This document shows positions 1 through 64,000 of a DNA stretch of 64,000 bases, in pieces. A program made the translations under genes and the position numbers. Below the pieces are notes generated by a model that was not told the origin of the DNA, did no database searches, and was given only the letters and a program-made list of their open reading frames with translations. Origin of the DNA: an uncultured Chloroflexia bacterium (GTDB taxonomy: Bacteria; Chloroflexota; Anaerolineae; JAAYZQ01); contig CAVOXA010000005.1 of the NCBI GenBank assembly GCA_963700285.1, positions 192,001-256,000 on the forward strand, written 5' to 3'. Position 1 is the stretch's first letter, and each line of letters begins with the position of its first letter.

Positions 1-52
1 GGGCGAAAACCTTGGGGTTGATAGTGGGCTTCAGTTCTGCTTCGAAAGCCCT
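1..52 (-). mobile_element. Terminal sequence of a putative IS element (inverted copy of 62645-62696); the rest would lie left of the window
   Basis: Reverse complement of 1-52 matches 62645-62696 at 51/52 nt; identity stops abruptly at 52/62645; internal GGGCTT...AAGCCC stem. Confidence 0.75.
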
Positions 53-64
53 CCATACTGGTTC

Positions 65-93
65 TTGCATATGCTGTGAAAAGCGGGTATAAT
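65..93 (+). promoter_or_regulatory. sigma70-type promoter TTGCAT-N17-TATAAT
   Basis: -35 at 65-70, 17-nt spacer, perfect -10 at 88-93, upstream of the HdeD-family gene. Confidence 0.75.
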
Positions 94-199
94 AGGCCAC
101 TGGTGCCGGAGCTGTCCATAGGTGGATGGGTTCCTCTGGTCGCTTGTCCAGGGGCCGCTTGGCACAAATCAAGCTCTTGAGGTCGAAAGGAGAAAAAGC

Positions 200-739
200 A
201 TGTCTGCTGCAAGTGTCGCGGAAAAAGAGACCCGCCGGGTCCCATGGTGGGTGATTCTCATCGAAGGGATCGCCCTCGTAATTCTTGGATTGCTGTGGCT
301 GGCCAACCCCGCGGCGACCACGGTCGTCTTTATCTTTATGCTGGGCATCTACTGGCTTGTCGCCGGTATATTCAAGATCATCAGTATCTTTCTCGACCAC
401 TCCATGTGGGGCTGGAAGCTTTTTGCCGGCATCATTGGCATTATCGCCGGCATCCTCATCATCCAGCACCCACTTTGGAGTTCGGTCCTCGTCAGCGCCA
501 CGCTGATCATCATCCTGGGTATCCAAGGACTCGTCTTTGGCGCCATCGGCGTCTACCAGGCATTCAAGGGAGCCGGCTGGGGCACGGGGATCCTGGGCGC
601 TATCAGCATCGTCTTTGGCCTCTACCTCCTGTTCAACATCGGGAAAGCAACGTTCGTACTGCCGTGGGTGCTGGGCCTCCTGGCCCTGGTGGGCGGCATC
701 GTCGTCATTGTGCTCGCCTTCCGGCAGAGGTCAGAGTAA
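200..739 (+). CDS. HdeD/DUF308 family membrane protein
   Basis: AAGGAG RBS before ATG 200; WWxxLIEGIxxxILG...P start and about 6 TM helices typical of DUF308. Confidence 0.85.
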   Translation: MSAASVAEKETRRVPWWVILIEGIALVILGLLWLANPAATTVVFIFMLGIYWLVAGIFKIISIFLDHSMWGWKLFAGIIGIIAGILIIQHPLWSSVLVSATLIIILGIQGLVFGAIGVYQAFKGAGWGTGILGAISIVFGLYLLFNIGKATFVLPWVLGLLALVGGIVVIVLAFRQRSE

Positions 740-1104
740 TACAAGTTCGAAGCGAAGCTCTTGCACCTGGGCGCCCGCCAGGACCGGCGGGCTCGCGCTG
801 GTCGCTTATGGTCTCCCGACCGGGATATCTGTTTATGCTTTGATGGCTCGGTCTGGAGGCCATTCGTTTGAGTGGAAGGAGGCGCGAACCGTGCCTGCTA
901 CGGAGCTACAGGGATCTATCTTTGAAGGGGAAGCAAGCGCCACGGCGAGGAGCAGACCGAAGATGAGCTGGCTGCCATCACGCAAGAGCTCGCAGGGCTC
1001 AGGTTTCTGTTTGGGGAGCGCGATGCTGAACGGCGCCCCATGCGTGCCGCTCGAACCGCCTCAACGGACAGCGGCCCGGTGGGAAAGGGAGGAGAGAAAG
1101 GCCC

Positions 1105-2424
1105 ATGATGGTGGACCGCCTGTTTGAGAGCAAGGGTCGGGTCGCCGTTCATATGGCGCCGAGGAAGGTATCGGTGCCTCCAGGGGGGAGCGTGTCTGTG
1201 CCCCTGGTCTTGCTGAACGGTGGATCAGAAGCCGATTTCTTCAAGCTATCCGTCCAGGGCCTTCCATCCAACTGGGTGTCGCTGCCCTCACCCGTGGTGC
1301 GGATCCGTGAAGGGGAACAGAGGGATATAGCGCTGCTTATCCGGCCACCCGATTCCAGCCAGATCCGCGCTGGGCGACACCCCCTTGTTGTTCGGGTGAC
1401 CAGCCATGCCGCTCCAGGCGACGTGGTGGAGCTGGAAGGCACGCTGACCGTGGCCACGCTTGAGGTAGAAGGCCCGGTTGGTCTGCTCTTGGCTTCAAAC
1501 ACCTTTTCGGCCGTGCCCGGCGAGCGTACGACTGTCCCGGTGGTCCTCCTGAACCAGGCTACCAAAGACGACGTTCTTCAGTTGGCTGTAGATGGGATTC
1601 CGGGCAATTGGGTGTCCTATTCACAGGCATTGGTCCCGCTGGCTCCCGGCCAGCAAAAAGAGGTCTCTGTCGCCATCCGGCCGCCTCCCGGAACCGAGAG
1701 CCGGGCCGGGCGCCACCCTTTCAGGATCCAGGTCGCCAGCCAGGTGAATCCTGAGGATGCGGCCGAGGCAGAGTGCGTGCTGACGGTGGCGACTTGTGCA
1801 GCTTTTGCGGCTGCGCTGGACCCGATGTGCACGGAGGCTGGGGATCCGATACGAATCACCATTGAGAACCTGGGCAACTACCAGCAGGTTTTTGGCCTGA
1901 TGTGGCGCAGTCTGAACGATGAAGTGGCCTTTGAGGCCAGTGCGACTCGAAATGTGCGCATCCCTGCAGGCCGAACAGAGACGGTCGAGCTACGGGCTAC
2001 TCCCCGTCGTCGGCCACTGATCGGCGGCCAGATGAGCTATCCCTTCACAGTTCGGGTACGGTCGGCCGATCACGAGGTACAGGACCTGCCAGGTGAAGTC
2101 ATTAGCAAGGCACGGGTACCGACCTGGCTGGTTCTGATTGTGCTCGTCCTGGTTCTGGCCTTGGCCTGCTTGTCGGCTTTTGTCCTGGTCGGAGCGGATC
2201 TACCTGACTTGAATCCGGCTGGGCCCGCGGCCACAGGTTTGATACCAAAAGGGGCTGGGCTGCCTGCGGAGGAGCCTGTCATCTGCGTCGAACGATTGCC
2301 GCATGCTGTTGAGCAGGGCTGTTGCATTGTCCCTTGCCATACACTGCCCGCCAGATCTGTCATTGCGAGGCGCGCTGCTTGCGCCGTGGCAATCCCCAGG
2401 GCAAAGGTGGAGATCGCTTGCTGA
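1105..2424 (+). CDS. COG1470/NEW3-like repeated Ig-like domain protein with C-terminal TM segment; 3' end altered by MITE
   Basis: Repeated 'L.V.GLP.NWV...P...IRPP....RAGRHP' units; TM stretch WLVLIVLVLVLALACL. Confidence 0.65.
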   Translation: MMVDRLFESKGRVAVHMAPRKVSVPPGGSVSVPLVLLNGGSEADFFKLSVQGLPSNWVSLPSPVVRIREGEQRDIALLIRPPDSSQIRAGRHPLVVRVTSHAAPGDVVELEGTLTVATLEVEGPVGLLLASNTFSAVPGERTTVPVVLLNQATKDDVLQLAVDGIPGNWVSYSQALVPLAPGQQKEVSVAIRPPPGTESRAGRHPFRIQVASQVNPEDAAEAECVLTVATCAAFAAALDPMCTEAGDPIRITIENLGNYQQVFGLMWRSLNDEVAFEASATRNVRIPAGRTETVELRATPRRRPLIGGQMSYPFTVRVRSADHEVQDLPGEVISKARVPTWLVLIVLVLVLALACLSAFVLVGADLPDLNPAGPAATGLIPKGAGLPAEEPVICVERLPHAVEQGCCIVPCHTLPARSVIARRAACAVAIPRAKVEIAC

Positions 2425-2453
2425 CGCTCGCGATGACGACTTTGCTACAGCCC
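2316..2453. mobile_element. ~138-bp MITE with terminal inverted repeats, internal REP/RPE-like palindrome and 13-bp flanking direct repeat
   Basis: TIRs GGGCTGTTGCA (2316-2326) and TGCTACAGCCC (2443-2453), 10/11; ATGCTGTTGAGCA at 2303-2315 and 2455-2467; related copy at 45808-45948. Confidence 0.75.
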
Positions 2454-2474
2454 GATGCTGTTGAGCAGGGTAGA

Positions 2475-2503
2475 TTGACAAACGGCCTCACTGGTAGTAG
2501 AAT
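2475..2503 (+). promoter_or_regulatory. sigma70-type promoter TTGACA-N17-TAGAAT
   Basis: Perfect -35 at 2475-2480, -10 at 2498-2503. Confidence 0.8.
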
Positions 2504-2546
2504 GGTATGGTACCTGCCGTCATCAATCAGATCCTAAAGGAGACGA

Positions 2547-2930
2547 GTGACAAATATGACCAAGAAGCCCCAAAAAGCCCCCAAGGAGAGAGGTTGCTGG
2601 CTGACCGGCTGGCTGATCCTGATGCTGGTCCATGGCATTGTCTCCTCGTTGCTCATCTTTTACCAGCGCAACCAGGAGGGCGGCGATCAGACTATCTGGC
2701 TGGGCCTGCTGCTACTCGCGTCCATCGCCATCGTCGTAGCGACTGTCGCCATCTGGTATTGGCAGCGCTGGGGCCTGATTCTGTACGCCATCGCGATTGG
2801 CGCCAGCATTGTCGCAGGCCTTATCCTGACCCGTACGCAGTTGTGGGTCTTTCACGAGATCATCCCCCTGGCCATCCTGGGCTACCTGATCAAGGACAAG
2901 TGGGCCGACTTTGGTATGGACACGAAATAG
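2547..2930 (+). CDS. Hypothetical 4-TM membrane protein
   Basis: AAGGAG RBS; 'ERGCWLTGWL' N-terminus followed by hydrophobic helices; start could be ATG 2556. Confidence 0.75.
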   Translation: MTNMTKKPQKAPKERGCWLTGWLILMLVHGIVSSLLIFYQRNQEGGDQTIWLGLLLLASIAIVVATVAIWYWQRWGLILYAIAIGASIVAGLILTRTQLWVFHEIIPLAILGYLIKDKWADFGMDTK

Positions 2931-3021
2931 GGTGGGACCGGCATCCAGCGCGCTCGGCCCCGCGCCTTGTGCTGCGTACCCTCGGGATGTCTTGTCAGGT
3001 TGGGATTGGAGGCACGGTGCT

Positions 3022-3756
3022 ATGAATGACGTCGATGGGAATGACCTGGAGCTCCTGACCCGGTTCCTGGTTGGCATCGTGCTGCTGGGCGGTGATGTGC
3101 TCATGCAGCGCATCCGCGAAGTGCAGGGAGAGTTGGTCGCCCATCCCGACGTGATGGCTCAGCCGGCAAGCCTTGACAAGGCGTCGGCCCGTGATCTCGC
3201 ACGCTACTTGGCCATTGGCCTGACCGTGCGAGGGCAGAACCTCCTCTTGAAGGGCGTGCGCCGCGGCTTCAATCTCTCCCTGGGTACGGCCAGCTGGTCT
3301 CTGGGCTGGCTGGACCGCGCTACCGACAACCGGTTAATGCGTCCCTTCCGCCGGCCCGTCGAATCACGTCTGCAGCGGTTGGACCGTGAGACGGGGCAGG
3401 TTATCCGCGAAGGGCAGCTTGAGGAACTGAAGGGCAGGTTGCTGGCGCAGGAGGCGGTGATGGAGATCATCGATGACGTGATCGAGTTTGTCGCCGAGAA
3501 CCCGGAAGCTTCGGCCTGGATCCAGCAGGTAATTGGCGGGCAAAGCATTGGTCTGGCCACGGCGATGAGGGATAATGCCCGACAGTTGACGGTGTCGTCC
3601 GACGGCCTGGCGGAATCGATGGCTCGCCGGATACTCCGGCGCACTCCCCGCCAGGCGCTGCCACCATCACCCCTGGCCGGCAGGCCGCAGACGATGTATG
3701 ACCCAGAGACTGCGGCGAAAATGGTGGAAGAGCATGAGCAACCCACAACTGGATGA
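3022..3756 (+). CDS. Conserved hypothetical helical protein upstream of RDD gene
   Basis: GGAGG RBS before ATG 3022; overlaps the start of the RDD gene. Confidence 0.7.
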   Translation: MNDVDGNDLELLTRFLVGIVLLGGDVLMQRIREVQGELVAHPDVMAQPASLDKASARDLARYLAIGLTVRGQNLLLKGVRRGFNLSLGTASWSLGWLDRATDNRLMRPFRRPVESRLQRLDRETGQVIREGQLEELKGRLLAQEAVMEIIDDVIEFVAENPEASAWIQQVIGGQSIGLATAMRDNARQLTVSSDGLAESMARRILRRTPRQALPPSPLAGRPQTMYDPETAAKMVEEHEQPTTG

Positions 3757-4297
3757 GGGCAGTCAGCCAACGCTGCTTGGTCAGTATGCTGGTTTTGTCA
3801 CGCGGTTGATTGCCTGGATCATCGACCAAGTGATTCTCGCCGCCGCCATTACCATCACCATCGGGGCAGGCAAGTTTCTTCTGCAAGTTTTTCCAATCAA
3901 TGAGTGGCTTGGCCTTGACCAAGTCATGACAAACATCACCCTCGTTGTTGCCATTGCGGTTGCTATCACGCTTCCGATTGTCTACAATATCGGCTCCTGG
4001 TTGCTGGCCGGACAGACGATTGGCAAATGGGTCATGGGTGTGCGCATCGTCCGCACGAACGGAGAGCGCATGCGGTTCGGCACATGCGTACGGCGCCAGA
4101 TCGGCTACCTGGTCTCGGCCATTCTGTTCCTGGGTTATCTCTGGATCTTGGTCGACAACAGGCGCCAGGGCTTTCATGACAAGATCGCCGGTACCTTTGT
4201 CATCTATTCGTGGCCAGAGAGCGCGCCGGTCAGGCCCATCCAGGATCGCGTGCGCCGTTTCAGGTTACAGCAACAGCCTGCCCAAGACCCCGAGTAG
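3734..4297 (+). CDS. RDD family membrane protein
   Basis: YAGFVTRLIAWIID, GQTIGKWVMGVRIV and RQGFHDKIAGT motifs. Confidence 0.92.
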   Translation: MSNPQLDEGSQPTLLGQYAGFVTRLIAWIIDQVILAAAITITIGAGKFLLQVFPINEWLGLDQVMTNITLVVAIAVAITLPIVYNIGSWLLAGQTIGKWVMGVRIVRTNGERMRFGTCVRRQIGYLVSAILFLGYLWILVDNRRQGFHDKIAGTFVIYSWPESAPVRPIQDRVRRFRLQQQPAQDPE

Positions 4298-4320
4298 AGA
4301 CTGCACCGGAAGGGCAGCAC

Positions 4321-4351
4321 AAAGGACGCAACCGGCCGGTTGCGTCCTTTT
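4321..4351. terminator. Bidirectional intrinsic terminator
   Basis: Perfect palindrome AAAGGACGCAACCGGCCGGTTGCGTCCTTT between convergent genes. Confidence 0.8.
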
Positions 4352-4397
4352 CCTGCTCGTCCTCTGAGCGCAGTGCCTGGTCAGGCATCGACCTCTC

Positions 4398-5789
4398 TTA
4401 TCCCAAAAGCAGATAGGGATTCTCCACCAACTGCTTGACCCGCTGTAGAAAGCGGGCCGCCGGCGCGCCGTCGACCAGCCGGTGGTCAAAGACCAGGCTC
4501 AGTGTCCACATCTGCCGTGCCACGATCTCGCCCTCGCGCACTACTGCCTTGGGCAGGATCCGTCCCGCGCCCAGGATGGCCGCTTCCGGCAGGTTGATGA
4601 TGGGCGTAAAGGCGTCCACGTCGTACATGCCCAGGTTGGTGATGGTAAAGGTCCCCCCGCTCAGGTCGTCGGGCAGCGACTTGCCCACCCGGGCCCTATC
4701 CACCAGCGCCCGGAATTCGGCGCCAAAGTCACGCAGACCCTTCTGGTCCGCGCCACGGATGACCGGCACCAGCAAGCCTCGCTCCGTGTCGACGGCCATG
4801 CCCACGTTGATGTAGGGCAAGTGCTCCAGGGCTCCTCCATCCTCACTGAGGCGAGCGTTCATGTAGGGGAACTCGCGCAGCGCCCGGGCGACGATAACAC
4901 CCAGCAGGTCGTTATAGCCCGGCGCAAAGCCCCACTCCTCGGTGACCGCGGCCTTGAGCTGCTCTCGCGCCTCCACAAAGGCGCCGGCGTCGGCCTCGGT
5001 AACCAGGGTCACGCGGGCCGTGGCTGCGTCGCTGGCCGCCATGCGCTGGGCGATGATGCCTCGCAGACCGGCCATCGGGACCTGCCGGATGCTTCGCTCC
5101 CCGGGTACAACAGCCGGTAAACTGGCCGGAACCGCGGCCGGCATCTCAACCGCTGGCGCAGGAGACTGGGCGGCGGCTTCTACATCCACTTTGGTGATGC
5201 GCCCGCCGGGCCCGGTGCCTGTCACCGCGGCCAGATCCACACCCAGGGCGCCGGCTGTCTTGGCGGCCACGGGCGTAACCTTGGGCCTAGAGGCCGCGTG
5301 GTCCAGGACGTCCTGCTCGACGATGCGACCGTTGGGACCGGTGCCGGTCACCAGGGCTAGGTCGATGTCCTGCGCTCGCGCCGCCTTGCGCGCCCGGGGC
5401 GAGGCAAAGATCCGGCCCGTGGACCGTACAAGGCCGGCTTCAATGGCTGTGGTCGCAGGTTCAGCGCTTTCATCTGCAGGTTCTTCTCCGGCGATTTCTG
5501 CCGTTGTAGTTACCGCTGCCGCGGCCCCATAGGACGAGATATCCTCGTCGGCCTCGCGGGTGATGAGGGCCACCGGGGTCAGTACCGGCACGACTTGTCC
5601 TTCCGGCACCAGGATCTTGCGCAGAAAGCCTCGCGCCGTGGCTTCGACGTCAAGGACCGCCTTATCCGACTCGACGGTGAAGAGCAGGTCGCCGCGTTGG
5701 ATGGGATCGCCTTCCTTCTTGACCCACTCGACGACAGAACCTTCTTCCATGGTTTGGCCCAACTTGGGCAGAATAACCTCAGTGATCAT
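4398..5789 (-). CDS. Dihydrolipoamide acyltransferase E2 (PdhC/AcoC-like), two E3-binding domains
   Basis: Lipoyl motif VESDKA, two GTGPxGRI domains, catalytic DHRLVDG. Confidence 0.95.
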   Translation of the reverse strand: MITEVILPKLGQTMEEGSVVEWVKKEGDPIQRGDLLFTVESDKAVLDVEATARGFLRKILVPEGQVVPVLTPVALITREADEDISSYGAAAAVTTTAEIAGEEPADESAEPATTAIEAGLVRSTGRIFASPRARKAARAQDIDLALVTGTGPNGRIVEQDVLDHAASRPKVTPVAAKTAGALGVDLAAVTGTGPGGRITKVDVEAAAQSPAPAVEMPAAVPASLPAVVPGERSIRQVPMAGLRGIIAQRMAASDAATARVTLVTEADAGAFVEAREQLKAAVTEEWGFAPGYNDLLGVIVARALREFPYMNARLSEDGGALEHLPYINVGMAVDTERGLLVPVIRGADQKGLRDFGAEFRALVDRARVGKSLPDDLSGGTFTITNLGMYDVDAFTPIINLPEAAILGAGRILPKAVVREGEIVARQMWTLSLVFDHRLVDGAPAARFLQRVKQLVENPYLLLG

Positions 5790-5792
5790 GGC

Positions 5793-6563
5793 TCATTTCC
5801 CCTCTGTGTTGGCTTTGGCCAGGGCCGCAGCCGTGGCTGCCCAGTCGGCGACAAATTGCGCTACCCCGATCTCTGTCAGTGGATGCGTGATGGCCTTCTT
5901 GAGCACAGAGGTGGGCACAGTTGCCACATCCGCGCCGATCATGGCCGCCTGGGTGATGTGGATGGGGTGCCGCACGCTGGAGGTGATGATCTTGGTGTCA
6001 AAGCCAAAGTTGTCGAGAATGGTGCGGATGTCGGCGATGACGTCCATGCCCTCGTTGCCGGCGTCGTCCAGCCGCCCAACAAAGGGCGACACGTAGGTGG
6101 CGCCGGCTTTGGCCGCCAGGAGCGCCTGGTTTGCCGAGAAAACCAGGGTCACATTAAAGCGTATGGCTTCCTCGGTCACGATCTGGCGCGCCCTTTCGAT
6201 GGGGGTGGCGCACTGGCCCTGCCAGGGGCAGCCGCTGCAGATGCTCACCGGGTCCGCATGGCGGCCGCGCAGCGCCTTGAGGGCCTTGAGCCCCTCTTCG
6301 ATGAAGGGGATCTTGACCACGACGTGGGGCGACCACTGGATGATCTGCAGCGCTTCGTCGATCATGTCCTGCGCGTCCGTGCCGATCACCTCGGCACTGA
6401 CAGGCCCCTGGACCAGGTAGCAGACCTCCTGGACGACTTCTTTATAGTCCGTGCGGCCCACCTGGGCCATCAGACTGGGATTGGTCGTCACCCCGTCAAT
6501 GATGCCCAGGCCCACCATTTCGCGGATCTCGTCGATGTTGGCGGTATCTAGAAAGATTATCAT
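5793..6563 (-). CDS. tal: Transaldolase (Tal/FSA family, Glu/Phe transaldolase-type residues) with Cys-rich insertion
   Basis: FLDTAN, GVTTNPS, SAEV, VVVKIP (catalytic Lys), YVSPFVGRLDD. Confidence 0.9.
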   Translation of the reverse strand: MIIFLDTANIDEIREMVGLGIIDGVTTNPSLMAQVGRTDYKEVVQEVCYLVQGPVSAEVIGTDAQDMIDEALQIIQWSPHVVVKIPFIEEGLKALKALRGRHADPVSICSGCPWQGQCATPIERARQIVTEEAIRFNVTLVFSANQALLAAKAGATYVSPFVGRLDDAGNEGMDVIADIRTILDNFGFDTKIITSSVRHPIHITQAAMIGADVATVPTSVLKKAITHPLTEIGVAQFVADWAATAAALAKANTEGK

Positions 6564-6669
6564 TCACCTTCTCCCTTCTGAACAAGCATGTCGCCTGAGG
6601 GTTGATGACGGACGATGGACGGCAGACGAAAGAACCTGCATCCTGCTTCCGGTCGTCTTGCGCCTGTCG

Positions 6670-7698
6670 TCACCGAAGCACCTGGCGGATGCCGGCGATG
6701 ATGGACTCTACGTTGGGAATCGCCGCGTCTTCCAGGGTTTCGCTCATGGGCACAGGTACGTCGGCCGCTGCCACGCGCACCACCGGCGCGTCCAGCCAGT
6801 CGAAGACCTCCTCCTGGATGCGCATGGCCAGCTCGCTGATAAAGGAGCCGGTCTTGTAGGCTTCGGTGACGCCCACCACGCGCCCCGTCTTTTGCACCGA
6901 AGCGGCGATGGTCTCCATGTCCAGCGGCTTCAGGGTGCGCAGGTCGATGACCTCGACGCTGATGCCCTCCTCGGCCAGCTTTTCGGCCGCTTCCAGGGCG
7001 CGGTGCACCATGCGCGAGTAGGTGACCACCGTCACGTCGGTGCCCTCACGCTTCACGTCGGCCACGCCGTAAGGGAATGACATAATCCTCCTCGGGCACG
7101 TAGCCCTCGACGCCGTAGAGCATCTTGTGTTCGATGAACATGACCGGGTTGTCGTCGCGGATGGCCGCCTTGAGCAGTCCCTTGGCGTCGTAAGGGCGTG
7201 CTGGGCATGACGACATAGATGCCGGGAAAGTGGGTCCACAGGGCTTCCAGGCTCTGGGAGTGGTGGGCGGCGATGCTCCGCCCGGCGCCGCCCTCGGTGC
7301 GGATGACCATGGGCACGATGGTCTTGCCGCCAAACATGTAGCGGTTCTTGGCTCCCTGGTTGGCGATCTGGTCCATGGCCAGCGGCGTAAAGTCGACGTA
7401 CATGATCTCGGCGATGGGCCGCATGCCGGCCATGGCCGCGCCCACGGCCGCGCCGCCGATGGTCGCCTCGGAGATGGGCGTGTCGCGCACGCGCTCCGCA
7501 CCGAACTCGTCGAACAGGCCCTCGCGTGGCGCCATAGGCGCCGCCATAGAGGCCCACATCCTCGCCCATGATGAACACGCTGGGATCGCGCTGCATCTCC
7601 TCCCGCGGCCGCCTCCCGAGCGCCTCACGATAGCAGGATCTTGCGCGTGCCCGGCCCGCCAGCGCGGCATCTCTCGCGGAGCTCTCGCTCCTTGGCAT
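6670..7698 (-). CDS. TPP-dependent dehydrogenase E1 beta subunit (PdhB/AcoB-like), frameshifted in this sequence
   Basis: [40 protein letters not shown] spread over several frames. Confidence 0.9.
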
Positions 7699-7706
7699 AG
7701 TCCGCC

Positions 7707-8755
7707 TCAGTCCACTTGAAGGGCGCGTAGACAAAGTCCTCCAGCTCCTCGGCGGGCGGGCATGGCCGAATCGAGGGCAAACTCGGTCGCCGTCGTCAAT
7801 GGCGTCTTCGACCCGCTACCTCGAGCGCATCGATCTCCTCCTGGGTGCAGACGCCCGTCTCCACCAGCCAGGCGGCAAAGTTGGGGATGGGATCGCGGGC
7901 CTTCCAGGCGGCTTCCTCCTCCTTGGTGCGGTAGGCACGTGGGTCGGAGCGGGAGTGGCCATACCAGCGATAGGCCTGGCACTCGATGAGGGAGGGGCCT
8001 TCGCCCCGGCGGGCGCGCTCGACGGCCTGGCCGACCGCCTCGCGGACCGCCAGCACATCCATGCCGTCCACCACCACACCGGGCATGTCGTAGGCGCAGG
8101 CCCGGTCGGCGATGTCCAGCTTGGCCGCGGCCTTTTCCAGAGGGCACCGACATGCCGTACAGGTTGTTTTCCACGATGTAGACGACGGGCAGGTTCCACA
8201 GCCCGGCCATGTTCAGCGACTCGTGAAAGTTGCCGGTCTGCGACGCGCCGTCGCCAAAGAAGCAGAGGACGACCCGGTCGGTGCCCTGCATCTGCTGCGC
8301 CAGCGCCGGCGCCGGTGGCCACCGGGATGTTGCCGCCCACGATGCCGGTGGCGCCCAGGTTGCCCTTCTCCACGTCGGCGATGTGCATCGAGCCACCCCG
8401 GCCCAGGCAGTAGCCGGTCTCGCGGCCGCACAGCTCGGCCATCATCTTGTCATAGTGTTCCTGCTTGGCCTCTTCGGTCTTGGCGATGACTGCGCCCCGG
8501 GCGTGGCAGTGCCCGTGGCCGCGGTGGGTGCTGGTGATCAGATCGTCGTCGCGCAGGACCGAGATGGCGCCGACGGCGACGGCCTCCTCGCCGGCGTAGA
8601 GGTGTGAGGCGCCCTTGATGATGTTGCGCCCCAGCAGGTCGTAGACCCGGTCTTCGAACATGCGGATCTCCCACATCTGTCGCAGCAGGTCCAGGGCCTG
8701 TTCTTTGCTCAGTCCATGGTGCTTCTGAAAGCAGTTTGGTTCTCTCTTCAGCCAT
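7707..8755 (-). CDS. TPP-dependent dehydrogenase E1 alpha subunit (PdhA/AcoA-like), frameshifted
   Basis: [25 protein letters not shown]...N TPP motif, YRWYGHS; AAGGAG RBS. Confidence 0.9.
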
Positions 8756-8759
8756 TGTT

Positions 8760-9946
8760 CTCTCCTTGCTCTCACTGTGGATTTGCTGTACAAATTGGAT
8801 GATTCCTCGCTTGCCATTGATCAACCAGGTGGGATCCTCTTCCGCCAGCGCTTCCGCTTGACCAGGCGCCAGACCCACCATGATTTCTCCCTTCAGCGTG
8901 CGCAACACCAGCAAGGGCGCTGGGAAGTAGTTGGCAACCTCTTCCATCGCGCTGTATCGTGCGGCCAGTGGCGATCGTCCAGCAACCGCCGGTAGTTTAC
9001 GTCCCCTTTGAGAATCACCAGGTCGGATGAACTCAGTTCCGCGCGCAAAGGCGCCGGCATCTGGTCGAACATCAGGCACTGAAGTCCAAAAGGGGTCGTC
9101 TTCAAGTCCGAGCGCGCCAGCAGCCAGATGCCGGGCCAGGCGCTCTCCCAGTGGTTCTGCCGGTAGTAGTGCCAAAAGGTGCCGCACGTCCTGGGGCATT
9201 GCATCGGAGACAAAGAAGGGCCGGCTCTTGAGGTGAAAGACCACCCTGCGCGTCCAGCCTTGCTTCAGTAGAAAACTGGCGAATGCCAGGTCAAAGAGCA
9301 GCTCCAGCCCGGCGTTGTCATTGATGAAATCGATGCGGCCCACACCGGCTGACAGCAGGCCGGCCACCTTTTTCGTGTGATCGATGAGGATGTTGTGGCG
9401 CTCCCTTCGGGTGGCCAGACCTCCCTGGGCCTGCTCGCGAATGGTACTATTGCTCAGATCGGCGCGATTGCCCCACAGGCAGGAATGGAGGTAGGCCACA
9501 AAGAGCTCATCTGGCGCGGCGCCGGGAAACTGTCCCCAGTTGGCTGCCAACCAGGCCACGGTGGCCTGGCTCAGCTTTTGTTTCTGCAGCCCAAAAGGGT
9601 CCTGGCCCTGCCATGGGCCGGGCTCAAGGTAGCGCACCACTTCCAGCAGGCGCCGATAAAAGTAGGACTCGGCCAGATACCAGGGTAGGTCCAGCCAGGT
9701 GTTGCCCTCATAGGCAGCCAGTTCCTGGTTCCACAGTGCCGCATCCGGGTCTGATGCTGCGAGCATCTGGACCGGCTCCTGGGCGATCTCCCGCCCAAAG
9801 GCTTCCAGTGTCCATATAATGTCTATCGGATAGCCATTATCCTGGATGACCTGGGCAATGATCTGGGGCTTGCGCTCGACAATCGTGGCGCGAGCAAATG
9901 AGCCAGGCTCGGAAGTCATCAAGAGTGGCGGCTGGCCGTTATTCAC
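8760..9946 (-). CDS. DUF89/ARMT1-like damage-control phosphatase, frameshifted; 3' end approximate
   Basis: LWGNRADLS, DNAGLEL, PFFVSD, LKGDVNYRRL, LRTLK motifs. Confidence 0.85.
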
Positions 9947-11432
9947 TGGCCACTTCTCTCTGGCTCAGCCGCAGGTACCGATCGTATGCTTCGTCCCAGG
10001 CGGCCGATTGTTTGGGCTCAAAGGTCGTGACCTCAAAGGAGCGGCGGACCAGGGCCCGGCCTTCGGCCAGGGACTCGATCTGGCCCAGAGCCAGGGCTTG
10101 GACCAGCACATTGCCGATGGCCGTGGCCTCTACCGGACCGGCGACGACCGTTTGGCCCGTGGCATTCGCGGCGAACTGGTTCAGCAGGCCATTCTGCGAG
10201 CCGCCACCGAATATGTGGAGTACCGGCAGCGGATGGCCGACCATCTCGGCCAGGTGTCCGGCCACCAGCCGGTACTCCATGGCCAGGCTCTCCAGCACGC
10301 AGCGAATGATCTCTCCCTTGGATTGCGGCACGACCTGACCGGTCTCCTGGCAGTAGCTCCGAATGCGGGCGGGCATGTCGCCTGGCTGCAGGAACCGGCT
10401 GTCGCTGGGAGCAATGATGGCAGCAAAGGCCGGCGCCTCCGCAGCCATGCGGGTCAGGTCGTCATAAGAATAGGCCCCGCCCGCGCGCGCCCACTCGCGC
10501 CGGCACTCCTGTACCAGCCACAGGCCCATGATATTCTTCAGAATGCGGAACGTGCCTTCGACGCCACCCTCGTTGGTCAGATTGTACTCCAGGCTTCGGC
10601 TATTGATGATCGGTTCCTTGGTTTCTACACCCATGAGCGACCACGTGCCGGAGCTGAGGTAGATGTAATCCGCACCCTGTGCGGGAACAGCCGCCACCGC
10701 GGAGCCAGTATCGTGGCCTGCCGTGGCGACAATGGGGATCGATGGGCTGCTTGTTTCCCTGGCCACCTGTGGCAGTAACTCACCCAGTACTGTGCCCGGC
10801 TGTACGATCTTGCACAAGAAAGCGGTGGGAATGCCCAGCTTTTCCAGCATGCCGCGGGCCCAGTCGCCCCGGCGGGGATCGTAGCACTGGCTTGTCGTGG
10901 CGATGGTGAACTCGCTGGCCTGGCGACCGCTCAGCCAATAGTTGAATAGGTCAGGCATGTTCAGGAAAGTTCGGGCAGCGTCCAGCAAGGGGGAGCCAGC
11001 CTGGGCCATGGCCAGCAATTGGTACAGGCTGTTGATCTGCATGAACTGGATGCCCGTCCGATCATAGATCTCGGCGCGAGGCACGATTTTGAATGCCTCT
11101 TTCATCATGCCATCGGTGCGGCTGTCACGGTAGTGGTAGGGATTGCCCAGCAGCGCACCATCTTTTGCCAGCAAGCCAAAGTCCACGCCCCAGGTATCCA
11201 GGCCAATGCTGGCGAGCTTGTGGCCGTAGGCGCTGGCAGCCTGGCCCAGGCCTTGTTTGATCTCGCTCCACAGACGCAGAACGTCCCAATGCAGGCTGCC
11301 CAAGACCTGCACGGGCCCGTTGCGGAAGCGGTGTACCTCCTCCAGGCGCAGGCGCTCGCCGTCCATGTGTCCCACCACGGCGCGCCCGCTTTCTGCACCA
11401 AGGTCAAGGGCCAGGTATTTGCTCATAATCAT
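9939..11432 (-). CDS. rhaB: Rhamnulokinase (FGGY family)
   Basis: DLGAESGR, DTWGVD, YRDSRT, HDTGSA, SSGTWSLMG, TNEGG. Confidence 0.9.
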   Translation of the reverse strand: MIMSKYLALDLGAESGRAVVGHMDGERLRLEEVHRFRNGPVQVLGSLHWDVLRLWSEIKQGLGQAASAYGHKLASIGLDTWGVDFGLLAKDGALLGNPYHYRDSRTDGMMKEAFKIVPRAEIYDRTGIQFMQINSLYQLLAMAQAGSPLLDAARTFLNMPDLFNYWLSGRQASEFTIATTSQCYDPRRGDWARGMLEKLGIPTAFLCKIVQPGTVLGELLPQVARETSSPSIPIVATAGHDTGSAVAAVPAQGADYIYLSSGTWSLMGVETKEPIINSRSLEYNLTNEGGVEGTFRILKNIMGLWLVQECRREWARAGGAYSYDDLTRMAAEAPAFAAIIAPSDSRFLQPGDMPARIRSYCQETGQVVPQSKGEIIRCVLESLAMEYRLVAGHLAEMVGHPLPVLHIFGGGSQNGLLNQFAANATGQTVVAGPVEATAIGNVLVQALALGQIESLAEGRALVRRSFEVTTFEPKQSAAWDEAYDRYLRLSQREVASE

Positions 11433-11465
11433 CCCCCACTACAGCCTGCCTCACCGGACTGGCAG

Positions 11466-12266
11466 CTAGCGCATCTCCTGGCCGCCCGTGACATTGATCG
11501 CCTGGCCGGTCATATAGCCTGCCTGCTCCGATGCCAGGAATACCACCACGTTGGTGATGTCATCGTAGGTACAGCCCCGCTTCATCGGCACCTGGTCGAC
11601 GTATTTCTGGCGGACCTCCTCCTCGGTGATCCCCCACTTTTTCGCGTACTGGCCGTAGAGCGAGTCTACCCACAGGGGCGAATCCAGCAGGTTGCCAGGG
11701 CATATGGCGTTGGCCCGTACGCCATACTCGGCCAGCTCCAGCGCGATGCTCTGGGTCAGACCAATGCCGCCGAACTTGGAGGCTGCGTAGGCGGAATTCT
11801 TGTAGCTGCCCTTCTTGCCCGATTTGGAGTTGATCTGGATGATGCTCCCGCTGCGCTGGCCCTTCATTACGCGCGCTGCGTGCTTGGCGCAGAGAAAATA
11901 ACCAACCAGGTTGACGTCGATCACCGCTCGCCACTTTTCGACCTGGAATTCGTCCACAGCCCCGGCGAGTAGAATGCCGGCGTTGGAGACCAGGATGTCC
12001 AGCCGGCCAAACTCGTCCACTGCGCGGTCGACCATGGCCTGGACTTGGTCCTCGTCGGTGACGTTTACGCCGATGCCGATGGCGCGATGGCCCGTCTGGG
12101 TCAGGATCTCGCTTGCTGTGTGCTCCGCGCCTTCCTGATTCAGATCGGCGACAACCACGTGAGCGCCTTCGCTGGCCAGCCGCAGGCAGATGGCCGCACC
12201 CAGCCCCTGCGCTCCCCCGGTCACCACCGCGATCTTGCCCTCCAAGACTCTGCCCATTCCGTTCAC
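11466..12266 (-). CDS. srlD: Sorbitol-6-phosphate dehydrogenase-like SDR
   Basis: QINSKSGKKGSYKNSAYAASKFGGIGLTQS and PGNLLDSPLW, SrlD subfamily signature. Confidence 0.8.
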   Translation of the reverse strand: MNGMGRVLEGKIAVVTGGAQGLGAAICLRLASEGAHVVVADLNQEGAEHTASEILTQTGHRAIGIGVNVTDEDQVQAMVDRAVDEFGRLDILVSNAGILLAGAVDEFQVEKWRAVIDVNLVGYFLCAKHAARVMKGQRSGSIIQINSKSGKKGSYKNSAYAASKFGGIGLTQSIALELAEYGVRANAICPGNLLDSPLWVDSLYGQYAKKWGITEEEVRQKYVDQVPMKRGCTYDDITNVVVFLASEQAGYMTGQAINVTGGQEMR

Positions 12267-12318
12267 TCCTTACCTATCACGCAGCACGTATTACGCACCA
12301 CGCAATACGCACCACGCC

Positions 12319-14091
12319 TCACGGCAGCATCTGCCTCAGGAATTCCTCTTCCGCTTCCACCGTCCACTCGCGCCCATCGCGCAGCTTGGCATAGACACTG
12401 GGCAGTGTTTCCTGGAGATCGGCCAGCGCGGTGAGGGGCATCTCTTTGATGTTGGGAAAGATGACGACCTTGCCCGGGAATGCGGTGTCTTGCACGGCCT
12501 GGAGGCCATCCCGGGCGGCACCCAGTGAGCCAATGGCGGCGACGGACCGGTTGGGCGACAGTTGCCCAGACTCGGCTTGGCCCAACATCAGCCGCAGGTC
12601 GTCGATGGTGGAGGCCGAGTGCCCGATGACGCGGGCGTCCTTGATAAAGGTGTCGCTCAGATCGAGATCGACCATCGTGCCCCGGGCCACACCGGCAAAG
12701 ACATTCATCACGCCCCCGGCAGCCAGATAGGTGGCCGCGTCGGCAATGACCGCCGGCACGGGCGCCAGCACAATGATGTCGTCAAAGCCGGCATTGTCGC
12801 CGGTCGCCTTGAAGCGGGCCATGCCGGCCTCGTAGCCATCCCGGTTCAGGGGGTTGAGACAGAGCCAGTCGATGCCCTTGGCCTCCGCTTCCGCGGCAAA
12901 GCTGGTGCACAGGTCATCCAGGCGCAGGTCGCTGACATCGGTGCAGACGATGGTCCCCGGACCATCGTGGGCTTGGATGGCCCGTTGGACGTGCATCCTG
13001 CCCATCGGCCCGCCGGCTCCCACGAACCAGGTTCGTCCGCCCGGTTTGAGCGAGGACCGTACCGGCACGTCGTTGTAGGCCCTGGCGATGTCGGGCTTGC
13101 ATCCGCCTACATAGACCCAGCGGTTATAGTGCACGCGCCCCACGTCCACGGACACCTTGCGCGACAGGGGGGTGTCGGCGATGATGGCCACGACACCGAG
13201 GTCAGCCAGATGGGGGCTGACGGTCTCGATGACATCGGCGTCTGCGCCCAGAACGACAACATCGTCCACGGGGGTCACCAGTGGCGTAGCCAGGTCCTCA
13301 ACTTGCAGTACCTCTATACCCAGAGCGGCTGCGCGTTGAGCAAGCCAGAGGGAAAAGCCAGCGGGAACATTACTCAATAGCAGGCGGCTGGGGTGCGACT
13401 TGGCGTCAAAACCGGCGCTGATGGTATAAGCTGGCTCCAGAGCAGAGCCAAGGCTAAGGTCCGCCGCAGGGTCCGCAGTGATCTGGTTCGAGGCGCCAAT
13501 GATCCAGGTCGTACCGCCGGCTTTAAGCCCGGTACGATAGGTCAGTCCATAGGCGGCGATCACGCAGGCCCAGGGTTCGGTCAGCGCAGATTCGGCATAG
13601 CCCGTATCGTCCTGGACGGGAATCAAATAGTTGCCGTCGTCGCCGTCCAGGATGCGTTGGTCAATGACCCCATACTGGGACAGACCGCCCTGGATCTCGT
13701 AGCCATAGGCATAGCCGATGCCGTCGACAAAGATATCAGCCTGGATGATAAAGCGGTCACCGACGTGGTACTGGTTGCGCAGGTTTTCGCCTACGCCGAC
13801 CACGGTCAGGCTCACCTCGTGGCCCAGTGTCACAGGATCGGCCCGCATGTCGCGATAGATGCGAGGGTGATCGGGGCCAAGGCGGATGACCTTGATGTCG
13901 GAGAAGCATAGTCCGGTGGCATCATGGCGTACGAGCAACTCGTCGGGGCCGTACTCGGGCATCGGGACCACGATGGGCTGTGAATTTTCGCCCAGGTTCT
14001 CCAATCCTGCTCCGTAGAGGGGCCAGAGGCGGTTTTGGTCGGGCAGTGCTACACTGGCGGTCCTGTACCTAGTTAGTTTGTCCTCTGTCAT
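12319..14091 (-). CDS. Long Zn-binding MDR dehydrogenase (L-sorbose-1-phosphate reductase-like)
   Basis: GLCFSD, GHE, ALTEPWAC, GAGGPMG; 590 aa with apparently duplicated Rossmann region. Confidence 0.75.
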   Translation of the reverse strand: MTEDKLTRYRTASVALPDQNRLWPLYGAGLENLGENSQPIVVPMPEYGPDELLVRHDATGLCFSDIKVIRLGPDHPRIYRDMRADPVTLGHEVSLTVVGVGENLRNQYHVGDRFIIQADIFVDGIGYAYGYEIQGGLSQYGVIDQRILDGDDGNYLIPVQDDTGYAESALTEPWACVIAAYGLTYRTGLKAGGTTWIIGASNQITADPAADLSLGSALEPAYTISAGFDAKSHPSRLLLSNVPAGFSLWLAQRAAALGIEVLQVEDLATPLVTPVDDVVVLGADADVIETVSPHLADLGVVAIIADTPLSRKVSVDVGRVHYNRWVYVGGCKPDIARAYNDVPVRSSLKPGGRTWFVGAGGPMGRMHVQRAIQAHDGPGTIVCTDVSDLRLDDLCTSFAAEAEAKGIDWLCLNPLNRDGYEAGMARFKATGDNAGFDDIIVLAPVPAVIADAATYLAAGGVMNVFAGVARGTMVDLDLSDTFIKDARVIGHSASTIDDLRLMLGQAESGQLSPNRSVAAIGSLGAARDGLQAVQDTAFPGKVVIFPNIKEMPLTALADLQETLPSVYAKLRDGREWTVEAEEEFLRQMLP

Positions 14092-14142
14092 GGCTATGTG
14101 CTCCTAATCTGATCTTGTCCCACCCCTACTGGCATGTGGCTG

Positions 14143-15513
14143 TCAGCTCCGCAGGCCGGACAGGAACCTGGCCGGGGGCTGTGCTGGATCCATCTGCCCA
14201 AGACGCTCCACACTGGCGCTCCCGGGCGGGATCAGGCGACCGGCCTTTGAATAGAACTCGTTGCGCTGGCGCCGAGCGGGAAGGTAGGCTGCGGCCCACT
14301 CGCTCTGGTAGCCCAGTCTGAGGGTTCGCTGCAGCATGGTGTGGCCATAGATGAAATAGGCCCCATCCAGGAAGGACTGGCGCACGGGCGCCAGCTCCGG
14401 CGCATCAAAGTCATCGACGAGCTTCTGGCCAAAGCTGTTCAACTCGGTGCCAATGTTCAGGGGCAGGTCCCGCTCCTGGGCCAGCTCGACCACGCGGTAG
14501 AGGTTCTGCACCTTCCGGCGGCGCGTTTCCGGATCCTGGATGTTCCAATTGCGATCGGGAATGATGTTTAGGGCTACCACGCCCTTGTCGATCAGGAAAC
14601 CCAGCCAGTCCTCCATGGCCTCTTCGGTGGCCGTGGTCCCGTCCAGGAAGGCGCAGCAGGGCAGGGCGCCGCTGGCCACGATCAACTCGTGGAAGGATTC
14701 AAGGGTGGGAAACATGCCCGAATCGGGCTGGACATAGCCCACACCGCCGCGTTTCATCAGTTTGGCGCGGATCAGATTCTGGAAGGCCGCCGAATCGCAC
14801 AAGATGGCGGTCACCTCATCGGCTGCGACGCCCAGCTTGCCGGCCCAGAATACCGCCGGGTCGGGAACCATTCGCTCCGCGGCCCGGACGTAGGCCAGAA
14901 CCATGTGCCGCTCGGTAGGATTGCCCGCCGGGGTCAGGGGCTGGACGTCGCGCTCATAGTCAACGGTGACCGGATCGAGGTAGGCGTTGACCCGGGCCAG
15001 GATGCCGCGGTTGCGCTCAGCCGCCCGCTGGCCCAGGCCGGCCAGGATGGTGGCGACGGCCTTGGGCACCTGGCTGGTGGTAAAGCCAATGCCCATGTGA
15101 TAGCAGACCCCAGGCTCGCCTGGCGAGTTGATCTCTTTGGTTCCATACTCGGGCACAAAGACGCGTGACTCGATGCCGGCGCTGCCCCGTACACCCAGGG
15201 TCTCACAAGCGCCCAGGAATTCGTCCACGCCCTTGAGCACGTCAAAGTCCACAATGCCGGCCGCCCTGAATCCTTGCTGCTTGGCCAGCCAGGCCAGCGA
15301 CGCCGGCGAGTGACCCAGCGCATTGAAGGAAAAAAAAGTGTGGAGGTGCATGTTGACCACATCGGTCTCTGGCTCCAGCCGGATCCTCCCTTTTTTGGTG
15401 AGGAGCGCCAATTCCTCGAGGCTCTCGCTTCGAAGGCTGGGGTCATAGCTATCCAGATGCGTCTCAAGTTCGCCGACTCGTTCCATGGCCTCTGTCATCC
15501 CTCTTCCATCCAA
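14143..15513 (-). CDS. PHP-domain protein
   Basis: NMHLHTFFS, GIVDFD, AGIE motifs of the PHP superfamily. Confidence 0.75.
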   Translation of the reverse strand: MDGRGMTEAMERVGELETHLDSYDPSLRSESLEELALLTKKGRIRLEPETDVVNMHLHTFFSFNALGHSPASLAWLAKQQGFRAAGIVDFDVLKGVDEFLGACETLGVRGSAGIESRVFVPEYGTKEINSPGEPGVCYHMGIGFTTSQVPKAVATILAGLGQRAAERNRGILARVNAYLDPVTVDYERDVQPLTPAGNPTERHMVLAYVRAAERMVPDPAVFWAGKLGVAADEVTAILCDSAAFQNLIRAKLMKRGGVGYVQPDSGMFPTLESFHELIVASGALPCCAFLDGTTATEEAMEDWLGFLIDKGVVALNIIPDRNWNIQDPETRRRKVQNLYRVVELAQERDLPLNIGTELNSFGQKLVDDFDAPELAPVRQSFLDGAYFIYGHTMLQRTLRLGYQSEWAAAYLPARRQRNEFYSKAGRLIPPGSASVERLGQMDPAQPPARFLSGLRS

Positions 15514-15517
15514 GGCT

Positions 15518-16297
15518 TCATACCAATTCTACCTCTATCCTTTGCTGGCGCAGGGCAGCGATCATCTCTGGCGGCGCGGCGCTATCGGTGATCACCTGGT
15601 CCAACTGATCCACAGAGGCCAGCGAGGCAAAGGTGACCTGGCCCCATTTGCTGCTATCCACGACGGCGATGACTTTTTTGGACCGTTCGACCATGCGCTG
15701 CTTCAGTTCGACCTCGTACTGACTGGTGTCGGTCAGACCTTCCTCCAGGGTGAAGCCACCGGCGCTAAAGAAGCCTTTCTGCACGTGATAGCGCTCCAGG
15801 ATGCAGGCACCCTCATCACCCACCAGCGAGGCGGAGGCGGCGCGCAGCGTGCCCCCAGGCATGACGACGGTGACGCCTGGCGAATCAACGAACTCGAGGG
15901 CGGTGAACAGGCCATTGGTCACCACGGTCAGCTCATGGCGGTCCTTGAGATGGCAGGCTACCTGCCAGGCGGTCGTGCTTGCATCGAGGGCAATGGCGTC
16001 GCCGTCGCGGACCAGCGCAGCGGCTGCCTGCCCTATCCGCTGCTTCTCGGACAGGTGCAGCTCTTTGCGCAAGGCAAAGGCAGGGAGGTCCGCTGTGTGG
16101 TTGTTCCTGAGGACGGCGCCGCCGTGGGTGCGTACCAACCGGCTCTGCTGGTACAGGGTGGCCAGGTCGTTGCGAATGGTAACGGCGGAGACATCGAACC
16201 TGTCGCTGAGTTCAGAGACGGAGACGCGCCCTTGATCCTGGAGGATGGCCAGGATCTGATCCAGTCGCTCTTGAAGGTAAAGCTTCTCCGACATCAC
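15518..16297 (-). CDS. DeoR/GlpR family transcriptional regulator
   Basis: HTH VSAVTIRNDL, RTHGGA, LDASTT, DSSK. Confidence 0.95.
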   Translation of the reverse strand: MMSEKLYLQERLDQILAILQDQGRVSVSELSDRFDVSAVTIRNDLATLYQQSRLVRTHGGAVLRNNHTADLPAFALRKELHLSEKQRIGQAAAALVRDGDAIALDASTTAWQVACHLKDRHELTVVTNGLFTALEFVDSPGVTVVMPGGTLRAASASLVGDEGACILERYHVQKGFFSAGGFTLEEGLTDTSQYEVELKQRMVERSKKVIAVVDSSKWGQVTFASLASVDQLDQVITDSAAPPEMIAALRQQRIEVELV

Positions 16298-16350
16298 CCG
16301 TGGGCTTTCATTTACTTTCGAATAATAGTGTTACTCTTTCAATTTCCGGA

Positions 16351-16379
16351 ATGGTACCACAGAACGAAAGCGGTGTCAA
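16351..16379 (-). promoter_or_regulatory. Promoter TTGACA-N17-TACCAT for the DeoR-PHP-...-E2 segment
   Basis: Minus-strand consensus -35 with TG extension; nearby TTTC(G/A) direct repeats may be DeoR operators. Confidence 0.7.
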
Positions 16380-16525
16380 AGGCGAGTCGGGCCAATGACA
16401 GCCAGCCCGCATACCGGGAGGTCCTTGCAGGCTGGGAGCGGTTGCTGCGCTCTCTGCTTGAGTAACTGCTGCTGCCAGATTGCTGTCTTGGTGCTACAAG
16501 GTCAAGATGCCGGTGCTCCGGTGGC

Positions 16526-17290
16526 TTATCCGCTCCCCCACTCCTGGCGGCGGTACAGCTCGTCGGGACGGGTGTGGATGCGGGCTACGGCTTCTGGGCT
16601 CAAAAAGTGGAGGCCGCCCAGCGCGTAGGCGCCAATGATGACCCGGGCCGTCTTGACGTACATGGCCGTGATGTTCTCCACTTCGGACGCCGTCTTGCCA
16701 AAGGCGATGAGGCCGTGGTTCTGCATCAAGAGCACCTTGGGGACCTCACGGTACTCATTGAGGTATGCGTCGATGGCGTCGCGCACGGCCTGGGCCAGAG
16801 GCAGGCCGGGATCGGTGTAGGGCACGTAGACAGGAGCCAAACCGCAATAGACGATCTCATCGGGGAAGAGGCGTCCGGCGATGGCCTCCTCCGCCTTCTG
16901 TGAACAGAGGATGGCATTGACGGCGGTGGGGTGGGTGTGGCCCACAAAGTTGACTCCCTCCAGGCGCAGCGCCAGGGCATGCAGCACGGTTTCCACCGAA
17001 GGCCGGGCCGTCGCTTCGGGGTCAACGCGGGCCGCTTCCAGGCCGGCCCTGACCTCGTCGTCGCCCAGCTCGTCCGCTTCCAACAGGGATAGCACCCGGT
17101 CGAATCGAACTCGAACCAGGCCGCTGGCCTCGATGGTGCGCATCTCAGCGCCGCTGGCCTTCACCCAGAAGGTATCGGCATCCGCTTGCGCCGACGAATT
17201 GCCTTCACCCAACATGGCATAATCGTTGGCCGGGTCGCCCAGGTTTCGCGACATGGCGATCAGTTGTTCAAGGATCTGGTTGTTTGTCAT
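16526..17290 (-). CDS. Class II aldolase/adducin family (RhaD-like)
   Basis: GEGNSS, VKASG, RPSVE, HTHP, NHG Zn ligands. Confidence 0.88.
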   Translation of the reverse strand: MTNNQILEQLIAMSRNLGDPANDYAMLGEGNSSAQADADTFWVKASGAEMRTIEASGLVRVRFDRVLSLLEADELGDDEVRAGLEAARVDPEATARPSVETVLHALALRLEGVNFVGHTHPTAVNAILCSQKAEEAIAGRLFPDEIVYCGLAPVYVPYTDPGLPLAQAVRDAIDAYLNEYREVPKVLLMQNHGLIAFGKTASEVENITAMYVKTARVIIGAYALGGLHFLSPEAVARIHTRPDELYRRQEWGSG

Positions 17291-17455
17291 GGCTGTCTAT
17301 TCCTCTATGTTGGTAGAATCGGTTCGGACTGGTCCCTGTCTCGCCGGGTGGCTACGAATCCGTGTGCCCAGGCGCGGGTCACGGACCCGCGCCGAGCAGT
17401 TCAGGGATCAGGGCACGCGGCAGATTCAGAGCACCGAGGCGTTAGACCCGTCCTG

Positions 17456-18726
17456 CTAGTTCCTGCTTCTCGTAGGCCTTGATCTCGTCCATGAAGCCAA
17501 AGCCAACCGGCACATCCTGCTGCAGGCAGTAGGCAGTCCCAGACCGCGCCAAAGGGCAGGCCCTTTAGTTCTTCCAGCAGCGCCAGCCGGGCGGAATAGT
17601 CGCCGCCACGCTCCATCTCGCGCATCGTCTCGATGGGCTCCAGCAGGGCCAGCAGCAGGGCCCGCAGCGCGTTGCGCGTGCCGATGATCCAGGCCGCCAC
17701 GCGGTTGATGCTGGCGTCGAAAAAGTCCAGGCCGATGTGCACCCGCTCCAGGTAGTCGCCGCGCACGATCTCCTGCATGATGGCCTGCAGCTCGTCGGTG
17801 AGGGTGACCACGTGGTCGCTGTCCCAGCGCACGCCGCGGCTGACGTGCAGCAGCACCTCGTCGACATAGAGCAGCACCGCCGAGAGCTTGTCCGAGATGA
17901 CCTCGGTGGGGTGGAAATGCCCGCTGTCCAGGCAGAGCAGCACGCTCGATTGGCTCGACGGCGTAGCCCAGGTAGAACTCGTGCGAGCCGACGACATAGC
18001 TCTCCGAGCCGAGGCCAAAGAGCTTGCACTCCACGGCGTCCAGGTTGTAGCTGGGCTCGATGCGCTCGGCCAGGATGGCGTCCAGCGACTCTTTGAGCAG
18101 CCGGCGCGGCGTCTTGCGATCCACCGGCGTGTCCTTGAAGCCGTCGGGGATCCAGATGTTGGTCACGCAGGGCGTGCCCAGCTCCCGGCCAAAGTGCTCG
18201 CCGATCTTGCGGCAGGCGATGCAGTGCTCGATCCAGAACTGGCGGACGCCCGCGTCATAGCTGGCCAGCGTAAAGCCGTCGTCGGCCAGGGGATGCGAGA
18301 AAAAGGTCGGGTTAAAATCGAGGCCGTGGTCGTTGTCCCTGGCCCAGTCGACCCAGCCGGCAAAGTGCTCGGGCTGGAGCTCGTTGCGCTCGACCTGCTT
18401 GCCGCCCGTCTCGGCATAGATGGCGTGCAGGTTGAGCCGGTGCGTGCCGGGGATGAGGCTGTAGGCCATGTCCAGGTCGCCGCGCAGCTCGTCGGCGTTG
18501 CGCGCCTTGCCCGGATAGTTGCCGGTGGCGGCGATGCCGCCGCTCAGCTCGGCGTCGGGCGATCTCGAAGCCGGCGACGTCGTCGCCCTGCCAGCAGTGC
18601 AGGCTGATGGGGATCCGGGCCAGGGCCGCCAGCGCCTGCGTCGGTGTCGACGCCCAGCGCGGCGTAGCGCTCCCTGGCCAGGGCGTAGGCGCTCTGTATC
18701 TGTCCTTCTGTGGGTTGGTTGCTCAA
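17456..18726 (-). CDS. rhaA: L-rhamnose isomerase, frameshifted
   Basis: [60 protein letters not shown]. Confidence 0.95.
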
Positions 18727-18771
18727 TGCGTAATCTCCTGAGTTGCGTATCTTGCGGCTGGCCTTCTCGCT

Positions 18772-18825
18772 TCAGACTTCCGAAGTTGCGAACCTGCGGT
18801 TCGTTCAAAACTCCGGAAGTCTGAA
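18772..18825. repeat. REP-like palindrome TCAGACTTCCGAAGTT...AACTCCGGAAGTCTGA with nested mini-hairpin
   Basis: Inverted arms visible in the intergenic region. Confidence 0.7.
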
Positions 18826-18831
18826 GTGCTG

Positions 18832-19935
18832 CTAACCATAGACCCCATGTTTCTTCACCGCGGCGATAAAGGTCTCGACATTCTCCATCGAGGTATCCGA
18901 CTGGATGATGTGGGCCGGGGAGCACATGTAGCCGCCGCCTTCTCCCAGTACCCGGATCTTTTCGGCGACGTCGGCCTCGATCTCCTCGGGAGGAACCGTA
19001 GGGCAAGAGGTGCTGCTGGTCGATGGCCCCCCAGAAGGAGAGGCTGTCGCCGAACTGGCTCTTGAGATCCTCTGGCTCGTGGCCGGGCACGTTGGGCTGG
19101 ACCGGGTTGAATACTTCCAGGCCGACCTCGATCCAGTCTCCCAGAATGGGGGCTACCGCGCCGTCGCAGTGCTGCATGATCATCAGGTTGGGGTTGACCG
19201 ACTTTAGTTCGGAATAGATCTCTCGGTAGGGCTCTTTGAAGTACTTGCGCCACATCCTGGGTGAGATGAGCATGCCGTTCTGGCCCCCAAAGTCGTCCCC
19301 GGCCCAGACGCCGTCGACACCCATCGAGACCAGCTTCTTGCCGATGGCCAACGAAAAGTTTTTTGTCTTTTCGATCAATGCCGGTACATAGTCCTTGCCC
19401 ATGGCCATGTCGATCAGCAGCTTTTCCATGCCCACCGCCAGGTGCATCAGGTCGAACATGGACAGCTCCATGTCACCGATGACAAAGTACTCGCCCCCGT
19501 ACTTTTCGATGTACATGGCCGCGTCGTCGTAGCGGCCCTCGGCCAGGGGATCTGGGAATTCGAATGCCTCCACGTCCGCGGCCGTCTCAAAGTGGGCCAT
19601 GGGCGGGGGGGCAACGACCTCCATGTAGACGGGCCCCTGGCGCAGCCTCATCTTGAACTCGTTGATGACATAACCATCGTCATCGATGGGATGTTCGTAG
19701 CCCCGGGGCAGGCAGCGCCGACGATGACACAGTCGCTGCCCATGGCCACGCGCAGTTCGTTGGCTGACAGGCGGTAGGTAAGGTCCTCGTAGCAGGCGGC
19801 GGTATAGTGCACGGGTATGCCGAGCTTGGCTCCAAAGGCGTCCAGCAGCGAGCGGCACAGATCAAACTGCAGGGGCACCCGATCGGTTGTACCCGTTCGC
19901 CGCAATGCTGTCAATACACGTTCTTTTGAGTTCAT
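18832..19935 (-). CDS. Uroporphyrinogen decarboxylase/MtaA-like (URO-D/CIMS superfamily) protein, frameshifted
   Basis: [46 protein letters not shown]. Confidence 0.88.
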
Positions 19936-20001
19936 GCTGTGTCCTCCCTTTGATGGAGACGTGCAACGCACGTTGCAACGTACGTTGCACGGGTGCTTGG
20001 G

Positions 20002-20325
20002 TCAATCCAGGTGAAAGACTTCCTGCAACTCGATCATGCTCTCGTCGGCGTGGGCGCCGTCCAAGCCTTCAAAGTAGGGCGCCATGAAATCCTGCCATTT
20101 GGCATTCACCTCTTCCTCCGCCATCCCATCCAGCGCGGCCTGAAAGCCTTCCGGCGTCTCAAAGTAGCCAAAGAGCAGGCCGTCGTCCCGCAAGAAGAGG
20201 GAGTAGTTGTGCCAGCCGGTCCGCCGCAGGGCATCGAGCATTTCAGGCCAGACTGCTTCGTGGTGCTCTCTGTATTCCTCCAGTTTGTCTTCCTTCACTT
20301 TGAGCAAAAACCCCACCCGCTTCAT
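20002..20325 (-). CDS. rhaM: L-rhamnose mutarotase
   Basis: EYREHHEAVWPE, NYSLF, KWQDFM, EVFHLD. Confidence 0.93.
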   Translation of the reverse strand: MKRVGFLLKVKEDKLEEYREHHEAVWPEMLDALRRTGWHNYSLFLRDDGLLFGYFETPEGFQAALDGMAEEEVNAKWQDFMAPYFEGLDGAHADESMIELQEVFHLD

Positions 20326-20560
20326 CTCGTTCTTCTCCTTAATGGCCTACGCTGGGGAACGAATCTTGCCCCTGGCGCAGATCACCTGAGCGCTCGGAGC
20401 GGGTCCGTGCCCCGCGCAGCCTGTCGCGCAGGTGCAGCCCGGCCAGGTTGCGGACCTGGCCTGAGCGGCAAGGAGACCCAGAGGGCATCCAGGGAACCTG
20501 GAGCGGAGGTGTTCTGCAGTCGTACGGTTGGGTACAGGCCTCGACCGTCAATCCAGCCTC

Positions 20561-21547
20561 CTACTCTCTGCTCATTACCTCCAGCACTGCGTCAATGATG
20601 TCCTGCTCTTTCGGCAGAGCCTCCAGCTCCAGCGGGCCGCTGTAGGGCAGGGGCACATCCTCAGTGGCGACCTGCATGATGGGTGCGTCCAGCCAGTCGA
20701 AGGCTTCTCGCTGCACCCGAGCGGCTACCTCCGCCGTGAAGCCGCCGGTCAGGTGCCCCTCGTTGACCACGACCAAGCGCCCGGTCTTTTGCACTGAGTG
20801 AATGATGGGCTCCATGCCCAGGGGCTTGAGCGTGCGGGGATCGATGACTTCGGCCTCGATCCCGTGGTTGGCCAGGTACTCTGCCGCATTCAGGGCAAAG
20901 AGCACCATGCGCGACGTGGCGACGATGGTCACATCTCGGCCGGCGCGCTTGACGTCGGCCACGCCGATAGGGATCAGGTACTCCTCGTCAGGCACGGGCC
21001 CGGTGCTGTTGTAGAGCAGCTTGTGTTCAAGAAAGACCACCGGATCGTCATTGCGGATGGCTGACTTGAGCAATCCCTTGGCGTCGTAGGGCGTGGCAGG
21101 CTGGATGACGATCAGGCCCGGGATGTGGACGTACCACATCTCCAGGGACTGGGAGTGCTGGGCGGCATTGCCGCGCCCACCTCCACCCTGGGCGCGTACG
21201 ACCATTGGTACCTGGGCCTTGCCCCCAAACATGTAGCGGGCTTTGGCCGCCTGGTTGACGATCTGGTCCATGGCCAGGGTGCTGAAATCGACGTAGAGGA
21301 TCTCGACGACGGGGCGCAGCCCGGTCATGGCCGCGCCCACGGCGATGCCGGTAAAGCCCGCCTCAGAGATGGGTGTGTCGCGTACCCGCTTCTCGCCGAA
21401 CCTGTCGTACAGGTCCTTGGTGACCTGGAACGGGCCCCCGTAGCGGCCAATGTCCTCCCCAAATACGCAGATGGAAGGATCGCGGGCCATTTCCTCGTGC
21501 AGAGCCTCGTTGAGGGCATCCACGTAGCGCAGTTCACGCATGGTCAT
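20561..21547 (-). CDS. Second E1 beta subunit (PdhB/AcoB-like)
   Basis: GEDIG, DTPISE, DQIVNQAAK, QHSQSLE. Confidence 0.93.
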   Translation of the reverse strand: MTMRELRYVDALNEALHEEMARDPSICVFGEDIGRYGGPFQVTKDLYDRFGEKRVRDTPISEAGFTGIAVGAAMTGLRPVVEILYVDFSTLAMDQIVNQAAKARYMFGGKAQVPMVVRAQGGGGRGNAAQHSQSLEMWYVHIPGLIVIQPATPYDAKGLLKSAIRNDDPVVFLEHKLLYNSTGPVPDEEYLIPIGVADVKRAGRDVTIVATSRMVLFALNAAEYLANHGIEAEVIDPRTLKPLGMEPIIHSVQKTGRLVVVNEGHLTGGFTAEVAARVQREAFDWLDAPIMQVATEDVPLPYSGPLELEALPKEQDIIDAVLEVMSRE

Positions 21548-22572
21548 GATGCCCCCTTGGTCCCCACGCTCTCTGCCCGCCAGGCATAGACATCCTCCCA
21601 GAGCGCCTCGGTCTCGGGCTCAGGGCTACTGGCAGCATACTGCACGGCGTCCTCGATGTCATCGCCGGCCTTTGTGCGGAGGGACTCGAGCTCATCGGCG
21701 GTGAAACCGGCCTCGTTCACCAGGCGCTGGCCAAAACGGCTGATGGGGTCGCGGTCCGGCGCCTGCCACGCTTCGGCCTCGCCCTTGGGGCGATAGGTGA
21801 GCGGGTCGCCGACGGTGTGGCCTTCGATGCGGTAGGTCTGGGCTACCAGCAGGCTGGGTCCCTCGCCACCGCGCGCCCGCTGGGCGGCTTCCCTGACGGC
21901 GTCATAGACCGCCAGCACGTCGTTGCCATCGACGGTGGCGCCAGGCAGGCCAAAGGCCTGGGCCCTGGTCTCGATCTGATCGACGGCGATGAAGGGCAGG
22001 CTGGGGCTGAACTCGGCGTACTTGTTCTCCTCGCAGAGGTAGATAACCGGCAGCTTCCACAGCGCGGCCATGTTGGCCACCTCCATCAAGAGCCCCTGGT
22101 TGCTGGCCCCATCGCCAAAGAAACAGACGGCGATCTGGCCAGAGCCGCGCAGATCGGCGGAAAAGGCCGCGCCGGTGGCGATGCCCATCCCACCGCCAAC
22201 GATACCGTTGGCGCCCAGGATGCCTAGGTCCAGGTCGGCGATGTGCATCGAGCCGCCTTTGCCCTTGCAGTAGCCCGTGGTGCGGCCCAGCAGCTCGGCC
22301 ATCATCCGCTTCGGATCGCCGCCCTTGGCCAGGCAGTGCCCGTGGCCGCGATGGGTGCTGGTGATATAATCATCTCGCTTGAGGGCGGCGCAGGCGCCCA
22401 CGGCGATGGCCTCCTCGCCGATGTAGGCGTGGGTGGTCCCCCGGATCATGTCCTGCCGGTAGAGGGCCATGGCATTCTGGTCAAAGTAGCGGATCAGCCA
22501 CATGCGATGGTACAGGCCTGCCAGCCTGTCCCGGCTGAGCCCAGACAAGGTACCAGCGGATTGTAGATTCAT
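21544..22572 (-). CDS. Second E1 alpha subunit (PdhA/AcoA-like)
   Basis: [29 protein letters not shown]; ATG 22572 overlaps the SDR stop. Confidence 0.93.
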   Translation of the reverse strand: MNLQSAGTLSGLSRDRLAGLYHRMWLIRYFDQNAMALYRQDMIRGTTHAYIGEEAIAVGACAALKRDDYITSTHRGHGHCLAKGGDPKRMMAELLGRTTGYCKGKGGSMHIADLDLGILGANGIVGGGMGIATGAAFSADLRGSGQIAVCFFGDGASNQGLLMEVANMAALWKLPVIYLCEENKYAEFSPSLPFIAVDQIETRAQAFGLPGATVDGNDVLAVYDAVREAAQRARGGEGPSLLVAQTYRIEGHTVGDPLTYRPKGEAEAWQAPDRDPISRFGQRLVNEAGFTADELESLRTKAGDDIEDAVQYAASSPEPETEALWEDVYAWRAESVGTKGAS

Positions 22573-23315
22573 CGGTAGTAGAGCCCGCCGTTGATGTCGA
22601 GGGTGGCCCCGGTGACAAAGGCCGCCCCGTCGGAGACCAGGTAGCGGACTGCCGCAGCGACCTCCTCCGGTTGCCCATACCGCCCCAGGTCGATGGCTTG
22701 GATGAGTTCGGCCTGGATCTCTTCTGACCAGCCCACTGTCATGTCGCTGGCGATGGTGCCGGGCGCCACACAATTCACGGTCACCCCGTCGGCGGCCAGC
22801 ATCTGGGCCAGCGACTTGCTGAGGCCGATCAGGCCCGCCTTGGAAGCGGAATAGTGGACCCCAACGGTGACCCCTCCCGACTGGCCGGCTACGGAGGCCA
22901 TGTTCACGATCCGGCCCCCCTGGACGCTCTGGCGCAGATAGGGCAGGGCAGCCTGGCAGCAGAAAAAAGCCCCTCTCAGGTTGATGTCGAGCATGCGGTC
23001 CCACTCGTCCTCTGTGATGTCGGCGATCCCCGTCAGAGCACAGATCCCAGCGTTGTTGACCAGGATATCCAGACCCCCGAAATGCTCGACCGTCAACTCC
23101 ACGGCACGCTGTACGTCCTCCAAACGCCTGACGTCGGCCGTTACGGCCAGGGCTTGGTCGCCGATGGAGCGGGCTGCTGCTTGCAGGACTGCGGGGTCTA
23201 TGTCTATCAGGGCTACCCCGGCCCCATCGGTGGCCAACGCCTCGGCGATAGCCAGGCCAATGCCTCTGCCGGCGCCCGTGATGAATGCAGTCCGTCCTGC
23301 CAATTCATGGTTCAA
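22569..23315 (-). CDS. SDR family oxidoreductase (FabG-like)
   Basis: TGAGRGIG, NNAG, YSASK; TTG start with GGAGG RBS. Confidence 0.9.
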   Translation of the reverse strand: MNHELAGRTAFITGAGRGIGLAIAEALATDGAGVALIDIDPAVLQAAARSIGDQALAVTADVRRLEDVQRAVELTVEHFGGLDILVNNAGICALTGIADITEDEWDRMLDINLRGAFFCCQAALPYLRQSVQGGRIVNMASVAGQSGGVTVGVHYSASKAGLIGLSKSLAQMLAADGVTVNCVAPGTIASDMTVGWSEEIQAELIQAIDLGRYGQPEEVAAAVRYLVSDGAAFVTGATLDINGGLYYR

Positions 23316-23335
23316 CGTATCCTCCCCGTCATTCC

Positions 23336-23707
23336 CTACGCCTTGCCGGGATCGTAGGCACCCGGGACTACGGGCGGCGAAAACAGGGTCACAACCCTCA
23401 GGGTCTGCTCGCCATCGGCGCGGATCTGGTGGGGCAGGCCCGGCGGGATAAAGACGGCCGCGCCGGGGATCATGGCCACCTCCTGGTCGCCGGCGATGAT
23501 GGCGCCCTCGCCAGAGATGACGTACAGGATCTCTTCCTGGGTGTCGTGGGTGTGGGGCGAGGCCAGCGTGCCGCCGGGAAAGTCGGCCAGGCCAAAGGTC
23601 AGGTTTTGGGTCTGGCAGTTCTGCGGCCCCAGCATATAGAACCAGTCGCGGCCAGGAAGATTGTATACAGTACAATTGTCAATGTGAGCGGATTCCAGTT
23701 TCGGCAT
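23336..23707 (-). CDS. Cupin domain protein
   Basis: HTH...EEILYVISG and IPPGLPH motifs. Confidence 0.88.
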   Translation of the reverse strand: MPKLESAHIDNCTVYNLPGRDWFYMLGPQNCQTQNLTFGLADFPGGTLASPHTHDTQEEILYVISGEGAIIAGDQEVAMIPGAAVFIPPGLPHQIRADGEQTLRVVTLFSPPVVPGAYDPGKA

Positions 23708-23772
23708 TCTAACCCTCAAAAAACGTATTGTGCTGGGCAAAGGTGCCCTTCAGTGTCGGCAAACCTGCCAGG

Positions 23773-24456
23773 TCAGGCCCAGCTTTGTACCAGGGCCCGT
23801 ACCTCTTTGTCTGCACCGCCGGCGAGAGGTACGCCGTGACCGGGACAGAGCAGATCAAAATCCAGCTCGGCCATGCGGCGCACAGAGTCCAGCGCCTGGT
23901 CCATATCCAGGGTGAATGCCTTCGGCGGCGGCCCCAGCTTGCCTCGACGATGGTCGATGGCGTCGCCGCAGATGAGCACGCCCTCCGAGGGCAGGTGCAG
24001 GGCGGTGGACCCCGGCGTGTGACCGGGCACGTGGACGACCGTAGCGCCGCCCAGCAGATCCAGGTGATCGCCATCCTGGACCACAATATCCACTGGCGCA
24101 GCCTCGGCCCGGGGCATCAGTGGCAGCCGCTCTAGCAGGCGCATCAGCGCGCCCGGTGGTGAAGGCTGGGTTTCTTCCCCAGAGATGAAGGGTGCTTCGG
24201 CGTGGTGGGCGATTACCTGAGCTGGTGTGTGCTGCCTGAGATCGGCCAGGCTGCCCACGTGGTCCAGGTGGTTGTGGGTGATCACAATGCGGGCCAGGTC
24301 CTCCGCAGACAGGCCCAAACTCTCGATATAGCCCAGAATCAAATCGCATTGGCCTGGCATGCCTGCATCGACCAGGGTCAATTCGCGGTCTAGCAGCAGA
24401 TAGACATTGGCCCCTCGGATACCGGGAATCTGGTGTACATTCGGGATGATCTCCAT
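23773..24456 (-). CDS. MBL-fold metallo-hydrolase
   Basis: DAG, THNHLDHVG, PGHTPG, GD, PGHG. Confidence 0.9.
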   Translation of the reverse strand: MEIIPNVHQIPGIRGANVYLLLDRELTLVDAGMPGQCDLILGYIESLGLSAEDLARIVITHNHLDHVGSLADLRQHTPAQVIAHHAEAPFISGEETQPSPPGALMRLLERLPLMPRAEAAPVDIVVQDGDHLDLLGGATVVHVPGHTPGSTALHLPSEGVLICGDAIDHRRGKLGPPPKAFTLDMDQALDSVRRMAELDFDLLCPGHGVPLAGGADKEVRALVQSWA

Positions 24457-24470
24457 AACCAGCCTACCTA

Positions 24471-25257
24471 TCAATCGCCGACGATCACGCCGTCGGGATA
24501 CTTTTTCAGCAACAACGGGTCGTGCGGCGGCACAAAGATGTCGGCGTAGCGCGGACGCGCTCCATGGCCTCGTAGCACTCGACGATGTCCACGGCCAGGC
24601 CGATGGGGTGGTTCTTTTCCAGGTTCTCGTAGTAGAAGATGGTGTCGCCGGGAAAGACGGCCAGGCCCTCTTTGGTCTGGACGGTGAAGGCCTGGCTGCA
24701 CATGGTGTGGCCGCCGACGTAGAAGGCGCCGATGCCGGGCATGATCTCGGACGCCTCATCATCCACCAGGATCAGCCGGTCGCGGGCCTCGCTGGCAAAG
24801 TAGGCCAGCACGTCGCGCGGGAAGAGGATGTCGGGCGTCAGGGCTGGGTGGGGCGGGTCGAGCGTCAGGTGCCAGCCGGTGCGCGACACGACGAACTTGG
24901 CGTTGGGAAAGAGCTTGGCGTTGGAGCAGTGATCGTAGTGAAGATGAGTGATAAGGACAGTGTTCTACGTCAGCCGGGTCGATGCCCTCTTGTCGCAGGA
25001 GCAAGGGAATATTCTGCGTCTCCATGTCCATGCGGAAGCGTCCCCGGTCGCCCTACGCCGGCCACGACCAGCGGCTGGATCTCGTCGACGTCGCGCACGC
25101 CGGTGTCGACCAGGATCACCTTGCCGTCGTCGCGGCGCAGGACGAACAGAAAAAAATCGGCGGTCATCCACTCACCCCAGCGCGACATGAAAAACATCTG
25201 CGGGCCGGGCACGGACTGTTCGCAGTACTTGATCGCCTTGATGCTGTAGGTTGCCAT
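24471..25257 (-). CDS. AHL-lactonase-like MBL-fold hydrolase, frameshifted
   Basis: LVDTG, THLHYDH (across frames), GGHT, PGD, VPPHDP. Confidence 0.8.
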
Positions 25258-25332
25258 CTTGCCTCCTGCTGCGTGGCGTGTTGCGTGTTTCGTGTTCTGC
25301 ACCAACACGAACACGCAATATGCAACACGTGC

Positions 25333-26094
25333 CTACTGCAGATTCACCGACGTGCCGCCGTCCACGACCAGCATCGACCCCGTGCACCAGGCCGAGTCGT
25401 CGCTGGCGAAAAAGAGTACCGGCCCGGCAATGTCCTCGGGTTGGCCCAGGCCGCCAATCGGACCTCGTTTCAGCCAGTAGTCACGGACCTCCGGGTCGGA
25501 CAGGGCCTCGCGGTTGATGTCGGTCTCGACGGTGCCGGGCAGGACGGCGTTGCAGGTGATGCCATGCGGTCCCAGCGAGATGGCCATCGATTTGACCAGG
25601 AGATTGATGCCGGCCTTGGATGCGCAGTAGTGGGCCTGTTGGCTGCCGCCAAACTCGGCCGAGATGGAGCTGACGGCGATGATGCGCCCCTTGATGCCCT
25701 TGCTCGACCATCACCCGCGCCACGGCCTGGGAGCAGAGAAAGTAGCCCTTCAGATTGACATCCAGCACCTGGTCCCACAGCGCTTCGCTCATCTCCAAAA
25801 AGTCTTCGAAAGGGGCAGATGGCGGCGTTGTTGACCAGGATGTCGATGCGGCCCCAGCGCTCCACCACCGCATCCACCATGGTCTGCACCTGGCGCTGTC
25901 GGAGACGTCGGTGGGCACAAACGATGGCCTGGCCCCCGGCTGCGCTCGATGAGGCGCACCGTCTCGCGGCCCATCTCTTCGTCCCGGCCGACGACGGCGA
26001 CGCGAGCGCCCTCTTGGCCAAAGCGTACGGCGATGGCCCGGCCGATGCCGCGCGTCGCCCCGGTGACGATGGCTACCTTGTCTTTCAGGCGCAT
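25333..26094 (-). CDS. SDR resembling L-rhamnose 1-dehydrogenase (LRA1 type), frameshifted
   Basis: NNAAICPF, SSISA..GG.QQAHY, LGPHGI.CNAVLPGT..TDIN, C-terminal VDGG..VNLQ. Confidence 0.75.
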
Positions 26095-26187
26095 GGTCGC
26101 TCCTCGATCTTGCATGGTTGGTGAGACGACTGTGGTGATGGTCAGGTACAAGCTTCCGCGCTCGTACCCTGAACCTTGGTGTCTGAT

Positions 26188-26242
26188 AACCAGACCTGAC
26201 AGGTCGCGAACCCTCGGTTCGTGGCAGACCTGTCAGGTCGGT
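26188..26242. repeat. REP-like palindrome AGACCTGACAGGT...ACCTGTCAGGTC with nested mini-hairpin
   Basis: Inverted arms directly after the binding-protein stop. Confidence 0.7.
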
Positions 26243-26246
26243 CGGG

Positions 26247-29200
26247 CTACTTGGGCCGCTGCTTCGACGTTGTCCGCGTCGTAGACGGTAAACGGTCCCA
26301 TCAGGACGCGCAGACCCACGTCGCGGGTGGGGTCCTTCTCGATGGTGTAGGTGCCCATGCGGCCGGCCTCAAAGCGCTCGCCGACCGCTGCCTTCGATGG
26401 CGCCCGTCGCCAGCAGGTAGGTGACATAGTAGGTCAGGTAGCCGAGGTCGACAAAGCTCCACAGGGCGAACTCGGGCGCACAGCCGTTGAGGGTGTAGGA
26501 CACCATCTCGGCCGGCAGGCCCAGACCGCTGACCTTGACCGTGTCGCACAGGCCCTCGTCCTGCATGGCCTTGGCCGCGGCGGCGATGCCGACCGTGGTC
26601 GGGGCCATGATCAGTTCCATGTCGGGGTACTTGTCGACGAGGGCCAGGGCCTGGTTGTAGCTGTCCTCTGACTGGTCGTTGCCATAGACGATGTCCAGCA
26701 GTTCCAGGTTGGCGTAGGTCGGCATCGGTCTGCCAGGACCTCTTCCAGGGCGGCGATCCAGGCGTTCTGGTTGGCGGCGTCGGGCGACGCGGAGAGCACG
26801 GCGAACTTGCCGCCGTCGTCGCCGAGGATGCTCAGGGCCATGTCGGCCATGACCGTGCCGGTCTCGTCAAAGTCCACCTGGGCGACAAAGACCTGCTCGC
26901 CTTCGGCCGAGGGGATGGGCGAGTCCCAGGTGACGACGGTCATGCCCGCGTCGCGGGCTGCCTGGGCGGCGGGCGCGATCTGGTCTCCGGCGTTGTTGGA
27001 GATCATGATGGCGTCCATGGCCCTGGGTGGCGGCGGTGGTGACGATTTCGATCTGGCCGGCGACGCTGTTCTCCGGCGTGGGCCCCAGGAACTGCAGCTC
27101 GCCGGTGTTCTCCAGCTCGGCGTGGGCTTCCTTGGCGCCGTTGTTGGCCTGGTCAAAGACCAGGATGCCCAGGAACTTGGGCAGCAGCACCATGTTCAGC
27201 TTCCTGTCCCGGCTCAGCCACGACCGGCGCGCCCTCTGCCTCAGCTCCTGCGGTCCGGCCTCGGCCTCGACGTTGTCTTGCGTCGTAGACCTTGAAGGGT
27301 CCCATCAGGACGCGCAGACCGGCGTCGCGGGTGGGGTCCTTCTCGATGGTGTAGGTGCCCATGCGACCGGCCTCAAAGCGCTCGCCGACCGCTGCCTTCG
27401 ATGGCGCCGGTGGCCAGCAGGTAGCTGACATAGTAGGTCAGGTAGCCGAGGTCGACAAAGCTCCACAGGGCGAACTCGGCGCACAGCCGTTGAGGGTGTA
27501 GGAGACCATCTCGGCGGGCAGGCCCAGACCGCTGACCTTGACCGTCGTCGCACAGAGCCCTCGTCCTGCATGGCCTTGGCCGCGGCGGCGATGCCGACGG
27601 TGGTGGGGGCCATGATCAGCTCCATGTCGGGGTACTTGTCGACCAGGGCCAGGGCCTGGTTGTAGCTGTCCTCCGACTGGTCGTTGCCGTAGACGATGTC
27701 CAGCAGCTCCAGGTTGGCGTAGGTGTCATCGGTCTCCAGGACCTCTTCCAGGGCGGCGATCCAGGCGTTCTGGTTGGCGGCATCGGGCGAGGCGGAGAGC
27801 ACGGCGAACTTGCCGCCGTCGTCGCCCAGGATGCTCAGGGCCATGTCGGCCATGACCGTGCCGGTCTCGTCAAAGTCCACCTGGGCGACAAAGACCTGCT
27901 CGCCTTCGGCCGAGGGGATGGGCGAGTCCCAGGTGACGACGGTCATGCCCGCGTCGCGGGCTGCCTGGGCGGCGGGCGCGATCTGGTCTCCGGCGTTGTT
28001 GGAGATCATGATGGCGTCCATGGCCCTGGGTGGCGGCGGTGGTGACGATTTCGATCTGGCCGGCCACGCTGTTCTCGGGCGTCGGCCCCAGGAACTGCAG
28101 CTCGCCGGGTTCCCCAGCTCGGCGTGGGCTTCCATGGCGCCGTCGTTGGCCTGGTCAAAGACCAGGATGCCCAGGAACTTGGGCAGGAGCACCATGTTGA
28201 CTTCTTGGCCCGGCCTCGGCCATCACCGGCGCCTTCGCCGGCCTCAGCCTGCGGTCCAGCCTCGGCCTCGACGTTGTCCTCGTCATAGACCTTGAAGGGT
28301 CCCATCAGGACGCGCAGACCGGCGTCGCGGGTGGGGTCCTTCTCGATGGTGTAGGTGCCCATGCGGCCGGCGTTGAAAGCTCTCGCCTTCCTCGCCTTCG
28401 ATGGCGCCGGTGGCCAGCAGGTAGCTGACATAGTAGGTCAGGTAGCCGAGGTCGACAAAGCTCCACAGGGCGAACTCGGGCGCGCAGCCGTTGAGGGTGT
28501 AGGATACCATCTCGGCCGGCAGGCCCAGACCGCTGACCTTGACCGTGTCGCACAGCCCCTCGTCCTGCATGGCCTTGGCCGCGGCGGCGATGCCGACGGT
28601 GGTGGGGGCCATGATCAGTTCCATGTCGGGGTACTTGTCGACCAGGGCCAGGGCCTGGTTGTAGCTGTCCTCCGACTGGTCGTTGCCATAGACGATGTCC
28701 AGCAGCTCCAGGCTGGCGTACTTGTCGTCGGTCTCCAGGACCTCTTCCAGGGCGGCGATCCAGGCGTTCTGGTTGGCGGCATCGGGCGAGGCGGAGAGGA
28801 CGGCGAACTTGCCGCCGTCGTCGCCCAGGATGCTCAGGGCCATGTCGGCCATGACCGTGCCGGTCTCGTCAAAGTCCACCTGGGCGACAAAGACCTGCTC
28901 GCCCTCGGCCGAGGGGATGGGCGAGTCCCAGGTGACGACGGTCATGCCGGCGTCGCGGGCAGCCTGGGCGGCGGGCGCGATCTGGTCTCCGGCGTTGTTG
29001 GAGATCATGATGGCGTCCATGCCCTGGGTGGCGGCGGTGGTGACGATCTCGATCTGGCCGGCCACGCTGTTCTCCGGCGTGGGCCCCAGGAACTGCAGTT
29101 CGCCTGCGTTCCCCAGCTCGGCGTGGGCTTCCATGGCGCCGTCGTTGGCCTGGTCAAAGACCAGGATGCCCAGGAACTTGGGCAGCAGCACCATATTGAC

Positions 29201-29415
29201 CGTCTCGCCTGGGGTGGCATCTACCGGCCCGCCTTCGGGCTTTGACTCCGGGGCTTCGGTCGGCTTCCTCAGCCGGGGCCTTGGTTGGTTCGGCTGCGGC
29301 TGGTTCCGCAGTCGGTTCGGGCGCTGTCGTTGGCGCAGGCGTGGGCCCACAGGCAGCCATCACCATGGCCACAACCACGAGCAGCGTGATGATACGCCAA
29401 GTCTTGTGTCTTCAT
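26247..29415 (-). CDS. Rhamnose-type ABC substrate-binding lipoprotein with three tandem binding domains (frameshifted)
   Basis: Signal/lipobox MAAC, PT/A linker, three copies starting MVLLPKFLG at 29194, 28195, 27193. Confidence 0.8.
26250..29194 (-). repeat. Three ~1.0-kb tandem direct repeats of the SBP domain
   Basis: Near-identical blocks with period 999-1002 nt and copy-specific substitutions. Confidence 0.95.
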
Positions 29416-29559
29416 CCTTCTTACCTCCTCTTTCTTGTCTAGGACTATTTTCGGTCGAGCAAACAGATTCACTTCTTGTACGCGTACAGGTTTCCTGATG
29501 GCGCCTCCTTTCTTCATAGTTCCAAGCCAGCGCGTCCAACGCGAGAGCGCGCTCGCACC

Positions 29560-30592
29560 AAGGTTAGGTCTCTGGGCAGCCGCCTCCTGCGGCTGCGCCA
29601 TGTGTCGGCGGCGGTTCAGTGCCTCCCGGGCAGTGCCGACAAGGTTGGGGACCAGCACCGAGAGGATCAGCAGAACGCCGATGACGCCGGTCTGGATGTG
29701 GCCGGTGAGGTTGGCCAGCGACATGCCGTTGCGCAGGTTGAGGACGATCAGGATGGACAGCAGCACGCCACAGATCGAGCCGGAGCCGCCGAAGATGCTG
29801 ACGCCACCCAGCAGCACCATGGTGATGATGTCCAGCTCAAAGCCCAGTGGCCAGGTCGCCGCGGACGGCGCCCAGCCGGGCGGCAAAGAGCAGGCCGGCC
29901 AGGGCCGCGACGGTGCCCGAGGCGATGAACAGGATCATCTTGACCCGGCGCACCTTGACGCCCGAATAGCGGGCAACATCCGTGCTGTTGCCGATGACAT
30001 AGACGTAGCGGCCAAAACCGGAGTATTGCAGGATCACGACGGCGACGATGACAAAGCACGAAAAAGAGGATCATGGCCAGCGGGAAGGGACCGATGAGCG
30101 GCTGCTGGCCCAGGGCATCGAACCAGTCCGGGAAATCGCCGATGGAGCGGTCTTCCAGCAGGACGCGGGCCAGACCGCGGTACATGATCAGCGTCGCCAG
30201 GGTCACCACCAGGGAGGGCAGGCCGACGACGGCGATCCAGAAGCCGTTGAAGGCGCCGCCCAGCACGCCGATCGGCCAGGCTCAGCAGAAGGCCCGTCTG
30301 AATCGGCACGCCCTGCTCGTGAAACCAGCCCAGCGCGCAGGCCGACAAGGCCCATCATCGAGGCCACCGACAGGTCGATCTCGGCGTTGATGATGATAAA
30401 GGTCATGACCAGGGCGACGATGATCTTCTCAATGGACAGCTGGAACAGATTGATCTGGTTGCCGATGCTGAGATAGGCGGGCGCCTGGACGCTGTTGATG
30501 GCGATGATGATCAGCAAAAGGACGAGCAGAAAGCCTTCCCAGCTCTTGAGCCGCTCCCAGAGTCCAGACAGGAATCCTTGATTAGGCGACAT
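29560..30592 (-). CDS. Sugar ABC permease (RhaQ-like), frameshifted; 3' end approximate
   Basis: [35 protein letters not shown]. Confidence 0.88.
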
Positions 30593-31639
30593 GGCTGCCT
30601 CCTTCCGGAGTCTCGAGTTCACTGCCGTCTGATTCATCTGCAGCTCGCTGCGCCGCGCCCAGAGGTTGCGCAACCGGTTCATGATCACCGTGTCGGCGGC
30701 GACGGCCAGCAGGATCAGCAGGCCCAGCAGGGCGTCGCGCCAGAATTCGCTGATCTCCAGCCAGCGGATCAGGCTGTTGTCCAGCAGGTCGATCAGGATA
30801 GCGCCCAGCAGGGCGCCGACGGCTGTGCCGATCCCGCCAGCATTGCTGACGCCACCGACCACGACGGCGGCCACCGATGCCAGTTCGATGCCCAGCCCGG
30901 CCACTACGGTGATGTTGCCAAAGCGGGCCAGGAACATGAACCCGGCCAGCCCGGCCAGCGCGCCGCAGAGCACAAAGGCGAGGAAGACGATGCGCTGCGA
31001 GGGAAAACCGGCGATTGCGGGCGGCATCCGGGTTGGAGCCGATGGCGTACAGCCGCCGCCCATAGGGCAGGTACTTGAGCATCAGTTGGAACAGCGATCA
31101 CGACGACGATCATCACGCCGACCATGAGCCGCAGATCCAGTTCGCCGATGCTAAAGATGTTGGCCCGGGGCAGGTTCGAGCAGCCACTCGGGCAGGTTGG
31201 AGGTCAGAACGGTCTGGGCATCCGAAAACTCGACCAGGAGCGTGCGGTAGATGGCCAGCGTGCCCAGGGTGACGATGATCGATGGGACCCGGCCATAGGC
31301 CACCAGCAGGCCATTGACCGCGCCCATGAGCGCGCCGATGCCGATGGCCATCAGCACCGCCAGCACCGGGCGCCATGTCGTTGTTGCCGGCCAGTTGCTG
31401 GCCCACAAAGTAGGCGGTAAAGCCGACGATGGAGCCGACGGATAGGTCGATGTTGCGGGTCAGAAAGACCAGCGTCTGGCCCACGGCCACGACGGCGATG
31501 ATGGCCACGCTGGTGGAAATGCGGTTGAAGAAGCGGGGGTTGAAATAGTTGTCGATCTGCGTGCCAAAGAAGAGCAGCACGAGGACGATGAGCAGCAGGG
31601 TGACCAACTCCCGGATCTGTTCGGGCTGAAAGCGGCGTC

Positions 31640-31652
<13 letters not shown>
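30582..31652 (-). CDS. Sugar ABC permease (RhaP-like), frameshifted
   Basis: [37 protein letters not shown]. Confidence 0.88.
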
Positions 31653-33182
<1,530 letters not shown>

Positions 33183-33240
33183 CTATCCTGCCTCTGTCAT
33201 CGCTGGTGGTACAAGCAAACGAGAAACTCCAGGCTGCTGG

Positions 33241-34948
33241 TCAGGAGCCGCTGCCCGAGTTTGGATAGTACTCGTCTATGTTGTCTTTGGTGATCAAGAT
33301 GTGCTCGCTGTAGACGGCTGGCGGCACCGGTTCCCCCCGCAGGATCTTCTGGGCAACGTCAATCAGTCTCTTGCCGTACCGCTCGGGCCAGTAGGCGGCG
33401 GAGCCGATGAGGCGCGACCCGGGCTGGCGGATCTCTTTGCGCACGATGCGGTCTGCCCCCTGGCCCACGATGACGACATCTGCTTCGCGTCCAGCCTCGC
33501 GTGCGGCGCTGATGGCGCCGATGGCGGCGTCGTCGTTGAAAGAGATCACCGCCAGCCGGTGTTCATTGGGCAGGCGCTGCCAGGGCTTCCCGCATGTTGG
33601 CCTGGCTGATCTCGCTGGTGTTGCCGCTGTCCAGACGGATGATCCTCTTGGCCTGGTACCTCGCCGATGATGCTCCTGCAGGCCGTCAAGCTGGCCCTGG
33701 ATGCGGGCCGCAGGCAGCGCGCCGGGTCGTGCGTTCCTCCAGGACGATCAGATGGTCGAAGGTGCCGTCCCAGTGCTCCGACAATCCAGCGCCCCAGGGC
33801 CACGCCCGGCCATGTGCCCGGCGCGGTAGTGGTCCACCCCAAAATAGGTGGCACCGACCATGGGAATGTCCACGGCGATGACGGGGATGTCCGCCTCGGT
33901 TGAACTTGTCCATGATCAGGCCGCCCACCTTCTCGTCGATCTGGTACTCGATGACCAGATCCACGCCCTCGGCGATGAGACGGTCGGCCACGCGCAGGGC
34001 GACCTCGCCGCTCAGCTGGTTGTCGGCCAGGATGAGGTCGACGTTGCTGACGTCCTGGGCCGCCTGTTCCAGGCCGCGGCGGACGTCGACGGGAAAGGGC
34101 ATGCTCTCGCCCAGGTTGGCGAAGCCGATCTTGTAGCGGGGCATTTCTTCGCTGCAGGGTGTGTAGGACGATGTCGTGTTCTCGCCGCATACGGTGAGGA
34201 TCGCGCAGGTCTGGCGCAGCTCCTCGATGTAGCGGGGCTCAAGATCGCTGTCGGTGAGGATGTGGGAAACCTGGTCCACGCTGGCAAAGGGTGTCAGGTC
34301 CACCTTGCCGAACTTGGTCGAGTCGATGAGGGCCACCACCCGCTCGGCCGACTCGATCATCCTGCTCTTGAGCTGGGCCTCCTGGATGTCGACCTGGGTC
34401 AAGCCGGTCTCGACCGAAAAGCCCGAGCAGGAGACAAAGGCGGTCTTGATGTGCAGGTTCTCGAGGATCCTCTCGCCCAGGTGCCCGACGATCAGCGCCC
34501 GTTCGGGGCGCAGGATGCCGCCGATGAGGATGATGGTGTGGCTGGGATTCTGGGACAGGGCAAAGGCGACTTCGATGCCGTTGGTGACGACGGTCAGGTT
34601 GGACCGGTCCTGCAAAAAGGAGGCAATGTGAAAGACGGTGGTACTGGAGTCGAGGAGGACCGAATCGCCGTCTTCGACCATGTCGGCCGCCCAGCGGGCG
34701 ATGCGCTGCTTGGCCTGGGCGTTTACCTGGGCACGGGCCGAAAAGGAGGGACTGATGAAGCGGTGTCCATCCCTCAGCACGGCCCCGCCCCGGACGCGGG
34801 TGAGCTGTCCCGCTTTTTCCAGCGCGCGTAGGTCGTTGCGGATCGTGCCCTCGGAGACGTCCAGGCGTTGGGCCAGTTCGGTGACCTTGATGCCCGACTG
34901 GTCCCGCAGGAGCCGCAGTATCTGTTGCCGCCGTTCAAAGGTGGTCAC
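33241..34948 (-). CDS. DeoR regulator fused to a C-terminal sugar-binding (Peripla_BP/LacI-type) domain, frameshifted
   Basis: HTH VSEGTIRNDL and DeoRC, then in-frame YKIGFANLGE...ADNQ domain ending at 33241. Confidence 0.85.
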
Positions 34949-35016
34949 AGTTTCGCTCGCCGCTGTGAGGTGGCACTGACGAACCCTACCGCTTCATTGT
35001 TGGTTCGTGTCAGAAG

Positions 35017-35045
35017 AGTATATCATGGCTAGCGAAACTTGTCAA
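35017..35045 (-). promoter_or_regulatory. Promoter TTGACA-N17-TATACT of the sugar operon
   Basis: Consensus -35 and TG-extended -10 about 70 nt upstream of the DeoR-fusion start. Confidence 0.8.
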
Positions 35046-35154
35046 GCTGGATTTGGATATTGTCGGAAGGTGCGTGATTCGCTGTTGAATTTTGTTGATT
35101 GGCGAACATCAGGCCCCCATCTCTTGGGAATGACCGCCAGGCGGTTGCCCCGGG

Positions 35155-35998
35155 TTACCCCTCGCGTTTTGAACCAAAATGCGAGGCATAGACCCTGGTC
35201 AAGACCGCGCCAAACAAAAAGATCTGGGCCAGGTAATAGATGGCGATGAGTAGCATCGCCAGTGCGCCGGCCGCCTGAAAGGCGGTCGCTACCCCGCTGT
35301 GTTTTAGATAGAAGCCTATCGCCCATCTGCCGGCCGCAAGGAGCAATGCCGTGACTGCCGCGCCTGCCCAGACGTCGCGCCAGGCGATCTCGCTCATCCG
35401 GTACGACCTTGTAGATCAGGACAAGGGCCACGGTCAGCAACCCTACAAAAGCGACCTGAGTGGCGATGGGCGCGGACCCGGCCCAATCCAACCACGAACC
35501 AAAGATAGAAACGAGGACACTGGCAAAGGTTGCGAGGATGAGTAGGAGGGCAAGACCTAGTACCATCACAAAGGCCAACAGGCGGTTCTTGATAGCAGCA
35601 ATCGTTCCGGCGTAGGTAGCGGGTGGAACGTCCCAGATCGTGTTGAGCGCATATTGCAACTGGGAAAACAAGCCCGTAGCCCCGTACAGCAGCGCCCCGG
35701 CACTGATCAAACTGGCCAATGGCGAGCCCCCCGAGGTATTCAGAGCAGCGCCGGCAACCATGTCCTGGATCAGTTGGACCATTTCTGGGCCCAGGTTATC
35801 GGCAACCTGGGCCACCAGTCTATCTACGATGGCTGCTTCATTGATAAAGGTACCCGCCACGGTGATGGCCACATAGAGCATGGGCGCGAGCGAGAACATT
35901 GCATAGTAGGCCAGAGCGGCAGCCAATCGAGCGGGCCTCTTGGCGCTCCAGATCTTGGACAAGTCCGCGACGAAGTCGCGGATTGATTCCAGCTTCAT
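35155..35998 (-). CDS. YihY/BrkB family membrane protein, frameshifted
   Basis: AAALAYYAMFSLAP, ALNTIW, YK..P, WRDVW.GA, YY.AQIFLFGA. Confidence 0.88.
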
Positions 35999-36171
35999 GT
36001 CTCCATCACATCCGCATTCTGGCTCACCTTGCCGGCGCCATAGGCAGCGCCCCCCAACCGCCAGAACGACCATGCGCCTACCATATTCCGCCTCCGTTGT
36101 GCGTCTCGTCGGTCCCGCGGCTGCATCTCCGGCGATGGCCTGGTCTCTGGGAAGTTGTGGTACTCCAATGC

Positions 36172-36954
36172 TCAGGGCGTCTGTGTTGTCATGCTTCGGA
36201 GCAGATCCTCCATCGCTGCCTGGCTGACGGTGAGGATACCCTTTTGGGGCCGGTCGAGATCGACGATGATCATCAAAACCGCGACCAGCGCCAGCCCAAA
36301 GAGCAAGATGGCAATGAAATCCCTTTTGCCGTCTCCACTATTGGAAATACCCACCAGAAGAAAGCTCAGCACCGTTGCTGCATACAGCACCATTCCCAGC
36401 AGCCTTGGCAGGCGAAGGTTGGCGGCAAACAGGCGTTCCGAATGAACATCGATCACTTCATTGATCGAGTCAGCGTACAGAGCCATGATGGCCGAGTCCT
36501 GCCCCTGGCTGACATGCTCCTCCACGATGGACCACAGTTGGCCGTGGATCTCTTCGGAGCGAATCAAGCCGGACTCCAACTGCGCCTCGTCGGCTGCAGC
36601 TGCAAGTCGGACTTGCACATACTCTTGCAAGAGATTGCGCGACGTGGTCCCATCGGGCTCGCCGAGAAAGTCGGCCCGCAGATAGGCTGTTCCGACCGCG
36701 TTGGCCTCGGTGACGACCATGGTCTTGCGCCCGTTGTGCTGATTGATGACAATGCCGATGGAAAAGGCAAGGAGGAACGCCATCAGACCGAGCAAACCAC
36801 CGACCACCGTACCCGTCACCGGGCTGCCTTTCGAGTCGGGATCCCGGCGCTGAAGCCACATGCCGATGCGAAAGCCTATTTCGGCGGCCACAAGAACGAT
36901 GCCCACTGTAATCAAGTAGACTGCCCAAAGTGGGAGTTTATCAAGGATAACCAT
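36172..36954 (-). CDS. DUF4239/bestrophin-like membrane protein
   Basis: LGLMAFLLAFS, EANAVGTAYLR, DLDRP; AGGAG RBS. Confidence 0.8.
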   Translation of the reverse strand: MVILDKLPLWAVYLITVGIVLVAAEIGFRIGMWLQRRDPDSKGSPVTGTVVGGLLGLMAFLLAFSIGIVINQHNGRKTMVVTEANAVGTAYLRADFLGEPDGTTSRNLLQEYVQVRLAAAADEAQLESGLIRSEEIHGQLWSIVEEHVSQGQDSAIMALYADSINEVIDVHSERLFAANLRLPRLLGMVLYAATVLSFLLVGISNSGDGKRDFIAILLFGLALVAVLMIIVDLDRPQKGILTVSQAAMEDLLRSMTTQTP

Positions 36955-37449
36955 GTTCTTACTCCTCCTGACTGATCCAGTTCTTTGTGAGGCCTCGTCC
37001 CTCCTATCCAGCGTGCTGGCTGGATGGAAGGCAGTCCAGCAGTTGCCAACAGGGATCTGCCTGTGCACGTAGTGGCGGCATACCTGCCAGGCCCAACGGG
37101 AGCCTCTCCCCACCAGAGTTACCCATTTGCTCGCAACGGCAGTTGCAAGCCTTTCTCAACTCACCGGGAAGCATTATACCATGGGCTGGGTTTAGGTGCC
37201 AGCGGAACATGTTTAACGTCTCCAACGCGAGGTTTTTTTCGGCGTGAGTGACCGGATCTCACAATAGCGATGCCGCCGGCGACGTGCGGGGGTTCCAGAC
37301 GATAGCCCAGGGTGACCCGGTATGTCGCGCGGCTCGAAGGATTCGACATAATCCGGATCGCTGGCAGCCTGGCGGCTGCTGGGTGCTGGGCCCGCCGGCC
37401 CCGGTCCGGAGTTCGGTCGGCAGCCAAGTGTTCGCTTCCTGCCCGCAGT

Positions 37450-38457
37450 TCAGATAAGCGGCTTCCCGGTACCCTTTGACGGTATCCCCAGATGCTGCAA
37501 CGCGCGCTGGCTGAGCAGAGCCACCTCTTGCTCAGCATCTCTGCCGGCTAGGGGGATCTGTCCGCCGGCCATTGTACCATGCCCACCAGCGCTGCCCTCT
37601 CCCGCCACGATGGCCTGCACCAGTTTCTCGGCTGTATGCTCCTGGCCTCTGGTGCGCACCGACAGGATCAGAGCCCCTTGGTACACGCCAGCACAGATTA
37701 CCCACTGGGCATTCTCCAGCCGCAATAGGACGTCGGCGAGTTCCGCGGCCAGATCAGGATAGCGCAGAATGGCGACGTAGGCAATGATGAGGCCGTCGTA
37801 CATGCGTGCTGCTCGCAGGGTAGCATCAAAGCTCCTGAAGTAGCCAACCGGAACCTGGGCGTGTTCGATACTGGCCAGGGCTGTGACGTCAATTCGGGGC
37901 TGAAGGTAGGCATAGGCTGCCGCGTCGGCCGGACTGGTATTGCGGCTCAGTCCCATTGTGATACTCTTGATGCCGTAAAACAGGGCTGTGGCCAGTGACG
38001 TGGGCGGTTCCACACCTGTCGCTTGCAGGTACTGGGTGAGGATGCTCGAAGTCGCACCCAGGGCGGGGCGGACGTCGGCAAAGCGGGCTTGCGCTGTCTC
38101 TTTGTGCCTGGCATGGTGGTCGATAACGATGACAATCCTGGTCCGGGGAGGTAAGGTGAGGTTGCCGGCTCCTGGCTGGGCGTCGACCAGGGCCAGGCTG
38201 GGTGATCCTTGCAGGTCCGCCTCAACGAGAGGCTCAAGTGGATGGTCCAGGTAACGAACTAGTGCCTTGTTCTCGGCCCGGCCGACCATGCCCTGGTAGG
38301 CGATGGTACTATCCATCCCCAACTGCTCGGTCAACAGATGGCGCAGGGCAAAGGCGCTGGCGATAGCATCGGGGTCGGGGTCGTTGTGTGGCAGGATCAC
38401 GAGCCTGCCTGCTCCCCTGGCGGTCTCGTACAGTCTCTCCAATACTCCCTGTGTCAT
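37450..38457 (-). CDS. DHH/DHHA1 family phosphoesterase
   Basis: HNDPDPDA, LVD, IDHH, GATSSI, SVR, AGGHG. Confidence 0.92.
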   Translation of the reverse strand: MTQGVLERLYETARGAGRLVILPHNDPDPDAIASAFALRHLLTEQLGMDSTIAYQGMVGRAENKALVRYLDHPLEPLVEADLQGSPSLALVDAQPGAGNLTLPPRTRIVIVIDHHARHKETAQARFADVRPALGATSSILTQYLQATGVEPPTSLATALFYGIKSITMGLSRNTSPADAAAYAYLQPRIDVTALASIEHAQVPVGYFRSFDATLRAARMYDGLIIAYVAILRYPDLAAELADVLLRLENAQWVICAGVYQGALILSVRTRGQEHTAEKLVQAIVAGEGSAGGHGTMAGGQIPLAGRDAEQEVALLSQRALQHLGIPSKGTGKPLI

Positions 38458-38563
38458 GGGCCCGCGCTCCTGGCATCTCGATTGCTGTCCAGATGTCCCT
38501 CTCTGGCTTCAGGGAGCCTTCGACCCGATGGCAGGCGCCTCTCCCGAAACCGCGTGGGAAGCG

Positions 38564-39565
38564 TCAGATGAGTTGTTCACCCGTCACCTCTGGTGGAACT
38601 TGCAGAACGTAGAGCGCTCGCTGCCGGAGCAGGTGGGCAACCTGCTCCGGATCCCTACCTTTCAGAGGCACCTGTCCGCCAGCGCTCGGTCCATGCCCGC
38701 CAGCCGTGCCGTCATTGCCTACGATGGCCTGCACAAGTTCCTCGGCCCTGTCGGCAGGGCTTTGCGTTCGCACCGACAGGATCAGGATACCCTGGTATAC
38801 GCCCATGCAAACTATCCATTGGGACCGCTCCAAGCGCATCAGAAGGCGAGCCATCTCGGCAGTCAGGTCTGGATAGTCCATTGAACCGATGTAGGCGATT
38901 ACGACGCCGTCGTAAAGGCGCGCTGCCTGCAGGGTGGCATCAAAGCTCTTGAAGTAGCCGGCCGGGACCTGCGCGTACTCGATCTCGACCAATGCCTGGG
39001 CGTCAGTGCGTGGCTGGAGATAGAAGTAGGCCGCCGCATCGGCCGGACCTGCGCCACGACTCAGCCCCAGGGTATCGGTCTTGATGCCATAGAAGAGAGC
39101 TGTGGCCAGTGCCGGTTCAGGTTCGAGACCGGCCTCCTGGAGGTATTCGGTGAGGATGGTCGAAGTGGCACCTGCCTCGAGCCGGACATCAACGTAGGCT
39201 GCCGAGGCCGTGGGCTCTCGCCAGGTGTGGTGGTCGATGACGATGGTCACCTCAGATCCGTCCGGCAAGGCATTGTTTCCGGCGCCGGGTTGGGTGTCCA
39301 CCAGAGCGATGGACACATTGCCGGCCAGGTCGGCCTCCGTCAGGGGCCGCAGTGGTTGGCCGAGATAGCGCAGCAGTGCCCGGTTCTCTGCCCGGCCGAC
39401 GATGCCCAGGTAGGCAAGGGTACTCTCAACGTCCAGAGCCTCCATCAGCAAGTGCCCGAGGGCGACGGCGCTGGCGACGGCATCGGGATCGGGGTTGTTG
39501 TGAGGCAGGATCAGCACATGCCGAGCTTTGCCCACTGCTTTGAAGAGTCGCTCCAGTACTGCCAA
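38564..39565 (-). CDS. DHH/DHHA1 family phosphoesterase (tandem paralog)
   Basis: GAGGAGG RBS and TTG start; HNNPDPDA, IDHH, GIKTDT, AGGHG. Confidence 0.92.
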   Translation of the reverse strand: MAVLERLFKAVGKARHVLILPHNNPDPDAVASAVALGHLLMEALDVESTLAYLGIVGRAENRALLRYLGQPLRPLTEADLAGNVSIALVDTQPGAGNNALPDGSEVTIVIDHHTWREPTASAAYVDVRLEAGATSTILTEYLQEAGLEPEPALATALFYGIKTDTLGLSRGAGPADAAAYFYLQPRTDAQALVEIEYAQVPAGYFKSFDATLQAARLYDGVVIAYIGSMDYPDLTAEMARLLMRLERSQWIVCMGVYQGILILSVRTQSPADRAEELVQAIVGNDGTAGGHGPSAGGQVPLKGRDPEQVAHLLRQRALYVLQVPPEVTGEQLI

Positions 39566-39591
39566 TCTTACCTCCTCACGGCTTCCCATTG

Positions 39592-40128
39592 TCAGCCAAG
39601 ATCTGTGCCAGAAGGAGAACGGGTCTGGTTGATCAGGACCCTGATCTCGCCATTGGGCACGATACACAGATCGCCGTTGGCGGCCCGCACGTAGGTCGTG
39701 CGCAGGGTGATTTGCTCCACCGTGCCCGACACATTTCCCACCTGGATGGTTTCGCCGAGGGTATACTGGTTTTCGATGATCAGCAACAGGCCGCCGATCA
39801 GGTCTTTGATCAGAGTTTGGGCCGCAAGGGAAACAGCCAGACCGGCCACGCCGAGGCCGGCCAGAAAGGGTGTAATGTCTATGCCAATGGTGCTCAAGAG
39901 CATCAGGATTGCTGCAGTAACCAACGCGATATCCAGCACCCAGCGGACGACGAGGACCAGGGTGACCAGTTGCTGTCGTCGAGCCTCTCGGATGTTCTGC
40001 ACGGACCTTACCCATACTCAGGATGCGTTTCGCGGCCAGGTGTACGACAACCACGCACAACAGCGTCAATCCCACGATCAGCAAGTCGCTGGATCAGGTC
40101 CCTGGTCACTCCTTCGAATGCCATATCA
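39592..40128 (-). CDS. Short MscS-family mechanosensitive channel protein, frameshifted near the N-terminus; lacks C-terminal domain
   Basis: LAGLGVAGLAVSLAAQTLIKD, ENQY..G, GTVEQITLRTT, VPNG; start approximate. Confidence 0.75.
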
Positions 40129-40228
40129 TGCCTCCCAACAGACTGAACTCGGCGCCACCTGCTTGGCTCTGAGGTGCAATCGCACTTGGCCTGGACAGGA
40201 CCAGGATGCGTTGCATCCGGTCAATTCC

Positions 40229-42569
40229 TCAGAATGGCCAGAAGAAGGGCACGACCAGCACGACAATCAGCAGCACCACGAGGGTCAGCGGTATGCCCAC
40301 TTTGGTATAGTCGGAGAACCGATAGCCACCGGGGCCCATGACCAATACATTGGCCGAGTGGCCGACGGGGCTGAGGAAGGCCGCAGAGGCCGAAACTGCT
40401 ACGGCCATCATCAACGGGTAGGGCGATATCCCCAGATCGTTGGCGGTGTTGAGCGCAATCGGGGCCAGCAGAACGGCCACGGCCGGGTTGGGCATCACCT
40501 GGGAGGCCAGGGCAGCCAGGATGAACAGCCCGGCCAGCACCGCCAGCGGACCCGATGGGCCCACCAGTCCGACCATACCCTCGGCCAGAAAGTTTGCCGC
40601 GCCGGTTTGCTCCATGGCGATGCCCAGAGGCAGCATCCCGGCGATCAAAAAGACGGCCTTCCACTCGATAGACCGGTAGGCTTCCTCCATCGTGAGGCAG
40701 CGGGTGAGTACCATGAGCACTACGCCGGCCACAGCGGAGATGGCGATGGGCACCCAATCAAAGATGACCGGAATCAGCACAACGGCCATGATCAGGATGC
40801 CGATAGGCGCCTTGTTCAAGCGCGGCGCTTCCTGGGCCGCTTCGGTTAGTACCAAAAAGTCAGGCTCGAGGCCCAGCACTCGCAGTCGCTCGCGGGGGCC
40901 GTAGAGGAGCAGCGCATCGCCAAAGCGCAAAGCCATGTCGCGCAGTTCCGAGCGGTAGGCCCGGCCCTCGCGCCAGATGGCTAGCACGCTCAGACCGTAC
41001 TTGTCGCGGAAGTGGATCTGGCGCAGCGTCCTGCCGGCCAACGTGGTCCGGGGCGAGAGCACCACCTCCACCAGGCCGACGTGTTCCGACTGCATCTCGT
41101 CCAGATCCGGCGGCGGTTCCTCATCGATCTCCAGGCCTTGCAAGCCTTCCAGGGTCAACAGGTCATCGGGCCGGCCCTTGACCAGCAACAGGTCGCCGGC
41201 GACCAGTATCTCTTCCGCGTCAGGCATGAGGTGGGTGGTGCCCTGGCGGACGATACCCATTACCCCCAGCCCAAAGGCGTCGCCCAGGCGGCTTTCGACC
41301 AGCGTCTTGTCCGCCAGGATCGAACCCTCGGGCACCCGCATGGCGACCAGCCGCTCTTCGAGGCGGTATTGCTGCGCCGTCTCGGCACCTGAGACAAGGA
41401 ATTCCGACTCGACCTGTAGTGCGTCGAGTTGCTCTCGGGTCCCCTGGACCAGTAAAACGTCGTCGCGTTGTAGCGGCAGCTTTTCCAGATTGGTCCGCAC
41501 CACACCGCCCCCCCGCCGGATGGCCAGCACGGCCACGCCAAAGCGGCGGCGAAACTCGATCTGCTCCAGCGTCAGGCCCGGCAGCGATGCCTGGGGAGAG
41601 AGCGCGACCTCGGCCAGGTCGATCTCGGCCGAACGCAGCCGCTCGACGGCCACGTGGTCCTCTTCCACAACCAGGGCGCGCTGCCCGCGCAGCTCGGTGA
41701 GGCGGTCGAGCCGGCCTTCGACCAGCAGACGGTCGCCGGGGAGCAGGATGGTGGCCGCGTCGGGGGCCAAGCGGTTCTGGTCGGGACGCAGGATGGCCAA
41801 AACGTTCAAGCCCAGGGCCGCGCCCAGGCGGCTTTGAGCCAGTGGTCTTCCGGCCAGGGCCGAATCGGCAGGCAGGCGGACGACGAACAACCGCTCGTGG
41901 AGGCCAAAGAACTCACCGGGAGCTGCCCGATCGTTCTCCGACAGATCCTTGATGTCCCGGGACGGCAGCAGGTGCCGTCCTACCAGGACCATGAAGGCGA
42001 TACCAGCCAGCATAACGACGATACCGGTCGGCGTGTAGTCGAACATGTGGAAAGGCTCCAACCCATACTAGGCGCAGGGCCTCGCTGACCAGGATATTGG
42101 GCGGCGTGCCAATGAGGGTATTCAAGCCGCCCAGGAGCGCGGCAAAGGCCAGGGGCATCAGCAAGCGAGAAGGTGGACGGCCCGTACGTCGGGCGATGTC
42201 GACGACCACCGGCAGCATCAGCGCCGCCACGCCAATGTCGTTCATAAAGCCCGACAGCACGCCCACCGTGAGCATGATCGTGGCGATAAGCCGCGCCTCG
42301 CTCCCGCCGGCCAGGCGCAACACCGGGCGCCCGATCAGACCAGCCACACCAGTACGAGCCAGCCCGGCGCTGAGGATGAGCACCGCCCAGACCGTAACCA
42401 CGGCCATGTTGGCAAAGCCGGACAGGGCCTCCGCAGGGGTGACCAGGCCGGTCAGAGTCAGGCTGACCAGCACCATGAGGGCTACCACGTCGACCCGGAT
42501 CCGCTCCGTGACAAACATGACGATGGCCGCGGCCAGAATGGCCAGGACGGTGGCAATCTCGATTGACAT
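40229..42569 (-). CDS. SLC13/DASS permease with four RCK_C (TrkA-C) domains, one frameshift near 42060
   Basis: TLIGTPPN, repeated S.L.G.TL....F..G..VLAI.R domains, SP..H.AN..VMGPGGYRFSDY. Confidence 0.9.
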
Positions 42570-42758
42570 GATGCTTGTTACTCTTCAACTCCGCTGGCAT
42601 TCGATCCGATTGTACGTCAATCACACAAACGCCCGGGGATCCGGCAGCGCGATCTCGATGGCGAACCTGCGCCGGGCTCGGCGGCGCTGCCCTTCTCCAT
42701 GAGGGCGGTCTGTGGTTCAGAGTCACACCCCGGGAGCGGGCGGGGCCGCCCAGTCTGG

Positions 42759-43220
42759 CTACTGCTCGGGCGGCGGAACCCGCACCAGGCGAGGATGGGC
42801 CACCTCCTCCAGTTCGGCCGCAAAGGACTCGAACTCATCGGGTGTGAACAAGGGCCGGCCGGGGCCGCGCATCGGCCAACCCATGATGAACGCGTCGGCC
42901 CGCGTCTCGGCGACAAACTCAAGGAGCTGCTTACGGACGTTCCCTTCACGGATCAGAAAGCCCACCTGCTTCACACCGCGCCGCTCTGCACGGTCGCACA
43001 GGATGAGCATGCTGAACTCGGCCATCTGGGTCAGTTCCTGATAGATCACACTGAGCGGGCTGCCTATGGCCGCCTGGGCCTGGAACTCGGCGTCTGCCAC
43101 GTAGAGAAATGTCAGCCGCGCATCGTTCTCCAGCGCCAGTTCGATGGCGCGAGTAACTGTCGCCCGGCTCTGGGGGCTGCCTCGGACGGCACAGACGATG
43201 TGTTCCACCTTCTCTGACAT
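42759..43220 (-). CDS. Universal stress protein
   Basis: IVCAVRGS, LTFLYV, REGNV, IMG. Confidence 0.88.
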   Translation of the reverse strand: MSEKVEHIVCAVRGSPQSRATVTRAIELALENDARLTFLYVADAEFQAQAAIGSPLSVIYQELTQMAEFSMLILCDRAERRGVKQVGFLIREGNVRKQLLEFVAETRADAFIMGWPMRGPGRPLFTPDEFESFAAELEEVAHPRLVRVPPPEQ

Positions 43221-43239
43221 AGGTTTCTCCCTCCTGCTG

Positions 43240-44973
43240 CTAGAGCACCAGAAAGTGCAGCAGCAGCCATATCGTGGCTAGGCTCACTGTAATAAGGAGT
43301 GCTGGGAAGCCTTTTTTGAAAAAGTAGGCGTAGGTAATGGGATTTCCCGACCGTTCGGCAATGCCGGCAGTGACCATGTTGGCCGAGGCGCCGATGAGCG
43401 AGCCGTTGCCCCCCATGGCCGAGCCGACAGACAGACAGTAGAATAGAACCTTGCTCCCTGCCCCAGGGATGGTGGCCGTCAGGTAGCCGATGACAGGTAG
43501 CATGGCGGCGGTGAAGGGGATGTTGGCGATGACCATCGACAGTATGGCGCTGAACCAGGTGACGACCAATATGGCCAGGAGCAGGTTGTCGCCCACCAGC
43601 CGCGCGAGAAGGTCGGCGATGAAGCTGATGAGGCCCACCTCCTGGATGGCGCCGACGCAGATAAACAGGGTGATAAAGAACACCAACGTCGTCCAGTCTA
43701 CGGCTTCGATCATCTCCTCGATGTCAGGCCGGATCCAGACCAGGAGCGCGGTGGCGCCAATGAGCGCCGTCACCGCCGGCAGAAGGTGGATATGCTCACC
43801 CGTGACAAAGAGGACGATCATGCCCGCCCCCACCACTCCAGCCTTTTTCAGGTGATCCGGCTCGGTGATGCGCCCCCGCTCGGCCAGGGCCTTGAGCAGT
43901 ACAGGTGAGAGGCCGTGCCCGCCACTGGCCTTGAACTCTTTGCGGTACACCAGTTCGCTGTAGATAACCAGCCCCAGCAGCGCCAGCAAAACGCCCGGCG
44001 TCAGGTTGACCAAAAAGTCGTTGAACGAGATCTTGGCGTAGGAGCCGATCAGAATGTTGGTCGGCGTGCCTACCAGGGTACTGATGCCCACCACATTGGA
44101 AGCCATCACCTCGGGGATCAGCAGGGCCAGAGGGGTGATGCCCACCGCCAGGGCGATCTGGACGGTGATGGGTGTCATCAACAGCATGGTTGTCACATTG
44201 TCCAGGAAGGCCGAGGCTACGCCGGTGACGACCATCAGGATGGGCAGCAGCAGCCACAGCTTTCCCCGCGAGAGCCGGTAGGCCTGGTAAGCCAGCCACT
44301 GGAAGATGCCGGTCCGTTCTACAACGGCGATGACGATCATCATGCCCATGATGAGAAAGACCACGTTCCAGTCGACGTAGCGCAGCGCCCCCTGGAACCC
44401 AAAGATAAAGAGGTCATCCATGAGGAGGGGACCTAGATAACTCACGGCAAAGATCACACTGGCGCCGAGCAAGGCTGACAGTGTGTTGTGCAGTTTGCCG
44501 GTGGCAATGAGCGCAAGAACGCCCACAAATACTGCGGTGGCAATCCAAAAAGCCGGAGTGATGCGCCGCAGCAGCGTCGTGTCGGGTAGCACCACTGACG
44601 TCCCGGCTCGTAGCGCCTCGACCGCTCCGGCGCTCAGGTCGATGCTAGCTTCGGAAAAGTGGGGGCGTACGATACGCACCGCCAGGTCATCAGGAAAGGT
44701 CTCGGGTAGGATCAGGGCGTAGCGGCCGTCGGGCTGAGTGATGGCCTCCGCAAGCAGTTGGCTCTCGACCTGCCCCTCCCCGGCGCCGGCGTGCCCGGTC
44801 TGGAGCGTAACCCCAGCCTCCCGCACCGGCTGGCCTTGGCGGTCGAGGATTACCCCAGTGAGCAGCGCCGGCAGTGGTTCTTCAGCCTGGCTGCCCCGTC
44901 CAAACACCGACAACAGCAGACTGCTGCCCAGCAAGAAGGCGACCAGCCACCAAGATCGGGATTGGCCCTTCAC
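43240..44973 (-). CDS. ArsB/NhaD (P-protein-like) permease with N-terminal carboxypeptidase-regulatory-like extracellular domain
   Basis: Signal peptide, G.ILD..GQPV..A.V / T..DG.Y domain, SAFLDNVTT, TLVGTPTN, GGNGSLIGASAN. Confidence 0.88.
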   Translation of the reverse strand: MKGQSRSWWLVAFLLGSSLLLSVFGRGSQAEEPLPALLTGVILDRQGQPVREAGVTLQTGHAGAGEGQVESQLLAEAITQPDGRYALILPETFPDDLAVRIVRPHFSEASIDLSAGAVEALRAGTSVVLPDTTLLRRITPAFWIATAVFVGVLALIATGKLHNTLSALLGASVIFAVSYLGPLLMDDLFIFGFQGALRYVDWNVVFLIMGMMIVIAVVERTGIFQWLAYQAYRLSRGKLWLLLPILMVVTGVASAFLDNVTTMLLMTPITVQIALAVGITPLALLIPEVMASNVVGISTLVGTPTNILIGSYAKISFNDFLVNLTPGVLLALLGLVIYSELVYRKEFKASGGHGLSPVLLKALAERGRITEPDHLKKAGVVGAGMIVLFVTGEHIHLLPAVTALIGATALLVWIRPDIEEMIEAVDWTTLVFFITLFICVGAIQEVGLISFIADLLARLVGDNLLLAILVVTWFSAILSMVIANIPFTAAMLPVIGYLTATIPGAGSKVLFYCLSVGSAMGGNGSLIGASANMVTAGIAERSGNPITYAYFFKKGFPALLITVSLATIWLLLHFLVL

Positions 44974-45413
44974 TGGACGCCTCCTTCGGGAAAGACCACG
45001 CTGGCTCCGGTCTGTTCCTCAGTGTGCGCGACGAACTCGTGGAGCAGTTCATGGGTAAAGACTGTATCCTCCTGTTCGACCTTGGGCCTGCCGAGCACCA
45101 GGTAGTCGGTGCCGAGTTCGTGGCACAGGCCGATGAGTTCCTCGCGGACGTTGCCGTGGCGAACCACCCCCTTGGCGGCGATGCCTTCCCGGGCAGCCGT
45201 CTCCTGGGCCATCAGCAGCATGAACTCGCCCATCTGGTGCATCTCCTGCGAGATGGTGTGCACCCGGCTGGTGGGCGTCTGGGACAGAAAATCCAGGTTC
45301 ACGACGTACAGGAAGCAGAGTGGCAGGCCGGTCTCCAGAGCCAGGGCGATGGCTTTTTCAATCGTCGGTTGGCTGGCCGGTCCGCCTCGGACGGCGCATA
45401 CGATTCCAGGCAT
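44970..45413 (-). CDS. Universal stress protein
   Basis: IVCAVRGG, FLYVV, RHGNV, YLVLG. Confidence 0.88.
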   Translation of the reverse strand: MPGIVCAVRGGPASQPTIEKAIALALETGLPLCFLYVVNLDFLSQTPTSRVHTISQEMHQMGEFMLLMAQETAAREGIAAKGVVRHGNVREELIGLCHELGTDYLVLGRPKVEQEDTVFTHELLHEFVAHTEEQTGASVVFPEGGVQ

Positions 45414-45756
45414 GCTTCACTCTCCCTTCGTGTTTTCTTGCTCAGACGGAGCATTCTTTCACACCCGAACCAGGCCCTCAGTCAGGCAGGCGTTGGCGCC
45501 GATCAGGCCGGCAGTCGGCAACACGACTTCAGTCTGAAGAGCACCCATATCTTCTTGCTAAAGCCGGCCAGGGCAGAGACCAGCACCGCTTGGCGGTGCG
45601 CGCCATGATCCAGGCGCTTCACGGGCCGACGGCGCGGCCAAGTTGTCGCTCTCCTAGGACCTGCGACTGTACAATTGGGTACCCCGTAGAGTGACAGTTC
45701 AAGCCAGTGGCGCCTATGTGCGTCCTTTCTCTGCTTGGATCAGAACAGCGGCTATC

Positions 45757-45785
45757 ATTATACCATGAATGGTTCGATCGCGCAT
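45757..45785 (-). promoter_or_regulatory. Extended -10 promoter (TGGTATAAT), weak -35
   Basis: ATTATACCA at 45757-45765 on the + strand, upstream of the USP/permease operon. Confidence 0.55.
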
Positions 45786-45807
45786 CTTGCATACTGGGAA
45801 CCGTTAC

Positions 45808-46077
45808 GGCTGTTGCAAAGTCGTCATCGCGAGCGTCAGCGCCTGTCCCGAGCATGTCCTGAGTCCGCGAAGGGCCTGTCGAGGGAAAACGATCTCCACT
45901 TGTGCCCTGGGGATTGCCACGGCGCAAACAGCGCGCCTACTAATGACACCGATCCTGTCACTGCGAGGCCCGCCGTTTGGGCCGAGGCACCGCCACGAGG
46001 CCTCGCGGTGACAGTCTCCACTTGTGTAGTTGGGGATTTCTTCGATCCGGCAAAAAGCGCCTCCGCTCGCAATGACG
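45808..46077. repeat. Nested cluster of REP/RPE-like palindromes including an inverted partial copy of the 2316-2453 MITE
   Basis: 45808-45948 is the reverse complement of ~2358-2452 plus a ~46-nt insert; a second GTCACTGCGAG...CTCGCAATGAC unit follows. Confidence 0.85.
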
Positions 46078-46099
46078 AGGTCAGGTGTCATTCCATTTA

Positions 46100-47295
46100 G
46101 AGTGGCGCCCTGTCTCCGGCGTTGTCTTTCGCGACCTCAACGGCGACGGCGTGCGAGACGCTCGGGAGCAGGGCGAGCCCTGCGGATCGACCACGAGCGA
46201 AGCGGACGGCACCTACACCCTGCAGCACACCTGCGGCACGACAACGGTACGGCTGGAATTCACGACGCTGCCGGCCTGGGCCATATCGGGACCTGAGGGC
46301 AAACACAGCGGCACCAGTGTCCGGGACAGACAATAGCGACCCGCAAGCCCTGCACACCTATGTTTGGACGCTGGATACAGGTACCGGTGCGTCCAGCCCC
46401 ATCCTCGAATAGCAGATGATGGCCGACATCGAGTTCTTTGGCAACGATCTGACCCTGGGCTTCCGCGACCGCTTTGGTGACCAGTGGGGAAGTTCGTCCG
46501 ATTGGGGCTACTTCCTGGGCGATGGCAACGGCGACATCAAGTGCGCCAGTTGGGATGAGGGCAGCGGGACCTACATCATGGAACACAATGGGATCTGTGG
46601 CTCGCGCCAGGCCAAGGGCGCCCCGCGGGGGCCAGGCCGGGGCGATGACCCAGGCAGCGAGCTTTACTGGGGTGAAGGTGACAACGAAACCCTGGGTCCC
46701 GGCAACGAGTTCGAGGATGAATACTCCATGGGGGCGCTGGCCCAGTTCGGGACGGAGCCGCTGGCCGCCACACAGATCGACCTCAGCATATGCTTTGGCC
46801 ACACGAGCTACGATGTGGGAGGCATCATCTGGCACGACAATCTCCTGGGCACACCGCTGCGTGGCTACGGTGTCTACGACTCGCGTGACGATCAAGGCAC
46901 CTTCCGCAAGGCCAACGGGCTGGGCGACCTGGAGGCGCTGTGCGAGCCCGTCCCCCATTGAGATCGACAACCGGCTCTGGGACGATGCCGACTGGGACGG
47001 CATCCAGGACCCAGGAGAGGCGGGTTTGGACAAGGCAACCGTGCAACTGTGGGCAGGGAAAACCAAGGTGGGCGAGGCACAGACCAGCAGCGATGGACAG
47101 TACTACTTTGGCGGCGTCGAACAGCGCAACATGCTGTCCTGCGGCTCGGAGCTAACTCCTGGCGCGCCCCTCAGTCCTTGCAAGGTTGAAACCAACCAGG
47201 CCTACGAAATCCGTATCTCGCTGGATGGCCCAAACCTGGCCGGCCGGCTTCCGACGGTTGCGAATCGGGGGAGCGACCTCCACGACAGCGACTGT
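46100..47295 (+). pseudogene. Fragmented SdrD B-like domain surface protein
   Basis: GVVFRDLNGDGVRD, KANGLGDLEALC, NRLWDD...DGIQDPGE, T..DGQYYF; stops, frameshifts, no start. Confidence 0.75.
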
Positions 47296-47307
47296 GCAGG
47301 CGGGCAC

Positions 47308-47449
47308 GCGGGCGGCGGGGCTCACCAGGTAGAGCTCGCCTTGGCCGACGTCTTGCGGCGTACCGAGGGCCAGCGGGTAGGGCCGGGTTCGCTCGTCGCG
47401 GATCTCGGGTGTCCGGCCAAAATCCCTCGGCTCGACCAGCGAAGGAAGG
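47308..47449 (-). pseudogene. Diverged fragment of the SDR gene 3' region (copy of ~50007-50148)
   Basis: CAGCGGGTAGGGCCGGGTTCGCTC and CTCGACCAGCGAAGG shared, with scattered substitutions. Confidence 0.8.
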
Positions 47450-47518
47450 TCTCTGCCTTGAGCAGAGTTGCGTTGGGCAGGCGTTGGTCGATAGAACCTG
47501 TCACGTCTTGGTTGCGGT

Positions 47519-49891
47519 CTATTCCTCCGCGACGATCAATGGCAAATAGATCTCAGACTGCGCGCCCTCCACTGCCAGATCCACCTTGTACGGTGTCGGG
47601 TCATGGGCCCAGACTAGTTCCGTCGATGCCGTCGCTGCCACCCCATTCACCCGGAAAGCCAGCCGCTCGCCCTCCCGGAAACCGGGGATGGGCGGATCCT
47701 CGGCGTCCTCGCCAAAGACGTGCATAACGCCATACTGGCCCTCGTGGCGGAGCATAGTACAGCCGGCCACCTCGCCGCGGGGCGTCAGTACCTCAACCAC
47801 GGTTCCGGGGGGAGCCGGGTTGTCGCCGACTGCCAGCATGCCATAGACCAGGGTGAAGGTAGGCGTGGGCGCCGGGTGGCTGCAGGCGCCCCACGCGTGA
47901 AGCGGGGCGAGGTCGTCGCGAGAGCCGGGGGCCTGTGCCAGGCCCGCGTCACTGGGATAGACCAGGCTGGTCGCCTGGGTGGCATGGAGCAGGTAGCCCT
48001 GGCCGGGCTCCATGTGAGTCAGGGTGCTGTACACCGGGTCTCCGGGGATGTAGGTCTGGTCCAGGCTGTGGACCAGATCGTACTGACCGTCGATGCTGGC
48101 CAGGGCGGTACCGATGGGCAGGGTCGTATCGGGCAGGAAGCTGATCCAGTTCCAATCCGCTGCCAGGGGCAGCGGCGTGTCGACGGGGATGGCAAAGCCC
48201 TGGACTTGAAGCCCCGCTTCAATCCCACCCTCGAGGCGCAGGTAATAGCTCGCCGCGCCGGGCAGTTCGTTGAGGGTCTGGTAGACGGGGTCCAGGTTGC
48301 AGTCGTGGACGCCTGTCTGGCTCAGGACGCGGCAGTAGAGACCATCGATCGAGGCCAGGACGGCTGCCACAGAGGGGTCGGGCGGCTCCACCCGCCAGGA
48401 TGCCGCGTTCCAGCCTGGCGCCAGCGTTCGGACTGTCTCACAGAGCGGGGTCGTGTCCTGGGCCACGTTAGAGTAGTCGGAGTATTGGCTGTCGCCAGAC
48501 CAGTAGGCTCGGACGCGGTAGTGGTAGGCGAAGCCGCAGTCCAGCCCGCTGTCCTGGTAGGTGGTCGTGTCCGCGGCCACGGTGGCGATCTCGGTCCAAC
48601 CCGTGCTGCCATCGGGCGAGCGCTCGATGTAGAAGGCGGTCTCGTCCGGCGAGTTGTCCTGCCAGGTCAGGTCGATCTCAGTCTGTGAAGAGGCTGCAGC
48701 CGCCAGACCATCGGGCGCCTGCCCGGCGCCGGTTAAAGTAGACAGGACGTGGATGTCCGTGTTATCCATCACGCCGGAGATCCGGTCAGCGTTGAATCCT
48801 GAGGCATAGATCGGTACATTGACGCCTGTATGCCCGGTAGTGGACCACGTCACCGTGGGAAAGTTGTCCTTGCCGTTGTTCTGGACCACCGTCAGACCGC
48901 CGGTCTCGTGGTCGGCGGTGACGATGACCAATGTGTCAGAGCGCCCCGCGGCCCAGTTCATCACAATCTGCACAGCATCGGCGAATTCAATAGTCTCCAG
49001 AATGTTGCGCTCGAGGTTGTTTTCATGGCCAGCGTGGTCAATGCGCCCGCCTTCGACCATCAGAAACAAGCCGTCTAGATCTGCATCGAGGATGTCCAGA
49101 GCGGTGGAGGTCATTTCGGTCAGGTGAGGCAGGGCCGTATAGCTGCCGTCATACTCGTAGGGCAGATGGGAGGCCCCGAATTGGCCGGATACCATCGTCA
49201 CCTGGTCGGCGTCAAGGGCTTGCATCTCAGCCCGGTCAACGACGACGGTGTATCCGGCCGCGGCCGCTGACGCCTGGGACATGCCGTTGCCCCCCCCGCC
49301 AAAGAGCACGTTGGGCCGCGTCTGGTTCAAATAATCGCCGGCGATCGGAGAGAGGTTGTTGCGGCTCGTGTCGTGGGCGCCAAAGGCCGCGGGCGTGGCG
49401 TGGGTCATGTAGGTGGTAGTGACCAGGCCCACGTTCTTGCCCTGGGATCTGTAGAATTCGAGCGTGGTCCCTAATGCGCTGCCGTCGCCGGGGATGGCCA
49501 GGCTGATGACGCCATTATTGACCTTGACGCCTGTGGCCATGGCGGTGGCCGCCGCAGCCGAGTCGGTCACTGAGCCGCCGGAAGCGTAGGTGGTCATTTC
49601 AGCCTGATACGGCATCTGCTCGAAGGACAGTGTTCCCTCCTCCCCATTGAGGTACATGCCAGCGGCTCGCACCTGCTCAAAGCCCATGCCATCGCCAATC
49701 AAGACGATCACATTCTTTGGGTAAACCTGGCCCTGGGCGAGGGTCGTCGTTGTGCTATGTGGCAAGCCACCCAGGATCAGGATCAGAAGCAGGACCAGCC
49801 CCAACCGTGACAAGGCTCGCCAGCAAGGTAGGCAAGGAGGCTGCGCCTTGGCAGGCCGCAATCGCGCTACCCTGTTGCAATGGTCGTTCAC
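47519..49891 (-). CDS. Secreted alkaline phosphatase (PhoA family) with FN3 and C-terminal accessory domains
   Basis: IGDGMG, VTDSAAAAT, THATPAAF, EGGRIDHAGH, TADHETGG; FN3 LTWQDNS; terminal IYLPLIV. Confidence 0.92.
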   Translation of the reverse strand: MNDHCNRVARLRPAKAQPPCLPCWRALSRLGLVLLLILILGGLPHSTTTTLAQGQVYPKNVIVLIGDGMGFEQVRAAGMYLNGEEGTLSFEQMPYQAEMTTYASGGSVTDSAAAATAMATGVKVNNGVISLAIPGDGSALGTTLEFYRSQGKNVGLVTTTYMTHATPAAFGAHDTSRNNLSPIAGDYLNQTRPNVLFGGGGNGMSQASAAAAGYTVVVDRAEMQALDADQVTMVSGQFGASHLPYEYDGSYTALPHLTEMTSTALDILDADLDGLFLMVEGGRIDHAGHENNLERNILETIEFADAVQIVMNWAAGRSDTLVIVTADHETGGLTVVQNNGKDNFPTVTWSTTGHTGVNVPIYASGFNADRISGVMDNTDIHVLSTLTGAGQAPDGLAAAASSQTEIDLTWQDNSPDETAFYIERSPDGSTGWTEIATVAADTTTYQDSGLDCGFAYHYRVRAYWSGDSQYSDYSNVAQDTTPLCETVRTLAPGWNAASWRVEPPDPSVAAVLASIDGLYCRVLSQTGVHDCNLDPVYQTLNELPGAASYYLRLEGGIEAGLQVQGFAIPVDTPLPLAADWNWISFLPDTTLPIGTALASIDGQYDLVHSLDQTYIPGDPVYSTLTHMEPGQGYLLHATQATSLVYPSDAGLAQAPGSRDDLAPLHAWGACSHPAPTPTFTLVYGMLAVGDNPAPPGTVVEVLTPRGEVAGCTMLRHEGQYGVMHVFGEDAEDPPIPGFREGERLAFRVNGVAATASTELVWAHDPTPYKVDLAVEGAQSEIYLPLIVAEE

Positions 49892-49943
49892 GGAAAAGTT
49901 TCCGCCAATACAAGGATGATCTTGTTCATAGCGTTCACAGGGC

Positions 49944-50705
49944 CTAGATCACAGAAGATCCCTGTTGGATCCCGCCATTGAGGTGCAGGCTGGTGCCCGA
50001 CACCCAGCGGGCCGCGGGGCTCACCAGATAAAGCACACCCTGGCCGACGTCCCGCGGCGTACCGAGGCCCAGCGGGTAGGGCCGGGTTCGCTCCTCGCGG
50101 ATCTCGGGCGTCCAGCCAAAGTCCCTCGACTCGACCAGCGAAGGCAGGATGGCGTTGACCCGCACACCCCGCTCGGTCACCTGCTCGGCAAAGGCCACGG
50201 TAAGGCCCAGGACGCCGGCCTTGGCGGCGTTGTATGCCGGGGACATCCCCTTGCTGCCATGGTGCGCCGCCGACGAGCTGATGTTGACGATGCTGCCGCT
50301 GCCGGCCTCCAGCATCGGAACCAGCGCCGCCCGGCTGCAGTAAAAGACACCGCTCAAGTTGACGGCAATCGTCCGCTCCCACTCCGCATGGGGCAGGTCC
50401 CAGGCGTTGCCGTCCGGGGCGTCGATGGCCGCATTGTTCACCAGAATATCCAGGCGGCCGTACTCGGCCAGCGCCAGGTTCACCAGTGCCTCGCCGTCAG
50501 CGGGGATGCTGGTGTCCATCAGCATGCTCACAGCAGCGCCGCCAGCGGCCAGGATCTCTTGCACGGTGCCCGCGGCGTCCTGAATGTCTCCGATGACGAT
50601 CTTGGCGCCCGCTTCCGCCAGGACCAGCGCGATGCCCTGGCCGATGCCCTGGGCGGCGCCGGTAACGACGGCGACCTGTCCATCCACCCGGTACTGATCA
50701 GACAT
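49944..50705 (-). CDS. SDR family oxidoreductase
   Basis: TGAAQGIG, NNAA, YNAAK. Confidence 0.9.
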   Translation of the reverse strand: MSDQYRVDGQVAVVTGAAQGIGQGIALVLAEAGAKIVIGDIQDAAGTVQEILAAGGAAVSMLMDTSIPADGEALVNLALAEYGRLDILVNNAAIDAPDGNAWDLPHAEWERTIAVNLSGVFYCSRAALVPMLEAGSGSIVNISSSAAHHGSKGMSPAYNAAKAGVLGLTVAFAEQVTERGVRVNAILPSLVESRDFGWTPEIREERTRPYPLGLGTPRDVGQGVLYLVSPAARWVSGTSLHLNGGIQQGSSVI

Positions 50706-50823
50706 ATGCACGTTCCTTCCCTTTGCTGTGTGTGATGCCAGGCAGCGAAAACCTGGTCTTGCCCATGGAGCAGGATTGTGATACAATCCCAGCTACCGAT
50801 TCAGAAAGGCGGTGACACGTACC

Positions 50824-51204
50824 ATGAAGGCCATCCAAAGCCCAGAAGCTCCGCTGCCCGCCGGACACTATGCGCAGGCCATCGTACACAATGGCCTCGT
50901 CTATGTCTCGGGACAACTACCCGTAGATCCAGAGACTGGAGAGAAACACATTGGTTCCATCGAAGAGCAGACCAGCCAGGCCCTGAAGAACGTAGCCGCG
51001 ATCCTGAAAGCTGCGGACAGTGATTTAGGTCAGGTCATCAAGGCCACGGTCTATATCTCGGACATCAGTCTGTGGGATCGAGTCAACAAAGTATACGCCG
51101 AATTCTTTGGCGCGCATCGTCCCGCCAGGGCCATTGTACCAACCCGCGATCTGCACTTTGGTTTCCAGATAGAGATCGAGGTCATCGCCGCAGTCACCGG
51201 CTGA
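50824..51204 (+). CDS. RidA/YjgF family deaminase
   Basis: GHYAQA, YVSGQLP, HRPAR, IEIE. Confidence 0.92.
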   Translation: MKAIQSPEAPLPAGHYAQAIVHNGLVYVSGQLPVDPETGEKHIGSIEEQTSQALKNVAAILKAADSDLGQVIKATVYISDISLWDRVNKVYAEFFGAHRPARAIVPTRDLHFGFQIEIEVIAAVTG

Positions 51205-52085
51205 CATTGTAGCACGTCACAGGACCTGGTGCAAACCCCACTTGCCTGAGATTCTCACTTTGAAAGATGATCCACTTGCTGCAATAGGTCTGGAGCGACG
51301 GGGCCTTTGCTCACAAGACTGGGGAAAAGATCACCGGGCCTTTTGCTTCCCAGGACATCGATCGTGTACCCCGAGAAGGATCAACGCTGACTCCGGTACC
51401 GGGATCCCTGGGCACCACAGGCAGCCCAGGACATCCGCCCCATCCGTGTCTCCTCGATTTTCCAGCTAGCCTCCCCCATGGCCAGGACGTAGAGCCCGGC
51501 CTGCCCCACATAGGTCGCCGCAGCGAAACCCCATCAGCACTAGAGCCTCGTTCTCGTTCGCACAGAAGCCAACGCGCGAAAAGTCAACCAGTCCACTGGG
51601 CTGGGGGAAGCCTGCCGTCGCAAGGCAAACCCATGCACGCCTCCCGCCAGGACTCTGGTCAGGAATCTCCATTGGGGACAGATTCTGCTCAATCATCCGG
51701 TGACTCCTTGAGAGCAGCTTGATCGCGTTCTCGGCAGCGCACGGGCTTGGGTTGTGGCAGCTCCATCCACGGACCTGTGCGCCAGGTACCCCGCTGCTGG
51801 CATGGGCGAGTCTGGGCGAAAAGCGGCGAACATGCTCGCCGGAGAGGACCAGCACTTTCGAACACGATACCGCAACTGGATAGATTCCTCAATGTCCCGG
51901 GCCCTTTGCGACGTTCCTGCCACGTTTGTACCACCCTGGTCTGCTGCTGTGGAGCCGGAAAAGCAGGAGCGAGCGGCGTTTATCAATAGAAAGAGGGCAC
52001 CATGTTATGCTGTCGGGTAGATTGAGGCTAGTCAGCCAGGTCTTCATTCAACGAGATCAGAACAGGGAGTCAGGAGGAGGGGATC

Positions 52086-52418
52086 ATGATGCGAGTATCC
52101 GGGGATAAAATGGGGCAACTCTCGTGGCGCTGTCCGGAGTGCGGAGAGACCATTTCTTTCGCCAGCCATTCAGCGGTCTGCCTGGCAGAGAGGTCGGGAC
52201 GCTGCCAAGGTTGCCGTGCCAAAGCAACATTTGACCTGAACCCAGGCTTGGTGAGCTTCTTCCTGGAGTACTGGGCCCGCACCGATGCCTGGCCGCAGAG
52301 TAGCTCCTGGCTGAGGGCCATCCCCACCTCCGGGATCTCTATCCTGGGTCCACCTCAGCCAGCCGGGGGAAGGCTCGGCGCGCCTGGCAGGCCCGCTGCG
52401 GCTACAGCCACTCGGTAA
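52086..52418 (+). CDS. Possible small Zn-ribbon-like protein
   Basis: GGAGG RBS; CPEC...CQGC pairs; no family recognised. Confidence 0.4.
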   Translation: MMRVSGDKMGQLSWRCPECGETISFASHSAVCLAERSGRCQGCRAKATFDLNPGLVSFFLEYWARTDAWPQSSSWLRAIPTSGISILGPPQPAGGRLGAPGRPAAATATR

Positions 52419-52547
52419 CCGGCAGGAACCGCTGGGGGACAACTGGGCTGGCGTCTCACCGGCCAGAACACCCCCGAAGCAAGGGTTCGGCACCATGAGG
52501 CCCTGAGTCCCGTCAAGCGCGATCACCCCGCGCCATTGCAGCGCTCA

Positions 52548-52576
52548 TTGCCATTGTGGCAGAGGCGTGGTATAAT
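52548..52576 (+). promoter_or_regulatory. Promoter TTGCCA-N17-TATAAT
   Basis: Consensus spacing with TG extension, upstream of the MalT-like gene. Confidence 0.75.
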
Positions 52577-52640
52577 CTCCCCATCCCAGGTACCCTATCG
52601 CCCGCTAGGATCCCGTGTGGATACCAAAAACCATGGGGAA

Positions 52641-55401
52641 ATGAGCATGCCCCTCCTGAGAACGAAATTCAGTATTCCGCCACAGCGGCCAAACCTTGTA
52701 CTCCGGCCGCGCCTGATGTGGCGCTTGGCGGAAGCGCAACGCCTGCAGCATCCCTTAACGCTGGTGTCGGCCAAAGCTGGCTCGGGCAAGACCACGCTGG
52801 TCAGTGAGTGGCTGCACCAACAGGACCGGCCGGCGACGTGGCTCTCGTTGGATGCCAACGACAGCGACCCACGACGGTTCTTTCGCTATCTCGTTGCGGC
52901 GCTGCAAGTTTGTGACGCTGAAATCGGCCGCAGGGCGCTAAGCCAGTTGGAGGCGCCCGTACCCCACCAACCTGATGACCTGGTCGCCGAGCTGATCAAT
53001 GACGTGGCATCCGGCCCTACCCCCTTTTTCCTCGTGCTCGACGACTACCATCTCATCCAGAACGAATGGGTCCACCAGGCAGTCGGGTTCCTGGTCGAGC
53101 ATCAGCCGCCCGAGATGCACCTTATCCTAGTCACCCGCGTGGATCCCCCCTCCCGCTCGCCCGGTTGCGGGGCCGGGGCCAGATCACCGAGATCCGGGAC
53201 CCCGATCTACGCTTCACGGAAGGCGAAATCGCCCAGTTTCTCAACAGTGTAATGGACCTGGACCTGAGAGACAGGGAGGTCTCTGCGCTCGAAGCGCGCA
53301 CCGAAGGCTGGATCGCGGGCCTGCAGATGGCGGCCATCTCGATGCAAAGCCACCGGCGGGCTGGTGACCAGACCGCGTTCATCGATGCTTTCAGCGGCAC
53401 CAACCGCTTCATTTTGGACTATCTGATGGAGGAGGTTCTCAACCAGCAGACACCGGCCGTCCAGGACTTTCTCATCGAGACTTCTATTCTTGAGCGCGTA
53501 TGTGGTGGTCTGTCTGACGCGGTGCGATGGGGCCCCTCCGCATCGCCGGGCGGACGGGTGGATGGTTCCGGTGCGGCAGGGACACCGTCGGATAGCACCG
53601 TGCGTGACGGCCAGGCCATCCTGGCACAGCTCGAACGACGCAATCTGTTCGTGATGCCGCTGGACGAAGAACGGCAGTGGTATCGCTATCACCATCTTTT
53701 TGCTGATTCGCTGCAAACCACACTCAAGCAGCGCAGATCGGCCGAACAGATTCGAGCGCTACACCGCCGCGCCAGCCAGTGGCACCGGGACGAGGGCTCC
53801 CTGGAAGAGGCCATGATCCATGCCATGGCTGCCCAGGATTTCGAATCAGCAGCAGCGATGATTGAACAAAATATCGCTACCATGCTCTCGCGCAGTGAGG
53901 CGCCGGTCCTGCTGAGCTGGATCGAGAAACTGCCAGAGTCGATCGTGCGTGGTCGTCCGTGGATCGATATCTATCGGGCCAACACCTTGGCGCTAAGCGG
54001 CCTCGATTGAGCAGGTTGAGCCTCTGCTCGATGCCGTGGAACAGCGGATCGAACCCGGCGCCCCCAGTGCCTCTGAGCTTCTGGGCCACATCGCGGCCAT
54101 TCGCGCTTTTGTCGCCAATCTGCGCGGCGATGCGCCGCGGGCCATCGAGATGGCGCTCCTAACCGAAAGAATCTTGCCGGATGGGCACATGAACGCAAGG
54201 GGCATGGCCACCTACGCCCTGTCAGACGCCTACTTTGCCGGCGATGACATGGACGGCGCCAGCCAGGCGTCGCAAAAGATGCTGAGCGCCGGCGAAAAGA
54301 CGGGCCGGTTGCTGATTGCCGTACCGGCACTGTGCGACCTGGCCGAGATCAACAAGATCCAGGGGCGACTTTACCAGGCGGAGCGGCTGTACGCGAAAGC
54401 GCTAGCATGGATGGTACAGCGCAAAGGCCTCGATACGCGGGTGCGCTGTCCGTACGAGTCTGGCCTGGCCGATCTGCTGCGCGAGCGGAACCAGCTCGCC
54501 GCAGCACGCGAACATGCACTGACCGCCATCGAGTACAGCCGGCGTTTCGGTGTAGGCAGCATCTGGGTGTCCAGCTACGTTGCGCTGATGCGCATCCTCC
54601 AGGCGCAGGGTGATGCAGAGGGCGCTCTGGAGGCCCTTCGCAACGCCGAACACACCATGCAGAACCATTGCGTCCGGCTGGCGTCGAGGATCGAGTTCAG
54701 GACTGCGCGGGTCGTACAGTGGCTGGCCGTGGGCGATCTGGAAGCAGCAAGTAGCTGGGCCCAAGAGTGCGGCGGCAGCTCGGAGCTGGAACAGATCGCG
54801 CTGGCGCGGCTGCGACTGGCACAGGGCCACAGCGCCGGTACGCAGCGCCTGCTGGAGCGACAGGCGGTGCTGGCCAAGGCGGGTGGGCGCAACGGCCGCC
54901 TGATTGAAATCCTGGCGCTGCAGGCCGTGGCCCTGGAATCTCTGGGCCAGCCCAACCAAGCCGCCACGGCTCTGGATCAGGCCCTCTCCCTGGCAAGGCC
55001 CGAGGGATACCTGCGCGTGTTCCTTGACCTGGGGGTGGCCGCTGTATGAACTGCTGAGAAAGCACGCCACGCAGAGCTCGGCGGCAGGGACCCTCGCCGG
55101 AGGCCAGTTTCGCAGTCTGCTGGATGCATTCCGGCTGGAGGGCGCGGTACGGCAAAGCTCGATGGCCGGGGCGGTATCCCAGGCGCCCTCGCCCGCTGAT
55201 GGCCTGGTAGACGCCCTCACCCTCCGCGAGATAGAGGTCCTGTGCTTGCTGGCCGTGGGCCTCTCGAACAAGGAGATTGCCGGCAAGCTGGTCATTGCTC
55301 CCAGCACCGTCAAACAGCACCTGAAGAACATCTATGGCAAGCTCTCCGTGCACAACCGTACGCAGGCTGTAGCGCGCGGGCGAGAACTGGGTCTGCTCTG
55401 A
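52641..55401 (+). CDS. MalT-like STAND/LuxR transcriptional regulator, about three frameshifts
   Basis: LLRTK..P, SAKAGSGKTT, LVLDDYH, RTEGW.AGL, WYRYHHLF, LT.RE.EVL...GLSNKEIA HTH. Confidence 0.9.
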
Positions 55402-55640
55402 CTCCCGGTCGCGCTGCGGCGCCCCCTGGCTACCCCTTTTCTTCCACATAACATCCCCCGCGGGATTCCCCATTTGGGGCATGACACCGCCACGCATCAA
55501 CCCTATAATGGACTTGATTTACGGAGGGCAGCCGCCAGCATACACGCCTCGCAGCGTGAAGAGTTGCCCGAGACGCTCAAGATGGCTGCCCGTAAGTGGA
55601 TTGCACTGTGGCGATCAACTGCGGAAAAGGAGGAGACTGT

Positions 55641-56009
55641 ATGGCTGACAATCGAGTGCTCGACAAGGGGGAACTCTATCACATCCGCGTCAACGGCAAC
55701 CTGGATGACAAGTGGGCCGATTGGTTCGAAGGCTTTGTGATGACGTCCCGACCTGGCGGAGAAACACTGCTGACCGGGTATGTGCAAGATCAAGCGGCGT
55801 TGCATGGCGTGCTGGGCAAAATCCGGGGTTTGGGCCAACCGCTTCTGTTGGTGGCGCGGACCCACTGCCCTTGTTCTTCAAAGCGCTGTCCACGGCACGG
55901 GCGTTGTCACGAATGCACAGCCCATCACGCCGCGAGCGGGAAACTGCCCTACTGTTTCAGAGAAAAGACCGGTTGGGACAAACGCTGCGCGGCTCTGGCG
56001 CAGGGATAA
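55641..56009 (+). CDS. Small MalT-associated hypothetical protein with C-terminal Cys/His-rich domain
   Basis: YHIRVNGNLDDKWADWF...DQAALHG followed by CPC....CPRHG.C.EC.AHH...LPYC; AAGGAGG RBS. Confidence 0.8.
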   Translation: MADNRVLDKGELYHIRVNGNLDDKWADWFEGFVMTSRPGGETLLTGYVQDQAALHGVLGKIRGLGQPLLLVARTHCPCSSKRCPRHGRCHECTAHHAASGKLPYCFREKTGWDKRCAALAQG

Positions 56010-56028
56010 TGAGGAAGAGGAGGAAAGC

Positions 56029-56962
56029 ATGTTGAACCAACAAGTAGACTCGTACCGTTTCCTGGACCATCTGACCAAGCGACTTGTTCAGAAGTGGATC
56101 AAACTCGAGACCCCGCGGGAATTCCAACGGGGAATCCCGCGGGATATCCCGTGGACACCACTGGCAAAACCACTGGAGGAGAGCAGGGTGGCGCTGATCA
56201 CCTCGGCGGGGCTGGCCCTCAAAACCGACCAACCCTTCGACCAGGAGGGGGAGAGGCGGGACCCCTGGTGGGGCGATCCCTCCTACCGCGTCCTGCCGCG
56301 CACGGTGACGGAGAGCGACGTCAGGCTGTATCACATGCACGTCGATGCCCGCCTCGCGGAGGAAGATCTGAACACCTTCTTTCCTCTGCAGCGATTGCTG
56401 GAGCTGGAGGAGAGCGGCGAGATCGGGTGTTCTTCTGCCCATCACTATTCTATCATGGGCTACGTCCTGCAGCCCCAGGTCCTTCTGGAGGAGAGCGCGC
56501 CGGCCATGATCCGTCACATGAGGCAGGATGGGGTAGACGCCGCCGTACTGGTCCCGGTTTGACCGGTCTGCTGCTGGTCCGTTGGACTGGTACAGAGAGA
56601 AATCGAAGCAGCAGGCATCAGTACCATCACTCTGTCGAGCATCCCTGACCTGACGGCCTCCGTGGGCGTGCCGCGGCTGGCGGCCATCGAGCGGCCGCTG
56701 GGTTACCAGTTGGGACAGCCGGGCGACGGCGAGGGCCAGGCGGCCGTTCTGCGTGCCACCTTGCAGGCGCTGGCAGGAATGAAGCAGCCGGGCGGCGTCG
56801 TTCACTTGCCCTTCGAGTGGCCGGCCTCGGCCCAGAGACTGAACGCCCGAGCCGCCACAGCCGCCGCCCATAACAAAGTACTTGCTGCGCCACCCGTGGC
56901 ACGTTCGAAACCTTTTCAACCGCCAGGTGCCCGGTACACAGCAGGCGGATCTGGCGGCCTAG
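56029..56962 (+). CDS. PrdB/GrdB-like (glycine/sarcosine/betaine/proline reductase B family) selenoprotein
   Basis: PLEESRVALITSAG, D.SYR, D.N..FP, VLVPV-TGA-PVC, then in-frame REIEAAGIST...VGVPR...P...G; likely one indel near 56848. Confidence 0.85.
56567..56596 (+). promoter_or_regulatory. Putative bacterial SECIS hairpin
   Basis: TCTG-CTG-CTGGTCC-GTT-GGACTGG-TA-CAGA; G-first apical loop 18 nt after TGA 56560-56562. Confidence 0.65.
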
Positions 56963-57041
56963 CCGCATGAGGTGTCGCGGGAAGTGGTGCCGATGGTAGC
57001 CAGAGCCCACCATCGGCACCACGCGGAGCGCGGCGCCGGGT

Positions 57042-57779
57042 TCACCGTGTCCAGGGCTTGTCCAGGAACTCGTACCTGCTCTCTTCTAGCTCTTTGCGGA
57101 TAGCCGCAATGTTGGTCACCTCGCCCCGTTCCAGGATCGGCTGGATGCGTGCGTGGCTCTCGATAAGATCAGCAACACGGATCAGGATATCCTCGGCGTG
57201 GGTGGGTGGAACCACTACGATCCCCTGCTCGTCGCCGACGATGATGTCACCCGGAAAGATAACGCACTGCCCGAATGCGATGGGCACGTTGACCTCTCCT
57301 TGCCCTTTGGGGCCAAAGTTAAAACCGGTGGTCAGACCGCGAGCGTGAACGGGCAGACCGATCTCTTGCATTTGTTCGGCATCCCGTACGGCGCCATCCA
57401 CGATGAGACCCGCCAGACCGCGCTGCTTGAGACCCTTGCATATGTTGCCACCCAACAACGCGTGGTCGGTGCTGCCCCGCGCGGTCATGACCAGGACATC
57501 TCCCGGTTCGGTCAGGTCCATGGCGATCTTGCTCACGAAAAAGCTATTGGTGGGTATGCTGACCGTGACCGCAGGACCTGCGAAACATGACATGGGCTGG
57601 TAGACGGGCCGGATGCCCTGATCCACCACGCCAGCATTCTGCATGACGTCTGCCAGATCAGGCGTACCCGCTTTGCCCATGACGTCGGTCGCAGAGGGTG
57701 TGATGATCTCGATGAGCCGCGCCACCAGTGCCGGCGGCGGCCTGTCGATCTGATTGAATACTCGGTAGCCATAGGCCAT
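57042..57779 (-). CDS. RraA/HMG aldolase family protein
   Basis: AGPAVTV, PGDVLV, LGG, VDGAVRD, PGDIIVGDEQGIVVVP. Confidence 0.9.
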   Translation of the reverse strand: MAYGYRVFNQIDRPPPALVARLIEIITPSATDVMGKAGTPDLADVMQNAGVVDQGIRPVYQPMSCFAGPAVTVSIPTNSFFVSKIAMDLTEPGDVLVMTARGSTDHALLGGNICKGLKQRGLAGLIVDGAVRDAEQMQEIGLPVHARGLTTGFNFGPKGQGEVNVPIAFGQCVIFPGDIIVGDEQGIVVVPPTHAEDILIRVADLIESHARIQPILERGEVTNIAAIRKELEESRYEFLDKPWTR

Positions 57780-57826
57780 GATGGAGCCTCCCTTGATCGG
57801 CAATAGTTGTTGTGGCGACAGCCGGC

Positions 57827-58621
57827 TTATCTCGCTTCGACCCGAGGGATGCTATGCCTTTGAACCATTCCATGAAACGTACCAGGCGATCGATCGCCTG
57901 GTTGACGATCCGCTCGCCACGCTCGGCCGATGCCAGCAGTGGATCGGAGAGGCTGCCGAGAGGGAGGCGTGATGTCGTCCATGTCGACGGCAAAGCGCAC
58001 TTCGCAGCCCTCAAATCTGATGCCCGACAGCCCGCTGGGCTCACGGCCGAAAAAGTCCGCCGTGCCACAATTTTCTGCCAGATCCAGATCTACCGTGCCG
58101 GGAAACAGGTACGTCCAGAGGGAGCCCATCGGTTCGCCTCCATGCCCCATCTTGGCCTCGCCATATAGCTCCTTGGTCAATTCCTGCGTCAAGCCCATGC
58201 CGAGAGGCGAGACAATGGGAACCAGGAGGCCCCGGTCACGGCGGAGCTTTCGAATCAGGTGGCCCAGCGTGGGTTCGTTGCCTTTGTGTCCGTTGAGGAG
58301 TACGATATGCTCAAAGCCCTGGTCCATCAGGCAGTTGAGTACGTCCTGCACAACGTGAAAGAGGGTCTCACTCTGCAGGGTAACGGTGCCGGGAAACTTG
58401 CGAAAATACTCGGAATAGCCAAAGGGTAGGCAGGGAACCACCACGTCGCCGCTTTGACGGGCGGTTCGTACCGCTACTTCTTCAGCGATCAAATAGTCGC
58501 CCGTCGCAGCGTGGGGGCCATGCTCCTCGGTGGAGCCCAACGGGAAAATGGCCGCCGCTCCCCGGCCTATCGCTGCATCCACCTGCCGCCATGACATTTC
58601 TGCCGTACGTACTTGCTCCAT
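57827..58621 (-). CDS. Creatininase family amidohydrolase, C-terminal frameshifts
   Basis: PLGSTEEHGPH...D, FPGT, NGHKGN, HGG.P, A.AERG. Confidence 0.88.
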   Translation of the reverse strand: MEQVRTAEMSWRQVDAAIGRGAAAIFPLGSTEEHGPHAATGDYLIAEEVAVRTARQSGDVVVPCLPFGYSEYFRKFPGTVTLQSETLFHVVQDVLNCLMDQGFEHIVLLNGHKGNEPTLGHLIRKLRRDRGLLVPIVSPLGMGLTQELTKELYGEAKMGHGGEPMGSLWTYLFPGTVDLDLAENCGTADFFGREPSGLSGIRFEGCEVRFAVDMDDITPPSRQPLRSTAGIGRAWRADRQPGDRSPGTFHGMVQRHSIPRVEAR

Positions 58622-58769
58622 CTACTTTTACCTCCATTTGTTCTCAGATAGGTAACGCCCATGGGCCACGAGATCGTATCGATGTGACCATGGGTCAAAC
58701 TGGGTCAATCTCCCTTTGAAAGCGTGGACCGTCCGGCCGCTAGGCCAACACGTCCCTCGCCAGCATTGC

Positions 58770-59693
58770 TCAACGCCTGAGATGTGGATCCAGCGCGTCC
58801 CGCAGGCCATCCCCCATCAGGTTGAAACTCAGGGTGACCAATAGAATGGCCAAACCAGGGAAGACGATCAGCAAAGGAGCGCTGGTGAAAAAGTCGCGGG
58901 CAGTGGAAAGCATCGCGCCCCACTCTGGAGTCGGAGGCTGGGGGCCCAGGCCCAGAAAACTGAGGCTGGCCGCGCTGAGGATAGCCGTTGCCAGGCGCAT
59001 GGTAGCGGCCACGATGAGCGGCGGCACGATATTAGGGCCGATATGGCGGGAAACGATGCGGAGATTGGCCGCGCCCAAGGACCTGGCAGAGAGGATGTAA
59101 TCCTGGCCTCTGATCGACAGCGTAGAACTGCGTGCAATGCGGGCAAAGTCCGGGATAGAAGCGATGCCCACAGCGATGATGACGTTCAGGGTTCCGACTC
59201 CCAGGGCGGCGATAATGCCAATTGCCAGCAGAAAACCGGGCATAGCCATCAGAACGTCGACGAACCTCGAAATCAGCGTGTCTGTAGGCCCGCCATAGAA
59301 ACCAGCCAGCAAGCCAAGGGCTGTACCGGTGAACAGGGCCAGGCCCACAGCCCCCATGGTGATCATCAGCGTGATGCGGGCGCCGATGATGATGCGCGAG
59401 AACACGTCGCGGCCCAGTTCGTCTGTGCCCAGCCAGTGAGCGGCTGATGGACCCTGAAGCCGGTTTGCCAGGTCAATGGCGGCTGGATCGTAAGGCGCGA
59501 GGTAGGGGGCCAGCAGTGCCGTCAGGAAAAAGAGGACGATGACGACCATCCCCACAACGGCTGCCCGATGGTGCAAAAACTGGCGGGCAACCATCCGCAG
59601 GTAGGACTCGCTTCTGGCTGCAGGGCCAAAGCCATTGCTATTCGAGGTTAGATCCGATGCGTGGCTCGCCTCCATGCGCGCTCGGTCAGTCAT
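58770..59693 (-). CDS. Peptide/nickel ABC permease (DppC-like)
   Basis: HWLGTDELGRD, SLSFLGLG.QPP.PEWG, GDGLRDALDP. Confidence 0.92.
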   Translation of the reverse strand: MTDRARMEASHASDLTSNSNGFGPAARSESYLRMVARQFLHHRAAVVGMVVIVLFFLTALLAPYLAPYDPAAIDLANRLQGPSAAHWLGTDELGRDVFSRIIIGARITLMITMGAVGLALFTGTALGLLAGFYGGPTDTLISRFVDVLMAMPGFLLAIGIIAALGVGTLNVIIAVGIASIPDFARIARSSTLSIRGQDYILSARSLGAANLRIVSRHIGPNIVPPLIVAATMRLATAILSAASLSFLGLGPQPPTPEWGAMLSTARDFFTSAPLLIVFPGLAILLVTLSFNLMGDGLRDALDPHLRR

Positions 59694-60605
59694 AGCGGAT
59701 CCGGGATCCAGGTAGGCGTAACCCAGATCGACAAGCAGATTGACCAGTACAAAGGACACTGCAAGGACCATGATGGTGCCCTGGACCACCGGAAAATCGC
59801 GCGCTTTGATGCCGTCGACCAAGAGTCTGCCCAGACCCTGCCGGGTGAAGACGGTCTCGGTGACGACTGCACCGCCGAGAAGGTAGCCGAATCGCAGGCC
59901 GATGACGGTGATAATGGGAATCAGTGCGTTCTTCAGGGCATGACGCAGGAGTATCACCCGCTCATTCAGCCCCTTGGCTTGCGCCGTCCGCATATAGTCC
60001 TGCCGGATGACCTCGAGCAGGCTGGAGCGGGTCATGCGGGCAATGATGGCCGCCGAGGCCGCGCCCAGGGCCAGCGCCGGCAACACCAGTGCCTTCAGAC
60101 TACCGGCTCCTCCTGTAGGAAACCAGCGCAGACGCACGGAAAAGAAAAAGATGAGCATCAAACCCAACCAGAAGATGGGGGTGGAAACGCCCAGGAGCGA
60201 GAGAATCATCGTGGCGTGGTCAAGCAGCGAATATTGCCGCTTGGCGGAGATGATGCCGATCACCAGCCCCAAGAGCGTAGCGATGAGCATGGCGGCCAAT
60301 GCCAGCTCGGCCGTCAGTGCCACCCGGCTGAGGATCTCCTCGCTCACAGGACGCCGGGTGACGATAGAGCGGCCTAGGTCGCCCCGCAGAACCCGGCCGA
60401 GCCAAATGCCGTATTGAACGTAGAGGGGTTTGTCCAGTCCGAACTTGGCTTTGATGTTCTCAATGTCCTCTTGCGTAGCATCTTCTCCAGCTAGCGTGGA
60501 GGCCGCGTCGCCGGGTGCGATCTGCAACAGGGCGAAAACAACGAGCGACACGGCCAGCATCACCGGGATGATTTGCAACAACCGGCGTATGAGATATCTC
60601 GTCAC
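59686..60605 (-). CDS. Peptide/nickel ABC permease (DppB-like); 1-nt deletion near the stop
   Basis: GLDKPL..QY, GDLG.S, RMTRSS, HALKNA, ETVF; expected LDPRIRY* ending is one C short. Confidence 0.9.
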
Positions 60606-60678
60606 AACGTGCCTCCGGCCCGGGCAAAAAGCCTCTTACACTTCCCCCGCCTCCGCACTCCCAGAGACCGGGACAAAA

Positions 60679-60709
60679 TGGGGGCTGGGCAGGCGCGCCA
60701 GCCCCCATT
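60679..60709 (-). terminator. Hairpin after the SBP gene (terminator or stabiliser)
   Basis: ATGGGGCTGG...CCAGCCCCAT inverted repeat. Confidence 0.55.
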
Positions 60710-60718
60710 CCCGATGCG

Positions 60719-62365
60719 CTACTTGGTGGCTCCGTAGATGACTACGTTCCCGGTGGGCAGGAGCGTATAGCCGGAAACATCCTTGTTGGCAGCCATGACG
60801 TTCTGTTGGACGAAAACCCATACAAAGGGAGCATCATCCCAGATGAGTTCTTGAGCATCGGCATAGAACTTGGCCCGTTCATCCAGATCGAAGGAGGTAC
60901 GGCCCTGGGCCAAGAGCTCGTCAACCTCTGGATTGCAGTAGCCGGAGCGCTGAGCCGCTTCCATGATGGCTGCTTCGCAGTTGAAGAGGCGGTACAGGTG
61001 ATAGTCCAGATACGAACTGGTCCGGATCTGCTGCGTGGTCCAACCAGCCATGTCGTCCGGGTGCTTTTTGAGATTCTCGACCAGGCCCGCCTGATCCACC
61101 TTGTGGAGGTTGATAGTGATACCGAGGGCCTGCCAGTAGGCTTGCAGCGCCTGCGTCACCTGTTCATCACCGGCCCAGCGACCGCTGACGTAGAAAAGAT
61201 CCCCCTCAAAGCCGTCCGGATAGCCAGCGTCCGCCAGGAGCTGCTTGGCTTTCTCAGGATTGTAGGCGTAGGGTTCCAGCTCCACTGAGCCCCAGACCCC
61301 CGGTGGGCCGGACGAGTCCGCGACACGACCGACTCCCCGCATGATCTCGTTGATGATCGAAACCTTGTCCACGGCATAGTTCATGGCCTGCCGCACCTCT
61401 TTGCTGTCAAAGGGCGGCTTTGTCTGGCGCATCTCAGAGGTAACCTGGCTCAGTGAGTCATTCTTCACAACGTTTATGTTGGGGTCGCCCTCCAGACTCT
61501 GCAGGTCCTCTGGCGAGACGTTCGCGGCCAGGTCCGCTTCCCCGGTCTGCAGCATGGCCGTACGAACCGCTGCCTCAGGCACTGGCCGGTAGATCACTGT
61601 GTCCAGCTCCAGCGCCCCCCGCCAGTAGTCAGGGTTGGCCTCGTAGGTGATGTGATCGTTCGGCACCCATTCCACAAACCTAAAGGGACCGGTGCCCACT
61701 GGTTGTCGCGCGAAATCCTCAAAACCCATCTCCTCCAGGGCGGTGGGGCTGACAATGAAGGCGGAACGGTCCATGAGCAGGAATGGGAGGTCGGGGAACG
61801 GCCCGTCGGTCACGATCTGCACCGTCAGCGGATCGACGACGTTGATCTCCTTGATGACCGTGTAGGCTGAGCGTCGATTGGCGCCTACATCGGGGTCTAG
61901 GATGTACTCCAGTGTGGTCTTGACGGCGTTGGCATCAAAGGGGGTGCCGTCGTGGAAGGTGACGCCCTCGCGCAGGTTGAAGGTCCAGGTTACCTGATCG
62001 TCGCCGATCTCCCACGAAGTCGCCAGACCTCGCTCTGGATCGGGGACCATTTTCTCGTCATGGCCCACCAGCGGGTCATAGAGCAGGTAATCGAGATGGC
62101 CCGGTGGGCCGGTGGAAGTCGGTGGGTAGAGCCCGGCGGGCTCGGTGCCATCGACCAGCACGAGGCTCGTCTCCTCTTCTGTGGCTGGCACCTCGGTCGG
62201 CTCTGGGGCTGCGACCTCGGTAGCGGGCGCCGCGACCTCCTCAGTGGGCGCAGTCGTGGGCGCAGCGGTGGGCTCTGCGGGGGCTGACGCTGGCCCGCAA
62301 GCGGCCACCGCCAAGGCAAGAACCAACAGGAGCGATACCAATGGTAATACTCGGAAGCGACTCAT
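60719..62365 (-). CDS. Peptide-type (family 5) ABC substrate-binding lipoprotein
   Basis: Lipobox VAAC, PT-rich linker, LREGVTFHDG, PVGTGPF, VRQAMNYA. Confidence 0.93.
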   Translation of the reverse strand: MSRFRVLPLVSLLLVLALAVAACGPASAPAEPTAAPTTAPTEEVAAPATEVAAPEPTEVPATEEETSLVLVDGTEPAGLYPPTSTGPPGHLDYLLYDPLVGHDEKMVPDPERGLATSWEIGDDQVTWTFNLREGVTFHDGTPFDANAVKTTLEYILDPDVGANRRSAYTVIKEINVVDPLTVQIVTDGPFPDLPFLLMDRSAFIVSPTALEEMGFEDFARQPVGTGPFRFVEWVPNDHITYEANPDYWRGALELDTVIYRPVPEAAVRTAMLQTGEADLAANVSPEDLQSLEGDPNINVVKNDSLSQVTSEMRQTKPPFDSKEVRQAMNYAVDKVSIINEIMRGVGRVADSSGPPGVWGSVELEPYAYNPEKAKQLLADAGYPDGFEGDLFYVSGRWAGDEQVTQALQAYWQALGITINLHKVDQAGLVENLKKHPDDMAGWTTQQIRTSSYLDYHLYRLFNCEAAIMEAAQRSGYCNPEVDELLAQGRTSFDLDERAKFYADAQELIWDDAPFVWVFVQQNVMAANKDVSGYTLLPTGNVVIYGATK

Positions 62366-62601
62366 AACTCTCTCCTTTCTTGGGGCATGTTGACCCTATG
62401 CGCTGACTTGTACCATTTGGGGCTGAACTGTTATGGTCTATCCCACCTCCTTTCGGTCTCAGCATTCACCAACTCGCCCAGTCCTCTGGCCAGATTATCC
62501 CTCTGCTGCCGAAAGGACCAGGCCTGAGGCACACTCTGGCTTTTCCTCAACATGAATGCCAAGCTCCCGGCAGCCGAGAAGGCCACTACCTGGACAGTGG
62601 G

Positions 62602-62630
62602 ATTATAAACCAGTTCCCGACTATAGGCAA
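62602..62630 (-). promoter_or_regulatory. Promoter TTGCCT-N17-TATAAT of the ABC/creatininase operon
   Basis: AGGCAA at 62625-62630 and ATTATA at 62602-62607 on the + strand. Confidence 0.75.
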
Positions 62631-62774
62631 GTTCGAGGAATCCTAGGGCTTTCGAAGCAGAACTGAAGCCCACTATCAACCCAAAGGTTTTCGCCCGAGT
62701 CCCCTGGTCAGCCCACCGGGGCCGCCCTTTACCGCCAGACACAAGCGGGATGCCGAGACAGTCTGGCGCGACTC

Positions 62775-63385
62775 ATGGCAGCGTACGAGGGTTTAGTCCG
62801 TGCCGTCGTGCGGAAGCAGGTCTTGGGCGACCTGCCATTTGCCGAGGCCTTGCAGGCGGGTCGCATTGGCCTGTGGCACGCCATCCTGGGCTTTGATCCC
62901 GAGCAGAGAACGGCCTTTTCCACCTACGCCTGGACCTCCATTATGCACCAGGTCTGGCGAGAGGTCAAGCTTGCCGAGCGTGCCCCTTGTCGAGCCATGG
63001 AACATCTTGACCTCGACGAAGCCTCTTCTTCGGCGGCGGGAACGACAGATCCAGCCCAAGCCTGGGAAGCAGCTGCCATCCGCTCCGCCTTCTGGGATCT
63101 CCTTGCCCGGCTGCCAGAGCGATTGCGCGTCGTCGTCTTGGCTCGCTGTGAATTAACTGGGAAGTCCCAAGTCTTCTATTCTGCGATCGGCGCTGCGTTG
63201 AGCGTCAGCGGCGAGCGGGCGCGCCAACTGCATACCGAAAGCCTTGATCTGGCTGCGCCAATCCCTTCACTCCCAGCAGTTGCGTTCTCTCCTGGCCCGC
63301 TACACGTTTGCCGATTACAAGACCGTCGAGGCCGACACTCAGCGCTGGTTGCGGTGGCGAGGAGGCCGACATGGCCAACCGGACG
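62775..63385 (+). CDS. Compact sigma70-family protein (regions 2 and 4), frameshift near 63240; possibly a pseudogene, both ends uncertain
   Basis: LQAGRIGLWHAILGFDPEQRTAFSTYAW (region 2); LPERLR.V...R....IGAALSVSGERARQL (region 4.2); homology extends upstream (QAGCRDSLARL) with no start codon. Confidence 0.8.
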
Positions 63386-63460
63386 GCATGCTCCTCCATG
63401 CGGCTTCCCGCATGCGCTGTACCTCCATACAGCAGAGCTGCTACCAACCTACGGGCTCCG
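63371..63460 (+). pseudogene. N-terminal remnant of a downstream gene (MANRTACSS...), probably a transposase
   Basis: GGAGG RBS and ATG overlapping the sigma tail; transposase identity is from recollection of similar Chloroflexota gene pairs, no DDE motif visible. Confidence 0.4.
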
Positions 63461-63559
63461 ACAACCCGCGTCCCTGCCCGGCCAAGAAGAAAGAGCGCCA
63501 GCCACAGTCACAGAATGGCCCTTTGGCCCGCCTGGCGCCGTGGCAGGGATGAGGGGCAT

Positions 63560-64000
63560 GATCTATGACAACTGGCTACACGGACGATGGGCAGCGACAG
63601 GTCACGGTCGCATGTACCGATACCGTGATTCAACATGATCCCTGTACGGTTGAGACACAGATCGAGATTAGCGTGCAGAACTTACCTCTGACCGCGTACC
63701 TCAGCAACACCGGCCCTGTAGACCAGGGTGTTGCGGCGACCGTCTCCTTCAGCAATCAGGCAAACCAGAGCGATGCGTCCAGGATCGACAGCCAGGCCGG
63801 CTTCCACTATGCCTATGCCTGCGACGGCGGCAGCCTGGACTCGTGCTACATACGACAACAGCATCGCCTCTGAACGGTTCCACGATCTGCAGTCTTTGCC
63901 AGCGACGGCAGCACATTCGGTGCGCGCCCGCATCATCGACAAGGACGACGGCTACAGCGAGTACACCGCACGAGGTCGTCGTGACGGAGTGGCTCGCCAC
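63560..64000 (+). pseudogene. Fragment of a PKD/Ig-like repeat surface protein
   Basis: N.GPV.QG..ATVSF, AGF.Y.Y.CD, ARIIDKD.G.SEY motifs across frames. Confidence 0.55.

Follow-up and report, generated by a model that had tools for sequence, protein, structure and literature searches.

Two copies of a 52-bp sequence lie in inverted orientation near opposite ends of the window (the whole 64,000-nt stretch of DNA that was analysed, from an uncultured Anaerolineae bacterium), each beside a promoter pointing away from it, and one of them is followed by a gene for a compact sigma70-like protein. The locus raises the question of whether these are parts of a mobile element that carries a sigma factor of its own and inserts just upstream of housekeeping promoters and, if so, whether the sigma-like protein takes part in choosing the target or drives transcription of the element, the two roles considered in the initial annotation.

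The two copies in the window

Positions 62645–62696 and the reverse complement of 1–52 are identical at 51 of 52 positions, as first reported. The element itself ends at 62646 and at 51; the 52nd base of the repeat belongs to the flank. The features at the two sites are:

1..51, minus strand: left end of a copy with extensive deletions, continuing beyond the window start; terminal inverted repeat 35–51
65..93, plus strand: target promoter 1; -35 TTGCAT (65–70), 17 nt, -10 TATAAT (88–93)
200..739, plus strand: host DUF308 gene downstream of promoter 1; Pfam PF03729, E 8.8e-21
60719..62365, minus strand: host family-5 solute-binding protein gene downstream of promoter 2; Pfam PF00496, E 1.4e-95
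62602..62630, minus strand: target promoter 2; -35 TTGCCT (62630–62625), 17 nt, -10 TATAAT (62607–62602)
62646..62695, plus strand: left end of the second copy; terminal inverted repeat 62646–62662
62701..63376, plus strand: sigma-like gene remnant; regions 2 and 4 and C-terminal helix
63378..63500, plus strand: transposase fragment, about codons 217–257; first catalytic Asp at 63382–63384

Promoter 1, upstream of the DUF308 membrane-protein gene, lies 13 nt from its element end; promoter 2 lies 15 nt from its own, and the solute-binding protein gene starts 236 nt after its -10 box. Both point outward. The two promoters (TTGCCT and TTGCAT, each with a 17-nt spacer) are those originally described, and the idea of a fixed offset holds, but the distances given then (14 and 12 nt) had been counted from one base further out. 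Nor are the copies the two ends of one element: a composite element spanning 1–52 to 62645 is ruled out, as both copies are left ends, each with its own outward promoter.

Both window copies are internally deleted relics of separate elements. The copy at 1..51, the more deleted of the two, aligns with nt 1–103 of intact elements and continues past the window start as small scraps of sigma and transposase sequence; no right end was found for it beyond the window. The second copy has the conserved subterminal ATCAACCC in its left end (62675–62682) and lacks element nt ~52–141 (the internal promoter, ribosome-binding site and sigma start codon), nt ~817–1460, and everything after ~1583, right end included. 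Its sigma remnant shares 84% identity with element nt 142–816 of an intact locus (L030), but its 5′ end is deleted and its frame is broken near 63232–63240; the break, near 63235, may reflect decay or an assembly error. The identification as a sigma70-like gene stands: the frame matches Pfam Sigma70_r2 above cut-off (E 1.2e-7) and Sigma70_r4 below it (E 0.0022), and the helix VSGERARQL is present. The gene after it is truncated, as first noted, and is a transposase fragment; the statement that it has no catalytic domain needs correction, since it retains the first catalytic Asp. The deletions at ~52–141 and ~817–1460 are common to the second window copy and a 97% identical copy on contig C1, so a non-autonomous derivative was likely moved in trans. 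Empty sites for both window promoters were sought in 5 relatives, and no orthologous intergenic region was found; that the two promoters existed before the insertions we infer from the behaviour of the family.

Three observations concern other parts of the window. Two ABC permeases are read as one fused frame (58770–60605) and a creatininase-like frame looks broken at its end (57827–58621), both named by eye from translations, which suggests indel errors in the assembly. After the element remnant, positions 63565–64000 hold fragmented frames resembling a repeat-rich extracellular protein, with no Pfam match.

A two-gene insertion sequence

With the 52-mer as query, BLASTN matched 8 further sites in the 7.05-Mb genome, and eight of the genome's related stretches are left ends of one element family. 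A simple REP-type repeat, which had been raised as a possible explanation, is ruled out: every copy is an element end. Profile scans collected 75 loci from genomes and, from metagenomes, the best 80 of 272. The sigma-like gene was present in 154/155 loci, and the same large transposase gene came next in 136 of the 144 sigma loci with at least 300 bp of downstream sequence; among the 8 without a transposase call, several have truncated sigma matches. Wherever both genes were called whole (93/93 loci) they overlap or abut. In the 80 loci with both ends, the median length is 2798 bp and terminal inverted repeats are ~17 bp, matching at 14 or more of 17 nt in 73. The left end carries the subterminal ATCAACCC, a housekeeping-type -10 and a ribosome-binding site. 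Just two long reading frames fill the 2.8 kb, and no gene for a TnsC-like ATPase, TniQ or Cas protein was found among them. The element is thus a ~2.8-kb two-gene insertion sequence, in which a compact SigA-derived gene overlaps a gene for a ~565-aa transposase.

Of 69 complete elements, 10 are flanked by a 5-bp target duplication (none of 4 bp or of at least 6 bp; 0.08 expected by chance) and 55 show none, for which chimeric assembly of repeats could be a reason. At 10 of 12 end-to-end junctions the gap is 5 nt. Re-use of a slot by an incoming copy would give this spacing, but a circle junction would have the same appearance; no end-to-end circle joint was seen in contigs of 4 of 24 listed public sequencing runs, among which small-share runs carry no weight.

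Insertion at a fixed offset from promoters

In the genome of the window (G000), 8/8 left ends are followed by an outward TTG-N3-N17-TANNNT motif at 12, 13, 14 (four ends) or 15 nt (two ends), a motif found at offsets 13–15 from a random position in this genome at a rate of 0.001. For the wider set, the matrix used to call ends had been trained solely on bases inside the element; it favours the main clade and missed some divergent ends. A score of at least 10 and 50 nt of flank left 114 left and 78 right flanks (one right flank dropped). In clade A, 85/101 left flanks have the strict motif at 13–15 nt (3, 73 and 9, that is, 73 at exactly 14 nt), compared with 1/68 right flanks. Among the 16 misses, 5 have another element end 5 nt away or a similar arrangement (L043, L125, L145, L146), and at several others TATAAT is in place behind a -35 that nearly matches. 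In clade B, separated by its repeat sequence after the data had been seen, the motif occurs in 9/10 right flanks and 3/13 left flanks. Genes point away from the element in 31/45 left flanks, 11/32 right flanks and 709/2000 random positions. The -10 bases at -11 and -7 are selected in the targets, while extended -10 TG is not enriched over host promoters (19/45 and 1/12 vs 343/758). These data show fixed-offset promoter targeting by a sigma-carrying insertion sequence, and the fixed offset at other copies, proposed at the outset as a means of refutation, was found both in this genome and elsewhere. An offset of ~14 nt together with a 5-bp duplication means that the DNA is cut 9 and 14 bp ahead of the -35 box.

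A lone element end in the same genome (contig C10, 1610015) has TTGCTT-17-TATAAT 14 nt away and is its ninth promoter-adjacent end. On the same contig near 774750 (L001:330–400), a promoter (TTGCCC, 17, TAGAAT) lies ~14 nt from internal transposase sequence, and the left part of this copy seems to have been deleted exactly at the junction. The end that is used varies by clade (L066–L099, L363–L383): the main clade uses the left, divergent clades mostly the right. Two divergent lineages of this set have offsets of 15–16, and two loci (L365, L382) have promoters at both ends.

Sigma-less relatives

A sister family of insertion sequences without the sigma gene served as a control; 70 of about 100 listed matches were used, giving 69 ends from the same class (33/401 genomes).

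Sigma-less sister copies: G000 contig C15, 140021–141936 (L214, L252); L241–L310; L194, L196, L210–L213

An outward promoter at offsets 0–29 was found at 0/69 of these ends. The ends (near GAGCTCTCTCGGAAAGTC) have instead a Shine-Dalgarno-like motif 8–14 nt away in 25/69 cases, with a peak of 15 at 10 nt, and no sigma-element end (0/192) has such a motif at that distance. The sister element inserts ~10 nt upstream of Shine-Dalgarno motifs, inside 5′ leaders. Fixed spacing from a gene-start signal is thus seen here too, so that targeting by transposases of this group is possible without a sigma factor. No relatives of the sister family were found in phages.

A second sigma-less lineage (L217, L221, L414–L419) has ends TGAGTATCTAACAGAAC; no such outward promoter was present in the 3 flanks examined, and one end lies 1 nt from an inward TATACT. 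A third, IS1182-like sigma-less clade (L229:1–372, L235:134–445, L237:465–500; ends GAGGGTTGG) is found bordering or within arrays of evenly spaced CRISPR-like repeats at two or more loci, and may possibly target repeats.

The transposase

In intact homologues the downstream gene, the nature of which had been put forward for checking, encodes a DDE transposase. Of 7998 candidates scored against the ~565-aa protein, 1405 were hits (clustering at 50% identity gave 807 clusters), and all 120 of the matches listed are 'hypothetical' or unnamed. The structural model (pLDDT 85.9) has its best match in Tn5 (Z 14.0, rmsd 4.7, 287 aligned); other transposases and integrases rank next, and the IS256-family ISCth4 scored Z 8.0 (rmsd 7.0, 216 aligned). 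Foldseek returned no match at E 0.001 or below, its top row being Tn5 (E 0.012), and a PDB sequence search with the transposase profile had 0 hits. The catalytic triad is conserved (D219 and D372 in 50/50 members, Glu in 49/50). The first sequence used for the fold and complex models, from L032, lacks the catalytic Glu through a small deletion; those from L030 and L038 keep it.

The initial annotation had compared the element with Mutator-like transposons, and the likeness is confined to behaviour. A Mutator assignment of the enzyme is ruled out by the consensus after D372 (AGFGY, without the His of the C/D(2)H signature sought after the second Asp), by the absence of matches to Mutator Pfam families in 50 members and by the structural match to Tn5. 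DDE_Tnp_1 matches 3/50 sigma-linked transposases (best E 0.0097), and against NF033551 (IS1182; cut-off 270 bits) they reach at best 10.5–10.8 bits (E 0.17–0.21). Their sigma-less relatives, which are homologous to them (hhalign 97.3%), match NF033551 at E 4e-8 to 1e-19, also below cut-off. In a quick tree, 19 sigma-linked transposases fall on one side of a branch and 20 sigma-less rows on the other (SH-aLRT 100), with long branches meeting in this tree. The transposase is a Tn5-fold DDE enzyme related to IS1182/IS5 that reaches no family model.

The sigma-like protein

The best PDB sequence matches of the sigma-like protein are SigA/RpoD (E 2.5e-32), and its model matches sigma factors (best Z 13.8, rmsd 2.8, 96 aligned). 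The ~230-aa protein aligns to Bacillus subtilis SigA 117–216 and 282–371, skipping 217–281 (region 3), and so comprises regions 2 and 4, joined by a linker that is variable and of low confidence in the model, plus an extra C-terminal helix of ~25 aa absent from host SigA. TIGR02937 is above cut-off in 4/4 intact proteins. Like the Group 1 factors SigA/RpoD, the protein keeps regions 2 and 4 and the C-terminal HP-S motif; unlike them, it lacks region 1.1, region 3 and the tryptophan pair of region 2.3, has the extra helix, and varies at the R584 position.

Residues are given here by the Escherichia coli numbers that we take to correspond to them, mapped through the host SigA alignment. In the passages cited from PMC2613000, R584 reads -31 and E585 reads -33, Q437 and T440 read -12, H455 and E458 read the extended -10, and Y430, W433 and W434 act in promoter opening. 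Among 132 element proteins, the equivalents of E585, R586, R588 and Q589 are kept in 121–124 (121–130 when Y430 is included), D403 is E or D in 129 and Q406 is Q in 130. The W433/W434 equivalents are lost in all 132, the Q437 equivalent is H or R, and region 2.2 has three near-invariant changes with respect to host SigA (E to A, N to R, I to W). The R584 position, kept in host SigA, is G in 84, R in 17, A in 15, H in 6 and K in 6.

Target sequence and the -35 helix

Host promoter-like sites number 758 at spacer 17 versus about 50 at other spacers, and 41–49% of them have TTGA in six genomes. Elements with G or A at the R584 position have TTGA in 4/59 targets, those with R, K or H in 22/32 (the count omits one frameshifted row, short proteins, boxes without TTG and elements with any other residue). 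The targets of G/A elements therefore depart firmly from the host promoter pool (binomial p 5e-9). In junctions gathered after the pattern had been seen, TTGAC was present in 12/13 R/K/H targets and 0/1 G targets. The contrast recurs within single hosts: in G716 an H element is at TTGACA and a G element at TTGCCT, and in G013 a K element is at TTGACA and two G elements at TTGTGT and TTGCGA. Such within-host contrasts are few, as pattern searches of long-contig genomes gave 0–2 matches each, several probably by chance.

The residue itself is a suggestive cause of the target base. The R584-equivalent column ranks first of 192 scanned, tied with a neighbour in the same helix (p 4.6e-4; ~0.09 when corrected for 192 columns). 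The residue class changes ~11 times on the tree, and in a tree-aware test with 8 independent pairs ~2.8 were for the association, 0.3 against and 4.9 without difference (sign test, median p 0.25; a second tree-aware test was similar); for C at -31 the pairs were 2.0 vs 1.5 (p 1). Independent pairs are too few, so the departure from the host pool is firm and the causal residue suggestive. Several R/H elements target TTGC sites (among them L035, L048, L056, L131, L381), and the strongest base shift is at -32, a position that the cited passages of PMC2613000 do not assign to R584.

A predicted sigma–transposase complex

Modelling of the sigma-like protein with the transposase gave a complex score of 0.64 (best of 3 controls 0.00), beyond a mark reached by 116/157 solved and 2/215 mismatched pairs. 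Contact agreement between runs was at least 86% and partner pLDDT at least 72. The predicted interface joins sigma 199–234 to transposase 408–423 and 457–490, so that the end of region 4 and the extra helix meet the insertion domain of the transposase, and both surfaces include conserved residues. None of the confident contacts with the transposase involves region 2. The model supports binding of the sigma-like protein to the transposase.

Proposed mechanism and alternatives

The suggestion that the protein is a target-selection module, which we infer and do not observe, gains support from the complex model, helix conservation, the host promoter comparison and the association of target with residue. 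That it is the target selector appears quite likely; we also consider it likely that the target is chosen by a domesticated sigma, with host core RNA polymerase as the probable and favoured scaffold. In this scheme, the -35 box would be read by region 4.2 and the -10 box by region 2. Since the linker is flexible and variable yet the 17-bp spacing is strict, the protein is likely to act while bound to host core polymerase, and since the tryptophan pair and region 3 are lost, the resulting complex is likely closed and non-initiating. The end of region 4 and the C-terminal helix would dock on the insertion domain of the transposase, and the staggered cuts would thereby fall 9 and 14 bp ahead of the -35 box. 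Because insertions there leave core promoter and gene intact, they likely cost the host little, and later copies would re-enter the same slot. The most detailed form of this proposal, in which a housekeeping sigma has been domesticated as a non-transcribing homing subunit that takes over host RNA polymerase, parks it on promoters, hands the upstream DNA to the transposase and is re-tuned by single changes in the -35 helix, seems somewhat more probable than its opposite.

Host SigA holoenzyme might instead steer the transposase, as proposed for TnGBS, with the sigma-like protein as an accessory (adaptor, activator or inhibitor) that reads no bases. The targets are ordinary host promoters with strict 17-bp spacing, TnGBS, ISLre2 and ISKra4 elements reach similar sites with no sigma reported in the sections cited (PMC3942029), the tree-aware residue test is not significant, and a protein–protein role fits the complex model equally well. 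Against this, G/A elements avoid the TTGA promoters that make up 41–49% of those used by host SigA, which keeps R584, while R/K/H elements do not, a contrast repeated within G716 and G013; the DNA-contacting helix residues are also conserved. This explanation we regard as unlikely. A little less likely again is selection by the sigma-like protein and transposase without RNA polymerase, with the transposase or the DNA determining how far apart the two domains sit. In its favour, the predicted interface takes in the end of region 4, which in primary sigmas we take to be a surface near the polymerase flap contact, and region 2.2 has its near-invariant changes; against this, region 2 is free of transposase contacts in the confident interface, the linker is variable and poorly predicted, the D403 and Q406 equivalents are kept, and the -10 bases -11 and -7 are selected.

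The protein could also be a working transcription factor that serves the promoter of the element itself, or a mere passenger, the observed positions being the survivors among insertions that did no harm. Both sigma domains are kept and left flanks are enriched for genes pointing away (31/45), but selection cannot yield 73/101 at one offset in a fixed orientation, the element's own promoter has a housekeeping-type -10, and the melting residues and region 3 are lost. This explanation is very improbable, and the initial annotation's alternative that the protein drives element transcription gained no support. Domestication of the sigma as target selector remains the preferred reading.

Relation to known elements

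The element resembles the IS1182/IS5/IS4 group (NF033551; Tn5, 1mm8) in its RNase H/DDE fold with a large insertion domain and D...D...E triad, its R-x3-E-x-R-N helix, and its short inverted repeats and duplication; it differs in having two genes, one for a sigma, in promoter-upstream targeting and in reaching no family model. Tn7 (TnsD/TnsE) and CRISPR-associated transposons encode a DNA-binding selector that directs insertion at a fixed distance and orientation into a safe site, and in the latter the selector is a domesticated host-type machine. The present element differs from both in lacking a TnsC-like ATPase, TniQ and Cas proteins; its selector would be a sigma factor and its targets are hundreds of promoters.

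Promoter-upstream insertion is already known from TnGBS integrative and conjugative elements, ISLre2 (p-MULT 3) and the ISKra4 group (p-MULT 4), as described by Guerillot et al. 2014 (PMC3942029). The p-MULT 3/4 elements insert at a fixed distance upstream of sigma-A promoters by means of Mutator-type transposases, one motif of which was proposed to touch the host initiation complex (PMC3942029). The present element shares the fixed distance upstream of housekeeping promoters but has a Tn5-fold transposase and a sigma-derived gene, and the sections cited mention no sigma encoded by those elements. A literature search, covering titles and abstract openings and few subscription journals, and leaving ISfinder aside, found no prior description of such an element; as far as it reached, the element-encoded sigma gene is new. 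For TnGBS, promoter homing through contact with the initiation complex was proposed and, in the sections cited, not shown (PMC3942029). Here a candidate targeting part is on the element itself, is small (about 230 aa) and has a predicted transposase interface, which makes the question directly testable, and natural variation at one residue goes with the target sequence. If the proposal is true, sigma factors would join the machines turned into target selectors by mobile elements. The element would then amount to a compact site-selective integrase of two proteins, targeted and programmable at the protein level, with a preference that might be tuned. It would also offer a natural model of promoter finding by TnGBS-type elements, and its insertions a natural promoter map for uncultured Anaerolineae.

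Distribution

The family is sparse, being present in 29/401 genomes of the class and 5/401 of the phylum, and no relatives of the transposase were found in viral contigs. Six elements (L030, L033, L064, L067, L087, L089) are on contigs of 2.5–5.5 kb in genomes labelled as other phyla, and may be mis-binned Anaerolineae repeats or true transfers. In one complete chromosome (G784 C1), two facing left ends (L311 and L316, at 1682326 and 1688326) lie 6 kb apart.
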